From Hoeflea sp. (GTDB lineage Bacteria > Pseudomonadota > Alphaproteobacteria > Rhizobiales > Rhizobiaceae): a stretch of 64,000 nt of DNA. Below are positions 1-64,000 of this stretch, one piece after another (positions within the stretch are counted from its first letter, which is position 1; every line of letters begins with the position of its first letter). Made by a program: the position numbers and the translations under genes. The stretch is taken from the NCBI RefSeq assembly GCF_051251555.1, contig NZ_JBPOEW010000013.1; one strand, written 5' to 3'. A model generated the notes under the pieces. The model ran no database searches. It worked only from the letters and a program-made list of their open reading frames with translations, and was not told the DNA's origin.

Positions 1-1218
1 CTGGGTAAGACGCCGGACAGCAACACGACAGCTAACAATAGCAGCAAGACCGAGAGCGCGCCGCCCAAGGCTGCAGTATCCGGAACAGCCGGTACGGCGA
101 GCGCCAAGCCCAAGGCAGCAGCCGACAAAAAAAGCGGCGGTGGATTGGGTATGGTCATGTCCGGCGTCATAGGCGCGGTGATTGCGCTTGGTGGCGGCTA
201 TGCGCTGCAAGTCGGCGGTGTGCTTCCAGCCCCAGGCGGGAATAGTGACCCGGTTGCCCCGGTGGTTTCCCGAGTGGATGCGCTATCGTCCGAGGTCGAG
301 GCTCTGTCGCAGCAACTCTCCAGTTCTTCCGCGCAAGCCGGACCGGATGTTCCCGCCGTGCTTGCAGAGCGTCTCGACAGTCTCGAAGCCGCGCTTGCCG
401 ATGTGGCTGCACGGTCGGGCGAAGCTGGCAGTGAAACGGTCATGCTGGCTCCGCTCGAGGAACGGATTGCCGGTCTCGAAAGCAAGATCGCCGCGTTGGG
501 TGAGGGCAGTTCAGCTGCCGACCCGGCACTTGCGGCAGAAGTCGACGCGTTGCGCGCCGCCCAAAGCGGGATGGAGGCTTCGCTTAGCGAGCTTCAGTCT
601 GGGTCAGAGGCGCTTTCGGACAAGCTTTCCAAGCTTGAATCCGAGCAGGCGGCTCTTGCCGAGCAGGTTGATGCGCCTTCGCGGCAGATTGATGTGGCGC
701 GCGCCATTGCCGCCGCCGGACTCAAGTCCGCGATTGACCGGGGCGGATCGTTCATGAGCGAGCTTGAGGCCTTTGCCTCGGTGGCACCGGATGATCCGGC
801 TGTTACTGAGCTCAGGGATCTCGCGGCACGCGGTGTCCCCAGCCGGTCCGATCTGGTTGCAGGGTTTTCCGATGCGGCGGGCAAGGCTATTGCCGCGGCT
901 GATCCGGGCAATCCGGAGGCGGGATTGGTCGACAGGCTGATGTCGAGTGCGATGTCGGTGGTCAAGGTGCGCAAGGTCGGAGATGTCCCGGGTGACAGCG
1001 CGGAGGCCATTGCAGCGCGTGCCGAAGCGCGTCTGCTCAATGGTGATCTCGATGCTGCGGTGACCGAATGGAATGCGCTTCCTGAAGCATCGCTGGCTGC
1101 CACAGCCGACTATGGCGATGCGCTGGCTGCCCGGGCCCGGGTAGAGAAGCTGATTGCCGCAGCGGTTGCGCCATCTGGTGCATCAGCTGCTCCGTCTTCC
1201 GAAGCCCCGGCCAACTAG
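1..1218 (+). CDS. COG4223 / mitofilin-domain inner-membrane protein (alphaproteobacterial Mic60-like), 5'-truncated by the window edge
   Basis: Frame 1 is open from base 1 to the stop at 1218. One TM segment, a long coiled coil, and a C-terminal 'AAAGLKSAIDRGGSFMSELEAF...AEARLLNGDLDAAVTEW' mitofilin-like domain. Directly upstream of a hemY-like gene, the usual arrangement. Confidence 0.75.
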   Translation: MGKTPDSNTTANNSSKTESAPPKAAVSGTAGTASAKPKAAADKKSGGGLGMVMSGVIGAVIALGGGYALQVGGVLPAPGGNSDPVAPVVSRVDALSSEVEALSQQLSSSSAQAGPDVPAVLAERLDSLEAALADVAARSGEAGSETVMLAPLEERIAGLESKIAALGEGSSAADPALAAEVDALRAAQSGMEASLSELQSGSEALSDKLSKLESEQAALAEQVDAPSRQIDVARAIAAAGLKSAIDRGGSFMSELEAFASVAPDDPAVTELRDLAARGVPSRSDLVAGFSDAAGKAIAAADPGNPEAGLVDRLMSSAMSVVKVRKVGDVPGDSAEAIAARAEARLLNGDLDAAVTEWNALPEASLAATADYGDALAARARVEKLIAAAVAPSGASAAPSSEAPAN

Positions 1219-1228
1219 GAGATCCGAT

Positions 1229-3136
1229 ATGATCCGGTTGTTATTCTTTGTTGTGCTGGTTCTGGCGCTCGGCTTTGGTTTTGCCTGGTTGGCGGACCGG
1301 CCCGGTGATCTGTCCATTGTCTGGCAGGATCGCCGTATTGAAATGTCGCTGATGACAGCGGTCACTGTCATTGTCTCGCTGATTGCGGCGATCATGATCA
1401 GCTGGTGGCTCATTCGCACCATCATCTTGTCGCCACGCACAGTGGCCCGTTATTTCCGGGCCAACAAGCGTGACCGCGGTTATCAGGCACTGTCGACCGG
1501 GCTTCTGGCCGCAGGTTCGGGTGACGCGGCGATGGCGCGCAAAATGAACAAGCGGACCAAGGGTCTGCTGAAGGCAGATCAGGAGCCGTTGATTCATCTT
1601 CTCGATGTGCAGGCGGCGCTGATCGAGGGCCGACACGAGGAAGCCCGCAAGCTGTTTGCAGCAATGGCAGAAGATCCCGAGACAAAGCTGCTCGGGCTGC
1701 GCGGGCTCTATCTCGAGGCACAGCGCCAGGGTGCGGACGAGGCTGCCCAGCATTATGCCGAAACCGCCGCCGATGAGGCGCCGCATCTGCCGTGGGCGGG
1801 CGCTGCCGCGCTGTCTTACCGGACCCGGGAAGGCAAATGGGACGAGGCACTCAAGCTGCTCGACCGCCAGCGCCAGGCCGGCACGATCGCTGCTGCGGAA
1901 GCTAGCAGGACCAAGGCTGTGCTGCTGACTGCCCGGGCACGTGAACATGTTGACAGTGATCCTGCGTCAGCGCGCGACGATGCGCTCAACGCATTGAAAC
2001 TGGCGCCGGGATTCCCGCCCGCTGCGGTGATCGCGACAAAAGCGCTTCTGCGTCAGGACAATTTGGCCAAGGCAGCCAAAGTCCTTCAAGCGGCCTGGAA
2101 AACCAATCCGCATCCTGAAATCGCCGAAGCCTATGTTCACGCGCGGATCGGAGACACGGCTGCCGACCGGCTCAAGCGTGCGGAGCGGCTTGAAAAACTC
2201 AAGCCGCTTAATCCCCAATCTCTGGATGCGGTGGCGCGTGCTGCGCTGGAAGCACGCCGGTTCGATCTCGCGCGGGAAAAGGCCGAAGCGTCAGCAAGAC
2301 TTCAGCCGTGTGAAGGCATATTCCTGTTGCTTGCCGACATTGAAGAGGCGGAAACCGATGATCAGGGCCGTGTTCGCCACTGGCTGAGCCAGGCTGTGCG
2401 CGCGCCGCGTGATCCGGCCTGGACTGCCGACGGCTACGTGTCGGAAACCTGGGAACCGGTTTCGCCGGTCAGCGGCAAGCTGGATGCGTTTGAATGGAAG
2501 GTTCCGGTCGAGCAGTTGGCCGGCCCAAGCATTGATAACCAGCCGCCTGCCGGGGTCTTCGACAGGGCGATGGCGAGCCTGCCGCCAATTGCCAAGGTAG
2601 CCACGCCCGACACTGCTTCCGTGTCCAGCGGCGCATCTGAAGACATGGCAGCTATTGCTGATCCCCCGGGTGAGGCGGCAGTGCCGAAAGAACAGCCGGC
2701 AGAGGTGCCTGCTTCGGCACCCAAAGCCAAGCCGTCACCGGTGATTGACGCGGACGCTGTGGCAGACCACAGAACGCAAGCAGCACCGATAGCCGCAGCG
2801 GCCGGCAAGGCTACAGACACCGGCAAGGCCGAGCCGGGGGGTGAGGCCACCGACACGGGCAAGGCCGAGCCGATGGGTAAAGGGGCCGCTGTCGCCAAAA
2901 CACCGGATGCAGAGGAAGACAAGGCGACCGACGGGGTGAAGCCGAAGGAGATGGCCAAGCCGGTAGAGGCCGCCCAGTCTGAAAAGCCCGTCGAAGTGGC
3001 TGCGAAAGCGGAAGCCGATCCAGAGGCTGATGCGAAGGCCAAGGAAGCAGCATTCCTGACCCATCGTCCGGATGATCCGGGTATTGATGTCAACGCAGAG
3101 CCGGAAAAGCCCGGTGGCCGTTTCCGTCTGTTCTGA
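1229..3136 (+). CDS. hemY: HemY-like TPR membrane protein with a low-complexity Ala/Pro/Glu/Lys C-terminal tail
   Basis: ATG 1229 after GGAGA. Two N-terminal TM helices, 'WLADRPG', TPR-like helices, 'RAPRDPAWTADG...W.PVSPVSG.LDAFEW', terminal 'RFRLF'. Confidence 0.75.
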   Translation: MIRLLFFVVLVLALGFGFAWLADRPGDLSIVWQDRRIEMSLMTAVTVIVSLIAAIMISWWLIRTIILSPRTVARYFRANKRDRGYQALSTGLLAAGSGDAAMARKMNKRTKGLLKADQEPLIHLLDVQAALIEGRHEEARKLFAAMAEDPETKLLGLRGLYLEAQRQGADEAAQHYAETAADEAPHLPWAGAAALSYRTREGKWDEALKLLDRQRQAGTIAAAEASRTKAVLLTARAREHVDSDPASARDDALNALKLAPGFPPAAVIATKALLRQDNLAKAAKVLQAAWKTNPHPEIAEAYVHARIGDTAADRLKRAERLEKLKPLNPQSLDAVARAALEARRFDLAREKAEASARLQPCEGIFLLLADIEEAETDDQGRVRHWLSQAVRAPRDPAWTADGYVSETWEPVSPVSGKLDAFEWKVPVEQLAGPSIDNQPPAGVFDRAMASLPPIAKVATPDTASVSSGASEDMAAIADPPGEAAVPKEQPAEVPASAPKAKPSPVIDADAVADHRTQAAPIAAAAGKATDTGKAEPGGEATDTGKAEPMGKGAAVAKTPDAEEDKATDGVKPKEMAKPVEAAQSEKPVEVAAKAEADPEADAKAKEAAFLTHRPDDPGIDVNAEPEKPGGRFRLF

Positions 3137-3157
3137 CCGGTCCCGAAAGGACACTGA

Positions 3158-3640
3158 ATGCTTGACCAGATACGCGCGTTCCTGCGCGAGCTCAAAGGCG
3201 ACACGCCAGCGGAGTCTGGCAGCAACGATGACGATGTGGCTGCGGTGGCGCTGTTCTTTCACGTCATCGGCGCTGACGGAGTGATAGACCCGGTTGAGTC
3301 TGAAAAGCTCAAGGCGTTGATTGCCCAGGAGTATGACCTGAGCGGCACGGCCATGCAGAAACTCATGGAGGCCGGTGAACAGGCTGACCGTGAAGCTGTC
3401 GACCTCTACCAGTTCACCAGCGTGCTCAATCGCTCGCTGGAACCGGACGCGAAAGTTCATTTTATCGAGCTGCTGTGGAACCTGGCCTACGCAGATGGGT
3501 ACCGGCATGAGCTGGAAGACCACGTTGTCTGGCGCATTGCCGACCTGATGGGGGTGTCCAGCCGCGACCGTGTGCTGGCCCGGCAGCGTGCGCTTGCAAC
3601 AGCCGGTATCGAGGAAACGAACCCGGATGAAGGCAACTGA
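3158..3640 (+). CDS. TerB family (tellurite resistance-like) protein
   Basis: 'VIGADGVIDPVESEKL', 'DLYQFTSVLNR', 'LWNLAYADG..HELEDHVVWRIADLMGV' are typical TerB-family motifs. Confidence 0.8.
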   Translation: MLDQIRAFLRELKGDTPAESGSNDDDVAAVALFFHVIGADGVIDPVESEKLKALIAQEYDLSGTAMQKLMEAGEQADREAVDLYQFTSVLNRSLEPDAKVHFIELLWNLAYADGYRHELEDHVVWRIADLMGVSSRDRVLARQRALATAGIEETNPDEGN

Positions 3641-3882
3641 TATAGAGTTGTTCGTCTTTAAATGGAAGCAGCAGCCACGATGCAACGCATCGTGCGAGGA
3701 TTTTGACTACGCTGGCGTGGAAAAGGCATCCAAGCGAGGCAGTTGGAGTGTTCCGGCGATGGTGACGTCAGGCCGAAAGGCAATCGTGTGAGCTTGTTCT
3801 TTCGCACTCTGGACAGTGTCGCGCGCGGCTAACGGCGCTCGCGCCGCGTCGCAACATGCTCCCTGCCAAATCACGAAATCCC

Positions 3883-3925
3883 GGCGCTCAAACGATTCCA
3901 TTTCAAGATGAACGGCTCTAGCGCC
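3883..3925. repeat. Short Rhizobiales-type intergenic palindromic repeat (RIME-like)
   Basis: ggcgct...agcgcc arms around aaacgattccatttcaagatgaacggctct, between convergent genes; resembles rhizobial intergenic mosaic motifs. Confidence 0.45.
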
Positions 3926-3935
3926 AGGTTTACGC

Positions 3936-5237
3936 TCAAGCGGTCCCTGAACCGGATTTTTGCAGCTGATCCAACTCGGCTTTGAGCGCGGCGCGGCTTT
4001 CTTCCGCGTCGCGGTCGAGAGACTGGATCTGGCGCAATTGCGGAAAGCCCATACTCCAGGCAAGCGCCACGGCGAGTGTTCCTGCACCGCCGATGACAAC
4101 GGCTGCTACCGGACCGATCAGTGCGGCCATGGTGCCGGCGCGAAATTCGCCAAGCTCGTTGGAAGCGCCGATGAACACCATGTTGACCGCGCTGACACGG
4201 CCACGCAGTTCGTCCGGCGTCCACAATTGCACCAGGCTTTGGCGGACATAGACCGAAATCATGTCGGAGGCGCCCATGACAATCAGTGCCGCCATGGTCA
4301 GCGGCAGCGATTTCGACAGGCCGAATACGACGGTGGCGGCTCCAAATACACCGACGGCAATGAACATGGCGCGTCCGGCATGTCTGCGAACCGGCCGCGA
4401 GGCAAGGTAGATCGCCATGCCGATGGCGCCGATGCCCGGGCTGGCGCGCAGGAAACCAAGCCCCCAGGGACCGAGTTCCAGCACGTCGCGGGCAAAGACC
4501 GGCATCAGGGCCACGGCTCCACCAAGCAACACGGCAAACATGTCGAGTGAAATGGCGCCGAGTACGATTTTCTGGTTGCGGACATAGCTGAAGCCGGCCA
4601 CTAGCGCTTTCCAGTTCTGGCCTTGTCCACGCGATCGCTGCAGCGGCGGCGGCACCAGGGCAATGGCGATGATGGCGGCTACGAACAACACGCAGGCAGT
4701 CAGATAGGGCACAATTGCGCCGAGGCCGTAGAGCAGCCCACCGGCCACCGGACCGACGATGGTCGCGGTCTGCCATGAGGTGGAGTTCCAGGCAATTGCG
4801 TTGGGCAGGTCACGGGCCGGAACCAGATTGGGCGCCAGAGATTGCGAGGCGGGTGCGAAAAAGGCTCGCGATATGCCGATAACCAGCAGCACACTGAAGA
4901 TCGGCATTGGCGAGGTCAGGCCACGCCAGGCGAAATAGACCAGCGCTGCCGCCGACAGACCGATGATGATTTCGCTGATCAGCATGATGGTGCGGCGGCC
5001 ATAGCGGTCTGCAGCGGCGCCTGTAAACAGGATCAGCACCAGAGCCGGCAGAAACTGAATGAGGCCAACCAGACCAAGATCAAAAGGATCCCGGGTCAGA
5101 TCATAAATCTGCCAGCCGACCGCGACGCTGATGATCTGCAGCGCGAAGCTCGAAAGGAACCTGGCTGCGAAATAAAAGCTGAAGGCGCGATGGCGAAAAG
5201 CTGCGAAGCGGTCTTCCGCCGTGGCTGGGGCTTGCAT
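3936..5237 (-). CDS. MFS transporter (DHA3/MFS_3-like)
   Basis: About 12 hydrophobic segments; 'GAAADRYGRR' MFS motif A; 'TPDELRGRVSAV'. Start ATG 5237. Confidence 0.85.
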   Translation of the reverse strand: MQAPATAEDRFAAFRHRAFSFYFAARFLSSFALQIISVAVGWQIYDLTRDPFDLGLVGLIQFLPALVLILFTGAAADRYGRRTIMLISEIIIGLSAAALVYFAWRGLTSPMPIFSVLLVIGISRAFFAPASQSLAPNLVPARDLPNAIAWNSTSWQTATIVGPVAGGLLYGLGAIVPYLTACVLFVAAIIAIALVPPPLQRSRGQGQNWKALVAGFSYVRNQKIVLGAISLDMFAVLLGGAVALMPVFARDVLELGPWGLGFLRASPGIGAIGMAIYLASRPVRRHAGRAMFIAVGVFGAATVVFGLSKSLPLTMAALIVMGASDMISVYVRQSLVQLWTPDELRGRVSAVNMVFIGASNELGEFRAGTMAALIGPVAAVVIGGAGTLAVALAWSMGFPQLRQIQSLDRDAEESRAALKAELDQLQKSGSGTA

Positions 5238-5408
5238 GATGTCTGTCCGGTTTGTGCTGATTGAGCTATACACGAGCAATCGTGCGAAGCTACCGTTTGG
5301 TGGCACGGGGCGCCTTAACCCTGCCGCCTTATAGGCAGGTACGCGCTCTTGCCGCTTGCGCTTCGAGTGTCTACATGTCTGTCACGCGAAGAACAGCCGG
5401 AGAATCTT

Positions 5409-5699
5409 ATGATTGCAGTCTTTTCAACCATCGACATGATCCTTGGCCTCTATACCTGGATCATCATCGGCAGCGCTATTTTCTCCTGGCTTTACGCCTT
5501 CAACGTGGTCAATCCGAACAACCGGTTCGTCGGCATGATCGGCGAGTTCCTGTTCAAGGCAACCGAGCCGGCGCTCAAGCCGATCCGCCGGATCATGCCG
5601 GATCTGGGCGGGCTGGATATTTCGCCAATCATCCTGCTGATCGCGATCTTCTTCCTGCGGACCTTCATTGCCACCTCGATTGCACCGATGTTCTTCTGA
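5409..5699 (+). CDS. yggT: YggT family membrane protein
   Basis: 'WLYAFNVVN', '[26 protein letters not shown]'. Confidence 0.9.
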
Positions 5700-5713
5700 G
5701 CTGCTGGTACAAA

Positions 5714-6007
5714 ATGACGGAGAATGGTGTCGAGCTCTCAGTTCGCCTGACGCCATCCGCCTCCCTCGACGGGATCGACGGTCCGGTCGAGGATGCAGCC
5801 GGAATGGTCCGCCTGAAAGTGCGGGTCAGAGCAGTGGCCGAGAAGAACAAGGCCAATCGTGCGCTTGAAAAGCTGATTTCCAAACGATTGAAGATCGCCA
5901 AGACCGCTGTCCAGGTGATCTCCGGAGAGACGAGCCGGTCGAAGATTATCCGTGTCACCGGCGATCCCGCGGAGCTGGTGGAAAGCATCAAGGCACTTGC
6001 CAGCTGA
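5714..6007 (+). CDS. DUF167 / UPF0235 (YggU-like) protein
   Basis: 'LSVRLTPSAS.D.I', 'LKVRVRA....KANRAL', 'GETSRSK'; follows yggT as usual. Start codon uncertain. Confidence 0.8.
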   Translation: MTENGVELSVRLTPSASLDGIDGPVEDAAGMVRLKVRVRAVAEKNKANRALEKLISKRLKIAKTAVQVISGETSRSKIIRVTGDPAELVESIKALAS

Positions 6008-6087
6008 TCAAAAAATTGCGCCACTGGATCGTTTGATCAAGTGGCGCAAGGCAATACTTTAACGGTATTATCTGTCAGAGCCTGTCA

Positions 6088-6621
6088 TCAGCCCTTGGTC
6101 TTGGCCCGGTCGATCGCCTCGACGATCAGCTTGCGGGCGACTTCCGCATCGCGCCAGCCACCGATCTTGACCCATTTGCCGGGCTCCAGATCCTTGTAGT
6201 GCTCGAAGAAGTGCTCGATCTGCTGAAGCGTGATCTCGGGCATGTCGGTGTAGTCGTTGACACCTTCATAGCGCTTGGTCAGATGCGTCGACGGCACGGC
6301 AATGATCTTCTCGTCCTGGCCGGCATTGTCTTCCATGATCAGCACGCCGATCGGGCGCACATTGATCACGCAGCCGGGGATCAGCGGCCGCGTGTTGCAG
6401 ACCAGAACGTCAATCGGATCGCCATCATCGGACAGTGTGTGCGGCACGAAGCCGTAATTGCCCGGATAGGTCATCGGTGTGTAGAGGAACCGGTCGACGA
6501 CCAGAGTTCCTGCTTCCTTGTCCATCTCGTACTTGATCGGCTGACCGCCAACCGGCACCTCTATGATCACGTTGACGTCGTGTGGCGGTTTTTCGCCGAT
6601 GCTGATGGCGTCTATGCGCAT
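6088..6621 (-). CDS. ppa: Inorganic pyrophosphatase (family I)
   Basis: 'IKYEMDK', 'VDRFL', '[23 protein letters not shown]', 'QDEKIIAVP', '[10 protein letters not shown]'. Confidence 0.97.
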
Positions 6622-6818
6622 GGTCGCTCCAATCCGGATCTGTGGTGCATGCCGTACTCAAATGGGAGGCTCGAGAAAAACGTGCATGCTGCAATTCAGG
6701 GCCTTGATACATTGACGCGCGCTCGCGCGAGCCTGTGCTGTAACAGCCGGTTCCGGAATTAAAGCCAAAGGCGGTCCGGTGCAACAGGACTTTTGGCGGG
6801 GGTGCTTGATGCAGGCGT

Positions 6819-7325
6819 TCAGGACCAGACGAAGGCAAGTTTCTTGAGCGTTTTGCCGTCAAATGTCTCGTGGCCCTCGGCGACGTCGCGACCACCCTGG
6901 AAGCGATAGAACTCGACGGCGGAATGATTGTCCTCGAGACACCAGACAACCACGCCCTTGCAGCCGAGCGAGTCGAGAAGCTGAAGGGCTTCGTTGAACA
7001 GGCGTTTGCCCAGCCCAACACCCTGAAACTCAGGCTTCAGATAGAGCTCGTATATCTCGCCTTCCTGCGGCAGCGAGCGGGCCCTGTTGAGGCCAAGCGT
7101 GGCATAACCGGCAACAGTGCCGCCGACATCGAGCACGAGAATGGATGTCGAGCCACGCACAGCGCGCTCCCACCAGCCGACATTGCGGCGCTCGAGCATG
7201 AGCCGGAGTGCCTTGTAGGGCAGGATCCCCGCATAGGCATGGCTCCAGGCCGCGCGATGGGTGCCGGCAATGGCTTGCGCATCCTGCGGCTCGGCGTGCC
7301 GAATATCGATTGTTAACGTGCTCAT
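6819..7325 (-). CDS. GNAT family N-acetyltransferase
   Basis: 'LYLKPEFQGVGLGKRL' acetyl-CoA motif A; 'VWCLEDNHSAVEFY'. Confidence 0.85.
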   Translation of the reverse strand: MSTLTIDIRHAEPQDAQAIAGTHRAAWSHAYAGILPYKALRLMLERRNVGWWERAVRGSTSILVLDVGGTVAGYATLGLNRARSLPQEGEIYELYLKPEFQGVGLGKRLFNEALQLLDSLGCKGVVVWCLEDNHSAVEFYRFQGGRDVAEGHETFDGKTLKKLAFVWS

Positions 7326-7421
7326 GCGCTCATAATACCGGTCATGGTAAGTCCGAAGAAGCCACGGTGGGCCTGCCACGGCATCTGCCCACAGTATTGT
7401 TTTGTGGACGGCGTGAGGAGA

Positions 7422-7437
7422 GTTAACCGTTTGTTAA
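7422..7437 (-). promoter_or_regulatory. CtrA binding box (TTAA-N7-TTAAC)
   Basis: The - strand reads TTAACAAACGGTTAAC, about 100 bp upstream of the GNAT start; exact match to the CtrA consensus. Confidence 0.6.
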
Positions 7438-7495
7438 GGAAATATGCAAGGGCGGCGTTGCCGTTGTTGCCTGCTCAGGCTGCGGAGAACGGGGC

Positions 7496-8140
7496 TCAGG
7501 CTGCCGCGAACCGGTTGAGAGTTTTCTGCGCGGCCTCGAAGAACTGGCCGACCTGCAGGCCATCGACCAGCGCATGGTGAACCTGTACGGCGACCGGGCA
7601 GCTCCAGCTGCCGTCCGTGGCTTGAACGAACTTGCCCCATGAAAAGCGCGGAATGCAGTCATCCGGCCCGGGCAGTGCATTGTCGAGCGAGGTGAAATCG
7701 ATCCAGGGCAGACAGGAGAGATAGGCAAGATCGAAACGCTGGCCGGTGTTGGCGCCGAGGTCGGCGCCCTTCGCGGTTTCCTCGATGATTGTCTTGCAGC
7801 TCTCGTCGAACTGCGCCCAGTCCTCGATATAGGGGATATAGGCGTAGCCGAAAGTGTCGCCGGGCCGAGGGACCGTGGCCGACAGCGAGATGTCGTCGTA
7901 CTGCAGAACCCGATCGCCCTCGAACCGCATCATCAGCGCCGGCACAGCGTGCACGCCGGCACCGATCGCATGGATGAAAGCCCGGTAAGGCGACACGCCT
8001 TGCGGCTTGCCGTGGGTCATCAGGGCAGTGATGTCGACGCGCGCGGTGGTGGCGAAATGCGGCCGGTCGTAGGTCCGGAACAGGTTGAACTGTCCGGCCC
8101 GTGACCAGGTTTCGAGATCGATTTCGCGCGCGTCTGTCAT
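7496..8140 (-). CDS. cat: Type A chloramphenicol O-acetyltransferase family protein
   Basis: N-terminal 'REIDLETWSR..QFNLF', 'SCLPWIDFTSL', 'IPRFSWGKF', and catalytic 'QVHHALVDGLQV' (HHxxxDG). Confidence 0.85.
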   Translation of the reverse strand: MTDAREIDLETWSRAGQFNLFRTYDRPHFATTARVDITALMTHGKPQGVSPYRAFIHAIGAGVHAVPALMMRFEGDRVLQYDDISLSATVPRPGDTFGYAYIPYIEDWAQFDESCKTIIEETAKGADLGANTGQRFDLAYLSCLPWIDFTSLDNALPGPDDCIPRFSWGKFVQATDGSWSCPVAVQVHHALVDGLQVGQFFEAAQKTLNRFAAA

Positions 8141-8141
8141 A

Positions 8142-9968
8142 TCAGGCGGCGTTGGCGCCGGTTTTGCCAAACCGCTTGCGGTCGGTTGCGTCGAGGTAAC
8201 GCTTGCGCAGACGGATCGACTTCGGAGTCACTTCCATCAACTCGTCGTCCTGGATCCAGGACAGCGACCGGTCCAGCGTCATGCGGATCGGGGTGGTCAG
8301 TTTGATCGCCTCATCCTTGCCGGCGGCACGGATGTTGTTGAGCTGCTTGGCCTTGAGCACGTTGACTTCAAGATCGTTGTCGCGGGTATGGATGCCGATG
8401 ATCATGCCCATATAGACCTTGTCGCCCGGCTCGATGATCATCGGGCCACGGCTTTCCAGGTTGAACATGGCGTAAGCGACGGCTTCACCGGACATGTTGG
8501 ACAGCAGCACGCCATTGGTACGGCCGGCGATATCGCCCTTGTAGGCCTGATACTCATGGAACAGACGGTTCATCACGGCGGTGCCGCGGGTATCGGTCAG
8601 CAGTTCCGACTGGTAGCCGATGAGGCCGCGTGTCGGCGCATGGAAGACCAGCCGCTGACGATTGCCGCCGGATGGACGCAGTTCGGTCATCTCGGCCTTG
8701 CGCTCGGCCATTTTCTGCACGACGATTCCGGAATGCTCTTCATCGACGTCGATGACGACTTCCTCGATCGGCTCCATCAACTGGCCGCTTTCGTCCTTGT
8801 GCATGACCACGCGCGGACGCGACACGGCCAGTTCAAAACCTTCGCGGCGCATGGTCTCGATCAGCACGGCCAATTGCAGTTCGCCACGTCCGGAGACGTA
8901 GAACGAATCCTTGGCGCCCGATTCCTCGATCTTCAAGGCAACATTGCCTTCGGCTTCGCGCAGCAGGCGGTCGCGAATGACGCGGCTTGTCACCTTGGTG
9001 CCTTCGGTGCCGGCCAGCGGCGAATCATTGACCATGAAGCTCATGGTCACCGTTGGCGGATCGATCGGCTGGGCGTGAAGCGGTTCGGTGACCGAAGGGT
9101 CACAGAATGTATCGGCGACGGTGCCCTTGGACAGGCCTGCAATGGCAACGATGTCGCCTGCATGGGCCTCGTCAAGCGCCACGCGCTCAAGGCCGCGGAA
9201 GGAGAGAATCTTGGAAATGCGTCCGGTTTCTATCAGGCTTCCGTCGCCATGCAGAACCTTGACCTGCTGGTTGGCCTTGACGGTTCCGGAATAGATGCGG
9301 CCGGTGATGATGCGGCCGAGGAACGGATTTGCTTCCAGAATGGTGCCGATCATCCGGAAAGGACCTTCTTCGACCGTCGGTTCCGGCACATGCTCGAGAA
9401 CCAGGTCGAACAATGGGGCAAGTGTGCCGCCATCTTCCGGACGATCCGGTCCAATCGACATCCAGCCATTGCGGCCTGAACCATACATGATCGGGAAGTC
9501 GAGCTGCTCATCGGTGGCGTCGAGCGCTGCAAAGAGGTCGAAGACTTCGTTGATGACTTCGTCGACGCGGGCGTCGGGACGGTCGATCTTGTTGATGGCG
9601 ACGATCGGACGAAGACCGACCTTCAGCGCCTTGCCGACAACGAACTTGGTCTGCGGCATCGGGCCTTCAGCTGCGTCAACCAGAACGATCGCGCTGTCCA
9701 CCATCGACAGGATACGCTCGACTTCGCCGCCGAAATCGGCGTGGCCCGGGGTGTCGACGATGTTGATGCGGTTGCCCTTCCAATCCACCGAAGTGGCCTT
9801 GGCGAGAATGGTAATGCCACGCTCCTTTTCGATGTCGCCCGAATCCATGGCGCGTTCCTGAACGCGTTCGTTTTCGCGGTAGACACCGGATTGCTTGAGC
9901 ATTTCGTCAACTAGCGTGGTTTTACCATGGTCAACGTGGGCGATAATCGCAATATTGCGCAGGGACAT
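8142..9968 (-). CDS. typA: Translational GTPase TypA/BipA
   Basis: '[18 protein letters not shown]', 'ERGITILAK', '[14 protein letters not shown]', 'GRGELQL'. Confidence 0.98.
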
Positions 9969-10350
9969 AGATCAGGTCTCATTCTGGAGAATACAAAAAC
10001 GCCGGATGCTGATCCGGCGCGGGCCGGCAAACGCCGGGCTTTGCGCGGCTTATACAGGGTTTTTTGCGGTTGCGAAAGATATCTTTGCGAGAGAGCCTTA
10101 ACGCAGCAAAAGAAGGCTGAAAAACGCCCTTTTATTGCATGTTGTACCGCGTACGTAACAATCAATCAGGCGCTGCGAAACGGGTTGAGCGCGATGTTTG
10201 AGAGTTCCTGGTCATCGCGATTCATCAGCTGGACAGTGATTGTTCGGTGATGCCGACAATGTCGACAAGGCCGAAAAACTGCAGGACCATCGATGGGCAG
10301 GTTGGCGCCTTGCTCTTCGGTCGGGGGCGCTGATTGCCACTGTCAAAGTG

Positions 10351-10455
10351 TTCAAGCGTGTTCCTGAAAATGGGAACCCGTTTTCGGAGCAAACCACGCG
10401 CCAAAACAGAAACCCAAAGCACATTGCATCAATACGGTTCAATGCAATGTGCTTT
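10351..10455. repeat. RIME-like intergenic mosaic element ending in a perfect 14-bp inverted repeat
   Basis: 'gcgtgttcctgaaaatgggaacccgttttcggagcaaaccacgcgc', then aaagcacattgcat (10416-10429) / atgcaatgtgcttt (10442-10455). Confidence 0.55.
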
Positions 10456-10471
10456 AGGCCGGAACCGGTGC

Positions 10472-12520
10472 TCAGGCGAGACCGCGCTTTTCCAGCATGG
10501 CGGTGGCGTCGGGCATACGACCGCGGAAAGCCTTGTAAAGCTCTGCGGGGTCGCGTGATCCGCCGGCCGAGTAGACGTAGGAGCGCAGCTTTTCGGCGGT
10601 TTCCGGATCAAACGGATCGCCGGTCTCCTCGAACGCGGCAAAGGCGTCGGCGTCGAGCACTTCCGACCACATGTAGGAATAATAGCCGGCCGAATAGCCT
10701 TCACCGGAGAACACATGCAGGAAATGCGGGCTGGCGTGGCGCATGGCAATGGCCTCGGGCATACCGAGTTTTTTCAGTGTTTCGGCTTCAAACGTCGCCG
10801 GATCGGTCTTGTCACCGGCGGTGTGCCAGGCCATGTCGACAAGCGCGGACGCGGTGAATTCAACGGCGGCGAAACCGGCATTGAAGGTCTGGGCCGCAAG
10901 CACCTTGTCGAGAAGCGCGCGCGGGATCGGTTCACCGGTCTTGTAATGGCGTGCGTGTTTTTCGAGGATTTCGGGCACTGTCAGCCAATGTTCAAACAGC
11001 TGAGATGGAAGTTCGACGAAATCACGGCTGACCGACGTTCCGGAAAGCGACGGATAGGTGACATCTGACAGCATGCCGTGCAGCGCGTGGCCGAATTCAT
11101 GAAACAGCGTGCGCGCGTCGTTGAGCGACAACAGCGCTTCCTTCCCGGCTGCGGGCTTGGCGAAATTCATCACATTGGTGATGATCGGTATTTCACCTTT
11201 TGTGCCGTCGGGCATGGCCAGCTTGTGCTGGCTCCGCATACCGCTCATCCAGGCGCCGGAGCGCTTTGAGGGCCGGGCGAAATAATCGGCAATGAAGGTG
11301 GCGATGATCTTGCCGTCACGTCCCCTGACCTCGAAAACGCGCGCGTCCTTGTGCGGGCCGGCTATGTCGGTGCGTTCGGTCATGGTGATGCCGAAAAGAC
11401 GGTTTGCCACATCAAAACAGGCATCGATCATGCCGCTCAGCGGGAAATAGGGCTTGAGCTCGGCTTCGGAAAAGTCGAAGCGGCGGGCCTTGAGCTTTTC
11501 GGCGTAATAGCGCCAGTCCCAGGCGGCCACTTCATGGTTGCCGCCTTCCTCCGTAATCAGTTTGGCCAGTTCCGCGCGATCGGTGTCGGCATGGGTGACG
11601 GCGCGGGCCCAGACATCGCCAAGCAGGGCTTCGACGGCTTCCGGCGTCTTGGCCATGGTGTCATCGAGCTTGTAGGCGGCGTAGCTGTCATAGCCGAGCA
11701 GCATGGCCTTTTCCGTGCGCAAGCTGATGATCTGTGAAATCAGCGCGGCGTTGTCGGTGTCGCCGTCGGTGCCGCGCGCTGTCCAGGCCTTGAAGGCGGT
11801 TTCGCGCAGATCGCGACGTGCACTGGTGCTCAGGAACGGTTCGATGATCGAGCGCGACAGGGTGACGGCATATTTGCCTTTGTGGCCAAGGTCTTCTGCG
11901 ACGGCTGCCATGGTGGCGCGCAGATCGTCGGACAGTCCGTCCAGATCGGCGCCATCATTGAGCAGCAGAAGATAGTTCTTTTCATCAGCCAGCACATTCT
12001 GGCCGAATTGGGCCCCGAGGCCCGCCAGCTTCTCGCCAACTTCAGCCAGCCGCGACTGTCCTGCTTCATCTAGGGCTGCACCCGATTTGACGAAGGATTT
12101 CCAGATCCGTTCAAGCACGCGATCCTGCTCCGGCGACAGCCCGATGTCGGAGCGCTTCTGGTAGAGGCTGTCGACGCGCTCGAACAAAGCCTTGTTCATG
12201 GCGATCTTCGAGTAATGCCGCGACATGCGTGGGGCAATGTCACGCTCCAACGCCTGAATGGCATCATTGGTGTCGGTTCCGGCCCGGTTCCAGAACAGGC
12301 TTGAAACCCTGGACAGCTTGTTACCAGCCAGTTCAAGCGCCTCAACCGTGTTGGCGAAGCTCGGCGCTTCGGCATTGCCGGCGATCGCCTGAATCTCCGC
12401 GTCATGCTCGGCAAGGGCGGTTTCGAAAGCCGGTGCGAAATCCGTGGTTGCGATCTTGGTGAATTCCGGCAGGCCGAGCGGTCCGGTCCAGTCGAATACG
12501 GGTGAAGCAGGTGAGGTCAT
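10472..12520 (-). CDS. dcp: M3 family metallopeptidase (peptidyl-dipeptidase Dcp)
   Basis: 'TLFHEFGHALHGML' HEXXH; 'RDFVELPSQLFEHW'; 'GYSAGYYSYMWSEVLDAD'. Start ATG 12520. Confidence 0.92.
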   Translation of the reverse strand: MTSPASPVFDWTGPLGLPEFTKIATTDFAPAFETALAEHDAEIQAIAGNAEAPSFANTVEALELAGNKLSRVSSLFWNRAGTDTNDAIQALERDIAPRMSRHYSKIAMNKALFERVDSLYQKRSDIGLSPEQDRVLERIWKSFVKSGAALDEAGQSRLAEVGEKLAGLGAQFGQNVLADEKNYLLLLNDGADLDGLSDDLRATMAAVAEDLGHKGKYAVTLSRSIIEPFLSTSARRDLRETAFKAWTARGTDGDTDNAALISQIISLRTEKAMLLGYDSYAAYKLDDTMAKTPEAVEALLGDVWARAVTHADTDRAELAKLITEEGGNHEVAAWDWRYYAEKLKARRFDFSEAELKPYFPLSGMIDACFDVANRLFGITMTERTDIAGPHKDARVFEVRGRDGKIIATFIADYFARPSKRSGAWMSGMRSQHKLAMPDGTKGEIPIITNVMNFAKPAAGKEALLSLNDARTLFHEFGHALHGMLSDVTYPSLSGTSVSRDFVELPSQLFEHWLTVPEILEKHARHYKTGEPIPRALLDKVLAAQTFNAGFAAVEFTASALVDMAWHTAGDKTDPATFEAETLKKLGMPEAIAMRHASPHFLHVFSGEGYSAGYYSYMWSEVLDADAFAAFEETGDPFDPETAEKLRSYVYSAGGSRDPAELYKAFRGRMPDATAMLEKRGLA

Positions 12521-12663
12521 GAAAGGCTCCTTGTTAAGCCTGCATGTAAGCTTGCCGGCAGCGGTGGACAAGGCGCATGCCTCAACTGGACCAGCGTAGG
12601 CGGGAAACAAAACGGGCGGAACCCTCTCAGATCCCGCCCGTTCGCATCGATATGTTTTCAGAA

Positions 12664-13893
12664 TTACTTTTTGCGATCACGGGCGGCCAGGGTCCGCAGG
12701 CGCAGCGCATTCAAACGGATGAAGCCTTCGGCGTCCTTCTGGTCGTAGGCGCCGCGATCGTCTTCGAATGTCACCAGCGCATCGGAATAGAGCGACTTGT
12801 CGCTTTCCCGGCCGGTGACCATGACATTGCCCTTGTAGAGCTTGAGAGTGACCTCGCCCTCGACATGTTTCTGGCTCAGATCGATCGCCGCCTGCAGCAT
12901 TTCGCGCTCCGGCGAGAACCAGAATCCGAAATAGATCAGCTCGGCATAACGTGGCATCAGCTCATCCTTGAGATGGGCGGCGCCGCGGTCGAGGGTGATT
13001 GATTCCATCGCCCGGTGGGCGGTGAGCAGGATGGTGCCGCCGGGGGTCTCGTAGACGCCGCGCGATTTCATGCCGACGAAGCGGTTTTCGACCAGATCCA
13101 GACGGCCGATGCCATTGTCGCGGCCATAGGTGTTGAGTTCGGCCAGTATTGTCGCCGGGCTCATCCGGACGCCGTTGATCGAGACTGCGTCGCCCTGTTC
13201 GAAGCCGATCTTGATGATGGTGGCCTTGTCAGGCGCGGATTCGGGCGAAATGGTGCGCATGTGCACATATTCGGGCGCTTCGACAGCCGGGTCTTCCAGA
13301 ACCTTGCCCTCCGACGAGGAGTGCAGCAGGTTGGCGTCGACCGAGAACGGGGCTTCGCCCATCTTGTCCTTGGCGACCGGGATCTGGTGCTCTTCAGCAA
13401 ATTTGATCAGGTCGGTGCGGCTCTTGAACGACCAGTCGCGCCACGGTGCGATGATCTTGATGTCGGGATTGAGCGCGTAGGCCGACAGCTCGAAACGGAT
13501 CTGGTCATTGCCCTTGCCGGTGGCGCCATGGGCAATTGCATCAGCGCCGGTCTCGTGGGCGATTTCCACCAGCCGTTTGGAGATCAGCGGCCGGGCAATC
13601 GAGGTGCCGAGCAGATAGACGCCTTCATAGACGGCATTGGCGCGGAACATCGGAAAGACGAAATCACGGACGAATTCCTCGCGGACATCTTCAATATAGA
13701 TGTTCTTGTCGGGGATGCCGAGCATCTCGGCCTTCTTGCGCGCCGGCGCCAGCTCTTCACCCTGGCCGAGATCGGCAGTGAAGGTAACGACTTCGGCGCC
13801 GAACTCGGTCTGCAGCCATTTGAGAATGATCGAAGTGTCCAGACCGCCGGAATAGGCGAGAACGACTTTCTTGACGTCCTTGTGCGATGCCAT
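12664..13893 (-). CDS. argG: Argininosuccinate synthase
   Basis: '[12 protein letters not shown]', '[13 protein letters not shown]', '[11 protein letters not shown]'. Confidence 0.98.
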
Positions 13894-14103
13894 GGTTGTA
13901 GTCTTTCTATCTTGAAGCCTTGCCCCCGAGGGTTTTGAATTTCGGGGGCCTTGAATTTTGCGGCACTTTTAGCCGGTTTGCAGCGCCATGCAAGGGTCTG
14001 GCATCCTGGCGGTCATGGGACCACTTCAGGAATGCGCCGATTGGCAGACAGGCAAAAGCAGCTTACAAAAGCCGCATCTCTGATCTGAACCATCGAGCGA
14101 ATT

Positions 14104-14745
14104 ATGGATTTCATCCCTGACTACCCGACGCTGCTGGCATTTTTCGTTGCTTCGATCGTTCTGGCGATCACACCGGGCCCCGACATGACGCTTTTTGTCT
14201 CGCGAGCGCTGTCGGATGGGCGGGCTGCGGGGTTTGCCTGTGTCGCTGGAGCGATGAGCGGGATCACAGTGCATACGCTGATGGTGGCTCTGGGATTGTC
14301 AGCCCTAGTGGTGGCGTCGCCTGCGGCCTTTTTTGCGCTCAAGGCGGTGGGTGCGGCCTATCTGATGTGGCTTGCCATTCAGGCTATCCGCAAAGGCTCC
14401 AGCCTTACGTTGCCTGTATCGAGGCCGTCCGGTCGCGGGGTGATGACCAATTGGGCGCAGGGGTTGGGGGTCAATTTGCTCAATCCGAAGATCATCCTGT
14501 TCTTCATGACCTTCCTGCCGCAATTTGTCGCTGCTTCCGATCCGCATATTACCGGTAAGCTGATCTTTCTCGGAATGTTCTTCGTTGTGGTCTCCACACC
14601 GATCGTCATTGGCATCGTGCTTGGTGCACATGGCCTCGCCGGATGGTTGAAGCGCAAGCCGCAGGTGATGCGGATCGTGGATTATGTCTTCGCGGCGGTG
14701 TTTTCGGTGTTTGCGCTGAAGATCCTGCTGGCCCAGAGCCGCTGA
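14104..14745 (+). CDS. LysE/RhtB family amino acid translocator
   Basis: 'LAITPGPD', 'GAAYLMWLAIQ', 'NLLNPKIILFF'. Confidence 0.9.
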   Translation: MDFIPDYPTLLAFFVASIVLAITPGPDMTLFVSRALSDGRAAGFACVAGAMSGITVHTLMVALGLSALVVASPAAFFALKAVGAAYLMWLAIQAIRKGSSLTLPVSRPSGRGVMTNWAQGLGVNLLNPKIILFFMTFLPQFVAASDPHITGKLIFLGMFFVVVSTPIVIGIVLGAHGLAGWLKRKPQVMRIVDYVFAAVFSVFALKILLAQSR

Positions 14746-15231
14746 TCAGCTCTCGATCTTTGCAACATTTGTCGAGCTGGCACGTTCGCTGGGCAACCAG
14801 CGGCCAGCATTGCGTCCGGTGAACAGCCAGTAGACGCTGGCGCCGATGATGCCGCAGGCTGTGTGGATGGCAATCAGTTGCGCGGGTTCGACTGACGTGG
14901 CGGAACCTGTGGCAAGCGGCATGCCGGCTGCCGCAAGGGCAATCGCGCCACCGGCCAGCGCATGGCTCAGCCAGTCACGCCGCCGCCAGAACTCAAAGAT
15001 TGCGATGATGATAAAGGCCGGCAGCAAAGCCGCCCGGGCAAACAGGCTTGCAACGCCGAGAACGCCTATGACCAGCGTTACGGTGAGTTCAAGCTCGCTG
15101 AAACGGCCAAAATCCTCGGGCCGGATCAGCCGGACGAGAAACGCATAGGCAAGGCCTGCTGCAAGACATCCGGCGAAAAAGCCGAAGGCGATGGCAAACA
15201 TCCGGACGAGCAGGCGGAGTATGTCGCTCAT
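14746..15231 (-). CDS. Hypothetical membrane protein downstream of rlmN
   Basis: 161 aa, about 4-5 TM segments; starts 9 bp after the rlmN stop, with a GGAG-like RBS. Confidence 0.65.
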   Translation of the reverse strand: MSDILRLLVRMFAIAFGFFAGCLAAGLAYAFLVRLIRPEDFGRFSELELTVTLVIGVLGVASLFARAALLPAFIIIAIFEFWRRRDWLSHALAGGAIALAAAGMPLATGSATSVEPAQLIAIHTACGIIGASVYWLFTGRNAGRWLPSERASSTNVAKIES

Positions 15232-15240
15232 CTCAAAATG

Positions 15241-16512
15241 TCAGTCTGCGCCGTGGCCGGCGATCATCATCGCCTGCAAGGCCATGCTTTCCAGCTCGTC
15301 ACGATCCTTCTTGCGCATGCGTTCCGACTCACTCTTGAGCTGGCCGCAGGCGGCAAGGATATCGCGGCCGCGCGGGCGTCGGATTGGCGAGGCATAGCCA
15401 TTGGCGTTGACGAAATCAGCAAATGTTTCAATCGTCTCCCAGTCCGAGCATTCGTAGGCCGAGCCGGGCCACGGATTGAACGGAATAAGATTGATCTTGG
15501 CCGGGATGCCCTTGAGCAGGCGTACCAGTTCCTTGGCGTCGGCAAGGCTGTCATTGACGCCCTTGAGCATCACATATTCAAAGGTGATACGACGCGCATT
15601 GGAGACGCCGGGATAGGTGCGACAGGCGTCGAGCAGTTCCTTGAGCGGGTATTTCTTGTTGATCGGCACCAGTTCGTCGCGCAATTCATCGCGCACGGCA
15701 TGCAGCGAAATCGCCAGCATGACGCCGATTTCCTCGCCGGTGCGGACGATGCCCGGCACCACGCCGGAGGTCGAGAGCGTGATGCGGCGGCGCGACAGGG
15801 CCAGGCCGTCGCCGTCCGATGCAATCAACAGCGCCTGTTTGACATGATCGAAATTATACAGCGGCTCGCCCATGCCCATCATGACGATGTTGGTGACCTT
15901 GCGGCCTTCGCTCGGCACGATGGCGCCTTGCGGCGTGTCCTTGTGTGGAAAATCGCCCAACCGGTCGCGGGCCACAAGCAGCTGCGCCAGGATCTCTTCG
16001 GCGGTCAGGTTGCGGACCAGCTTCTGGGTGCCGGTGTGGCAGAAGGTACAGGTCAATGTGCAGCCGACCTGGCTGGAAATGCACAGTGTGCCGCGGCCTT
16101 CCTCGGGAATATAGACGGTTTCGACCTCGACCGGCCGGCCCGCACCGCGTGGTGGAAAGCGCATCAGCCATTTGCGGGTGCCGTCGTTGGAGATCTGCTC
16201 CTCGACGATTTCGGGACGGGCGATGGTGTAGCGTGTTGCCAGTTTTTCACGCAGGTCGCGTGAGATCGTGTGCATGTCGGCGAAATCAGATGAGCCGCGC
16301 ACATAAAGCCAGTGCCAGATCTGGTTGACCCGCATCTTGCGCTGGCGTTCCGGAACACCGGCATCGGCCATGGCGGCAACCATCTCTTCACGGCTCATGC
16401 CGATCAGTGTCGGCTTGCCGTCAAGCGTTTTTGCATTGGCTGACGCTGGCGCCGCCTTGGGTGAAGGGGCGGGGCGTGCAGAAGGGTCTGTCAGATCGAT
16501 TGTGGCAGGCAT
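15241..16512 (-). CDS. rlmN: 23S rRNA m2A2503 / tRNA m2A37 radical-SAM methyltransferase RlmN
   Basis: '[18 protein letters not shown]' CxxxCxxC; '[10 protein letters not shown]'; '[12 protein letters not shown]'. Confidence 0.97.
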
Positions 16513-16656
16513 CAGAAACCGGAACTCTTGTTGGTTAGGGCGCCACAGCGCCCGACAGGGTGCATAAAGGCGGCTCTAGATCTTGTAAAACTGCGCATCG
16601 CGTTCGCAGAAAAAGTGATTTCCGAGGTCGTACCGATGCGGCAAGCCAGCGCTTTA

Positions 16657-16902
16657 TCAGGTTTTCCGCGGCGCGTCACCATCCGGGCACAGCACGCTTT
16701 CTTGATCCGGGTGTTGCGCTCCAGGCGTCAGGGCGGCCGGGTGGATGCGAAACCGTCGCAGCATCGTCTTGATGGATGGCCATAGGCCTGACCCCTCGAT
16801 CCGGTTCAGCCGGGTTCTCATTTCGGCTTCTTCAATGCTGTGGTTGTCCGCCCACGGTCCAAGCTTGTGGGCCATCATCGTTGCGTGATCGTAATAGCTC
16901 AT
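16657..16902 (-). CDS. Small hypothetical protein (81 aa) divergent from the WYL regulator
   Basis: ATG 16902 preceded by AGAGGAG; 'MSYYDHATMMAHKLGPW...'. Confidence 0.55.
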   Translation of the reverse strand: MSYYDHATMMAHKLGPWADNHSIEEAEMRTRLNRIEGSGLWPSIKTMLRRFRIHPAALTPGAQHPDQESVLCPDGDAPRKT

Positions 16903-16936
16903 GACGTGCTCCTCTGTGAGCCCATCAAGCCACGAG

Positions 16937-16983
16937 ACTGCTGACACCCTGTTGTCAGTAGATGGTGATAGAGTGTCAGCAGT
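16937..16983. promoter_or_regulatory. Putative operator array for the YafY/WYL regulator
   Basis: CTGACA-N6-TGTCAG (16941-16958), nested in an 11-bp perfect inverted repeat actgctgacac (16937-16947) / gtgtcagcagt (16973-16983). Confidence 0.55.
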
Positions 16984-17002
16984 GCTTCAGGGACAATTGC
17001 CA

Positions 17003-17707
17003 ATGCGCCGATCAAACCGCCTGTTCGAAATCATCCAGATCCTGCGTGGTGCCACCCGGCCGATGACCGCGGATGCCCTGGCGCGGCAGATGGAAGTGTC
17101 GACGCGCACGATCTACCGCGATATTTCCGCGCTTCAGATGATGAGCACGCCGATTGAGGGCGAGCCGGGCATCGGCTATGTGATGCGCAAGGGCTACAAT
17201 CTGCCACCACTGAATTTCGATCTTGAGGAGATCGAAGCGCTGCGGGTCGGGTTGGCGCTGCTTTCGCGTACCGGTGACAGCGCATTGCTGCGGGCAGCCC
17301 GGCGGATTCATGAAAAGATCGACGCACTTCACGGCCCGGCGGATTGGCTGCAGGTGGCGCCCTGGGGCGCCAAGCTGGATGATCCGGCGAAGGGATGTGT
17401 TTCATTCTCGACCCTGCGCAATGCGATCCGCAACGAGCGCAAACTCGAGCTGACCTACCACGACGAACAGGACTGCCGCACGGTCAGGACAGTGCGTCCG
17501 CTGGCGCTGGTCTATCACCTGGAATGCGTGATGCTGGCATGCTGGTGCGAGTTAAGGGCCGGTTTCCGGCACTTCCGAACCGACCGGATCTACGGATGCC
17601 GCCCGCTGGATCAGGATTTTGTCGGCAAGGGTGATGCGCTGAGGGAGATCTGGCCGGATCTGAACCGCTGGGGGTCGGACCAGCCTGCAATCGCCGAGCC
17701 AATATGA
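17003..17707 (+). CDS. YafY-family HTH-WYL transcriptional regulator
   Basis: 'MRRSNRLFEIIQIL', 'EVSTRTIYRDI', 'GEPGIGY', and WYL domain 'RTVRPLAL...ACWCELRAGFRHFRTDRI'. Confidence 0.92.
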   Translation: MRRSNRLFEIIQILRGATRPMTADALARQMEVSTRTIYRDISALQMMSTPIEGEPGIGYVMRKGYNLPPLNFDLEEIEALRVGLALLSRTGDSALLRAARRIHEKIDALHGPADWLQVAPWGAKLDDPAKGCVSFSTLRNAIRNERKLELTYHDEQDCRTVRTVRPLALVYHLECVMLACWCELRAGFRHFRTDRIYGCRPLDQDFVGKGDALREIWPDLNRWGSDQPAIAEPI

Positions 17708-17708
17708 A

Positions 17709-18320
17709 TTACAGGGTTTCAAGTCGCGGTTCGATCACCGGTGCAGGCGCTGCTAGGGTTGCCGGACTCAGCATGGCGTCGACAAAACCCGGGATGTCCA
17801 TGCGCGGCAGTGCCGGTTCGCCGGTCAATTGTTTTAGGCCGACGAGGGTTGCGTAAATCAACGTTGCGCGGGACCGGGCTTCAGGCCCCGTCAATCCGGC
17901 GCCCCGCATCTGCAAGGTCAGAAAAGCCAGCCGTTCGTTGTCGGCGTTGCGCACCACGGACTGGACAGTTTCATCGCCGGCCGCCCAGTGGCGGATCGCG
18001 ACCTCGGTCATAGGTCCGCCAAATTCACCCGGTGAAACGTGCAGGATGTTTTCAATGAACCTGATGAACAGATCGCGCGGCGTCAGATCCGGCGAGGTCA
18101 TCGAGGCGATGACGTCGCTTGTCGCAACCCGGCGCCAGTGCTCGACCATTGCTGCCTGCAAGCCAGCCAGATCGGCGAAATGCCAGTAGAACGAGCCCTT
18201 TGTGACCCCCAGTTCTCGACAGAGAAAATCGACGCGGATTGCTTTGGGCCCGGAGCTGGTCAGCAGCTTGAAGGCAGCGTTGATCCAGTCTTCAGGTGTA
18301 AGTGTCTGTTTCGTGCTCAT
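17709..18320 (-). CDS. TetR/AcrR family transcriptional regulator
   Basis: 'DWINAAFKLL...LCRELGVTKGSFYWHF' HTH. Confidence 0.9.
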   Translation of the reverse strand: MSTKQTLTPEDWINAAFKLLTSSGPKAIRVDFLCRELGVTKGSFYWHFADLAGLQAAMVEHWRRVATSDVIASMTSPDLTPRDLFIRFIENILHVSPGEFGGPMTEVAIRHWAAGDETVQSVVRNADNERLAFLTLQMRGAGLTGPEARSRATLIYATLVGLKQLTGEPALPRMDIPGFVDAMLSPATLAAPAPVIEPRLETL

Positions 18321-18379
18321 GGCGCAGCATACCCAAAGTATTGAGTTGATCAATCGGAAGATGCGCTGTCATGCACAGA

Positions 18380-18406
18380 GAAAAGACCGGGATACCCGGT
18401 CTTTTC
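18380..18406. terminator. Intrinsic terminator downstream of ialB
   Basis: gaaaagaccggg-ata-cccggtcttttc, a perfect 12-bp stem. Confidence 0.7.
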
Positions 18407-18430
18407 ATGCTTTTTAACTGCTACTGATCA

Positions 18431-18934
18431 TCAATTGCAGCTGGAGATCTGGTTCAGTGCAGCGGTCACGCCCTTGAGCGAGTAGCTGTAGGAGGTTGCG
18501 GTGCCGCGGCGTGAGGTCGCCTTGACTGACATCGAGGTTCCCGCCTTCATGGCCGAAACAAGCTGCGGTTCCTGCGCGGCGTTTTCCACCCAGGCCGAGT
18601 TGCCCCGGGTAAACAGGGAAAAATCCCGGCCATCGATGTTGACCTGGATCTTCGACGTTTCCTGCAGCGGATACCCCATCATCGCCTGCGGCTCGTAACT
18701 GACGTTCTGGCCAGGCCGCTGCGAAATGAGGAAAAAGATGTCGCCGTGATCGACATTGGCCGGGGCAGAGCTGGTCGGCACCGAAAGGACATAACAAACC
18801 TTGCCCCCTGCCGAATTGTACGAATAAGCCCCCCAGGCATCAAACTGCTGGATCCTGGTGGGTGATTGCGCCGCCGCGGCGGCGGTCAATGCAAAAAGCG
18901 CCGTCACTGCGGTTGCGATTGTCTTCCCAAACAT
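18431..18934 (-). CDS. ialB: Invasion-associated locus B (IalB) family periplasmic protein
   Basis: Signal peptide; 'FDAWGAY', 'KVCYVLS', 'LVSAMKAG', 'YSLKGVTAAL..I..C'. Confidence 0.85.
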   Translation of the reverse strand: MFGKTIATAVTALFALTAAAAAQSPTRIQQFDAWGAYSYNSAGGKVCYVLSVPTSSAPANVDHGDIFFLISQRPGQNVSYEPQAMMGYPLQETSKIQVNIDGRDFSLFTRGNSAWVENAAQEPQLVSAMKAGTSMSVKATSRRGTATSYSYSLKGVTAALNQISSCN

Positions 18935-19227
18935 GGCTTTCCTACCGGTTCGTGGTCCTGTGTCACGCGTTGAGCGCGGTGACATTTCCCGCTGAATGCG
19001 AGTTGATTGATTCATTTTGACTTAATCCTGGTTACCAAACCGTCAATAAATCCCGCACAAAACCAGTAATCATGTCCTGTTGCGGGGCGGCGCGTCCCTT
19101 ACTCACCTTTTGTAACAACGTGAATCCGGCAACAGTTTGACCTTTCTGAAATCCGTTGTACGTGTTGATATATTGGATGTAAGGCGGTGGCTGATCGCAG
19201 GGAGTTTTACGGGGTTGCGCGCAGTAG

Positions 19228-19803
19228 ATGTCGAGTGAGATGAAAGAGCGGCTTGCCCGACTTGCCTCGGCAGTCGCCGAAAGGCGGGATCAGACGGCAT
19301 TTGCGGAGTTGTTCGACTATTTCGCCCCGCGAATCAAATCGTATCTTCTGCGACTCGGCATGGAACCCGGACAGGCGGAAGAGCTGACCCAAGAAGTCAT
19401 GATCGTGCTTTGGCACAAGGCAGGATTGTTCAATCCGGTCAAATCCTCGCTGTCGACCTGGCTGTTCAGGATCGCGCGCAATCGCCGGATCGATGCATTT
19501 CGTCGCGACAAGTCGGCGCTGCTCGATGCGGATGACCCGGCGTTGCAGCCTTCGCAACCCGAATCGGCGGACGCGATCGTCGAGGCCGAGGAACGCGAAG
19601 AACGGGTCCGCAAGGCGATGCTCGATCTTCCCGAGGAACAGGCGGTTCTGGTCAAACAGGCGTTTTTTCTGGGGCGATCCCACAGCCAGATCGCCGATGA
19701 AACCGGTTTACCGCTGGGCACCGTCAAATCCCGCATACGCCTGGCGTTTTCGCGGTTACGGCGCAGCCTGGAAGGCGATGGCGGCGAGATGACGATGCAT
19801 TGA
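19228..19803 (+). CDS. ECF RNA polymerase sigma factor (RpoE/ECF11-like)
   Basis: 'AEELTQEVMIVLW', 'STWLFRIARNRRIDAFR', and region 4 'GLPLGTVKSRIRLA'. Confidence 0.9.
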   Translation: MSSEMKERLARLASAVAERRDQTAFAELFDYFAPRIKSYLLRLGMEPGQAEELTQEVMIVLWHKAGLFNPVKSSLSTWLFRIARNRRIDAFRRDKSALLDADDPALQPSQPESADAIVEAEEREERVRKAMLDLPEEQAVLVKQAFFLGRSHSQIADETGLPLGTVKSRIRLAFSRLRRSLEGDGGEMTMH

Positions 19804-19867
19804 TGCACGTCCGGACTGGACAAGGTCGTCGCCCCTTGGACTGAACCTTAACACCGGAATAAAGGCC

Positions 19868-20263
19868 TCAGGCCCTGGTCTTGTCTGCGTCCAGATTGGC
19901 AATCGATTTGCGCGCGGCGATGCGGTGCGCCTCGGTGAGATTGCTCCGGACCGTGGCGATTGCCAGGGTCAGGACCGCTATGTCATCGGAAAAACCGACC
20001 AGCGCCAGAAAGTCCGGCACAGCATCCATCGGCATGATGAAATAGGCCAGCGCGCCCAGAAGCACAGCCTTGGCCTTGCCCGGAGTGTTTGGATCAAGCG
20101 CGCAATAATAGGCGGCGACGACATCTTCGGCAAAGGGGATCTGTTGAGCGGCCTTGGCAAAGGTGCGCCAAAACCCGGCGCGCACAGAGCTTTCATCCGC
20201 ACCCTTGGTCTTTTCGCCGGACAGGTGCTCCGGTTCGAGGATTTCGCCATCAAGGCCGGTCAT
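19868..20263 (-). CDS. YkvA / DUF1232 family protein
   Basis: 'YFIMPMDAVPDFLALVGFSDD'. Confidence 0.85.
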   Translation of the reverse strand: MTGLDGEILEPEHLSGEKTKGADESSVRAGFWRTFAKAAQQIPFAEDVVAAYYCALDPNTPGKAKAVLLGALAYFIMPMDAVPDFLALVGFSDDIAVLTLAIATVRSNLTEAHRIAARKSIANLDADKTRA

Positions 20264-20338
20264 TTGCAGGTCTCCCGTGCCCGTGTTCTCGCTAACGTTA
20301 CTTACCTGATATGGTTGTTGTCCTGATCAGCTTCAATG

Positions 20339-20656
20339 TCAGCCGTCAGTTTTGCCGCCGGTTCCGGCTGCAATCCTGTCCATGGCGACCGCCAGATCAA
20401 AGTCCAGTCCGGTCAATCCTCCGGTATCGTGAGTGGTCAGCCGGACCTCGACCGTACGGTAGGTGTTTTTCCATTCCGGGTGATGATCGAGTTTCTCTGC
20501 AACCAGGGCGGCGCGAGCCATGAAGCCGAACGCTTCACTGAAATTGGCAAATTTGAAAGTCCGGCTGAGAGCAATCTCACCGGCGTCGATATCCCAGAGG
20601 GATACAGCGGCAAGCTTTTCGGAAATGGCTGTGCTATCGAGTTTCTCGCGTGGCAT
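20339..20656 (-). CDS. phhB: Pterin-4-alpha-carbinolamine dehydratase
   Basis: 'FKFANFSEAFGFM', 'AEKLDHHPEW', 'LTTHDTGGLT'. Confidence 0.92.
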   Translation of the reverse strand: MPREKLDSTAISEKLAAVSLWDIDAGEIALSRTFKFANFSEAFGFMARAALVAEKLDHHPEWKNTYRTVEVRLTTHDTGGLTGLDFDLAVAMDRIAAGTGGKTDG

Positions 20657-20695
20657 TGCGTCCTCCAGGTTCAAGTTCTTGATGAAAGCGGCAGT

Positions 20696-21220
20696 ATGAC
20701 AATGACACCTAGCGTATCAGGCGACGGCGAAAAGGCGCAAATCTCCGTGCTGTTTGTCTGCATGGGCAATATCTGCCGCTCGCCTCTGGCCGAGGGCATT
20801 TTCCGTCAGGGTCTGGCAGATGCGGGTTTGTCGGATCTGGCCACGGTTGATTCGGCGGGAACCGGCAACTGGCATCAGGGCGACGGCCCAGATCCCCGTT
20901 CGGTGGAGACGGCCTTGAAGCATGGTATCGACATTTCGGGACAGCAGGCACGGCAGGTGACGGCAGAGGATTTCGACCGCTTTGACCTGATTTTCGCGAT
21001 GGACCGCTCCAATGAGGCGACGATGCGGGCGCGAGCGCCGTCCTCACGGCACCACAAGATTATGCTGTTTCTCGACCACACGCTTGGCAACCGCGCTGAT
21101 GTCCCAGACCCCTATTATGGTGGTGTGGACGGGTTCGACGATGTCTATCAGCTGTTGCGCGAGGGCTGTAGCGAGCTTGTTTCCAGGCTCGAGAAGGAAT
21201 TGCGCCACCCCAGCGAATAG
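20696..21220 (+). CDS. Low-molecular-weight protein-tyrosine phosphatase
   Basis: 'VLFVCMGNICRSPLAE' CX5R; 'DSAGT'; 'DVPDPYYG'. Start 20696 or 20702. Confidence 0.92.
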   Translation: MTMTPSVSGDGEKAQISVLFVCMGNICRSPLAEGIFRQGLADAGLSDLATVDSAGTGNWHQGDGPDPRSVETALKHGIDISGQQARQVTAEDFDRFDLIFAMDRSNEATMRARAPSSRHHKIMLFLDHTLGNRADVPDPYYGGVDGFDDVYQLLREGCSELVSRLEKELRHPSE

Positions 21221-21738
21221 GCCTCTTCGACAAGATAAGGTCCGCCGCCGACAGAATCACGCGACGACATCACAACAAAGCGGCCGACATCGAAGGGCAG
21301 GGTGCAGAAATCGCCGCGTCCGCCGAGATATTTGACGACATCACCCAATCGCGCATTGCGCAAGCGTGCCAATGTCACATGCGGCCAGAAGCGACGCGGA
21401 TCCGGCGGAAGGCCGTGACGCTGGCAGATCCGCTCGATCTCGGCTTGAAGCGCCTTGAGTTCAGGCGAAGGCGAAACGCCGGCCCAGATCGAATGCGGCT
21501 TCTTTGAGCCGAAGCACCCCAGTCCGGACAAGGTCAGCGAAAAGGAAGAGCGGTCGATCCGGTCGAAGGCATTGATCAGTTCATCTGCGGTTGGGCCGTC
21601 GATATCGCCGATAAATCTGAGAGTTATGTGACAACTCTCAGTGCTTAGCCAGCGCGCGCCGGGTAATCCGCCGCGCAGGAGGGAGAGGGATAAAGCCGCC
21701 TCCCGGGGAATTTCGAGTGCGGTAAAAAGCCTGGGCAT
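21148..21738 (-). CDS. thpR: RNA 2',3'-cyclic phosphodiesterase (2H family)
   Basis: 'MPRLFTAL'; two HxT motifs 'HITLRF' and 'PHVTLAR'. Confidence 0.92.
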   Translation of the reverse strand: MPRLFTALEIPREAALSLSLLRGGLPGARWLSTESCHITLRFIGDIDGPTADELINAFDRIDRSSFSLTLSGLGCFGSKKPHSIWAGVSPSPELKALQAEIERICQRHGLPPDPRRFWPHVTLARLRNARLGDVVKYLGGRGDFCTLPFDVGRFVVMSSRDSVGGGPYLVEEAYSLGWRNSFSSLETSSLQPSRNS

Positions 21739-21832
21739 TGCTGGTCCCCCGAATCACCGTGTGATCCGAGCGAACCACTTCACAGGCATGAGGGCAAGCA
21801 CCCAGATTCCGGGTTTTGTCCAGCCGGCGGTC

Positions 21833-22474
21833 TCAATCGCTCTTGATATCAGACAGAAAATGCTCGGCGACCGGCAAGATGCTTTCTACCATCTTGTTGA
21901 TCCCATTGATATTTGGATGCATGCCGTCGGTCAGAAGCATGTCCGGATTTCCGGTCACCCCGTCGAGAAAAAACGGATACAGCATCACCTCATATTTGGC
22001 GGCGAGATCGGGGTAAATCGCGTTGAAAGTGGTTTCGTAGTCACCACCCATGTTCGGCGGCGCCAGCATGCCGGCGAGCAGGACCGCAATTCCGCGCTCT
22101 TTGAGCCGGACAATCATTGCTTCCAGGTTCTCGCGGGTTTTCTCCGGCGGCAGCCCGCGCAAGGCGTCGTTGGCGCCAAGTTCCAGAATGACGCCGTCAG
22201 TCCCTTCGGGAATCGACCAGTCGAGGCGCGCCAAACCGCCGGAGGTGGTGTCGCCGGACACCCCGGCATCGGTGATGGTGACGTTGTGGCCGCGCTCGCG
22301 CAAGGCCGCTTCAAGACGGGCCGGAAATCCCTCGCTTGCCTGAAGATTATAGGCAGCCATCAGGCTGTCGCCAAAGCCGACCAGCTTGATTTCCTCGGCG
22401 GCATTGGCCTGAACGGGCGCGGTGATGACCCCGAACGTGAGGCACAAGGCGGCGATCAAAGCGTTAAAACGCAT
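21833..22474 (-). CDS. tesA: SGNH/GDSL arylesterase (TesA-like)
   Basis: Signal peptide; 'GDSLMA', 'AGVSGDTT', 'ELGANDALRG', 'DGMHPN'; divergent from ybbAP. Confidence 0.88.
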   Translation of the reverse strand: MRFNALIAALCLTFGVITAPVQANAAEEIKLVGFGDSLMAAYNLQASEGFPARLEAALRERGHNVTITDAGVSGDTTSGGLARLDWSIPEGTDGVILELGANDALRGLPPEKTRENLEAMIVRLKERGIAVLLAGMLAPPNMGGDYETTFNAIYPDLAAKYEVMLYPFFLDGVTGNPDMLLTDGMHPNINGINKMVESILPVAEHFLSDIKSD

Positions 22475-22570
22475 GGGGTAAACCTTTAAAACGCATGTGA
22501 TTGCTCCTAAGTGCTCGACATAAGCCGGTTCACGCCCGACAACTTCTTTTCCATATAGGATGTTCAGCCC

Positions 22571-23290
22571 GTGTCTCAATCCATACCCAAATCCATTGTC
22601 ACATTGCGGCAGGCCAATCTGACACTGGGTAACGGGGCATCCTCGGTTCATGTGCTCAAAGGCATCGACATCGATATCAATCAGGGCGAATCAGTCGGCA
22701 TCGTCGGACCGTCGGGATCGGGCAAATCAACGCTTTTGATGGTGATCGCCGGGCTTGAGCGGCTTGATTCGGGTGAAGTTCATGTCGCCGAACAGGCCCT
22801 GCATGCGCTGAGTGAAGACGCGGTGGCGGCAGTGCGCGGTCGCTCGATCGGTATTGTGTTCCAGTCCTTTCATCTTATTCCCAACATGACGGCGCTTGAA
22901 AATGTTGCCGTGCCGCTTGAACTCGCAGGCAAGGCGAATGCCTTCGAGCGGGCGCGCGAGGAATTGATCGCGGTCGGACTTGGCGAGCGTCTGACCCATT
23001 ATCCGGGGCAATTGTCGGGCGGCGAGCAGCAGCGCGTGGCCATAGCCCGGGCGCTGGCGCCAAATCCGGTTCTGATTGTGGCGGATGAACCGACGGGCAA
23101 TCTCGACGGCGAAACCGGCCGGCAAATTGCCGATCTCTTGTTTGCCAAGCAGGCCGAGCGCGGCACCACATTGTTGCTGGTGACGCATGACGTAACGCTC
23201 GCTGAGCGCTGCCAACGGCAGATCTCCGTACGGTCGGGGCGGATTGTTGCCGGTGAGGAAGAGCAAACTGCCGCCAAGGCAATCGCCTGA
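22571..23290 (+). CDS. ABC transporter ATP-binding protein (YbbA-like)
   Basis: Walker A 'GPSGSGKST'; 'LSGGEQQRVAIARAL'; 'ADEPTGNLD'. Confidence 0.92.
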   Translation: MSQSIPKSIVTLRQANLTLGNGASSVHVLKGIDIDINQGESVGIVGPSGSGKSTLLMVIAGLERLDSGEVHVAEQALHALSEDAVAAVRGRSIGIVFQSFHLIPNMTALENVAVPLELAGKANAFERAREELIAVGLGERLTHYPGQLSGGEQQRVAIARALAPNPVLIVADEPTGNLDGETGRQIADLLFAKQAERGTTLLLVTHDVTLAERCQRQISVRSGRIVAGEEEQTAAKAIA

Positions 23291-25863
23291 TGGCGTCGGC
23301 GGCGGACAATGGCGCGGCAAATGGCCTGCGGCTCGGGCTGGCGGCGCGGCTGGCGTTTCGCGAGTTGCGCGGCGGTCTGTCCGGGTTCTACATTTTTCTC
23401 GCCTGCGTGGCGCTTGGCACCGGTGCGATAGCCGGAGTGAATTCGGTCTCGCAGATGATGACCGGCTCGATCGCCTCCGAAGGCCAGACGATTCTGGGCG
23501 GGGACATCCGCTTCGAGAGCGATAATCTGGATATCGGCGAAGCTGAACGGGCCTATGTCGAGGAGCTCGGCACGGTTTCGTCGGGCGTCAATATGCGCAC
23601 CATGGCGCGCATTCCGGACGGCTCGGACCAATCGCTCGTCGAGTTGCGGGCGGTGGACGATGTCTATCCGCTCTATGGTAGCTTCCAGACGGTTCCGGCG
23701 ATGCCGACTGACGTGCTGTTTGCCGAAACCGATGGCGTCTATGGTGCCGCCGTGGCCCAAATCTTTCTCGACCGGCTGGGGGTGAGCGTTGGTGACATTG
23801 TTCTGGTTGGAGAGGCAAGCCTTGAAATTCGCGGTGTCATTGCCGCAGAACCCGATTCGCTGTCGGAAGGGTTTGGTTTTGCACCACGGCTGATGATGTC
23901 GCGTGCGGCGCTTGACGCGGCGGGATTGATCCGTCCCGGAAGTCTGGTGGAGTTCAGTTACCGGGTGCGACTGGACGACAGAACGGATGCCAGGGGCCTG
24001 GACGAGATCAAAACGGAAGCGACCAGCCGTTTCCCCGATGCAGGCTGGTCGATCCGCACCAGTCAGAACGCCGCGCCTTCGCTGACCCGCAACATCGAAC
24101 GGTTTTCGCAGTTTCTCACGCTCGTCGGACTGACGGCGCTGATCGTTGGCGGTGTCGGCATCGCCAACTCGGTGCGCGCATGGCTTGAAGGCAAACGCGG
24201 TGTCATCGCCACGCTGAAATGCGTCGGTGCGCCGTCGAAGCTTGTGGTGGCGATCTACCTGATTCAGGTGATGCTGATTGCGGTATTTGGTGTCTTGCTG
24301 GGCCTCGCTATTGGTGCTGCGACGCCGTTTCTTGCAGCAGGCGCGCTCACCGGCATCATTCCAATTGCCGTCAGTGCCTCGTTTTATCCGGCTTCGTTGG
24401 CAATCGCCGCGGGTTTTGGCTTGATGACGGCGTTTGCGTTTGCGGTATTGCCGCTTGGCCGGGCCGGCGAAGTTCCGGCGACCGCGCTGTTCCGGCAGCA
24501 AGGCTTTGAGGCCAGTTCACTGCCGCGCTGGCCCTACCTGCTGACTGCGGGTCTGACGCTCGCCGCGCTGTGTACAGCGGCCATCTGGTTTGCAGACGAC
24601 CGCCGCATTGCCATTGTCTTCGTCGCTGCGGTGATCGTGGCCTTTGCCGTGCTCAGGCTTGTCGGCCATGCGGTGCAACTGATTGCGAAGCGCTGGCCTG
24701 CGGTACGATCGACGCCTCTGCGGCTGGCGATCGGCAATATTCACCGGCCCGGTGCGCTGACGCCCTCGGTGGTGCTGTCGCTGGGTCTTGGACTGGCATT
24801 GCTGGTAACCCTGGCACTGATCGATACCAATCTGCGGCGTGAACTGTCGGGTAATCTGCCGGATCGTGCGCCGAATTTCTTCTTTGTCGATATCCAGTCG
24901 GACGAGATCGACGGATTCGAGAAAGTGGTGCTGGAGCTGGCGCCGGAAGGCAAGGTGATCAAGGTGCCGATGTTGCGCGGGCGCATCACACAGCTCAAGG
25001 GCGAAGAGGTCAACGCGGAGAATGTGCCCCCGGAAGCCCAGTGGGTGCTCAGGGGCGATCGCGGCGTCACATATGCGAAGAACCGGCCTGAAAACTCGCG
25101 GCTTGCAGAAGGCGAATGGTGGCCGGCTGATTATGAAGGCGAGCCGCTGGTGTCGTTCTCCGCCGAAGAAGCGCGCGAAATCGGTCTTGGGGTCGGTGAC
25201 ACAATAACGGTCTCCGTACTCGGCCGGTCGATCACGGCACGGATTGCCAATCTGCGCGAAGTGGAGTGGGAATCGCTGTCGATCAATTTCGTCATGGTGT
25301 TTTCGCCCAACACATTTGCCGGCGCGCCGCACTCTTGGATGGCGACTCTGTCTGATCCAGATGCTGATGCGGCGGTCGAGGGCGAGGTGCTGCGTGCGGT
25401 TACCCAGGCCTATCCGACAATCACCAGTGTGCGCGTCAAGGATGCGCTGGAGCTTGCCAACCGTCTGGTCGGCCAGATCGGTATCGCCATTCGCGCAGCA
25501 GCCCTTGTTGCGCTGGTGGCCTCGGTGCTGGTGCTGGCCGGTGCGCTGGCGGCGGGCAACCGCTCACGCATTCACGATGCGGTGGTGCTCAAAACGCTTG
25601 GCGCCACTCGGGCGATGCTAATCCGGGCCTATGTTTATGAGTATGGCCTGCTGGGTCTGGCCACGGCGGTGTTCGCGCTGGCCTTTGGCGGCGTGGCGTC
25701 CTGGTTTGTGGTCAGCCGCATCATGACGCTGCCGTCAGAATTCATGCCCGATATCGCGCTGGCAACACTTGCAGGTGCGCTGGTTCTGACCGTCGGCATC
25801 GGATTGGCCGGGACCTGGCGGGTGCTGGGGCAGAAGGCCGCACCGGTGTTGCGCGAGCTTTAG
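23290..25863 (+). CDS. ABC transporter permease (YbbP/FtsX-like)
   Basis: 'LAFRELRGG', two FtsX-like TM blocks, 'APNFFFVDIQ', 'VLKTLGATR'. Confidence 0.88.
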   Translation: MASAADNGAANGLRLGLAARLAFRELRGGLSGFYIFLACVALGTGAIAGVNSVSQMMTGSIASEGQTILGGDIRFESDNLDIGEAERAYVEELGTVSSGVNMRTMARIPDGSDQSLVELRAVDDVYPLYGSFQTVPAMPTDVLFAETDGVYGAAVAQIFLDRLGVSVGDIVLVGEASLEIRGVIAAEPDSLSEGFGFAPRLMMSRAALDAAGLIRPGSLVEFSYRVRLDDRTDARGLDEIKTEATSRFPDAGWSIRTSQNAAPSLTRNIERFSQFLTLVGLTALIVGGVGIANSVRAWLEGKRGVIATLKCVGAPSKLVVAIYLIQVMLIAVFGVLLGLAIGAATPFLAAGALTGIIPIAVSASFYPASLAIAAGFGLMTAFAFAVLPLGRAGEVPATALFRQQGFEASSLPRWPYLLTAGLTLAALCTAAIWFADDRRIAIVFVAAVIVAFAVLRLVGHAVQLIAKRWPAVRSTPLRLAIGNIHRPGALTPSVVLSLGLGLALLVTLALIDTNLRRELSGNLPDRAPNFFFVDIQSDEIDGFEKVVLELAPEGKVIKVPMLRGRITQLKGEEVNAENVPPEAQWVLRGDRGVTYAKNRPENSRLAEGEWWPADYEGEPLVSFSAEEAREIGLGVGDTITVSVLGRSITARIANLREVEWESLSINFVMVFSPNTFAGAPHSWMATLSDPDADAAVEGEVLRAVTQAYPTITSVRVKDALELANRLVGQIGIAIRAAALVALVASVLVLAGALAAGNRSRIHDAVVLKTLGATRAMLIRAYVYEYGLLGLATAVFALAFGGVASWFVVSRIMTLPSEFMPDIALATLAGALVLTVGIGLAGTWRVLGQKAAPVLREL

Positions 25864-26056
25864 CAGGCTGCATCGCTTGATTTGGCGCATTTATTAAGCA
25901 AACGCAGAGGTTTCCGTCCATCTTCTATGACGGAGGGTCTTGTCGTGGCCACAGTTAATCCTCATATTGCACATAGGCATGCTGGAGCCCCGCAGCGGCG
26001 CCTGGGTCTTTGAACCCGACACCGTAAACAATACCGGGGCTTATAAAGAGGAAATC

Positions 26057-26833
26057 ATGGCTGACTTTCGCAATTCGAATGTCCGCGTAGCACCGGGCAC
26101 CCACGCAGGCGCCGATATTGATGCAGGCCTGCGCGCCTACATGCTGCGCGTTTACAACCTGATGGCAATGGGCCTCGGCATCACCGGTGTCGCAGCCTAT
26201 GCAATCGCAATGTTCGCAACCACCAATGATCCGGCCGCTGCCGTGGCAACACTCGGCAATGGCAAGATGTTGACCGGTCTTGGCGCAGCACTTTATGGTT
26301 CGCCCCTCAAGTGGGTCGTCATGCTGGCGCCGCTCGGTATGGTGTTCTTCCTGAGCGCTCGCATCGAGAAGATGAGTGTTTCCGCCGCGCAGACCACGTT
26401 CTGGGTGTTTGCAGCGTTGATGGGCGTTTCACTGTCGTCGATCTTCCTGGTCTACACCGGCGCATCGATCACGCAGACGTTCTTCATCACCGCCGCTTCC
26501 TTTGGTGCGCTGTCGCTCTATGGCTACACCACCAAGAAAGACCTGTCGGCGATGGGCTCGTTCCTGATGATGGGTCTGTTTGGTCTGATCATCGCAATGG
26601 TGGTCAACATCTTCCTGCAGTCGCCAATGATGCAGTTCGTGATTTCGGGACTTGGCGTTCTGATCTTCGCAGGCCTGACTGCCTACGACACGCAGCAGAT
26701 CAAATCGATGTATTACGAAGGTGATACCAACGACACTGCAGGCCGCAAGGCGATCATGGGCGCGCTGCGCCTGTATCTCGACTTCATCAACCTGTTCATG
26801 TTCCTGCTGCACTTCCTGGGCAACCGCGAATAG
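26057..26833 (+). CDS. Bax inhibitor-1 / YccA family membrane protein
   Basis: 'IDAGLRAYMLRVY', 'LYGYTTKKDLS', 'GLTAYDTQ', 'GALRLYLDFINLF'. Confidence 0.92.
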   Translation: MADFRNSNVRVAPGTHAGADIDAGLRAYMLRVYNLMAMGLGITGVAAYAIAMFATTNDPAAAVATLGNGKMLTGLGAALYGSPLKWVVMLAPLGMVFFLSARIEKMSVSAAQTTFWVFAALMGVSLSSIFLVYTGASITQTFFITAASFGALSLYGYTTKKDLSAMGSFLMMGLFGLIIAMVVNIFLQSPMMQFVISGLGVLIFAGLTAYDTQQIKSMYYEGDTNDTAGRKAIMGALRLYLDFINLFMFLLHFLGNRE

Positions 26834-26853
26834 CAGCGACGGAACGGAATTTG

Positions 26854-26883
26854 AAAAAGGCGGCCTTCGGGTCGCCTTTTTTG
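26854..26883 (+). terminator. Intrinsic terminator
   Basis: aaaaaggcggcc-ttcg-ggtcgcctttttt. Confidence 0.8.
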
Positions 26884-26941
26884 TTGGCCGCGCTGCGATG
26901 CAGCGATACACCGAAGCTCTGACCCACCGGACCAGTCTTCC

Positions 26942-27493
26942 ATGATCATTCGCGATGCAACGCCTGCTGATCTTACTGAAATCACCCGCATCTACACCGA
27001 CAGCGTTCTCAATGGTGTGGCCAGTTATGAGCTTGTGGCGCCGGACGAGGTTGAGATGGGGCGGCGGATGTCGGCCATCACTGACGATGGGTACCCCTAT
27101 CTGATTTCCACTGACGGCGAAGGTACGGTGCTCGGCTACGCCTATGCTTCAGCTTTTCGCACACGGCCGGCCTACCGCTGGCTGGTCGAGGATTCGATCT
27201 ATCTGGCGCCTGAATCCCGTGGGCAGGGGGTTGGGCGGGCGCTGATTGAAGCCCTGATCGAGCGTTGCGAGAACCTCGGCTTCCGCCAAATGGTGGCGGT
27301 GATCGGCGGCGCTCACCCGGCGTCGATCAAGCTGCACCAGAAGGCGGGCTTTGTCAGCTCGGGGATGATTTCGGGTTCCGGCCACAAACACGGACGCTGG
27401 CTGGACACTGTTTTCATGCAAAGGCCGCTGGGTCAGGGCAAGGCAACTGATCCGGATCCGGATATCTATCCCGGCACATTGTTTGGCGGGTGA
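26942..27493 (+). CDS. GNAT acetyltransferase (YncA / phosphinothricin acetyltransferase-like)
   Basis: 'GYAYASAFRTRPAY', 'EDSIYL', 'RGQGVG', 'GHKHGRWLD'. Confidence 0.88.
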   Translation: MIIRDATPADLTEITRIYTDSVLNGVASYELVAPDEVEMGRRMSAITDDGYPYLISTDGEGTVLGYAYASAFRTRPAYRWLVEDSIYLAPESRGQGVGRALIEALIERCENLGFRQMVAVIGGAHPASIKLHQKAGFVSSGMISGSGHKHGRWLDTVFMQRPLGQGKATDPDPDIYPGTLFGG

Positions 27494-27499
27494 TCTGCT

Positions 27500-27886
27500 T
27501 TACCGCACCAGACGCGGCGGCTTGTCGAAATATTTGAGCACGATTTCAAGTTCGTGGCCGCGCTTGAGCACTACTCCGGCAGCCGAAATAATCGCGAACG
27601 CGCCTTGCTTGCGAGCCCGTGAGGGATCTTTTTCTATCCGGTAGAGCGGCACTTCACTGGTGCGTCGGAAGGCTGCGAAAACGGCCTTGTCGCGCAGGTG
27701 ATCGATGGCGTAGTCTCGGCAGTTGCCCTCGGCGACCATGCGGCTGTAAACTTGCAGAATGCGATCCAGCTCGCGGCGCTTGAATGTCACCGGTTCAGGC
27801 GTATTGCGGCGGCGCAGTTCGCTCAAGTCAACTGTTGTTGATCCGCTCTGGTCGCGGTCGGCCGCGTAATCCGCGCCATCAGCCAT
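27500..27886 (-). CDS. DUF2794 family protein
   Basis: 'FKRRELDRIL.VYSRMVAEG..RDYAID', 'PLYRIEKDP', 'LKRGHEL'. Confidence 0.8.
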   Translation of the reverse strand: MADGADYAADRDQSGSTTVDLSELRRRNTPEPVTFKRRELDRILQVYSRMVAEGNCRDYAIDHLRDKAVFAAFRRTSEVPLYRIEKDPSRARKQGAFAIISAAGVVLKRGHELEIVLKYFDKPPRLVR

Positions 27887-28159
27887 TATCTGGACTGCAA
27901 ATCAGTTTTCATGGGCTCAGTGTGCCTGACACATGCATAATTTCAAGCGTGTTGCCTGTTTTTTTGCGTCGGTGCTTTGTCCATGGCTATGCCGCACTGC
28001 ATCATCACGAAACGCTTCTGCTCGTCTTGGTTGTTTACCGTGTCCCGGCGAGAAAGTGCAATTCGACCCATTTGGGCCTCAATTCAGCCAAAACCTCGCC
28101 GGATTTGAGCGCGATTGTATGGATGTTGCCTCAGACGGTTCGAACCAGTTTCTTCGGAT

Positions 28160-28341
28160 TACAGCCCCCCAGCCCCTCGAAGTTGCCGGGACGAACCATC
28201 TCAACACGCGTGCAGGCCTTGAGACCGGAGACGGTTTTAAGGTCTGCCCGTCGAGACCGTCTCAGATCGTCCCCGCGCGCTGAGACGAGAGGCAGCACCC
28301 CAAATACCCGCTTTTGACCGGCTTCGCGCCGGTCTTTTTTT
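28160..28341 (+). ncRNA. Candidate small RNA ending in an intrinsic terminator
   Basis: + strand terminator gaccggc-ttcgc-gccggtc-T7 (28316-28341) with no credible + gene upstream; several 8-bp stems. The 5' end is a guess. Confidence 0.4.
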
Positions 28342-28400
28342 GTCCAATGTCAAGGGCAAGGGCCGGTGGGTTGGAGCTTCATCCGAATACCGAATGAATT

Positions 28401-29141
28401 TCAGATCCTCGCTGCGCCGAGAATGCGGCCGGGAGTGCCATCCTTGCCGACCTCCTGGAGCAGGATAGCGCATCTGCGGCCAGGATAAGCGGATATCACC
28501 GACACCGGCAGTTTCAGGTTCACCTCGTTGCCGTTCCACATGCCGACGGTTTCCATATCGCGCACACTGTGGCGATAGGTGATGGTACGGCCGGAATTCT
28601 CGCCGCGCTCGATCTTGACCGTGCTGTTGTCATCAAAATAGACGGCGACGATATCGGCCTTGCCTTGGCCCGGTCCTATGGAAATTCGCAGTTCTTCGGC
28701 ATTCATTGTTGCAGTGACCTCGACGGTCAGTCCGCTGCCATTGGTCGAGAGTTTTCCGAGCATCTCGTCGACTGCGGAGCCATCGGCGCCATTGACGTGA
28801 TCCTGACCGTTAATGACCGCCTGGGGGGTGTAGACGTTACCGCGACGGAATGTCTTCGCGTAGCCGTATTGCCGGGCGGTGTTGGCCTTGCTCGACAGCG
28901 TGTCGGCCCATCCGAGGTAGTTCCAGTAATCGACATGGTAGCTCAGTGCCAGCACATCATCCTGCTCGGCAAGCCTTGCCAGTTCCTCATCCGCCGGCGG
29001 ACAGGAGGAGCAGCCCTGGCTGGTGAACAGCTCCACAACCCCCTTGAGCTCGCCTGCCAACGCGGTGCCAGGAACCGCCAGCACGGTGGTGGCGGTCAGG
29101 ATCGGAAGGGCAAGAGCAAGAAGGATGTTGCGCGCAGTCAT
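28401..29141 (-). CDS. DUF1223 family secreted thioredoxin-like protein
   Basis: Signal peptide; 'VVELFTSQGCSSCPPAD', 'HVDYWNYLGW', 'YTPQAVING'. Confidence 0.9.
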   Translation of the reverse strand: MTARNILLALALPILTATTVLAVPGTALAGELKGVVELFTSQGCSSCPPADEELARLAEQDDVLALSYHVDYWNYLGWADTLSSKANTARQYGYAKTFRRGNVYTPQAVINGQDHVNGADGSAVDEMLGKLSTNGSGLTVEVTATMNAEELRISIGPGQGKADIVAVYFDDNSTVKIERGENSGRTITYRHSVRDMETVGMWNGNEVNLKLPVSVISAYPGRRCAILLQEVGKDGTPGRILGAARI

Positions 29142-29322
29142 GAAGTGAGGTCCGTTTCGATCAGGGAAACTCCAGAGATCTATACAGATTTGTACCTTGG
29201 AGTCTCGCACACGTCCTAATCACGTTGCGGTGAGAGGCACAGGGGGCATTCCTGACAAGCAGGGGCCTCAAACGAAAAACGCCGGGGCATTGACCCCGGC
29301 GCAAAGTTTACTGTTGCAGCTG

Positions 29323-32013
29323 TCAGGCAGCGAGATCGCGCAGAACGGTCTGCAAAATGCCGCCGTTCTTGAGGTAACCGAGTTCATCGAGCGTATCGAC
29401 GCGGCAGATCAGGGGAACTTCCTTGACCGTGCCATCGGCAAAGCTGATCGTAGCGGTCTTCTTCTCGCCAGGCTGCACATTGGCCAGCCCTTCGATTGAA
29501 ACCGTCTCGTCGCCCTTCAGGCCGAGGCTTTCCCAGCTTGTGCCGTCCTCAAAGACAAATGGGATGACACCCATGCCGACCAGGTTGGAGCGGTGAATGC
29601 GCTCGTAGGACTCAGCGATGACAGCGCGGACGCCGAGCAGATTGGTGCCCTTGGCAGCCCAGTCACGCGACGAGCCATTGCCGTATTCGGCACCGGCGAA
29701 GACGACCAGCGGCACGCCTTCGGCCTTGTACTGCATGGCCGCATCGAAGATCGAGATTTCCTCGCGGGACGGGTAGTGGAAGGTGTAGCCGCCTTCACGT
29801 CCGTTCGGCCCGAGCGTGTGGTTGCGCAGCCGGATGTTGGCGAAAGTGCCACGCATCATGACTTCGTGGTTGCCACGGCGTGTGCCGTACTGGTTGAAGT
29901 CCATCACGCCAACGCCATGATCCATCAGATAGGCGCCTGCTGGAGACTGGGCCTTGATCGAGCCCGCCGGAGAGATGTGGTCGGTGGTGATCTTGTCACC
30001 GAACAGACCCAGCACGCGCGCGCCCTTGATGTCGGAGATGCCGGCACCGGTCTTGCCCATGCCCTCAAAATAGGGCGGGTTCTGCACATAGGTGGAATTG
30101 TCGTCCCAGGCATAGGTCTGGCTTGACGGCACTTCGACGGCCTGCCAGTTCTCGTCACCCTTGAACACGTCGGCATATTTGGCCGCGTAGAGTGCGCGGG
30201 TGACGTATTTCATGATGAACTCCTGGATCTCCTTGGAAGAAGGCCAGATGTCCTTGAGGTAAACCGGGTTGCCGTCCTGGTCATCGCCGATCGGCTCGGT
30301 GGTCAGATCCTTCTGGACGGATCCTGCCAGCGCATAGGCCACAACCAGCGGCGGTGACGCCAGGTAGTTGGCCTGCACGTCAGGCGAGATGCGGCCTTCG
30401 AAGTTGCGGTTGCCCGACAACACGCCGGCGGCGATCAGACCCTTGTCGTTGATGGTCTTGGAGACCGGTGCCGGCAGCGGGCCCGAGTTGCCGATGCAGG
30501 TGGTGCAGCCGAAACCGACAAGGTTGAAACCGAGTGCATCGAGATCGTCCTGCAGGCCGGACTTGGCCAGATACTCGGCCACCACCTGGCTGCCGGGAGC
30601 CAGCGATGTTTTCACCCATGGCTTGGTCTTCAGGCCCTTGGCACGCGCGTTGCGGGCCAGAAGGCCGGCGCCGATGAGCACACTAGGGTTGGAGGTGTTG
30701 GTGCAAGAGGTGATCGCGGCAATGGCGACGTCGCCATGGCCCAGATCGTAGTCCTCGCCTTCAACCTGGTAGCGGTTATTGAGCTGATCTGGCTTCTTGT
30801 ATTCGTCTGCCAGCGACTTGGCGAAACCGGCAGCGATGCCTTCCAGCGGAATGCGGCCTTCCGGACGCTTCGGGCCAGCCATCGACGGCACAACGGAACC
30901 GAGATCGAGATCCAGCGTGTCGGTAAACACCGGGTCGGCCGCAGCGGTTTCGCGCCACATGCCCTGGGCCTTGGAATAGGCTTCGACCAGCTTGATGCGG
31001 TTTTCTTCACGGCCCGATATGGTCAGGTAGTTGATGGTTTCGCCATCAACCGGGAAGAAGCCGCAGGTGGCGCCGTATTCAGGGCCCATGTTGCCGATGG
31101 TGGCGCGGTCGGCCAGTGACATCGAATCAAGGCCGGGGCCGAAGAATTCGACGAACTTGGAGACAACGCCCTTCTTGCGCAGCATCTGCACCACGGTCAG
31201 CACCAGGTCGGTGGCGGTAACGCCTTCCTTGAGCGCGCCGGTGAGGCGGAAGCCGATGACTTCCGGCAGCAGCATCGAGATTGGCTGGCCGAGCATGGCC
31301 GCTTCGGCCTCGATCCCGCCAACGCCCCAGCCGAGAACGCCCAGGCCGTTGATCATGGTGGTGTGGCTGTCGGTGCCAACGCAGGTGTCGGGATAAGCGG
31401 TGATTTCGCCGTCTTCTTCCTTGGTCCACACAGTCTGGCCGAGATATTCAAGGTTGACCTGATGGCAGATGCCGGTGCCGGGGGGCACGACGCGGAAATT
31501 CTCGAACGCCTGCTGGCCCCACTTCAGGAAGCGGTACCGCTCGCCGTTGCGCTCATATTCACGCTCGACATTGTGCGACAGCGCCTGTGGTGTGCCGAAT
31601 TCATCGACGATGACAGAGTGGTCGATGACGAGGTCGACGGGGACCAGCGGGTTGATCTTCTGCGGATCGCCACCGAGCGCCACCATGGCGTCTCGCATCG
31701 CGGCCAGATCGACAACGGCGGGAACGCCGGTGAAATCCTGCATCAGCACGCGGGCCGGACGATAGGCGATTTCAGCGTCGGCCTTGCCCTTGTTGGTGAG
31801 CCAGGCGACGACGGCGAGAATGTCATCCTTCTTGACCGTACGGCCGTCTTCATTGCGAAGCAGGTTTTCGAGAATCACCTTCATCGAGAAGGGAAGCGTC
31901 GAAATCCCGGTCAATCCGTTCTTCTCGGCCTCGACGAGGCTGTAATAGACATATTCGGTGCCCTCGACATCGAGGACGGAACGGCAATTGAAGCTGTCGA
32001 GTGATTTGGCCAC
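29323..32013 (-). CDS. acnA: Aconitate hydratase AcnA
   Basis: '[20 protein letters not shown]', '[11 protein letters not shown]', '[12 protein letters not shown]', 'SRDWAAKG'. GTG start 32013. Confidence 0.98.
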
Positions 32014-32309
32014 AGGCAACCCGCTTTCATGAGTTCGGCCGAACATTGAGGGCGAACACCTTGCACGCTGATCGCGTGAACAAGGATGCGGGTACGGTCA
32101 TTTCCGCTGTCCGCCCGTGATGCTTGGGGCATCATGTTCGGCGCTAGATTGAATTCACGCCGACCGCTGGCGTGGTTGCGGGCGTTATAGATAATTTCGT
32201 AAGAACGTGCCAGATCAACCAATGGCCCATTTCAATGTTTTTTTGGGTGGTTAGTTTTTATGGAAAGGGAGCGTCAGGTGCCGCCTGGCGGCCCGGGATG
32301 CGGGGGCCG

Positions 32310-32954
32310 ATGCGGGCAGTAGCCACAAAACTCAAGGGACGGCGGGGCGACAGCGTGTTGTTTGCCGATGTCAGCTTCACGCTCGAGCGCGGTGAAGTGC
32401 TTGTAATCACCGGACCTAACGGATCGGGAAAATCGACACTACTTCGAATTCTGGCAGGATTGCTGACTGCTGATTCGGGCGGTTTTGCCCTGCATGGCGA
32501 CGACGAGGCCGCGTTGCCGATTTCCGAATACGCCCACTATCTTGGGCATCGCAATGCCATGAAGCGCGAACTCAAGGTGTCCGAAAATCTCAATTTCTGG
32601 AAGAGCTTCCAGCCTGTGGACAACGGCGAAGGCCTGTCCATTGACGCGGCGATCGAGCAGGTCGGGCTGACCGGCGTGGGGCATTTGCCGTTCGGCTATC
32701 TCTCTGCGGGTCAGCAGCGACGGATTGCGCTGGCACGTCTGCTGGTCAGCGAGCGGCCATTGTGGCTGCTTGATGAGCCGACGGCAGCGCTCGACAAGCG
32801 GTCCGACAAGCTGTTTGCGGATCTGGTCGACCGGCACCTGGCCAAAGGCGGGCTGGCGATTGCGGCGACGCATCAGCCGCTGGGTCTCGAGACTGAGCGT
32901 TCGCTGGAATTGTCAGGCATCCATACCGTTGCCTCTGAGAGGACCTGGGCATGA
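32310..32954 (+). CDS. ccmA: Heme exporter ATP-binding protein CcmA
   Basis: 'GPNGSGKSTLLR', 'LSAGQQRRIALARL', 'LDEPTAALD'; first gene of the ccm cluster. Confidence 0.93.
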   Translation: MRAVATKLKGRRGDSVLFADVSFTLERGEVLVITGPNGSGKSTLLRILAGLLTADSGGFALHGDDEAALPISEYAHYLGHRNAMKRELKVSENLNFWKSFQPVDNGEGLSIDAAIEQVGLTGVGHLPFGYLSAGQQRRIALARLLVSERPLWLLDEPTAALDKRSDKLFADLVDRHLAKGGLAIAATHQPLGLETERSLELSGIHTVASERTWA

Positions 32955-33613
32955 TTGCGCTGCTCAAACGCGATCTGGCGATTGCCACCCGCTCGGGTGG
33001 AGCGGCCATGCTTGGCGTATTGTTCTTTCTGGCCGTGGTGGCGGTCATCCCGTTCGGGATCGGTCCGGATCTCAATCTCTTGGCGCGTATCGGACCGGCG
33101 ATCCTGTGGATCGGCGCTCTGCTGGCCTCGCTTTTAGGTCTCGACCGGCTGTTTCAGGCAGATCGTGAAGACGGCTCGCTCGATATTTTGATGATGCAGG
33201 ACTGGTTTTCGCTGGTGTTGACGGTTTTCGTCAAAAGCCTGGCGCACTGGCTTGCCACCGGGTTGCCGCTGGTGCTGGCAGCCCCGCTGCTGGGGCTGCT
33301 GATGAACATGAGCGCCACATCGACCGGTGCCGTGATGTTGACGCTGCTGGTCGGCACGCCGGCGATCTCCTTCATCGGGGCTGTGGGGGCTGCGGTGGCG
33401 GTGGTGCTGCCGCGCGGCGGGCTGCTGGTGTCGATCCTGATCCTGCCCTTGGCTATCCCGATCCTGATCTTCGGCGTCAGCGCATCCTATGCGGCGGTGA
33501 CCGATCCTGATCCGTTTTGGCCGCCCTTCATGATCCTGTCGGCAATTGCGCTGTTTTTCGCAACTCTCGGCCCGGTGGCGGCCGCTGCCGCGCTTCGGGG
33601 AGCGGCTGATTGA
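32951..33613 (+). CDS. ccmB: Heme exporter protein CcmB
   Basis: 'LFQADREDGSLD', 'LILPLAIPILIFG'. Confidence 0.95.
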   Translation: MIALLKRDLAIATRSGGAAMLGVLFFLAVVAVIPFGIGPDLNLLARIGPAILWIGALLASLLGLDRLFQADREDGSLDILMMQDWFSLVLTVFVKSLAHWLATGLPLVLAAPLLGLLMNMSATSTGAVMLTLLVGTPAISFIGAVGAAVAVVLPRGGLLVSILILPLAIPILIFGVSASYAAVTDPDPFWPPFMILSAIALFFATLGPVAAAAALRGAAD

Positions 33614-33657
33614 TTTGTCGCATTGAAACCGGACACGGCAAGGATTAGAAAAAGCCT

Positions 33658-34419
33658 ATGAGTGACACCATCATATCCCAGGGCTGGTTTACCAGCCTCG
33701 CCAATCCGACCCGCTTTCTCGCCCTTTCCGGGCGGATAATGCCGTATCTCGCGACCGCTGCGGTGCTGTCGCTGCTGATCGGGCTATACATGTCGTTTGC
33801 AGCGCCCGAAGATTATCAGCAGGGCATCACGGTCAGGATCATGTTCATCCATGTGCCGGCGGCGTGGCTTGCGATGATGTGCTATTCGGTGATGGCGATC
33901 GCCTCGATCGGCACGCTGGTCTGGCGGCATCCGCTGGCCGATGTGGCGGCCAAGACTGCCCTGCCGATCGGCGCGGCCTTTACCTTCCTGTCACTCTTGA
34001 CCGGCTCGCTGTGGGGCCGGCCGATGTGGGGCACCTGGTGGGTCTGGGATGCGCGGCTGACCTCGGTGTTCGTGCTGTTTCTGATGTATCTGGGGCTGAT
34101 GGCGCTGCACAAGGCAATGGATGATCCGGCCCGCGCCGCCCGTCCTGCCGCGGTGTTGACGCTGGTCGGCTTCATCAACATCCCGATCATCAAGTTTTCG
34201 GTCGAGTGGTGGAACACGCTGCACCAGCCGGCCAGCGTGATACGGCTTGACGGCCCGACCATTCACCCGACCATGCTCTATCCGCTCCTGGTGATGGCGA
34301 TTGCCTATACGCTGATCTTTTTCACCCTTCACCTGATGGCGATGCGCAACGAGATCCTGCGGCGCCGGGTGCAGGCGATGCGGCGGCAAGCTGCACAAGC
34401 AATCGGCGGTGGTGCCTGA
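33658..34419 (+). CDS. ccmC: Heme exporter protein CcmC
   Basis: WWD motif 'WGRPMWGTWWVWDARLTS'; 'HVPAAW'; 'WWNTLHQ'. Confidence 0.97.
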   Translation: MSDTIISQGWFTSLANPTRFLALSGRIMPYLATAAVLSLLIGLYMSFAAPEDYQQGITVRIMFIHVPAAWLAMMCYSVMAIASIGTLVWRHPLADVAAKTALPIGAAFTFLSLLTGSLWGRPMWGTWWVWDARLTSVFVLFLMYLGLMALHKAMDDPARAARPAAVLTLVGFINIPIIKFSVEWWNTLHQPASVIRLDGPTIHPTMLYPLLVMAIAYTLIFFTLHLMAMRNEILRRRVQAMRRQAAQAIGGGA

Positions 34420-34420
34420 C

Positions 34421-34591
34421 ATGATGAGCCATGAAGCTTTCGTTTTTCTGTCCTATGCGGCAACTGCATTGACGCTTTCAGGGCTGTTGGTCGGCATCCT
34501 GCTCGATGGTCGGGGGCGGCGGCGCGAGCTGGCCGAGCTCGAGGCGCAAGGGGTGCGGCGACGTTCCAGGCCTGCCGGCGGGGTCAAGTGA
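34421..34591 (+). CDS. ccmD: Heme exporter protein CcmD
   Basis: 56 aa, one TM then basic 'RRRELAELE'; between ccmC and ccmG. Confidence 0.85.
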   Translation: MMSHEAFVFLSYAATALTLSGLLVGILLDGRGRRRELAELEAQGVRRRSRPAGGVK

Positions 34592-35196
34592 TGAGTGACA
34601 ATTTCAACGAAGAAGCGGCCCCTGCAAACCGGCGGCGGCTGTGGATCGCCTACCTGCCTCTGGTGCTGTTTATCGCGCTGTCGGCCGTGTTTCTGTATCA
34701 GCTTGAATCCGGCAAGAATGCCAGCGATATTCCTTCGGTGCTGATCGGCACCAAGGCCCCATCACTGGACCTGCCTCCGCTCGAAGGCCTTGTCGACGAT
34801 GGCAAACCGGTTCCGGCGCTGACTGATGCCTCCATCAATGGCAAGCTGGCTCTGGTCAATGTCTGGGCTTCCTGGTGCGTCCCCTGCCGCCAAGAGCACC
34901 CGCTGCTTTTGGAATTGTCGCTCGATCCGCGGATCGAACTTGTCGGCATCAACTACAAGGACAAGACCGAAAACGCGATCCGGTTTTTAAACGAACTGGG
35001 CAATCCCTTCGCGGCCATCGGCGTCGATCCGGCCGGCAAGGCGACGATTGACTGGGGCGTTTACGGCATTCCCGAGACCTATCTTGTCAGCCCGGACGGC
35101 GAAATCCTGTTCAAGCAGATCGGCCCGTTCACCACCGAAAGCCTGCGCGACAAACTGCTGCCTGCGATTGAAAAGGCAATGTCGCAGGCGGGCTGA
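34588..35196 (+). CDS. ccmG: Thiol:disulfide interchange protein CcmG/DsbE
   Basis: 'NVWASWCVPCRQEHP', 'GINYKD', 'DWGVYGIPETY'. Confidence 0.95.
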   Translation: MMSDNFNEEAAPANRRRLWIAYLPLVLFIALSAVFLYQLESGKNASDIPSVLIGTKAPSLDLPPLEGLVDDGKPVPALTDASINGKLALVNVWASWCVPCRQEHPLLLELSLDPRIELVGINYKDKTENAIRFLNELGNPFAAIGVDPAGKATIDWGVYGIPETYLVSPDGEILFKQIGPFTTESLRDKLLPAIEKAMSQAG

Positions 35197-35266
35197 GCCG
35201 CTTTTCTCGAGCCCAAACGTGCAGCCACCCTCGCCATTACCGGGGCCGGGCACTATCATTGCCTGA

Positions 35267-35800
35267 ATGAGCACCGAGACACAATTTGACCGCCTGGTTC
35301 CTGTTGGCGACACCCATGAACGCGATGTCTGCAAAACCTGCGGTTTCGTCAATTACCAGAACCCGCGCATCGTGGTCGGCTCGGTGGTCCGGCATGAGGG
35401 CAAGGTGTTGTTGTGCCGCCGGGCCATCGAGCCGCGCCGCGGCTTCTGGACCGTGCCTGCGGGCTATCTCGAACTTAATGAAACGCCTGAAGACGGTGCC
35501 CGGCGCGAGGCGCGCGAAGAAGCGCTGGCCCATCTGAAACTCGGCGACTTGCTTGCCGTCTATTCGGTCCCGCATCTGAGCCAGGTGCAGCTGATCTGGC
35601 GCGCCGAGTTGCTGGATCCGGGTGCGGGTGCCGCATTGTTCGGTATTGGCGAAGAAAGCCTCGAAGTGGCGCTGTTTGACTGGGACGCTCTGCCGGTGGA
35701 CGAGATCGCCTTTCCAACGGTGCACTGGATGCTCGGCCACGAACGCGAGGTGCAGCGGCAGGGTTACCGCGGGCCGTTCTCCAATCCGGGGGTAAGGTAA
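35267..35800 (+). CDS. NUDIX hydrolase with N-terminal zinc ribbon
   Basis: 'VCKTCGFVNYQNP'; Nudix box 'AGYLELNETPEDGARREAREEA'. Confidence 0.9.
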   Translation: MSTETQFDRLVPVGDTHERDVCKTCGFVNYQNPRIVVGSVVRHEGKVLLCRRAIEPRRGFWTVPAGYLELNETPEDGARREAREEALAHLKLGDLLAVYSVPHLSQVQLIWRAELLDPGAGAALFGIGEESLEVALFDWDALPVDEIAFPTVHWMLGHEREVQRQGYRGPFSNPGVR

Positions 35801-35959
35801 AGGAACCTGTTTGGGCGGGAAGCAGTTGTTTGGCATTCATTGCTCTAAACACGCCCGTAATGGGTGGAGAGGTAGCCAGGCGGTAGTTGGAGAAAGTTCG
35901 GGTTGATCTAAGGGAGTGCCTATTTACGGTGTCTGTGATGGATGTGCAGCAACGCTTGT

Positions 35960-36853
35960 CTAACGCCGTACGGATGCTCCGTCCTTGGGGAATTCTTCTG
36001 CAAAAAATTTCATGAATTTACGCACTCTGGGTTCCTGATAGGCTTCCTTGGATGCGACAACCCACAGGCCGCTTCTTAGCTCATCATGGGTAAAACACCT
36101 GACCAGATCGGCCAGCGGATCTCCCTCCACGCAAGGGAGCAGACCGACGGCATCTTCTGTCCGCAACGACGATGACATTGTCACAACTGAATCCACCGTG
36201 CTTACAATTTTGGCAGGGTCCGCGAATTTATAAAGCCAGTTCATGACCTTCAAGGTTTCGACCATCGGTTCCGGGTAACTCAGCACCGGGTGCGAGGACA
36301 GTTCTTCGACAGATGCGGGCATTCCATGGTCTGCGAGATAGTGTTTGCTGCAATATATACCCCACCTGACGCTCGGTAGTTTTCTGACTATGAGCGTATC
36401 TCCCTCGATCGTATCGCGGGCGCGAATTGCCACATCTGCTTCGCCATCCTCAAGCGAGACGTAGGACTCTGCGGCATTGGTCTCAAAGAAAATATCAGGA
36501 TTGTGTTTCCTGAATTCTGACACCAGCGGCAAAACCCAGTGATTCATAACCGAGTGCGCCGCTGTGATTCTTATTTTTCCCAAAGATGCGCGGGCTAAAT
36601 GCTCGGCGCGCAAGGCAACGTTGTGCGCAGATGTTCCCATTTGCCCTGCAACATCGACCAGGGCACGTCCCTGTGCCGTCAACGAATAGCCGCGGGTGTC
36701 GCGCTCAAAAAGCGTCAGCTTCAAAGCCTGTTCGAGTGCCTGGATGCGTCTGCTGACGGTTGTCTGGTTCAGGCACAGTTTTCTGGATGCGGCAAGGGTA
36801 GAGCCCTCGTCAGCAACAGCAAGAAAAACGCGTATGTTGTCCCAGTCGAACAT
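35960..36853 (-). CDS. LysR family transcriptional regulator
   Basis: 'DWDNIRVFLAVADEGST.AA...NQTTVSRRIQALE'; 'EADVAIR'. Confidence 0.93.
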   Translation of the reverse strand: MFDWDNIRVFLAVADEGSTLAASRKLCLNQTTVSRRIQALEQALKLTLFERDTRGYSLTAQGRALVDVAGQMGTSAHNVALRAEHLARASLGKIRITAAHSVMNHWVLPLVSEFRKHNPDIFFETNAAESYVSLEDGEADVAIRARDTIEGDTLIVRKLPSVRWGIYCSKHYLADHGMPASVEELSSHPVLSYPEPMVETLKVMNWLYKFADPAKIVSTVDSVVTMSSSLRTEDAVGLLPCVEGDPLADLVRCFTHDELRSGLWVVASKEAYQEPRVRKFMKFFAEEFPKDGASVRR

Positions 36854-36874
36854 TGCTTCTCTCTATCAACTGTA

Positions 36875-36902
36875 TTCTGCACAACTGCAGAACCGTTCTG
36901 CA
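36875..36902. promoter_or_regulatory. Putative LysR operator (three alternating TTCTGCA half-sites)
   Basis: ttctgca (36875-81), tgcagaa (36886-92), ttctgca (36896-902) in the divergent promoter. Confidence 0.5.
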
Positions 36903-36975
36903 AGCGAAAAGCTATCACCATGTGGAGGCCGCTCTATCCTGAATGGGTCAGTTCAATCCAAACAGGAGAAAGATC

Positions 36976-37569
36976 ATGAGTATCTTAACGAAAGTTGCCA
37001 TTGCATTGTGCCTGTCCGCCGGTTTGACGACCGCTGTTGCCGCACAGAATGTCGATGACGTGATAGCCAACATCAAGAAAGCCACTGAAAAGTATAATGA
37101 CGTCAATGTTGCGCTGGCGGATGGATATATCCCAGATCCGTCGGGCCACTGTGTTTCAGCTGAAAAGGAGGGGTTGCCACCCGAGTGGGGAAGCATGGGC
37201 CTTCATTATCTCAACATGGCGGCATTGAAGATCACTGCCGGAGAACCGCGTGTCGATGGGCAGAGCACACACACTGACTTCATGAAACCGGCCATACTGT
37301 TGTATGAGCCGCAGGCAGACGGATCGCTGGAACTGGTGGGTGTTGAAAACCTTGTGTTTCAGAAGGCTTGGCATGCAGCCGGAAACAGCGAACCGCCTTC
37401 ATTCGAAGGCCGGGTTTGGGATGCCATGGCGGATGACCCGGCGACCGCGGCGGATGAAGCCCATATGTTTGAACCACATTTTGACCAGCACGTCTGGTTT
37501 CGCGAAAATCCGGCCGGAGCCCTTGTGCCGTTCAATCCAAACGTGACGTGCGAGCACCAAATGCAATAG
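36976..37569 (+). CDS. Secreted hypothetical protein with MGxHY / YEP / HxW motifs
   Basis: AGGAGA RBS; signal peptide ending 'AVA-AQ'; 'HCVS', 'SMGLHYLN', 'LLYEPQ', 'HFDQHVW', 'CEH'. Confidence 0.8.
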   Translation: MSILTKVAIALCLSAGLTTAVAAQNVDDVIANIKKATEKYNDVNVALADGYIPDPSGHCVSAEKEGLPPEWGSMGLHYLNMAALKITAGEPRVDGQSTHTDFMKPAILLYEPQADGSLELVGVENLVFQKAWHAAGNSEPPSFEGRVWDAMADDPATAADEAHMFEPHFDQHVWFRENPAGALVPFNPNVTCEHQMQ

Positions 37570-37590
37570 GGGTGACCTTTAGCGCCTTCA

Positions 37591-37638
37591 ATTGATGCAT
37601 GTCGCGTTCAAATCAACCCGTTGAACGCGACATTCAAT
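37591..37638. repeat. Strong inverted repeat (RIME-like arm or bidirectional terminator)
   Basis: atgtcgcgttcaa (37599-37611) / ttgaacgcgacat (37621-37633), perfect 13 bp. Confidence 0.55.
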
Positions 37639-37862
37639 AGGCTGCAACGCCTCACTTCACCGTCTCCTGGCCGTCGATAATTCTTCGCCGTGAGCGAATT
37701 TCAGAGGCCCGAATATCACTTTGCAGCATCGTTGATGCCATCGGATGCCCGAATTTGGCGGTCCTGGCGCCCGGCAATGTCGGCTTATAGCGCGTCGCAC
37801 ATATTCATTACCAATGCAGACTCCGGTAAATCTGGCTCAACCTGCCAATCGCTGCAGCCTGC

Positions 37863-38070
37863 TTATAAAGTCGAACCATGGGGCAACTGCGCCAGTGGGA
37901 AGACGATCGACACCGGCATGTTGCCCCAGACCTTGAAGGTGATCCAGAAGTCGGTGGAGAAACTGTGCCAGATGACTGCGTTGACCGCCGCCATCAGCAG
38001 GAAGAACAGGCCCCAGCGGAACGTAAGAATGAGCCAGCCATCGGCGCCGAGACGGATGGCGAAGGGGTAT
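37863..38070 (-). pseudogene. Orphan duplicated 3' fragment of ispZ/yciB
   Basis: Translates '...[61 protein letters not shown]', matching the ispZ C-terminus. 49 bp are identical (37914-37962 vs 40725-40773). No start codon before the upstream in-frame stop. Confidence 0.85.
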
Positions 38071-38233
38071 TCCGGGCCGTCCGGGAATGCGGGCCAGGGT
38101 TGTGGCGGTCTGCGGAGAACGGAAAATTGTTAAGACGAAGCGGACAAGTCAGGGGTGATGGCCGCGGGTGAGAAATGCTCTTCGGGACAACGCTGAGGTT
38201 GAAGCGAAGGCATCCAAGAATCAGCCCCCACAT

Positions 38234-38677
38234 CTATCGATGTTCTTTTGGCACCCAATCAGCTGGTGCTGCATTCCAGAAGCGGTTCGGATTGTCTTCA
38301 TCCAGACCGCGAATATGAACTGTCCGCAGGCAGGCCTCTACAAATACGACTGGTTCTTCATATGGATGGGCTGCATAAACGGCCTCAATAACCCGTGTGA
38401 CCAGTGCCTCATTGCTTTCGAGGAAGAATGAAAGCTCGACACAAGGCACTTCGACAACGGTTTTGGTAGCGGCATTTCGACCACTTCCCAGAGACCGGAA
38501 TTGCTGCACTCCTGCAGCAGTTTTGAATGTAACGCTGTCATAATCCCCATATTTCAAAGTGGCCTCTGCCAAAATGTGTTCCATGATTTTGGGCACGCTT
38601 TGATCGGGGCTCTGAACGGTAATACGATAGCCGTTTTCTTGAGTGAAACGCTTCGTCTCTAACACTGGAAGGGACAT
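38234..38677 (-). CDS. Stand-alone YqfO/NIF3-insert (PII/CutA-like fold) protein
   Basis: 'YGDYDSVTF...G.QQFRSL', 'VIEAVYAAHPYEEPVV' (HPYEEP motif); GGAGA RBS. Confidence 0.7.
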   Translation of the reverse strand: MSLPVLETKRFTQENGYRITVQSPDQSVPKIMEHILAEATLKYGDYDSVTFKTAAGVQQFRSLGSGRNAATKTVVEVPCVELSFFLESNEALVTRVIEAVYAAHPYEEPVVFVEACLRTVHIRGLDEDNPNRFWNAAPADWVPKEHR

Positions 38678-38802
38678 GTAAATCTCCGGTTGCTTCGCAC
38701 CTGGAGTACCTTACTTCAGGATGTTCGTATCGAAAAACCGTTTGCTATCGACCGAACTGTCGAGACTACGTGGCGTCTTTCAGCAGGTCACGGCGGTCTG
38801 GT

Positions 38803-40389
38803 TCAGATCGCCAAACGCGCGGACACGTCTTCCACCACGGTTTTCGCCAAGGCATCACAGTTGGCGAGCCCTTGCGAGAATGGATAGCGCTGAAGGATCT
38901 GCGGCAGCGCCAGGCAATAGACCTGCGCGGAGCCTTTATCGCCGATGTCGAGTTTGAAAGGCTCCAGAACCGGTCCGGCGTCGTCAGGAAAACAGGCGGC
39001 GAGCGACGGGAAAGGCAGTTCCGACAGTGATTGACTTGTCTGACCGCGGGCATCCACCAAAGCGTCGAATGTCCGGTTGCCGTCTTCTGTCTCAACCGAC
39101 ACCTGACCGTTTTCAGACTGGGTGAATGTTGCGTCCTCGGCCGTTGCCAGCAATTCGAGGACACCGGCATCATACATCGCAACGATACGCGCCAGCGAGA
39201 CGTGAGGCACCGCCGCATAGCAGTCTCCGAACACGGGCATCAGGGCCTCGGAGAACCGCTTGTAATCCTCGTCGCTCAGGTGCGGCAGGATATCGCCGAA
39301 AACCTCATGACCGCGCAGCAGCGCGTAGCGGTGCGGAACGGTTTCGCGCTCTCGCATCAACTTGCGCATTTCGGCCAGATTATCCTTGACGGCTGGCAGG
39401 CCGCCGATCTCCCGGCGGGACGCGAAATAGCCCGGGGCGAAACCCTCAAGAGTTCTAGCCTCTTTGCCGAGATGCTCCAGGTATTCGGGATCGGCGGCGT
39501 CGAGTTCGGCACACAAAAGCGCGAAACTACGTTGCAGCAGGCCATCCTTGCCTTTCGCGATCTCCTTCGCGACGGCATCCTCGGTCAGATGCTGCAAAGG
39601 TTCGTAGGGGAAGGGGTAGTAAAAATCGCCCTCCGGCATGACTCCATTCCGCGACACCATGGTGACCCGTAAATCAGTCTCAATCTCATTGGGGAGCCAG
39701 GTGATGCGGCCGCTGTGTTCTTCAAACTGTCCGTGGGCATGCCCCAGAGCGACCACCACATCGATGGCCGACAGAGACGAGCCCAGAACGCCGATCGTGC
39801 CTTCCGGCAGGGCTTCAATCTTGGTGTAGGGCCATGGCGACACCAGCCGCGCTTCATCAATCATCGGCGCCGAAGACCATTTGTGTCCCGTCGCGATAAG
39901 CACGATGTCGAATTGTTCCTGACCGTCCTTGCCGCTCTTCGAGTAGGAAACGACAGCCTTTTTGCCGGTGATAGAAACGTCTTCAACCTTGCAGCCGGTA
40001 TGGATGGTGAGATCGAACCCGGCTTCTTGGGCTTTTGAGCACAGGTCGGCAAATTCAGATCCCAGATATTCGCCGATCAGTGTCCGGGGATAGAATGCGC
40101 GCGGGCTGAGGTCGTGGGTGGAAAGTTCCCATTCACCGAGTTCACGCGGCGGCTGGGCTTCAAGCCAGTCTATCAGCGGTCTGGTGACAGATGGAATTTC
40201 GCGGCTGAAGGCGTTGCACAGCATGTAATCCGCATTCATGCCCTCACGGTAGGGCATGCCCGTTCCCACCTCATCCGCACTTTCGAAAACGACTATGGAA
40301 ACCGGCAGCTTTTGGGAAACAAGCCTCTTGAGCAGGTAAGTGCCCATTGCCCCGCTTCCGATAATGCATAGCTTGAGATGATTGCCCAT
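38803..40389 (-). CDS. FAD/NAD(P)-binding protein (YdhS-like, FAD-NAD binding_9-type)
   Basis: 'LCIIGSGAMG', 'GTGMPY', 'LIATGH', 'IGVLGSSLSAIDVV', 'LVDARGQ'. Confidence 0.8.
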   Translation of the reverse strand: MGNHLKLCIIGSGAMGTYLLKRLVSQKLPVSIVVFESADEVGTGMPYREGMNADYMLCNAFSREIPSVTRPLIDWLEAQPPRELGEWELSTHDLSPRAFYPRTLIGEYLGSEFADLCSKAQEAGFDLTIHTGCKVEDVSITGKKAVVSYSKSGKDGQEQFDIVLIATGHKWSSAPMIDEARLVSPWPYTKIEALPEGTIGVLGSSLSAIDVVVALGHAHGQFEEHSGRITWLPNEIETDLRVTMVSRNGVMPEGDFYYPFPYEPLQHLTEDAVAKEIAKGKDGLLQRSFALLCAELDAADPEYLEHLGKEARTLEGFAPGYFASRREIGGLPAVKDNLAEMRKLMRERETVPHRYALLRGHEVFGDILPHLSDEDYKRFSEALMPVFGDCYAAVPHVSLARIVAMYDAGVLELLATAEDATFTQSENGQVSVETEDGNRTFDALVDARGQTSQSLSELPFPSLAACFPDDAGPVLEPFKLDIGDKGSAQVYCLALPQILQRYPFSQGLANCDALAKTVVEDVSARLAI

Positions 40390-40640
40390 GTCCTGCCCCG
40401 TTCCTGCCCAGCCAGCAATGCGTTTCGCTTTCAAACGTATTCATTTGAAAGACAACGTACATGCATCATTTCATAGTGTTACAGTGGCCTTTTGCGCATC
40501 CGACCGGATGCGCGGCGCTGTAGATGGCAGGCAGAAAACAATCCTGGCAGGTTTTCGTTCCATTCCCTATGGAGGAAACTCTGCAGCTTGCAGGGCTCTT
40601 CAAGCGTCGATGAAACCCGTGCAGCCGGCTAGTCTATGCT

Positions 40641-41348
40641 CTAAGCCGTTTCTTCGCCTGTCTCCTCAGGCAATGCATGGCGCTGCATCAGCGGCAGTTG
40701 CAACAAGGTGAAGACGATCGACAGCGGCATGTTGCCCCAGACCTTGAAGGTGATCCAGAAGTCGGTGGAGAAATTGCGCCAGATGACTTCGTTGACCACA
40801 GCCATCACCAGGAAGAACACGCCCCAGCGGAAGGTCAGGATGCGCCAGCCTTCAGCATCAAGCTTGAAGGCCGAATCAAACACATAGCCCAGGAACGATT
40901 TGCCGAAGAGAAGGCCAACGAGCAGAATACCGCCAAACATCGTGTTGATGATGGTCGGCTTGACCTTGATGAAGGTCTCGTCCTGTAGCCACAGGGTAAG
41001 CGCGCCAAAAACCAGCACGATGATGCCCGACAGGAGCGGCATGATCGGCAGGGTCCGAGTCAGAATCCACGACACCGACAGCGCCACGGCCGTGGCGATC
41101 ATGAAACAGGCGGTGCCGACAAAGATCGGTCCGCCGATATCGGCCAGAAACGGCACCTGCTCGGCGATCCATTCGCCGCGGGCATTGGCGAAGAAGAACA
41201 CCAGCAGCGGCCCAAGTTCGAGAACCAGCTTGAGCAACGGGTGGACGTGCTTGCGCTTCGGATCGCCAGGATCGCGCTCGAAAATATGGGTTTCTTGATC
41301 TGCGGCTTGGTCGGCAGCCCCGGCTTCGGGTTGCTTGCGGTCGGTCAT
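40641..41348 (-). CDS. ispZ: Inner-membrane septation protein A (IspZ/YciB)
   Basis: '[10 protein letters not shown]', '[11 protein letters not shown]', 'WITFKVWG'; overlaps the ftsY stop by 4 bp. Confidence 0.93.
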
Positions 41349-43003
41349 TTCAATTCTCCGGCCGGTTGTCCGGCAATGGCGGATGCAAAATCGGCCGCCT
41401 CAAATGGTTCGAGATCGTCCACACCTTCGCCAACGCCGACGAAATAGACCGGCAGTTTATGCTTGGCGGCGATGGCGACAAGAATGCCGCCGCGTGCGGT
41501 ACCGTCGAGTTTGGTCATTACCAGCCCGTTGACGCCGGCGACATTCTTGAAAATCTCGACCTGATTGAGCGCGTTCTGGCCGGTTGTGGCGTCGAGCGTC
41601 TGCAGCACCGTGTGCGGCGCGTCCGGATCGAGCTTACTGATCACACGGACCACCTTGGCGAGCTCGTCCATCAATTCAGTGCGGTTCTGCAACCGTCCGG
41701 CAGTGTCGATGATCAGCACGTCGGCGCCCTCGGCGCGGGCGGTCTCGAAGGCTTCATAGGCCAGACCTGCCGCATCGGCGCCGAGCTTGGTTGAGACCAC
41801 TTTCGAGCCGGTGCGGTCACCCCAGATCTTGAGCTGCTCAATGGCTGCGGCGCGGAAGGTGTCACCGGCTGCGAGCGTGACTTTCAGCCCGCCGGCGCTG
41901 AGCTTGGCGGCGAGCTTGCCGATGGTCGTGGTCTTGCCAGTGCCGTTGACGCCGACCACCAGAATGACATGCGGCTTGTGGCTGAGGTCGAGTTCCAGCG
42001 GTTTTGCGACCGGGCCCAGAACCTTGGTGATCTCGTTTGCCATCACCTTCTGGACTTCGGCCGGCGAGATGTCCTTGCCGTAGCGGGTGGCCGACAAGGC
42101 ATCGGTGATCCGCATCGCGGTCTCGACGCCGAGATCGGCCTGCAGCAGCACGTCCTCAAGATCCTGGAGGGTTTCCTCGTCGAGCTTGCGCTTGGTGAAA
42201 ATGCCGCTGATCTGGCCGGTCAGCTGGCCCGACGTGCGCGACAGGCCCTTGCGCAGACGCTGCCACCAGTTGGATTGCTCGGGCTCTGCAGGCTCGATAG
42301 TCTGCACGGGTTCGGCGTCTGACACGGTGTCGCGCACCACGAGCTTTCGCGGCCCCGGTGTGGGGGCGGTGACTGCAGTCTCAACCGGGGCCGGCGGGAT
42401 GTCAGGGTCCGCCGTAATCTCATCGGGCGTCAGCGGGGCCTCCGGTTTGGCGTCTGCTTCGCTGACATCGGCAACCGCTGGCTCGCCGGCGTGGTCTTCG
42501 TTTGCAGGCGCGGGTGTTGACAGCGCCTCGCCGGGTGCTGTTTCCGGCGTGAACTGCATCCCGCCATCAGCAGGGAACGCGTCATCGGGCGACACGGTGC
42601 GTGTTTCGGTCGCTGCTGTCTCAGGCGCGGCAGGTTTCTCCGGGACAGGGGATATTGCCGGGTCGGCAGCGATTTCGTCCGGCGCCACCCAGTCTTCGGC
42701 AGCGTGCTCTGAGGCTTGATTCCCGGCTGGCTCCTTGTTGAGGCCTTTGCCATCGGCGGCAATTGGCGGCTCGCCGGCATGCTCCTCGTCCGCAGGCGCG
42801 GGTGTTTCGAGCGGCGCGCTTCCAGCTGTTTCCGGGGTGAACTGCATTCCACCGTCAGCCGGGAAGGCCTGTTCGGGTGGTGCGGTTTCAGGTGTTGGAG
42901 CATCGGCGGCAGGCGCTGCTGTCTCAACTGCTGTATCCGGCGCAGGCGCGTCTTCCTTGTCTTTCCCGAAGGAGAAAACCTTTTTGATGAAGTTAAACGC
43001 CAT
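41345..43003 (-). CDS. ftsY: SRP receptor FtsY with a long acidic Pro/Ala N-domain
   Basis: '[15 protein letters not shown]', 'DTFRAAA', 'DTAGRLQN', '[10 protein letters not shown]'. Confidence 0.97.
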
Positions 43004-43026
43004 GCGAGCTCAGTGCCTTTTCCATG

Positions 43027-44337
43027 TCAGTCTGCGGCAAAGTCTGCCGTTTGCATTTGATCCGCTGATCCGGCAACCACGTCGCCGGTTAAATGATCAG
43101 CGTTGCGGCCATTGACCCTTACCAGAGCCATCTGGCCCCGCGGGGCTCCGGGCGCAACCACCGGGGTGAAATTTTCTGTGCGTGCTGTGCCGGAAAACTC
43201 GACCAGAACGGAGTGGGTATCGCCCGCGAGCGCCATGGTGGCGAGGTGGGCATCATAGGCTTGTTCGCCACGTTGTCTCAATCGTGCGGCGCGTTGCTTG
43301 ATCAGCCCGCGATCAAGCTGCGGCATCCTTGCGGCGGGGGTGCCGTCGCGTGGCGAATAGGGGAAGACATGCAGGAACGCCAGTCCGCATTCATCGACAA
43401 TGTCGAGCGAACGGGCAAACATCTCTTCGGTTTCGGTCGGAAATCCGGCGATCAGATCAGCGCCGAAGGCGAAGCCGGGTCTGAGATCGCGGACTGTGCG
43501 ACAGAAATTGATAGCGTCATCGCGCCCATGGCGCCGCTTCATGCGCTTGAGGATCATATCATCGCCATGCTGCAGCGACAGGTGCAAATGCGGCATGAAG
43601 CGCGGTTCATGGGCGATCAGATCCATCAGCGTGTCGTCGACCTCGATTGAATCAATCGAGGACAGCCGCAGCCGCTTGAGATCGGGCACCTGTTTGAGAA
43701 TGGTGGCGGCCAGCGTTCCAAGCGTCGGTGCGCCGGGCAGATCGGCGCCATAGCTGGTGGCGTCAACGCCGGTGATGACGGCTTCCTGGTAACCGTTGTC
43801 GACCAGCTTTTCGATTTGGCTGACCACCGCGCCCATCGGCACCGAGCGGGAATTGCCGCGGCCGTAGGGGATGATGCAGAAGGTGCAGCGGTGATCGCAG
43901 CCATTCTGCACCTGGACGAAGGCGCGGGCATGGCTTTCTACCGCCTCGATCATCTGCGGCGCGGTCTCGCTCACCGACATGATGTCGTTGACGCGGATCT
44001 TCTCGCTTTCGGAGACGCCGAAATCAGGCAGCTTGCGATAGGTCGCGGCCTGGCCCTTGGCCTCGTTGCCGATCACCGCGTCGACTTCGTCCATGGCGGC
44101 GAATGTTTCCGGCTCGGTCTGAGCGGCGCAGCCCGAAACGACGATGCGGGCGTGCGGGTTGTCACGTCGCGCCCGGCGGATGGTCTGGCGGGCCTGGCGC
44201 ACCGCATCGGCTGTCACTGCGCAGGTGTTGACCAATACAGCATTATTGAGGCCTGCGGCTTCGGCAGCCTTGCGCATGGTTTCCGATTCATAGGTGTTGA
44301 GCCGGCATCCAAGGGTGAGGACGCGAACCCCGCTCAC
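43027..44337 (-). CDS. mtaB: tRNA t6A37 methylthiotransferase MtaB
   Basis: '[11 protein letters not shown]', 'NTCAVT', '[14 protein letters not shown]', '[14 protein letters not shown]'; next to dapF. Confidence 0.92.
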
Positions 44338-45212
44338 GCAGTCACCTCATCGGCCTGCCAATTCCCGGTCAGCGGATCGACGGTGCCGGAAAACTCCCAC
44401 TCCGCCGGACCGGTCATGATCACATGATTGTTGGCGCGCCAGTCGATGTGAAGCGGGCCGCCGGGCACGTTGACGGTGACTTCGCGGCCGGTGCGGTCAG
44501 TGCGCGCGGCGGATACACCGGCCGCGCAGGCAGCCGAACCGCAGGCGCGGGTCAGGCCGACACCGCGTTCCCAGGTCCTGAGATCAAGCGTTCGGGCATC
44601 GATCACCCGGGCAATCGAGATGTTGGCGCGTTCGGGAAAGATCGGGTGGTTTTCCAGAAGCGGGCCGAAGCGCTCGAGATCATAGGACCAGACATCTTGC
44701 TTGACCCAGAAGATGGCGTGCGGATTGCCCATCGACATCGCCGAAGGCGAATGCAGCACCGGCGCATCAATCGGGCCAACTTGCAACTCGATGCGGGTTG
44801 TGTCGAAAAATTCCTCCGCCAGCGGGATCCGGTCCCAGCGAAATTCCGGCACACCCATATCGACCGAAATCAGCCCGTCTTCGTGCTCTTCGGCAGTGAG
44901 GATGCCGGCCAGCGTCTTGAAGGTGAAACTCTTGCGCCCGGTCTCCGACGCCAGGGCCTGCACCACGCACCTGGTGCCGTTGCCGCAGGCCTGGGCACGG
45001 GAGCCGTCACGATTGAGGATGTCGATGCGGTAATCGACTCCGTCGAGATTGCTGTCATGAATGGCCATGATCTGGTCGAAGCCGGTGCGTTCGCCGCCGG
45101 CGAGTGCTACCGCTGCCTCCGGGGTCACGGCATCGCTGTTGCCACGCATGTCGATGACGACAATGTCGTTGCCCAGTCCATTCATCTTGGCAAAAGGAAC
45201 CATCGATCCCAC
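44334..45212 (-). CDS. dapF: Diaminopimelate epimerase
   Basis: '[10 protein letters not shown]', 'ACGNGTRC', 'SMGNPH', '[16 protein letters not shown]'. Start GTG 45212 or ATG 45203. Confidence 0.96.
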
Positions 45213-45291
45213 CACGCGCACCCGTTGTTGTTTGCGGCCTGTATGGCGTAAAAATACCGGGATTACCAGTCCAGGGGCCGCTGCTGCCGGG

Positions 45292-46371
45292 TCAGGCTGC
45301 GGCAGGAAAATCCCATGTTTCGCCCACATGCAGCGGCCGGAAGCGATCTTTGCCGACGCCCTTCTCGGCGAGTTTTTCGTACAGCAGCTCTTCGGGAGCT
45401 TCGCGGCCTTCATCGGTGAGCTGGAATGTGCCCCAGTGATGGCCCAGCGCATAGTCGGCGCCCGACATCAGAAAGCCGTCGATTGCCTCGTCGGGGCTCT
45501 GGTGCTGATCCTTCATGAACCAGCGCGGCTCATAGGCGCCAACGGGCAGGATCGCGGCGCGGAACTTGCCGTGCTTGTCACGGGCGTTCTGGTAGGGTCG
45601 GCCCTTGTCGAAGCCGGTGTCGCCGATGTGCAGGATCTTGCCGCCGGGGGTCTCTAGCACGAAAGCCGCCCAGAGCGCCATCGAGCGGTCGTTGACGCCG
45701 CGTGCCGACCAGTGGTGGCAGGGTTCGAAATGGATCGTCGCGGGACCGGACTGGATGGACTGCCCCCAGTCAGCAGTCATCACACGCATCGTCGGTGTAT
45801 GCGCCTTGATGATCGTGTCATTGCCCAGTGGCGTGATGACCAGTGGATTGTGTGCGAGCCTTAACCGGCCCAGCGTGACCAGATCGAGATGGTCGTAATG
45901 ATTGTGCGACAGCAGCACCAGATCGATCTCGGGGAGATCCTCAAACGCGATGCCGGGCGCGGTCACGCGCTTGGGGCCGACGAATGCAAGCGGGCTGGCG
46001 CGGTCGGACCAGACCGGATCTGTCAGGATGTTCAGGCCAGCGGTCTGGATCAGCATGGTGGCGTGACCGACCATGGTGATGCGCAGGCGGTCGCCTTCGA
46101 CACGTGGCTCGGGCCGGGCCGGTGCGAAAGGGCTTCTGACTGAGGCAGGCCACTTGGCCTGGGTGCCGCCGAATTTCCACTTCAGCAGATCGGAAAATCC
46201 CTTCGGCTCAGCGCCGTCGGGATTGAAGAACCGTGTCCCGTCGAAATGATCGCTGACCGGGCCTGAATGATAATGGTTGGAGCTGCGTGCAACTGCCATT
46301 GCGGTCCCCGATGCGCCAAGCCCGAACAGGGCTGCGAGCGCAGTGAATTTGAGAAAAGAGCGACGTTTCAT
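45292..46371 (-). CDS. Tat-exported MBL-fold metallohydrolase (RomA/NAPE-PLD-like)
   Basis: Twin-arginine 'MKRRSFLK'; 'SHNHYDHLD', 'HWSARG', 'GDTG', 'HHWGTFQL'. Confidence 0.88.
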
Positions 46372-46542
46372 GAGGGGGAATATGGGGACATGGGTGGCGC
46401 GATCAAGTGAAGGCTCAACCCTGGTCTCTCCAGCCCACTCTCAACCCACACTCAGGCGGGTCATGAATTATGGCTTCAGAAATGGTTCAAGCACTGCTCT
46501 TCATGTTGGTTACATCAAAACAACGAACCAGAGGGTCAAATC

Positions 46543-46980
46543 ATGTTGAACACGTCACTTTTCACCGTCGCCGCCATCTCGGTGGTTTCCGCATTTGCTC
46601 AGGTGCCTGCCTATGCCAGCGACTTGTCAAACATCGTGCGGGACGTACGGGATCACCGCACCTCCGTGCAGTTTACGGTGCGTGACCACCGCACCGCCAA
46701 GCAGCAGAAGGTTCGCGACCACCGTGTCACCAAGCAGGAAAAAATCCGCGATCACCGCACCCCACGCAAGAACGAAGTCGTGAATGTGTCGCGCAAGGAT
46801 TGCCGCACAGGTGCCGAAAGCCTGCGCCGCTCAGGCTACCGGCAGATCAGGATGCTCGATTGCCAAGGCACCGAATATTCCTACCTGGCCAAGAAGCACC
46901 ACGCCCTGTTTGGCGCCAGGATGAATGCCTTTTCCGGCAAGATCAAAGTGTCGTTCCTCGGGCCGGTGCGGTCACACTGA
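46543..46980 (+). CDS. Secreted hypothetical protein with four 11-aa [VI]RDHR repeats and a two-Cys C-terminal domain
   Basis: GAGG RBS, signal peptide; repeats start at 46645, 46678, 46711 and 46744 (exact 33-bp period). Confidence 0.75.
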   Translation: MLNTSLFTVAAISVVSAFAQVPAYASDLSNIVRDVRDHRTSVQFTVRDHRTAKQQKVRDHRVTKQEKIRDHRTPRKNEVVNVSRKDCRTGAESLRRSGYRQIRMLDCQGTEYSYLAKKHHALFGARMNAFSGKIKVSFLGPVRSH

Positions 46981-47154
46981 TCCGGTTTTGCCGCAAACCC
47001 GCATGACATGACCAGTTGCAGCGTCGGGATGAAATCCGGGCGCTGCGTTTCCCTTTTCCGGGGATGCCAGCCATGCCGCTCTACCCAGAGAATTTTGTCG
47101 GGACGCCGCATAAAAGCCCTTGCATTTGCATGCAAACCCTGTTGAATGCGCCTC

Positions 47155-47250
47155 ACCACAGGGGTGCCGCGTAGAGCCGCGGCTGAGATGTGGGCGCCAA
47201 GCCCACGTACCCTCGAAGCTGATCTGGATAATGCCAGCGTAGCAAGGAGG
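47155..47250 (+). promoter_or_regulatory. TPP riboswitch (THI box)
   Basis: 'aggggtgcc...ggctgagat...accctcgaagctgatctggataatgccagcgtagc', immediately before the RBS of a thiamine-related operon. Confidence 0.92.
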
Positions 47251-47257
47251 AACCAAG

Positions 47258-47866
47258 ATGTTCGCAGGCGCGCAAGTATCCCTTTACCCCATGACCGACG
47301 GGTTCGTGGACGTCATCATGTCGTCGCTCAGTGCGCTCGATCCCTGGCGTGATCGCCTGCGGATCGAGACTGACGATATTTCCACTCTCATTGTCGGGCC
47401 GCCCGAAGTGCTGTTCCCGGCGTTGCGCGATCTCTATGTCGCAGCCGCCGCATCGAGGGCGCATGTGGTGCTCAGGGCCACGCTGTCACGCGGTTGCCCC
47501 GGCGAGCCGGATGATCCGATCTGCCAGACCGGAGCGCTGGCCAATCCGTCCGAACCGCTGGCCTCACGTCAGGCCGGGGCACTGGCCGCATTGGCTGAAG
47601 CGCCTGACACTGGCGAGATCGCCCGGGCGCAGTTCTCGCTCTATGTGATGGGCGCCGGCGACCATATGGCCGAGATCATGGGCTGCATTGATTTTCTCAA
47701 ATCAAGCGGCTGCTTCGACCGGTCGAAGAATTTCTGCACCCGGCTGAAAGGCGATTCCGGTCCGGTTTTCGCCACTCTGCAGGAGGCTTTCTGCCGGTTC
47801 GGTCCTCCCGCGGGCCATGTCACTATCGATCTGACGGTGTCTGCCAACAGCCCTTCGATCAGCTGA
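47258..47866 (+). CDS. ykoF: YkoF family thiamine/HMP-binding protein
   Basis: 'GAQVSLYPM', 'TDDIST', tandem ferredoxin-like halves, 'HVTIDLTVSANSPS'; under the TPP riboswitch. Confidence 0.85.
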   Translation: MFAGAQVSLYPMTDGFVDVIMSSLSALDPWRDRLRIETDDISTLIVGPPEVLFPALRDLYVAAAASRAHVVLRATLSRGCPGEPDDPICQTGALANPSEPLASRQAGALAALAEAPDTGEIARAQFSLYVMGAGDHMAEIMGCIDFLKSSGCFDRSKNFCTRLKGDSGPVFATLQEAFCRFGPPAGHVTIDLTVSANSPSIS

Positions 47867-47870
47867 TCTG

Positions 47871-48659
47871 ATGGCTCACTTTCCGTCCGGTCCGCCGGCG
47901 GCAAGGCTTTCTCGAAGCCTGCCGACAATTCTCAGTGTGCTCACCGCTCTTGCCGTGTGGGAAATCTATGTCCGGCTGTCGGGCATCTCGCCGCTTGTGC
48001 TGCCCGCACCCTCGCGGGTGGCTCAGCAGATCGTCGTCAACCGCGACATGCTGTGGGCCAACACACTGCCGACACTCTATGCAACGCTTACCGGCTTCGC
48101 CTTTTCCGTCACGGTGGCGTTCTTGCTGTCGGTGCTGATCGATTTCATGCCACGGTTGAGGCGGGCGCTGTTTCCGGTCTTTGTCATCAGCCAGACCCTG
48201 CCGCTGGTGGCGATCGCGCCGCTGGTGGTGCTGTGGTTCGGCTTCGGGCTGACCCCAAAAATCCTCTTGGTGGCGCTGGTCACCTTCTTCCCGATGCTGG
48301 TGGCGCTGGTTGATGGCTACGAGTCCACCGATCCCGACATCGAGGCGCTGCTCGGCTCGATGGGCGCCTCACGGCTCAGCATCTTCCGCCGTGCCCGGTT
48401 TCCCTCGGCGATGCCCTATTTCTTCGCCGGGCTTCGGATCTCGATCACCTATGCGGTGGTGGCAGCGATATTTGCCGAATATGTCGGTGCCCGCGCCGGC
48501 CTCGGCATCGTCATCCTCAACGCCAAAAACAGCTTTCGGCCTGACCTGATGCTCGCCGCCGTGGTGATCAGCTCGGCTCTGACGCTGGTGCTGTTTGGCG
48601 CAACCGCGCTGTTGCAACGCCTCGTGTTGAGCTGGCGCCATGCGGGGGCGGGGCCATGA
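47871..48659 (+). CDS. ABC permease, ThiX/SsuC-like
   Basis: 'LPAPSRV', 'SQTLPLVAIAPL', 'ALVTFFP', 'AIFAEY'. Confidence 0.88.
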   Translation: MAHFPSGPPAARLSRSLPTILSVLTALAVWEIYVRLSGISPLVLPAPSRVAQQIVVNRDMLWANTLPTLYATLTGFAFSVTVAFLLSVLIDFMPRLRRALFPVFVISQTLPLVAIAPLVVLWFGFGLTPKILLVALVTFFPMLVALVDGYESTDPDIEALLGSMGASRLSIFRRARFPSAMPYFFAGLRISITYAVVAAIFAEYVGARAGLGIVILNAKNSFRPDLMLAAVVISSALTLVLFGATALLQRLVLSWRHAGAGP

Positions 48660-49423
48660 CCGTGCTGCAAACCGGGGCCGCTCTGGAAATCACAAAAGTC
48701 AGCCTGACGCTTGGCGGCACCCCGGTGCTCGACGATATTTCGCTGCATCTCGCCAATGGCGAGTTCGTCTCGATCCTCGGGCCGTCGGGGTGTGGCAAAT
48801 CGAGCCTGTTCCGGCTCTTGACCGGGGCGTTGTCTCCGGATCGCGGCACGATCCGTGTCAATGGCGCGCCGTTGTCATCAAAGCCGCAGGCTTTCGCCTT
48901 CATGCCGCAGCGCGACGCGCTGATGCCGTGGCGGCGGATCATCGACAATGTGATTCTCGGGCTGGAAGTCCAGGGCATGGATCGGACTGAGGCGCGCGCC
49001 AAAGTGCTGCCGCTGTTTGCCGCCTTCGGCCTCGAAGGCTTTGAACAACATTACCCGGCGCAACTCTCGGGCGGCATGCGCCAGCGCGCGGCACTGCTGC
49101 GCACCATCGTGCAGGACCGCGCGGTCCAATTGCTTGACGAGCCGTTCGGGGCGCTCGATGCGCTGACCCGTGCTGAAATGCAGGGCTGGCTCGAGAGCCG
49201 CTGGCAGAAGGCGCACTGGACCACGCTTCTGGTTACCCACGATGTGCGCGAGGCGGTGGCGCTGTCGGACCGGGTCTATGTGTTTTCACGCCGGCCGGCG
49301 CGGATCATCGCCGAATTCACCGTGCCCGGCCCGCGCCCCAGGCTGGGTCATGCGCTGTCCATCGAAGCCGTACGACTCGAAGCCCAACTTCTCGACACCC
49401 TTCTCACCCAAACCGGAGACTGA
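48656..49423 (+). CDS. ABC ATP-binding protein, ThiZ/SsuB-like
   Basis: 'GPSGCGKSS', 'LSGGMRQRAALLR', 'LDEPFGALD'. Confidence 0.9.
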   Translation: MTVLQTGAALEITKVSLTLGGTPVLDDISLHLANGEFVSILGPSGCGKSSLFRLLTGALSPDRGTIRVNGAPLSSKPQAFAFMPQRDALMPWRRIIDNVILGLEVQGMDRTEARAKVLPLFAAFGLEGFEQHYPAQLSGGMRQRAALLRTIVQDRAVQLLDEPFGALDALTRAEMQGWLESRWQKAHWTTLLVTHDVREAVALSDRVYVFSRRPARIIAEFTVPGPRPRLGHALSIEAVRLEAQLLDTLLTQTGD

Positions 49424-49425
49424 CC

Positions 49426-50409
49426 ATGAAACATCTTCTCACTGCCCTGGCCCTGCTCATTTCCGTGCCCGCGACGGCTGCGGAAAAGCTCACCGTGGCG
49501 CTCGACTGGACGCCCAATACCAATCACGTCGGTCTCTATGTCGCCCAGGCGAAGGGCTGGTTCAAGGAGGCGGGCCTTGATGTCGAGATCCTGCCCTATA
49601 CCGACACCTCGTCGGGCACGCTTGTGGCCACCAGCGTCGCCCAGTTCGGTATCCTGAGTGCCGTGGGCTTTCACAGCCAGCGCTCGATGGGCGCCGACAT
49701 GACTGCGGTGATGGCGGTGGTGCAGCACGAGACCGGGCGGCTGGTGTTCAATGGCGAGCGCCAGGACATCCAGCGACCCAAGGATCTTGATGGAAAGATC
49801 TATGCGGGTTTCGGTAGCGCCTGGGAAAACGCGCTGATTTCCTCGATCATCCGCCATGATGGCGGCGAGGGCAGTTTCGACACGGTGACGCTCGGCACCT
49901 CGGCCTATGAGGCGCTGGCCAATGGCTCGGTCGATTTCACCCTGGAAGTCAGCACCTGGGAGGGCGTCAATTCCGTGTTGCTGAGCCGGCCGCAACGCGC
50001 CTTCAGCTATGCCGATTACGGCGTGCCGGATCAGCACACCACCTTTCTGGGCGGCAACGGAACATGGCTCGCCGCCAACGCGGAAACTGCAAGGGCCTTC
50101 GTGCAAGCCGCACAACGCGGCTACGCTTTCGCCGCTGACAATCCTGACGCAGCCGCCGACATGCTGATTGCGGAAACCGAGGGCATGCTCTCCAACCCGG
50201 ATCTGGTCCATGCCTCGATGAAGGCTTTGGTGGAGGGTGGTTTTCTGCGCGATGCAGGCGAACCGGTGGGTCTGATCGATGCGGGCCTGATCAACGGCAT
50301 CACCGGGTTCTTGTTCAAAGCCGGAATCCTGCGTGACGCCAATGGTGATGCGCTGGAAGAGATGCCGGACGTATCCAGCTGGTTCACCAACGCCTATCTG
50401 GCTCAGTAA
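49426..50409 (+). CDS. ABC substrate-binding protein, NMT1/THI5 (ThiY-like)
   Basis: 'LDWTPNTNHVGLYVA..KGWF...GLDV', 'PKDLDGK.YAG'. Confidence 0.88.
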   Translation: MKHLLTALALLISVPATAAEKLTVALDWTPNTNHVGLYVAQAKGWFKEAGLDVEILPYTDTSSGTLVATSVAQFGILSAVGFHSQRSMGADMTAVMAVVQHETGRLVFNGERQDIQRPKDLDGKIYAGFGSAWENALISSIIRHDGGEGSFDTVTLGTSAYEALANGSVDFTLEVSTWEGVNSVLLSRPQRAFSYADYGVPDQHTTFLGGNGTWLAANAETARAFVQAAQRGYAFAADNPDAAADMLIAETEGMLSNPDLVHASMKALVEGGFLRDAGEPVGLIDAGLINGITGFLFKAGILRDANGDALEEMPDVSSWFTNAYLAQ

Positions 50410-50550
50410 GCATGAGACGAGCCGGGGCCGCCTTGGCGGCTCCGGATATGACCCATTGCAGCTTTCTGGAAAAAGGTTGACCGAAAATTCCGGCCATGTA
50501 ACCCAAGTTGCACATGTGCACAGGGCACGTCGCGCAACGGGACGGGATTG

Positions 50551-52317
50551 ATGACGACTGACCAGATCTTGCTGTTTGGAATTCTCCTCGTGCTGTTCGG
50601 CATGCTGGTCTGGGGCCGCATCCGCTATGATCTTGTGGCTTTCGTGGCGCTGCTGGTCACGGTAATGGCCGGGCTGATCGAGCCGGATGAGGCTTTTCAC
50701 GGATTTGGCCATCCTGCCGTTGTCATCATCGCACTGGTGCTGATCGTCTCGCGCGGGTTGATGAATTCGGGTGCGGTTGAGTTCATCGCACGCTTTGTCA
50801 CCAGCCCGGACCGGGCTCTGCCGGTCCATATCGGCATCATGGCGGTGGTCGGCGCGGTGCTCTCGGCCATCATCAACAATGTCGCCGCCCTGGCGCTGCT
50901 GATGTCGCTCGACATGGATGCGGCGCGCAAGGCCAAGCGCGCGGTCTCGCTGACGCTGATGCCGCTGTCGTTCGGCACCATTCTCGGCGGCATGATCACC
51001 CTCATCGGAACGCCACCCAACATTGTCATCGCGCAATACCGCCAGGACGTTCTGGGTGCGCCGTTCTCGATGTTCGATTTTGCGCCGGTTGGCATCGCAG
51101 TGGCGATCACCGGTATCGCCTATGTGTCGTTCATCGGCTGGCGGCTGATCCCGGCCCGGCCTGACGCGATGTCGCTGGATGGAGATGCGGGGCTTTACGT
51201 TGCCGAAGCCCGGGTGAAAGAAGAGTCCAAGTCAATTGGCCTGACCGTGGCCGAGCTTTATCCGCTGGCCACCAAAAATGACGTCACCATTCTGGGACTG
51301 GCCCGTCAGGGCAAGCGGTTGCCGGGATTTTCGCGCGGCCGCGAAATCCGCAAGGGCGATTTTCTGGTGCTGGAGGGAGACCCGAAGCAAATCGAAGCGC
51401 TGATGGGCGCCGCCGGGCTGGATGCGGTCGGCGTTGAAAAGCATGAAGGTCTGATGGGCCGGTCGCTCAGTCTTGTCGAAGCCATCGTGCCCGAAGATGC
51501 GGCTCTGGTTGGCCGTACCACAATGGCGATGCGGCTGGTTCAAAAGCACGGGGTGACGCTGCTCGGTGTTTCCAGGCAGGGCAAGCGGTTCCGTGACCGG
51601 GTGCGCAGCCTGCCGATCAAGGCGGGCGACATGCTGTTGTTGATCGGGCCGGACAAGAACATCGCCGCCGCGAGCCAGTGGCTTGGCATATTGCCCCTGG
51701 AGGACCGGCGGCTGGAGGTGCTGCAGCGGACCAAGGCGTTGCTGGCGATCAGCATTTTTGCCGCCGCTATCGGCCTGTCGGTCGCAGGTATCACATCGCT
51801 GGCCATTTCGCTGGGTCTGTGTGTCGTGGCCTATCTGCTGCTGGGCATCATTGGCGGCCGCGATTTTTACGCGATGATCCAGTGGAAGGTGATCGTGCTG
51901 CTGGCCTGCCTGATTCCGGTCGCCGCAGCGCTGGAGGAAACCGGCGGCAGCCAGCTGATTGCCGATCTCATCGTCACCCAGACCGTCAATCTGCCGCCCT
52001 GGGGCGTGTTGGCGGTGCTGATGATCATCACCATGACGCTGTCGGATTTTCTCAACAATGTGGCGACAGCGCTGATTGCCGCCCCGATCGGGGTCAGCGT
52101 CGCTCACTCCATCGGCGCCAGCCCGGACCCGTTCCTGATGGGCGTCGCTGTGGCTGCCTCCTGCGCCTTCCTCACCCCCATCGGCCACAAGAACAACACC
52201 ATTATCATGGGTCCGGGAAACTACCGCTTCGGCGACTACTGGCGCATGGGGCTGATTCTGGAAGTGCTGGTGATTGTGGTCGGCGTGCCGATGATCGCCT
52301 GGGTGTGGCCGTTTTGA
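50551..52317 (+). CDS. SLC13-family permease with TrkA-C domains
   Basis: 'LSAIINNVAA', 'GMITLIGTPPN', 'FLNNVAT', 'FLTPIGHKNN', 'DYWRMG'. Confidence 0.88.
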   Translation: MTTDQILLFGILLVLFGMLVWGRIRYDLVAFVALLVTVMAGLIEPDEAFHGFGHPAVVIIALVLIVSRGLMNSGAVEFIARFVTSPDRALPVHIGIMAVVGAVLSAIINNVAALALLMSLDMDAARKAKRAVSLTLMPLSFGTILGGMITLIGTPPNIVIAQYRQDVLGAPFSMFDFAPVGIAVAITGIAYVSFIGWRLIPARPDAMSLDGDAGLYVAEARVKEESKSIGLTVAELYPLATKNDVTILGLARQGKRLPGFSRGREIRKGDFLVLEGDPKQIEALMGAAGLDAVGVEKHEGLMGRSLSLVEAIVPEDAALVGRTTMAMRLVQKHGVTLLGVSRQGKRFRDRVRSLPIKAGDMLLLIGPDKNIAAASQWLGILPLEDRRLEVLQRTKALLAISIFAAAIGLSVAGITSLAISLGLCVVAYLLLGIIGGRDFYAMIQWKVIVLLACLIPVAAALEETGGSQLIADLIVTQTVNLPPWGVLAVLMIITMTLSDFLNNVATALIAAPIGVSVAHSIGASPDPFLMGVAVAASCAFLTPIGHKNNTIIMGPGNYRFGDYWRMGLILEVLVIVVGVPMIAWVWPF

Positions 52318-52335
52318 GGGGGAGCAGAAATGCTG

Positions 52336-52971
52336 TTACAACGAACCGGGTTGTGTCACTGACAGCGAGATGGCCACAAAGAAACAGGCAGAGGCCGCGA
52401 TGACGAATCCATGCCAGATCGCGTTCGAGAACTTCATCGTCTTCGCTGCGTAGAAGGCCACGCCGAGGGTATAGAGCAACCCTCCTGCGACGATGTAGCC
52501 AAATGGCAGCTCCGACCATGACGACCAGAACAGCACCACGCTCATCCATCCCATGATCAGATAAAGCGCGGGGCCAAACTGTCCGGGCGTCGTCCAGAAC
52601 ACCAGCTTGAGCACGATCCCGACGATCGCCAAAGCCCAGACAATGCCAAGCACAACATAAGCCAGACCGCTGCCGATCATGACCACCAAGGGCGTGTAAG
52701 TGCCTGCGATCTTCAAATAAATCGCCGCATGATCGATGCGGCGCAGAACCGGCCGGATGCTCTCCCACGGGCTCATGTGATAAAACGCCGAAGCCGTGAA
52801 CGTGGCAATCAGTGTCATCGCATAGATCGATACCGCCGTGATTTCCCAGACTGACGCGACCGGTGCTGACCACGCCAGCAACAATGCCGCCCCAAACACC
52901 GATCCGATGACTCCGATGGCGTGCATGCTGCCGTCGGCAACGCGTTCTGACCTTGTATAATCGGGATACAT
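52336..52971 (-). CDS. Hemolysin III / PAQR (TrhA-like) membrane protein
   Basis: 'ERVADGSMH', 'SAFYH', 'RRIDHAAIY..IAGTYTP', 'HGFV'. Confidence 0.9.
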   Translation of the reverse strand: MYPDYTRSERVADGSMHAIGVIGSVFGAALLLAWSAPVASVWEITAVSIYAMTLIATFTASAFYHMSPWESIRPVLRRIDHAAIYLKIAGTYTPLVVMIGSGLAYVVLGIVWALAIVGIVLKLVFWTTPGQFGPALYLIMGWMSVVLFWSSWSELPFGYIVAGGLLYTLGVAFYAAKTMKFSNAIWHGFVIAASACFFVAISLSVTQPGSL

Positions 52972-53238
52972 TCTTTGCCTTCAAGCTCCGTGGCGATACC
53001 GTATAATTGCGGTGCAAGCAGGCAAATTCAAGGAGGATGGTGCTGAAATTCATGGCGCGGCTCGCGCTGGCGGGGGTAGCGGATTGTGACCGGGCGCCAC
53101 GAGGCTTGTCGGCTACGAGCTTGATGGCAACGCGCCCGATTGTAAATCGCCTGTTAGACAGAATGCTGCGAGCAATGCCTTGCGAAGCCGTGCTTGCCTC
53201 TGCTGGAAAACATCGAGGATCTTGATTTTCTAGACATT

Positions 53239-53248
53239 TGTATATACA
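53239..53248. promoter_or_regulatory. Palindromic operator TGTATATACA upstream of the TA operon
   Basis: Perfect 10-bp palindrome in an AT-rich promoter about 30 bp before brnT. Confidence 0.5.
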
Positions 53249-53278
53249 TTAATTTATGCAAATATGAGCAACCTTGTG

Positions 53279-53566
53279 ATGAAGATCCTGGGGTTTGAAT
53301 GGGATGAAGGCAATTGGCCGAAATGCGCCAAACATGGCGTGTCGAAGGCCGAGATCGAATTTGTGTTGACGAGCGCGCCGATGGTTATGCCGGATCGCTC
53401 GCCCGTCACGCAGGAGACCCGCTTCAATGCGATCGGACTGACCAAGGAGGGCAGGCATCTCTTTGTCGTCTTTATAATTCGAGAGACCAATTCGGACAAA
53501 CGCCTGCGGGTAATCAGCGCCCGGTATATGCATAAAAAGGAGATCACCCGTTATGAGCAGCGTTAA
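53279..53566 (+). CDS. brnT: BrnT family type II toxin (RNase)
   Basis: 'FEWDEGNWPKCAKHGVSKAE', 'ETRFNAIG', 'LRVISARYMH.KE'. Start 53279 (or 53264). Confidence 0.88.
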   Translation: MKILGFEWDEGNWPKCAKHGVSKAEIEFVLTSAPMVMPDRSPVTQETRFNAIGLTKEGRHLFVVFIIRETNSDKRLRVISARYMHKKEITRYEQR

Positions 53567-53834
53567 GAAGCCAAGATCCGTCCCCCAGCCGGGCAAACAG
53601 TTTCCGCTTCTGAAGACCGACGCGGAGGCCGAGCATTTCGTCGATACCGCTGATCTGTCCGAATATGATTTCTCCGGCTTCAAGCCGATGCGCTTCGAGT
53701 TTGAGAAGAAGACCAAGCAGATCAATCTGCGCATGCCCGAGAGCCTGGTGGATGCGGTCAAAGCCCGCGCCAAGGAACGCAACATACCCTATCAACGGCT
53801 GATCCGGGAAGCGATCGAGAATGCGCTGCGGTAG
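53553..53834 (+). CDS. brnA: BrnA/CopG family RHH antitoxin
   Basis: 'EAEHFVDTADLSEYD', 'INLRMPESLVDAVK.RA....IPYQRLIR'; overlaps the toxin gene. Confidence 0.88.
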   Translation: MSSVKKPRSVPQPGKQFPLLKTDAEAEHFVDTADLSEYDFSGFKPMRFEFEKKTKQINLRMPESLVDAVKARAKERNIPYQRLIREAIENALR

Positions 53835-53880
53835 GCGAGCGAGGATGGCCTATAGTGTCTGGTAACGCATAAGCCGCATT

Positions 53881-54132
53881 ATGGAACATCAGATAAGGTC
53901 GGTAAAATCTTCTTCTGACTCTTCGTCTGTATCTTCATTTGTGCCGTTTTCACGTCGACGAATACGGGCAGCAAATTCGGTGATAAATCTAGTACTCCTT
54001 GTCGGTGGAGTTGCTCTTACATTATGGGGAATGCAATGGGGACCGGCTGGAGTAGTCGTCGTTATTCCAGGTATACTTATGGTCGGTGTCGGAGGCTGGA
54101 ATTGTTTTGATATCGCCAAAGGAAATGACTGA
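53881..54132 (+). CDS. Small AT-rich hypothetical membrane protein (two TM segments)
   Basis: 'VINLVLLVGGVALTLWG...VVVVIPGILMVGVGGW'; start uncertain; a competing - strand ORF exists. Confidence 0.4.
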   Translation: MEHQIRSVKSSSDSSSVSSFVPFSRRRIRAANSVINLVLLVGGVALTLWGMQWGPAGVVVVIPGILMVGVGGWNCFDIAKGND

Positions 54133-54235
54133 AGCTGTGCGCGCACGATAGTTCGAGAATCCAAGTTATCGGCCGCTCTGACTAGGGGGGCAGCATAAAC
54201 GCAGAAGCTGAAACATAATCATAGTAATCCGTTTC

Positions 54236-54276
54236 AAAAACCGTTGCAAAAAGGAAGGTTTTTGCAACGGCTTTTG
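54236..54276. repeat. Strong inverted repeat in an AT-rich spacer
   Basis: ccgttgcaaaaa (54241-52) / tttttgcaacgg (54259-70), perfect 12 bp and extendable. Confidence 0.55.
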
Positions 54277-54534
54277 TCACCCTGCAATTTCAGCGGCTTA
54301 AGTGTCGGAAAACTTTGTCGTAAAAAATTCCTCAAATTCCCGTTTTTGAACGCTGAACGGGCCGAATTTCTGGAGTTGTGAAAAGGATGGTTTTCGCGGC
54401 ATACCCAAGATTAATCCCGCGTCCCCAACCTTGACTCAGCCACGCTTTTCCTGTTTATCCCGCTCAAATCTGCGACGAGCATGACTCCGAGCCGCCGACC
54501 GGGACCCTAATTGGTATAAATCGATCCCGGAGGC

Positions 54535-54570
54535 CAACACCCGACAGCGCGATGCGCCCTCGGGTGCTGT
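54535..54570 (+). promoter_or_regulatory. ffh leader RNA hairpin (alphaproteobacterial ffh cis-element)
   Basis: cacccga (54538-44) / tcgggtg (54560-66) around 'cagcgcgatgcgccc', about 70 nt upstream of ffh. Confidence 0.6.
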
Positions 54571-54635
54571 TTGGCTTTGCTTGATGCTCGCCCCATATGT
54601 GCTGGAGATCTCTTCAGCAAAAACAGGACGACCCT

Positions 54636-56213
54636 ATGTTTGAAAATCTCCAGGACCGGCTTGGCTCCATCCTCAACAATCTGACCGGGCGCGGCGCCCT
54701 GTCGGAGAAGGATGTGTCGGAAGCCATGCGCGAAGTTCGCCGCGCGCTTCTGGAGGCCGACGTGGCGCTGGAAGTGGTGCGCGGGTTTACCGACCGGGTG
54801 CGCGAGAAGGCCGTCGGCGCCGAAATCGTCAAGTCGATCAAGCCGGGCCAGATGGTGGTCAAGCTGGTCCATGACGAGCTGGTGGCGCTGCTTGGCGAAG
54901 AAGGCGTGCCGATCGATCTCAATGCCGCCGCCCCCGTCGTCATCATGATGGTCGGCCTGCAGGGGTCCGGTAAAACCACGACATCGGCGAAGATTGCCGC
55001 GCGGATGGAAAAGCGCGACCGCAAGAAAGTGCTGATGGCCTCGCTCGACACGCGCCGTCCGGCAGCGCAGGAGCAGCTCAGGCAGCTGGGCGAACAGACA
55101 GGCGTCGCCACCCTGCCGATCATTGCCGGCCAGTCGCCAACCGATATCGCTGCACGCGCGGTGCAGGCGGCGAAACTTGGCGGCCACGACGTGGTCATTC
55201 TCGATACCGCCGGCCGCACCCATATCGACGAGCCGCTGATGGCCGAAATGGCCGAGATCAAAAGCCGGGCCAATCCGCACGAGATCCTGCTGGTCGCCGA
55301 TGCGCTGACCGGTCAGGACGCGGTCAACCTGGCGCGCAATTTCGATGAGCGCGTCGGCATTTCCGGCCTGGTGCTGACCCGCATGGACGGCGACGGCCGC
55401 GGCGGCGCGGCGCTGTCGATGCGGGCCGTCACCGGCAAGCCGATCAAGCTGATCGGTACCGGCGAAAAGATGGACGCGCTGGAGGAATTCCATCCCCGCC
55501 GCGTCGCCGACCGTATTCTCGGCATGGGCGACATTGTCAGCCTGGTCGAAAAGGCGGCGGAGAATTTCGACGCCGACAAGGCGCAGGCCATGGCCGCCCG
55601 GATGAAATCGGGCAAGTTCGATCTCAACGACATGGCCGATCAGCTGGGCCAGATGCAGAAGCTTGGCGGCATGGGCGGCATCATGGGAATGATGCCCGGC
55701 ATGGGCAAGATGAAGGACCAGATGTCGGCCGCCGGCATGGACGACAAGACATTTGCCCGCCAGCTCGCCATCATCGGCTCGATGACCAAGGCCGAGCGTG
55801 CCAATCCGGATCTGCTCAAGCACTCGCGCAAGAAGCGCATCGCCAGGGGCTCGGGCACCGATGCGGCAGCGATCAACAAGCTTTTGAAGATGCACCGGCA
55901 GATGGCCGACATGATGAAAGCCATGGGCGGCAAGGGCAAGGGCGGCGGCATGATGCGTGCAGCCATGGGCGGCCTGGCCTCGAAGATGGGGCTTCCCGGC
56001 GGCATGGGTGGAATGGGCGGCATGCCGGACCTGTCGAAAATGGATCCCAAGCAGCTCGAAGCGCTGCAGAAGCAGGCCGAAGCCGCGGGTCTTGGCAAGG
56101 CTCCTGGCATGGGCGGCATGCCCGGCGGCATTCCGGGTGGATTGCCAGGTTTGGGCGGCCCGAAGCTGCCCGGTCTTGGTGGCGGCCTTCCCGGCCTGCC
56201 GAAGAAGAAGTGA
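54636..56213 (+). CDS. ffh: Signal recognition particle protein Ffh
   Basis: 'MFENLQDRL', 'GLQGSGKTTT', 'DTAGR', 'FHPRRVADRILGMGD', Met-rich M domain. Confidence 0.98.
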   Translation: MFENLQDRLGSILNNLTGRGALSEKDVSEAMREVRRALLEADVALEVVRGFTDRVREKAVGAEIVKSIKPGQMVVKLVHDELVALLGEEGVPIDLNAAAPVVIMMVGLQGSGKTTTSAKIAARMEKRDRKKVLMASLDTRRPAAQEQLRQLGEQTGVATLPIIAGQSPTDIAARAVQAAKLGGHDVVILDTAGRTHIDEPLMAEMAEIKSRANPHEILLVADALTGQDAVNLARNFDERVGISGLVLTRMDGDGRGGAALSMRAVTGKPIKLIGTGEKMDALEEFHPRRVADRILGMGDIVSLVEKAAENFDADKAQAMAARMKSGKFDLNDMADQLGQMQKLGGMGGIMGMMPGMGKMKDQMSAAGMDDKTFARQLAIIGSMTKAERANPDLLKHSRKKRIARGSGTDAAAINKLLKMHRQMADMMKAMGGKGKGGGMMRAAMGGLASKMGLPGGMGGMGGMPDLSKMDPKQLEALQKQAEAAGLGKAPGMGGMPGGIPGGLPGLGGPKLPGLGGGLPGLPKKK

Positions 56214-56225
56214 GGGGCGGGGGAC

Positions 56226-56522
56226 ATGAGCACAAACACTGACGCGCTTTCCAAGCTGCATGACTTTCGCAAGTCGATCGACAATTTCGATGCGGCGCTG
56301 ATTCACATATTGGCCGAGCGCTTCCGGGTGACCAAGGCTGTCGGCGCGCTCAAGGCGTCGGCTGATCTGCCGCCATCCGATCCGAACCGTGAAGCCGAGC
56401 AGGTTGCCCGGCTGCGCGAACTGGCCAAATCCGCCGATCTCGATCCGGATTTCGCCGAAAAATTTCTCGAATTCGTCATTCGCGAAGTCATCCAGCATCA
56501 CAAGCAGGCGGCTGCGAAATGA
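56226..56522 (+). CDS. Chorismate mutase (AroQ type)
   Basis: 'RKSIDNFDAALIHILAERF', 'DPNREAEQ', 'DPDFAEKFL.F.I.EVI.HH'. Confidence 0.9.
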   Translation: MSTNTDALSKLHDFRKSIDNFDAALIHILAERFRVTKAVGALKASADLPPSDPNREAEQVARLRELAKSADLDPDFAEKFLEFVIREVIQHHKQAAAK

Positions 56523-56603
56523 CAACCCTGATCTGGCGCTGAGCAGCGTCCGAAGACACCCAAACAATCAATCAACACACTTGTTAAAACGAAGGAAAAG
56601 AAA

Positions 56604-57014
56604 ATGGGATTGAAAATTCGTCTGGCCCGTGGCGGCTCCAAGAAGCGTCCTTACTATCACGTTGTCGTTGCCGATGTGCGCAGCCCGCGCGACGGCCGCT
56701 TCATCGAGCGTCTGGGCTACTGGAACCCGATGCTGGCCAAGGACGACGCAGCCCGCGTTGACCTCAACCAGGAGCGCATCCAGCATTGGCTCGACCACGG
56801 CGCGCTGCCGACCGACCGCGTTGCCCGTTTCATGGCTGAAGCCGGCATGATGACCCGCGACGCGCGCTCCAACCCGAACAAGGGCGAGCCCGGCAAGAAG
56901 GCGCAGGAACGCGCTGCCGAGAAGAAGCAGAAGGAAGAGGATGCAGCTGCTGCTGCCGCCGAAGCCGCTGCTGCTCCTGCCGAAGCACCTGCTGAAGAAG
57001 CGGCTGCTGAATAA
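56604..57014 (+). CDS. rpsP: 30S ribosomal protein S16
   Basis: '[31 protein letters not shown]'. Confidence 0.98.
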
Positions 57015-57183
57015 TAGTCCAGCGTTTGCGCATCTTCACTGATGCACGCGCTTTGCGCTATCATCCGGGCGGCTTTGTGCCGCCCGTTTCGCGTTGGTCT
57101 TCACTAATGCAAGTCATTCAATGTGCTACAGCATCGATTGCGCATCCAGCTGGATGCGCGGCGCTGTAGCGGAGATTTCCAGC

Positions 57184-57804
57184 ATGACCAAGCTTGAGCA
57201 CCCCATTCTGATCGGCGTTGTCGGCGCGGCGCAAGGTCTGCGCGGCGAAGTCCGGGTCAAGCCGTTCACCGATGATCCGATGGCGATCGCCGAATACGGC
57301 GCGCTCTACACCAGGGATGGCCGTCGTTTCGAAATCCTCGATCACCGGTTTGCCAAGACCGTCGTCGTGGTGCGGTTTCGCGGCATCAACGACCGCAACG
57401 CGGCGGAAGCGCTCAAGGGCCTCGAGCTGTTTATCGACCGCTCCAGCCTCGATGACGAAGATCTGGAAGAGGGCGAATATTTCCATGCTGATCTCGAGGG
57501 GCTGGAAGCCTGGGACGCTGACGGCCAGTTCTGGGGAACAGTGTCCGGCGTGCTCGATTTTGGCGGCGGCGACCTGCTGGAGTTGCGCGATGAGGGCAAG
57601 AAGCCGGTGGTGATCCCGTTCACGCTGGCAGCCGTGCCGAATGTCGATCTGGAAGCGGGGCGCATTCTGGTGGATCCGTTGGCCGCCGGGTTGCTTGATA
57701 CCGGCGACGACGATACCGGAGAGGATGATGGCAGTGCTGGCGGTGAAAACCCCGGTGAAGCTGGCCCGGATGAAGGTGGCCCCGACGAAGATCGGCGAAA
57801 ATGA
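57184..57804 (+). CDS. rimM: 16S rRNA processing protein RimM
   Basis: '[15 protein letters not shown]', '[11 protein letters not shown]', 'DFGGGDLLE'. Confidence 0.95.
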
Positions 57805-58505
57805 GTTTTCACGCCACCATACTGACGCTCTATCCGGAGATGTTTCCCGGACACCTCGGTCTGTCACTGGCGGGCCGGGCGATTGCGCGCGGCGACGCGT
57901 CGATCGAGGCGGTCAATATAAGGGATTTTGCCACGGACAAGCACCGTTCGGTCGATGACACGCCGGCCGGTGGCGGCGCCGGAATGGTGCTCAAGCCGGA
58001 TGTGTTGGCCGGAGCCATCGATGCCGTCAGCCCCGAAGGCGATCCGCGGCCACGATTGCTGATGAGCCCGCGGGGCAAACCGCTGACGCAGGCGCGGGTG
58101 CGCGAACTGGCCGATGGCCCCGGCGCCGTCATCGTCTGCGGCCGGTTCGAGGGTGTCGATCAGCGGGTGATCGAGGCGCGCAATCTCGAGGAAATTTCGA
58201 TTGGCGATTACGTGCTTTCGGGCGGCGAACCGGCGGCACTGATCCTGCTTGACGCGGTGATCCGGGTGCTCCCCGGCGTCATGGGCAACGCGGCCTCCGG
58301 CGCGCATGAAAGCTTCGAGACCGGCATGCTGGAGCATCCGCATTACACCCGGCCGCAGGTGTTTGAAGGCCGCGAAATCCCCGCCGTGCTGACTTCGGGA
58401 AATCACAAGGCAGTGGATGCCTGGCGTGAAGCCGAGTCGCTCAAGCTGACGCGCGAACGCCGGCCTGACCTACTGTCAGGCGATGACGGTCAAGTGGAAA
58501 AATAA
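57801..58505 (+). CDS. trmD: tRNA (guanine-N1)-methyltransferase TrmD
   Basis: '[13 protein letters not shown]', '[10 protein letters not shown]', '[11 protein letters not shown]', 'HYTRP'. Confidence 0.97.
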
Positions 58506-59233
58506 TACCAGCTCAGCATCAGGCCGACGCCGACGACGACGGCGCGGATGACGCCCTGCGGCACGCGGCGCGCCATCCATACCCCGGCATAACCACCCAA
58601 CGCACCGGCAGGGATCATGATCACCGCCGGTAGCCAGGCCACGACGCCGCCGCTTGAGAACACCACGATGGCGACGAAGGCGATGACGACGGCGATGAAA
58701 TTCTTCAGCGCGTTGAGTTTGTGGTAGTCACCACCTTTGGTGATCCCGAGCACGGCGAGCATCATGATGCCCATACCGGCGCCGAAAAATCCGCCATAGA
58801 TCGAGGTGATGAACTGTCCCGCCATGCCCAGCCGGGTCACGGGTTGCTCGGCATGGAGATGTTTGGGGCGTAAATACGGGCCGGCGGCAAAGATCATGGT
58901 GGCAGCGAGCAGCAGCCATGGCACCAGCGAGCGGAACGAGGGGTTGGACATCGAGACCAGAACCAGCGCACCGACAAGGCTGCCCACGAGCGACAGGCCG
59001 GCCAGCACCCAGGCTTCCCGTCCGGCTTGACGGATTTCGGTGCGGTAGGCCAGCGCCGACGTCACGTAGCCGGGAAACTGGGTGACCGACGACGTGGCGT
59101 TGGCCATGATCGGCGGAACACCCACCAGCGTCATGGCGCCAAAGGTGAGGAATGTGCCGCCGCCGGCGATGGCATTGACCGCGCTCGACAGAAAGCCGGC
59201 ACTGAACAGAAGAACGATATCGAAAATGGACAT
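58490..59233 (-). CDS. TauE/SafE (sulfite exporter) family membrane protein
   Basis: '[12 protein letters not shown]', 'ANATS', '[10 protein letters not shown]'. Confidence 0.88.
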
Positions 59234-59528
59234 GAAGACACTGAAATGGGAAGATCGGATCGGTTTTAGAGCATCGCTTGTCCGTTATCACAAGAGCAGT
59301 AACAAAATTGCCCGGGCAGGCGTGACAAATCCGCGACGATGGTGTATCTGCCCCGCGATCGGCAAAGTCCGACAGCCGTGTGAATAGCGGTGCCTGCCAA
59401 ACAATGAATGGTGAACCCGCTCCTGCCTTCACCGGCATAGCCCCGAGAATGATCCCGAAAACGGGACATGTCAAAGTGGCAAGTTGAGAGCGCTCTGACC
59501 GTTTGAGAAAAACGAAAGGTCAAGGACC

Positions 59529-60086
59529 ATGAACATTATTGCCCAGCTGGAGGCCGAACAGGCCGCCAAGATCGAAGCCGTCCGGAAGTTTCCTGAATTC
59601 TCCGCCGGTGACACTTTGCGCGTCCAGGTGCGTGTGACGGAAGGCAAGCGGACCCGTCTGCAGGCTTTCGAAGGCGTTTGCATCGCCCGCTCCGGCGCCG
59701 GTCTCAACGAGAACTTCACTGTTCGCAAGATTTCCTACGGTGAAGGCGTGGAACGCGTGTTCCCGATGTACGCGCCGATCGTTGAAGCCGTTGAAGTTGT
59801 CCGTCGCGGCAAGGTTCGTCGCGCCAAGCTCTACTACATGCGCGACCGACGCGGTAAGTCGGCTCGTATCGTCGAGGACACCGGCACCCGCGCTCGCAAG
59901 CTCAACGATGCCGAGCGTCAGGCTTTGGCCGAAGAGAAGGCACGCGTCGAGGCCGAGAAGGTTGCAGCAGCACAGGCTCTGGCCGCCGAAAAGGCAGCAG
60001 CAGAAGCCGCTGAAGCAGCAGCCGCAAAGGCAGCAGCTGACGAAGCAGCCGCAGCTGCATCGGCTGAAGAAGCCAAGAGCGAATAA
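59529..60086 (+). CDS. rplS: 50S ribosomal protein L19
   Basis: 'GDTLRV', '[10 protein letters not shown]', '[14 protein letters not shown]', 'VRRAKLYY'; Ala/Glu C-terminal extension. Confidence 0.98.
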
Positions 60087-60128
60087 GCCGCTCTCACATG
60101 ATTTGATGATCCTTCGGGGTCACCCATC

Positions 60129-60156
60129 AAAGCGCCGGGAAACCGGCGCTTTTTTG
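60129..60156 (+). terminator. Intrinsic terminator after rplS
   Basis: aaagcgccgg-gaaa-ccggcgcttttt. Confidence 0.85.
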
Positions 60157-60288
60157 TTGGGGACAGGTCTGCTCACCGGCTGAGACGCAAAACCGTTGCC
60201 AGCCCCGTCTGCTGCAATGGTTCAAAACCGCGGGATCGGCTTAATGGTCCGCTAAGACGGATGCGCGACACTGCCCTTTAAAGCGAAT

Positions 60289-60358
60289 GCATGTCGCGCA
60301 AAAGTGCGCAGCGGTTTTGCGATAACGACATGCTCAAACATAAGGGCTAAAGCGCGTC
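60289..60358. repeat. Rhizobial RIME-like intergenic repeat
   Basis: gcatgtcgcgcaaaa-gtgcgcagcgg-ttttgcgataacgacatgc-tcaaacataagggctaaagcgcg, a nested palindrome with an A-rich tail typical of rhizobial intergenic mosaic elements. Confidence 0.65.
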
Positions 60359-60400
60359 ACCCGGAACCGGTACGATGCGGCGGGCTTTGGAGCAGGACCG

Positions 60401-60649
60401 ATGACGATTTCTTCCATCATGACAACCGCACTCTCGGGCATGCAGACCCAGCAGAACCGCCTGATGGAAGCCGCCGGCAACATCTCCAGCGTTGGCCCCG
60501 GTGCTGCAACCGAGACCGATGCTGAAATCAGCCTCGCCTCCGAGATGCTCGACGTGATGTCGGCAGAAGTGGGTTTTGCGGCCAACGCGATGGTGTTTGA
60601 AACTGGCGCCGACCTCTGGGACGTGCTGATGAGCATCAAGCGGGATTGA
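60401..60649 (+). CDS. Small flagellar basal-body rod/hook-like protein (mini FlgC-like)
   Basis: AGGA RBS; 'TALSGM....NRL..AAGNIS' rod N-motif; 'SLASEM.DVM.A...F.ANA.V..T...L' rod C-motif. Confidence 0.7.
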   Translation: MTISSIMTTALSGMQTQQNRLMEAAGNISSVGPGAATETDAEISLASEMLDVMSAEVGFAANAMVFETGADLWDVLMSIKRD

Positions 60650-60759
60650 GCCAGCCTGAGTTTGCGACTGTCCGGACCGGATAGGTTGCTAACAGAACAG
60701 ACCTGGTGGGGAACCATCGCGCGGCCTGCGGAGTTGTTCTGGTCCAAGAGGAGAGTGCC

Positions 60760-60897
60760 ATGCACAAGAAACCGGACCAGCAGAACAACAAGGACAAGAC
60801 CCCGGCGCCAGCCGAGCGCGAGGTCTCCGACCCTCATCCCGGCAGTGTATCTGACGGAACCCATCCTGAAGCAAACGAAGACAAGTCGGAGGACTGA
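60760..60897 (+). CDS. Small hydrophilic hypothetical protein (45 aa)
   Basis: GAGGAG RBS before ATG 60760; 'MHKKPDQQNNKDKTPAPAEREVSDPHPGS...'. Confidence 0.45.
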   Translation: MHKKPDQQNNKDKTPAPAEREVSDPHPGSVSDGTHPEANEDKSED

Positions 60898-60929
60898 GGT
60901 CGCGGAATGACTCCGGCTGCTTGCTCCGC

Positions 60930-61112
60930 TCCCCCTCTACCCTTGTGGGAGAGGAAGAAAAATCATGGTCTTGGTGCGCAGCGCCAAGTCATAGATTTTT
61001 CAGGTGAGGGGGAATCCGGATACTGAAACCGACCCCCTCTCTTGGAATTTCCGGCACTTAGCTGACGCTAAGATGCTTAAATTCGCATTCTCCCCCACCA
61101 ATGGGGAGAAGG
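60930..61112. repeat. REP-like palindromic element, CCCTCTxCCC...GGGAGAGG type
   Basis: Terminal hairpins cctctaccc-ttgt-gggagagg and ttctcccc-caccaat-ggggagaa; internal ggtgagggg/cccctctc. Confidence 0.65.
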
Positions 61113-61180
61113 CCCTGCAGCACCATCCCAGCCGGAAATCACCGCCATTTCATCCACACCTACCTCCCCGTGTCACACTG

Positions 61181-61740
61181 ATGCCGCTCCCGCTGCCGGA
61201 TGGATCGCGAACGTGTTCGACCAGGCGGGAGGAAGGCCTCTCGGGATTTGCCGTAACGTGCGGCAGGCACCGAGAGGAGGCGGAGGCCATCGGGGTTCCG
61301 CTGGCGGGCGGTCTCATTGACCGTGCAAAGCCAGCCACCGGGCCGGGTTTCGTTTCCTGCCAGCCGAAAGGCGGCTGAGGAACGCTGCACCGGTCCGGGC
61401 CTGTGGCGGACATGAGGGGTTCTTGCCCTTCAGGGTCCGTGCCGGAACCTCGCCAGACCCACTCCCGCGGTCTGTCCTGATCGCGGCCGGAGCAATCCGG
61501 GCGGGGATAAACTCCCGAAGGGTGCAAGGCGCCGCCTGTCGGATGCGGACATCATCCGGCGATACTCGGGCCGTGCGCGGGTTGCGCCACCCCTACTACT
61601 CAAATTTCCAGAGGCAATGCCCGCGTGCGGCCCTCCGGACTTTCATTTCCCAAACTCCGGCGTTGGCGCGCGCGGCAGTGACACCTGCTGCCTGTTCGAA
61701 TGTCCCCCGCCGGGAAATCGGGTTTCGCGCAAGACACCCA
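61181..61740 (+). ncRNA. Candidate large structured non-coding RNA (~560 nt)
   Basis: At least 12 helices tile the region, e.g. 61237-44/61270-77, 61338-46/61390-98 and the 14-bp 61568-81/61620-33. GAAA and GCAA tetraloops. G.U pairs are valid on + but would be A.C on -. No plausible CDS. Confidence 0.6.
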
Positions 61741-61748
61741 TCGCCCCA

Positions 61749-61850
61749 CCGTCGTCATTCTCGGCCTCCGAGCCGAGGATCCAAAGCCAAACCAGCGTGC
61801 GCCATCAGCTTAGGCATGGGTCCTCGGGTCAAGCCCGAGGATGACGACGG
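61749..61850. repeat. REP-like palindromic element, GTCATxCTCGG...CCGAGGATGAC type
   Basis: Terminal IR ccgtcgtcat / atgacgacgg; internal hairpin tcctcgg-gtcaagc-ccgagga. Confidence 0.7.
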
Positions 61851-62016
61851 AGAGTTGGCGCGCAGATGACGATGTTGGAATGCCGCCCTATCCAATGCTG
61901 TTTCTCACCCGCCCCTTGCGGCGTGTAAACCTGCATTGCAAAGTGCATACCAAGTGCTGCATCAAAAAAAGCAGCGCACCGTATTTCAGTCCCGAGACCT
62001 CATCAGGGAGAGTGTC

Positions 62017-62820
62017 ATGTCATTTGCCAAATTCACCGTCGCCGCTGCCGCTGCCGCCTTCATCGGCCTGGGCATTGTCGCCTCGCAGGCTGAAACCCTG
62101 CCGGATCTGGGCGGTAAAAACGTCGTCGTTGTCACCGAAAACGCCTATCCGCCGCTGCAGTTCATCGATCCGAAGACCGGCGAGCAGATCGGCTGGGAAT
62201 ACGACGCGATGAACGAGATCGCCAAGCGGCTGAATTTCACCGTCGAGTACCAGAACACCTCGTGGGACGCGATGATCCAGTCCGTGTCCGACGCGCAATA
62301 CGAGATCGGCATGACCGGCATCTCGATCAAGGAAGACCGCAAGGAAAAGGTGGATTTCTCCGATCCCTATCTGCGGTCCGAAATGTTCATGCTGGTGCGT
62401 GGCGACGAGGACCGGTTTGATGATGCGACATCGTTTGCAGCGTTCGAGAATGGTCTGGTTGGTGCGCAACCGGGCACCACGCCGTTTTATGTTTCCGTCT
62501 ATGACGTGCTTGATGGCGACGAGCAGAACCCGCGCATCAAGCTGATGGAAACGTTCGGCGCCACCGTTCAGGCGCTGAAAACCGGCGATGTCGACATGGT
62601 GCTGACGGATGGCGTTGCCGGCAAGGGCTATGTCGAGGCTTCCGATGGCGGGCTCAAGCTGGTCGGCGGCCCGCTGGGCGCTGATGATTTCGGTTTCATC
62701 TTCCCCAAGGGCTCGGAGCTGGTGGCCCCGGTCAACGCGGCGATTGCAGCGATGAAGGCAGACGGTACCATGGATGCGATCAACCAGAAGTGGTTCCTTG
62801 ATTACAAGCTCGGCGGCTAG
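62017..62820 (+). CDS. Polar amino acid ABC transporter substrate-binding protein (family 3)
   Basis: Signal peptide; '[10 protein letters not shown]', 'WDAMI', 'EKVDFSDPY', 'GAQPGTT'. Start ATG 62017. Confidence 0.92.
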
Positions 62821-62901
62821 GCCAATCGTGGCGACCATTTCCGAAGAATCCGGGCCGGGAGCGCTTCACAGCGGTTCCGGCCTGAATGAGACCTGGCAAT
62901 C

Positions 62902-63732
62902 GTGACAACAGCGCCAAAACCGACGAACAAGCCGGACTTCCCCTGGTGGCTGCTCGCTGCCGGGGCGATTGCGCTGTTTCTTGCCGTTCAGATCGTCCTC
63001 AACGACCTTTACAGCCAGATCTTCACCATCGTCTCGCGAGGCGTCTGGATCACCATCTTCGTGACGCTGGTCGGCTTTGCGCTGGCCACCGGCTTCGGGC
63101 TGTTGCTGGCGGTGATGGGGCTGTCGAAATCGCTGGTGCTCAGGCAGATCGCCCGCTTCTATGTCGAGATCATCCGCGGCATCCCGATTCTGGTGCTGTT
63201 GTTCTACATCGCCTTCGTCGGCGCGCCGGGGTTTGTCGCGGCCTGGAACGGGCTGATGAGCCCGCTGATCGAGGCGGGTCTCATCGACGAGATGAAAGTG
63301 CGCGACGTCTCGCTTTTGTGGCGGGCTATCATCGCCCTGACCATCGGCTATTCGGCGTTTATCTCGGAGGTGTTCCGCGCGGGCATCCTGTCGGTTGAAG
63401 CCGGGCAGATCGAAGCCGCCAAGGCGCTGGGTCTGACACCGCTGCACAGGTTCCGCTTCATCGTGCTTCCGCAGGCGATCCGCACCATCCTGCCGCCGCT
63501 GGGCAATGATTTCATCGCCATGATCAAGGATTCCTCGCTGGTCTCGGTGCTCGGTGTCGCCGACCTGACGCAGATGGGCAAGGTCTACGCCTCGGGCTCA
63601 TTCCGGTTCTTCGAGACCTATTCGATCGTCGCTTACGTCTATCTGCTGCTCACCGTCGGGTTGTCGCTGGGGCTCAGAGGGCTGGAGAAACGGCTCAGGC
63701 GGGCCGAGGCGGAGCGATCGGCAAACGGTTGA
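62902..63732 (+). CDS. Polar amino acid ABC transporter permease (HisM/GlnP-like)
   Basis: 'YVEIIRGIPILV', 'SEVFRAGI.SV..GQIEAAKALGL', 'IKDSSL'. Confidence 0.93.
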   Translation: MTTAPKPTNKPDFPWWLLAAGAIALFLAVQIVLNDLYSQIFTIVSRGVWITIFVTLVGFALATGFGLLLAVMGLSKSLVLRQIARFYVEIIRGIPILVLLFYIAFVGAPGFVAAWNGLMSPLIEAGLIDEMKVRDVSLLWRAIIALTIGYSAFISEVFRAGILSVEAGQIEAAKALGLTPLHRFRFIVLPQAIRTILPPLGNDFIAMIKDSSLVSVLGVADLTQMGKVYASGSFRFFETYSIVAYVYLLLTVGLSLGLRGLEKRLRRAEAERSANG

Positions 63733-63844
63733 GCCAGAACGGCTGACTGGCCGGATTTTAGCGCTCGTCAAACCCCTCAGATCCTTGTGGAAATTGCCTC
63801 AAGCAATTGAAAAACATTGGTATTCGTAAAAGTTTAAAGGCCTG

Positions 63845-63860
63845 GTTAAGGTTTTGTTAA
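63845..63860. promoter_or_regulatory. CtrA binding box (TTAA-N7-TTAAC)
   Basis: + strand gTTAAggttttgTTAA; - strand TTAACAAAACCTTAAC; about 45 bp upstream of the next gene. Confidence 0.6.
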
Positions 63861-63905
63861 GCTGCGAACTTGCATCTGGGGTTGTATTCAACCCAAGGAG
63901 TTCGT

Positions 63906-64000
63906 TTGCTTTCCAGGCTGACTGCCAGACCATTCAGCCTATGGCTTCTCGCATTTGCAGGGCTGCTGGCACTAGGCACTGTATTCTTCAGTCTGACCCT
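63906..64000 (+). CDS. 5' end of a membrane-anchored protein, truncated by the window edge
   Basis: AAGGAG RBS then TTG; 'MLSRLTARPFSLWLLAFAGLLALGTVFFSLT...' open to the window end. Confidence 0.5.
   Translation, partial: MLSRLTARPFSLWLLAFAGLLALGTVFFSLT

Follow-up and report, generated by a model that had tools for sequence, protein, structure and literature searches.

Large, intricately folded bacterial RNAs without an assigned function are, to our knowledge, rare, and each one so far has led to a ribozyme, an RNA-guided machine or an unexpected architecture. Examples of such large RNAs are RNase P, group I/II introns, OLE, ROOL/GOLLD and HEARO/OMEGA. OLE, ROOL, GOLLD and raiA are non-coding, independent transcripts of several hundred nucleotides with covarying helices, invariant junctions and GNRA loops; each is found as a single copy, chiefly in Bacillota, Actinomycetota or phages, and frequently in linkage with particular genes. 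The HEARO/OMEGA RNAs (IS200/IS605; IscB, TnpB) are also large and structured, lie in many intergenic copies in either orientation, and consist of a conserved scaffold followed by a short copy-specific segment. ORF-less group II introns, at 450-700 nt, combine a multi-domain fold with multiple copies, and those of bacterial class C sit behind terminators. The Rhizobiales 'cuckoo'/alpha-r35 and AbcR1/2 RNAs are scattered intergenic paralogues, each with a promoter and a terminator, of ~100-150 nt, two or three hairpins and 2-8 copies, and the RIME, Bru-RS and MITE repeats are dispersed, intergenic, multi-copy DNA palindromes of 30-200 bp, symmetric on both strands.

We analysed a 64,000-nt stretch (the window; one strand, 5' to 3') of contig NZ_JBPOEW010000013.1 from Hoeflea sp. 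(GCF_051251555.1), in which a sequence-only reading had proposed an undescribed large structured RNA on the + strand. This proposal was confirmed: 61185-61690 (+) is a real gene for a folded RNA of ~460-500 nt. The RNA shares with OLE, ROOL, GOLLD and raiA the general properties named above, but none of their Rfam models matches it, and it sits on the chromosome in ~20-30 copies, in a single alphaproteobacterial genus, without a gene linked to it. Unlike HEARO/OMEGA, it has no HEARO/IS605 Rfam match and no IscB, TnpB or TnpA among 129 immediate neighbours of its copies; its variable segment is internal, with a conserved hairpin after it, and is not flanking DNA, and its copies are old and fixed in position. 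In comparison to 'cuckoo'/alpha-r35 and AbcR, whose Rfam models are likewise unmatched, it exceeds them 3-5x in length and 3-10x in number, and its multi-helix core is closed. Repeats of the RIME, Bru-RS and MITE kind do sit beside the Hoeflea copies, yet the unit itself has no terminal inverted repeats, folds on one strand with an excess of G.U pairs, and carries a promoter-like block and a terminator-like hairpin. As for group II introns, Intron_gpII and group-II-D1D4 are unmatched, there is neither a GUGYG 5' end nor a domain V-like 34-nt bulged hairpin, and the unit has a promoter-like block of its own and is not inserted in a transcript.

These comparisons drew on the 4227 models of Rfam 15, including RNase P, tmRNA, 6S, SRP, OLE, ROOL, GOLLD, HEARO, raiA, group I/II introns, riboswitches and alpha-r sRNAs. 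At gathering level the window gave only ybhL, ffh and TPP, all away from the RNA. At E <= 10, the region 60850-62050 gave only chance-level miRNA/lncRNA matches, each short of its gathering score by 22 bits or more, and 20 other family members searched at E <= 1 gave one unrelated 45-nt match, below its gathering score. ARAGORN called no tRNA or tmRNA in 60800-62000, no tandem repeats were found, and full-text literature searches turned up no description of this RNA. Several classes were considered and set aside: a group II intron (no Rfam intron match; a 5' end of GC(G/A)CUCCCGC; a promoter-like block of its own), an OMEGA RNA or IS110 bridge RNA (no iscB, tnpB, tnpA or IS110 recombinase Pfam family among the 129 immediate neighbours), a MITE or DNA transposon recognised by terminal inverted repeats (none joins the ends of 61136-61691), and a REP/BIME palindrome (such palindromes measure 20-40 bp and fold equally on both strands; the fold of this ~550-bp unit is confined to one strand). 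The parts of the unit, from 5' to 3', are as follows.

61136-61179 (+): promoter-like block, with AAATC..ATTTCATCCACACC (61147-61160), a C-rich spacer and an extended -10-like element TGTCACACT (61171-61179)
~61185-61691 (+): predicted transcript, with its core at 61187-61640 and a tail with spacer and terminator-like hairpins to ~61691
61187-61231 (+): P1, 5' hairpin, 61187-94/61224-31 with inner 61198-207/61212-22; conserved loop CGAACGU
61237-61277 (+): P2, hairpin, 61237-43/61271-77 with inner 61249-55/61259-65; near-invariant tip CCGUAACGUGCGG
61278-61283 (+): P3, 5' strand AGGCGG, long-range, partner 61532-61537; closes the central multi-helix domain
61300-61335 (+): P4, hairpin, 61300-10/61324-35, base GCUGGC/GCCAGC, tip of variable length
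61338-61398 (+): P5, long hairpin, 61338-55/61380-98, tip 61360-65/61370-75 with GAAA cap
61406-61440 (+): P6, hairpin GCGGAC.../...GUCCGU, distal pairs covarying 7/7
61465-61486 (+): P7, hairpin, 61465-72/61479-86, conserved loop UGUCC at 61473-61477
61487-61531 (+): variable region, including the ccgga-GCAA-tccgg hairpin (61487-61500) of some copies only
61532-61537 (+): P3, 3' strand CCGCCU, partner 61278-61283
61538-61560 (+): P8, hairpin GUCGGAUG/CAUCCGGC, 61538-45/61553-60, loop GCGGACA at 61546-61552
61568-61633 (+): P9, long helix, 61568-88/61613-33, distal part taking a 20-55 nt hairpin insertion elsewhere
61634-61640 (+): invariant UCCGGA(C), site of the 3' end seen in one RNA run
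61641-61655 (+): G-poor single-stranded spacer CUUUCAUUUCCCAAA, differing among paralogues; tolerates a ~50-nt hairpin insertion
61656-61691 (+): terminator-like hairpins, CUCCGGCG/CGCGCGG, 61656-63/61668-76, in all copies
61672-78/61685-91 (+): second terminator-like hairpin, GGCAG/CUGCC, followed by UGUUCG in the window copy

The fold is specific to one strand. The + strand of 61181-61740 folded to a minimum free energy of -292.3 kcal/mol, as compared to -259.8 on average for its shuffles (z -4.25; 0/100 shuffles folded as well), while in the same comparison the - strand gave a z of -0.34. Sense and antisense z scores were -4.20 vs -2.20 in one further family member (L213) and -2.44 vs +1.13 in another (L216). 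In an alignment of 74 non-redundant members with a mean identity of 65%, the 134 consensus pairs were 90.0% canonical, as compared to 84.0% for the same pairs in shuffles (0/300 reached the observed value) and 36-43% when the partners were slid; the 47 pairs that vary on both sides were 80.9% canonical vs 64.9%. In an alignment of 14 genomes, 30/105 pairs were compensatory. Since G.U cells exceed A.C cells by 1173 to 172 at the consensus pairs of the 74 members, the strand of the RNA is fixed as +, and the earlier G.U argument, made from the window copy, holds family-wide. The one-strand fold, the covariation (in >70 homologues) and the G.U excess likewise bear out selection on an RNA, as had been proposed, and not on a DNA palindrome. 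Other general features of a structured RNA gene were also found, namely the lack of a conserved ORF and the contigs in RNA runs (unstranded), along with a promoter and a terminator as inferred from conservation.

In the overall fold, P1 and P2 are followed by P3, which closes a central junction bearing P4-P7, and then by P8 and P9; the helices are separated by single-stranded junctions and loops that do not vary, and variable-length hairpin tips occur at tolerated sites. P1 is 99% canonical across the 74 sequences, with U.G/C-G/U-A alternation, and P2 shows two-sided changes at 6/7 of its outer and 4/7 of its inner pairs. The long-range P3 is exemplified by pair 61282/61533, which reads GC 48, GU 19, AU 6 and AC 1 across the family and GC 7/GU 4/AU 3 in the 14-genome alignment; an alternative long-range pairing, 61278-81/61399-402, given by RNAalifold on the 74 sequences, was dropped in favour of 61278-83/61532-37, which has covariation. 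P4 is also 99% canonical (consensus pair 126-165 is UA 55 / CG 19), and its tip insertions reach ~35 nt in other copies. In P5, 15/19 consensus pairs covary, and invariant junctions, GCCACCGG and CGGGCCUGUGGCGG, stand on either side of it. Family-wide, covariation is strongest in P6 (consensus pair 245-269: CG 41 / UA 15 / GC 14), and 6/8 pairs covary in P7. The region between P7 and the 3' strand of P3 ranges in length from ~60 to >190 nt between copies. P8, 100% canonical and almost invariant, is conserved more than any other block in the family; it is also where contig depth in DNA runs peaks. P9 has 19 consensus pairs, 93% of them canonical (pair 432-467: UA 42 / AU 16), and the terminator-like hairpin covaries as well (consensus pair 507-528: CG 38 / UA 21), with a short U run after it in most copies, where family conservation ends.

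Two tertiary or long-range contacts can be suggested from complementarity. The invariant core of the P7 loop, GUCC, is complementary to GGAC in the P8 loop, and neither side varies; mutual information, whose signal mostly reflected subfamily structure, gave a position beside GUCC/GGAC without clean covariation, and we put forward a contact between the two loops purely as a hypothesis. Similarly, UCCGGA(C) at 61634-61640 may pair with CCGGA at 61442-61446, both being invariant in the 74 sequences.

Of the eleven helices listed in the sequence-only reading, seven are conserved with compensatory changes in relatives, and the remainder are not family-wide; those kept are the helices of P1, P2 with its inner stem, P4, P5 with its GAAA tip, P8 and P9. 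Three were replaced: 61454-59/61469-74 gave way to the consensus helix 61465-72/61479-86, 61500-04/61532-36 to the covarying P3, and 61635-39/61656-60 to the invariant alternative 61442-46/61634-38. The ccgga-GCAA-tccgg hairpin and 61672-78/61685-91 hold in a subset of copies and not in the rest. The extent, first given as 61181-61740 (~560 nt), was narrowed: the nhmmer family profile matches 61181-61674, and the unit under conservation is the promoter-like block 61136-61179 plus the RNA at ~61185-61691, whereas 61700-61740 is not conserved.

The promoter-like block is kept in all copies regardless of genomic context. Its extended -10-like element has the family consensus TGCCATACT, and a further element reads ATTTCATCC.CACC. 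When 1.84 Mb of loci were searched with a loose form of the motif, 76 strict and ~10 variant matches out of 107 preceded the RNA, and by this measure the motif appears nearly exclusive to it. A consensus sigma-70 scan did not call the block, the -35 match being absent; from its conservation alone we infer that it functions as a promoter. In RNA runs, contigs of relatives cover 61195-61642 (unstranded assemblies, possibly including DNA): four end at 61195-61202, and one metatranscriptome contig stops at 61640 and continues into Illumina adapter sequence. In four RNA runs, again unstranded and possibly containing DNA, contigs are confined to this span, so that the RNA stands out as a discrete unit. 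Two other runs were mapped on the H. alexandrii locus: run X36 had a depth of 81 over rplS, 4-8 over the RNA, 5.6 over the binding-protein gene and 0 over the flanks, and run X39 had 7.5 over the RNA and 8-13 over rplS. Expression in these runs is moderate and does not come near the abundance that stable housekeeping RNAs usually show. The 3' end would lie either at 61640 (...CCUCCGGA) or at ~61690, after the hairpin.

Given that the window copy lies upstream of an amino-acid ABC operon (62017 onward), a tie to which had been implied earlier, it could be read as a cis-acting leader or riboswitch of that operon, and indeed the RNA precedes the binding-protein gene, on the same strand, in 17 Hoeflea species. 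This reading is very improbable: ~90% of the family lies elsewhere, in random orientation to its neighbours; the RNA is 1.7 kb from the gene at one locus (L006); its own terminator-like hairpin and a repeat palindrome stand between RNA and gene, where RNA-run coverage falls to 0; and non-Hoeflea relatives have the same ABC operon without the RNA. A riboswitch or cis-leader class was also rejected for the family at large, whose downstream neighbours have unrelated functions and lie on the same strand in 37 cases and on the opposite strand in 26 (upstream, 35 and 34).

Hypothetical proteins are annotated on several copies (e.g., HPDFL43_00028710), and multi-copy ~500-bp units with structured RNA are familiar from the Ldr/hok loci of E. 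coli, which raises the prospect that the unit codes for protein, is left over from a coding gene or is a structured small-toxin mRNA (type I, hok/Ldr-like). We give this very little credence. The best frame has 18 codons, occurs in 21/74 copies and has no ribosome-binding site, indels of arbitrary length fall between the conserved blocks, and Pfam matches none of the annotated 'proteins', for which a set of 5.8 billion sequences yields only 24 relatives. No ORF conservation was found on either strand, in agreement with the earlier view that the gap holds no credible CDS, and a type I toxin-antitoxin mRNA was rejected, no small ORF being conserved in position or frame.

The family comprises at least 100 sequences: 17 Hoeflea genomes at the rplS-ABC locus, 4 other named-Hoeflea loci and 83 metagenome loci. 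In four DNA runs, the k-mer depth of the conserved block was about 22, 21, 28 and 30 times that of single-copy sequence, giving about 21-30 copies per genome. At ~20-30 dispersed copies, the family takes up roughly 0.3% of the Hoeflea chromosome. The complete genome CP121320 holds at least 3 dispersed copies and H. halophila 2. Paralogy on this scale had not been foreseen in the sequence-only reading, and it is the strongest argument for a possible alternative raised there, an 'RNA-based mobile element'. Neither a mobility gene nor a terminal inverted repeat nor a retro-element hallmark was found, and copies keep their positions across species. So far the family is known only in Hoeflea, a marine genus: the RNA is absent from the 60 non-Hoeflea loci fetched and unmatched in 72,556 plasmids, and the 9 pattern matches in viral contigs, 7 of them near-identical to one another, all lay in GC-rich sequence left unmatched by the family profile. 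A similar 5' sequence, suggested earlier for other rhizobial genomes, does occur in Hoeflea; it was not found in those 60 loci or the plasmids. Beside the RNA in the window lies a REP-like palindrome (61749-61850), and only this neighbouring stretch, 61733-61859, matches Rhizobium and Shinella plasmids.

The main rival to a structured RNA gene family is a selfish non-autonomous repeat, in which the whole unit (upstream module, promoter, RNA and terminator) would be copied by an enzyme encoded elsewhere and the conserved fold, as RNA or single-stranded DNA, would serve recognition or propagation of the element and not the cell. We regard this as unlikely. Multi-copy number and inconsistent orientation have been used as a signature of selfish repeat elements (PMC11109978), and the profile seen here, of ~20-30 dispersed, exclusively intergenic copies in random orientation, fits the 'mobile/repeat sequence candidate' category of that study. 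Similarity between paralogues in different contexts spans a defined unit, from ~-250 or -47 to ~+500-540; the copies often have other repeats beside them, an inverted-repeat module of ~190 bp on the upstream side and REP-like palindromes on the downstream side; and at one locus (L121) two copies lie 1.5 kb apart. Furthermore, in one Hoeflea MAG (L014) the ~700-bp unit is missing at two loci; like H. marina, this MAG is counted among the genomes without copies. In the one filled/empty pair compared (L015 vs L014), ~727 bp are replaced by 76 bp of unrelated sequence, with the right edge of the deletion just past the terminator-like hairpin and no clean target duplication evident.

Against a selfish repeat, the 129 immediate neighbours include no transposase, integrase, reverse transcriptase or nuclease; they are unrelated housekeeping genes, and the Pfam families that recur among them (paaE, LigB, MscS, rplS, the binding protein and others) do so no more than chance synteny explains. 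The unit has no terminal inverted repeats, the plasmids hold no match and the viral contigs no true match, and a promoter that lies upstream of the transcript could not be carried by an RNA copy. The paralogues are only ~65% identical, and therefore there have been no recent bursts. Moreover, almost no copies are truncated or decayed (only 2/~85 hits look 5'-truncated other than at a contig end), and the same loci are occupied across species: 17 Hoeflea species share the rplS-ABC copy, with flanks of just 80-90% identity, and copies linked to the same gene in different species, such as those beside paaE, cluster together. Because truncations are few and loci are shared across species with flanks this diverged, we conclude that the family is maintained and not decaying. 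A crude tree built on identity does not group the syntenic copies in a single clade and interleaves them with non-syntenic ones, a pattern that a selfish repeat would also show. Some exchange between copies is possible on this basis; a reading of the tree as turnover or gene conversion was weakened by the flanks, which show that the species are simply 10-20% diverged.

The data show the window copy to be one of many old paralogous genes, non-coding and independently transcribed, for a highly structured RNA. The best reading, which we hold with belief and doubt in about equal parts, is that these copies form an old, selected family of independently transcribed, trans-acting structured RNA genes. 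Each gene unit has its own upstream block with an extended -10-like element and its own terminator-like hairpin; transcription would start directly at P1, and the shared promoter block would switch all copies on together. The RNA would then act in trans as a folded particle, its most likely role being, by pure conjecture, that of a scaffold or decoy for a protein whose gene lies elsewhere. Junctions and loops that are conserved could constitute the core for binding or tertiary contacts, the parts that differ between copies (hairpin tips, G-poor 3' spacer) could be neutral or lend each paralogue its own specificity, and the adjacent ABC operon would not be regulated in cis.

Two bolder accounts were also weighed. 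It is conceivable, if improbable, that the genome encodes ~20-30 'programmable' RNAs or, equally, an RNA-only self-assembling particle of many paralogous subunits. Were the RNAs programmable, the common ~455-nt scaffold would recruit one trans-encoded effector, and the spacer 61641-61655 or the variable hairpin tips would set the nucleic-acid target of each copy, amounting to a guide-RNA-like or ribozyme-like system without a linked protein gene, in a genus not known to have one. Within the window, no site complementary to the spacer was found, and only the spacer itself matched. An RNA-only architectural particle would be a homo- or hetero-oligomer, joined via palindromic CCGG-containing loops or junctions and supplied with subunits by the gene copies. 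ROOL, GOLLD and OLE set the precedent for such particles, and the size of the RNA, its ornate multi-helix fold and its invariant loops and junctions would suit one, as would the GNRA loops (68/304 predicted tetraloops) and the CCGG(A) motifs that recur at unpaired or junction positions. The three precedents share no sequence or model similarity with this RNA, though; they belong to other phyla, where they occur as single copies and often go with prophages, and this architecture on its own strikes us as a long shot.

Returning to the structured RNA gene family, we know of no described bacterial RNA with its combination of a ~500-nt covarying fold, a nearly exclusive, dedicated promoter-like block, ~20-30 position-stable copies and no linked protein gene. 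The question is directly testable, since Hoeflea isolates can be grown in culture, the sequenced H. phototrophica DFL-43 among them. In practical terms, the copies break short-read Hoeflea genome and MAG assemblies, whose contigs end inside them, and public records mis-annotate copies as hypothetical proteins. At the rplS-ABC locus, contigs bearing the exact ABC binding protein break 191 bp upstream of its gene, inside the repeat.

A gene for a structured non-coding RNA, read on +, lies in the 1.1 kb that separate the binding-protein gene of the amino-acid ABC operon (62017) from two small ORFs downstream of rplS. The host is a Hoeflea of marine origin (Rhizobiales); its binding-protein gene has its closest relatives in 17-20 Hoeflea genomes (83-93% identity). 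The sequence-only reading had proposed, at 61181-61740, a novel large ncRNA or RNA-based mobile element under selection as a folded + strand RNA, and the structured + strand ncRNA is borne out. The minimum free energy of the stretch on + is -292.3 kcal/mol versus -259.8 +/- 7.6 for dinucleotide shuffles (z = -4.25, matched by 0/100 shuffles), and its reverse complement scores z = -0.34. Two further family members gave sense z-scores of -4.20 and -2.44 (antisense -2.20 and +1.13). Rfam 15 returned zero matches at this stretch, either at the gathering threshold or with E up to 10, ruling out a known Rfam family; ARAGORN and Tandem Repeats Finder also found no match there. Elsewhere in the window, ordinary Rfam matches above gathering score were a ybhL leader (25974-26044), a TPP riboswitch (47150-47263) and an ffh sRNA (54523-54574).

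By blastn and an nhmmer profile, 13 Hoeflea loci carry the element full-length in this position and 3 more carry it truncated by a contig end (67-83% identity); the 60 non-Hoeflea loci with the same ABC gene gave no match. The Hoeflea alignment consists of invariant blocks (CGUAACGUGCGG, GCCAGCCACCGG, CGGGCCUGUGGCGG, GCCUGUCGGAUGCGGACAYCAUCCGGC, CGGGCCGCGCGC and GCGGCCCUCCGGA) with hairpins of widely differing length between them, as is typical of structured RNAs. From 14 sequences, RNAalifold predicted 105 pairs, and in 30 of these both partners change. Searching metagenomes for two of the invariant blocks (CCACCGG-N40-70-CGGGCCTGTGGCGG) yielded 120 stretches. In 83 of them the entire RNA has a homologue; the remaining 37, like all 9 pattern matches in viral contigs, were unrelated GC-rich sequence without a match to the family profile.

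Removal of near-duplicates left a family alignment of 74 representatives (mean pairwise identity 65%), in which the 134 consensus pairs are 90.0% canonical. Column shuffles gave 84.0% (maximum 84.7; observed value reached in 0/300), and sliding the partner by 1-3 columns gave 36-43%. For the 47 pairs that vary on both sides, 80.9% are canonical, versus 64.9% in column shuffles and 42-49% with slid partners; both-side changes occur in 63 of the 134 pairs. The pairs with the highest mutual information are helix pairs, i.e., 245-269 (CG 41/UA 15/GC 14), 126-165 (UA 55/CG 19) and 507-528 (CG 38/UA 21). A.C cells would be wobble pairs were the RNA on the opposite strand. Across the family there are 1173 G.U cells versus 172 A.C cells, bearing out the earlier wobble argument for the + strand. 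Of the eleven helices first listed, seven belong to the family consensus, while four were replaced or proved copy-specific. The window copy is laid out as follows.

Anatomy of the RNA and its upstream block in the window
61147-61160, + strand: first part of the upstream block
61171-61179, + strand: second part of the upstream block, TGTCACACT
61187-94/61224-31, + strand: helix P1
61237-43/61271-77, with 61249-55/61259-65, + strand: P2
61278-83/61532-37, + strand: P3, long-range; fifth pair GC 48/GU 19/AU 6/AC 1
61300-10/61324-35, + strand: P4, inside the P3-closed junction
61338-55/61380-98, + strand: P5, inside the P3-closed junction
61406-19/61426-40, + strand: P6, inside the P3-closed junction
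61465-72/61479-86, + strand: P7, inside the P3-closed junction
61487-61531, + strand: variable region, inside the P3-closed junction
61538-45/61553-60, + strand: P8
61568-88/61613-33, + strand: P9
61634-40, + strand: UCCGGA, invariant
61641-55, + strand: G-poor spacer, differing from copy to copy
61656-63/61668-76, + strand: terminator-like hairpin
61672-78/61685-91, + strand: extra hairpin of the window copy

The loops of P7 (UGUCC) and P8 (GGACA) are mutually complementary and, being invariant, show no covariation; a loop-loop contact is plausible. One subfamily (loci L171, L131, L201 and L173) carries a ~50-nt hairpin (CCGCCTGTCGCGCG...ACAGGCG) inside the G-poor 3' spacer; in another (L160, L100, L154 and L098) the usual terminator-like hairpin is swapped for a different one, followed by CUUUUGGC.

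An alignment of 81 copies, each extended by 160 nt of flank, delimited the unit: conservation begins ~50 nt upstream of P1 and stops at the terminator-like hairpin. The upstream block is specific to the family, and the end is terminator-like. The block reads AAAATCC..ATTTCATCC(C/A)CACC, a C-rich spacer, (A/G)TGCCATACT, 6-7 nt and then P1. Its TG-n-CATACT may represent an extended -10 element; a simple sigma-70 scan found no promoter at the block because there is no -35. In the 1.84 Mb of fetched DNA a loose version of the motif turned up 107 times, and in at least 86 cases a family member follows directly; the other occurrences match by chance and are dissimilar, and every one inspected lacks the C-rich spacer.

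Directly upstream of the block lies a ~190-bp inverted-repeat (MITE-like) module (60925-61110). A hairpin at 60957-61001 lies between its ~50-nt arms, which read ...TTCTCCCCCACCAATGGGGAGAAGG... and the complement of this; the right arm occurs once in the 64-kb window. The module also precedes ~16/70 family copies, and about half of the remaining copies have a different one (CGTGGACAA...CAGCAATTCCAATCCCTTAGCC). These modules may either belong to the unit as regulatory elements or be repeats in their own right. On the other side, between the RNA and the ABC operon, is a REP-like palindrome (61749-61850; 19-nt arms CCGTCGTCATTCTCGGCCT / AGCCCGAGGATGACGACGG). Matches to its region lie between genes on 50 plasmids or chromids of Rhizobium, Shinella, Neorhizobium and Phyllobacterium. 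The region is also present in several Hoeflea loci, and metagenome contigs with the ABC gene break within it.

Neither strand of the RNA has an ORF whose position or frame is conserved, which rules out a protein-coding gene. Public annotations place hypothetical proteins on the sense strand of RNA copies (L213:6601-7101, L215:4028-4774, L216:4001-4498; an example is HPDFL43_00028710 of H. phototrophica DFL-43). With no Pfam domain and only 24 relatives among 5.8 billion sequences, these are almost certainly mis-annotations. The two small ORFs between rplS and the RNA encode 82 aa (60401-60649) and 45 aa (60761-60897). The former (MTISSIMTTALSGMQTQQNRL...) is 65-88% identical at the same position in most Hoeflea loci, and relatives of it (35-41% identity) adjoin three other RNA copies (L128, L129, L195); the latter is lysine/aspartate-rich and poorly conserved.

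Words of the RNA occur in 35 public RNA-labelled runs. At the H. alexandrii locus, depths in run X36 are 81 for rplS, four to eight for the RNA (5309-5823) and 5.6 for the binding-protein gene, with zero coverage between the three, and run X39 covers only rplS (8-13) and the RNA (7.5). Contigs of relatives from 4 RNA runs cover 61195-61642 of the window and nothing beside; four end at 61195-61202 and one stops at 61640, followed by Illumina adapter sequence, although repeat-family unitigs can also break at branch points. Thus, as seen in unstranded assemblies with possible DNA carry-over (run X37 is DNA-like), the RNA is a discrete transcript of moderate abundance, separate from that of the ABC operon.

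The family is multi-copy and dispersed. In 4 DNA runs of cultured organisms, contig depths at the best-conserved block (61537-61559) added up to 2986, 237, 5557 and 920, versus single-copy contig depths of about 135, 11, 195 and 30, corresponding to ~22, 21, 28 and 30 copies per genome. Three copies were confirmed in the complete Hoeflea sp. CP121320, at 1.55 Mb (after rpsA), 1.90 Mb (rplS-ABC) and 3.22 Mb (after paaE), two in H. halophila KCTC 23107 (rplS-ABC and paaE) and one in DFL-43, 2.4 kb from paaE (annotated as HPDFL43_00028710). One metagenome contig holds two members ~1.5 kb apart in the same orientation (L121:4145-4685 and 5632-5789, the second cut by the contig end). All assignable copies are from Hoeflea, the only genus in which the family has so far been found: at two non-syntenic metagenomic loci, the PaaE neighbour is 80-91% identical to Hoeflea versus <=68% elsewhere, and the ParC neighbour 91-95% versus <=83%. 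None of 72,556 plasmids carries a copy.

Only ~10/83 metagenomic copies lie at rplS-ABC, and the nearest genes show a random orientation (same strand/opposite strand: 35/34 upstream, 37/26 downstream), which rules out a cis-regulatory element. The 129 immediate neighbours fall into 69 different Pfam families, including PaaE-type reductases, LigB, MscS, ArsA, MFS, L19, GreA, urocanase and ParC. Multiple copies, random orientation and other repeats nearby would suit a selfish repeat element that uses its fold to propagate itself, but no transposase, integrase, reverse transcriptase or IscB/TnpB is present among the 129 neighbours (Pfam), the unit has no terminal inverted repeats, and there are hardly any decayed copies and no recent bursts; we regard this main rival as rather unlikely.

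Copies from different samples that adjoin one and the same gene form clusters (e.g., the paaE-linked set), the rplS-ABC copy is kept between species with no more than 80-90% identity in the flanking genes, and just 2 of about 85 hits appear truncated away from a contig end. A Hoeflea MAG (L014, NZ_OZ245939) lacks the unit at both loci examined, rplS-ABC and paaE. Compared with its close relative (L015:5099-5825), ~727 bp comprising upstream module, promoter, RNA and terminator are replaced by 76 unrelated bp (L014:5747-5822); on the right the replaced stretch ends immediately behind the terminator hairpin, with no evident duplication in this one filled/empty pair. Position-stable, rarely truncated copies and this loss indicate that the RNA belongs to an old paralogous family with occasional loss and not to a recently active transposon, though it may have moved in the past. 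Should L014 lack the whole family, it would offer a natural control for co-occurrence analysis.

With middling confidence, we propose that the RNA would fold into a particle working in trans, most likely as a scaffold or decoy of a protein encoded elsewhere, and that the common promoter block would co-regulate all copies. A guide-like system ('scaffold plus variable segment') and a self-assembling, RNA-only particle are both improbable alternatives. The main bacterial ncRNA discovery pipeline would, from its copy number alone, class a motif like this among the 'mobile/repeat sequence candidates' (PMC11109978). Full-text literature searches and papers from that pipeline yielded no description of the RNA and Rfam holds no model for it, so as far as these checks reach it is a new class.

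The DNA-run assemblies break into 35-58 pieces within the RNA. Breaks inside it also mark contig ends of three Hoeflea loci (L005, L007, L019) and the assemblies of DNA runs X13, X16, X17 and X18, with broken Hoeflea contigs starting at profile positions 337-403. The family is thus a systematic cause of fragmentation in short-read Hoeflea genome and MAG assemblies.
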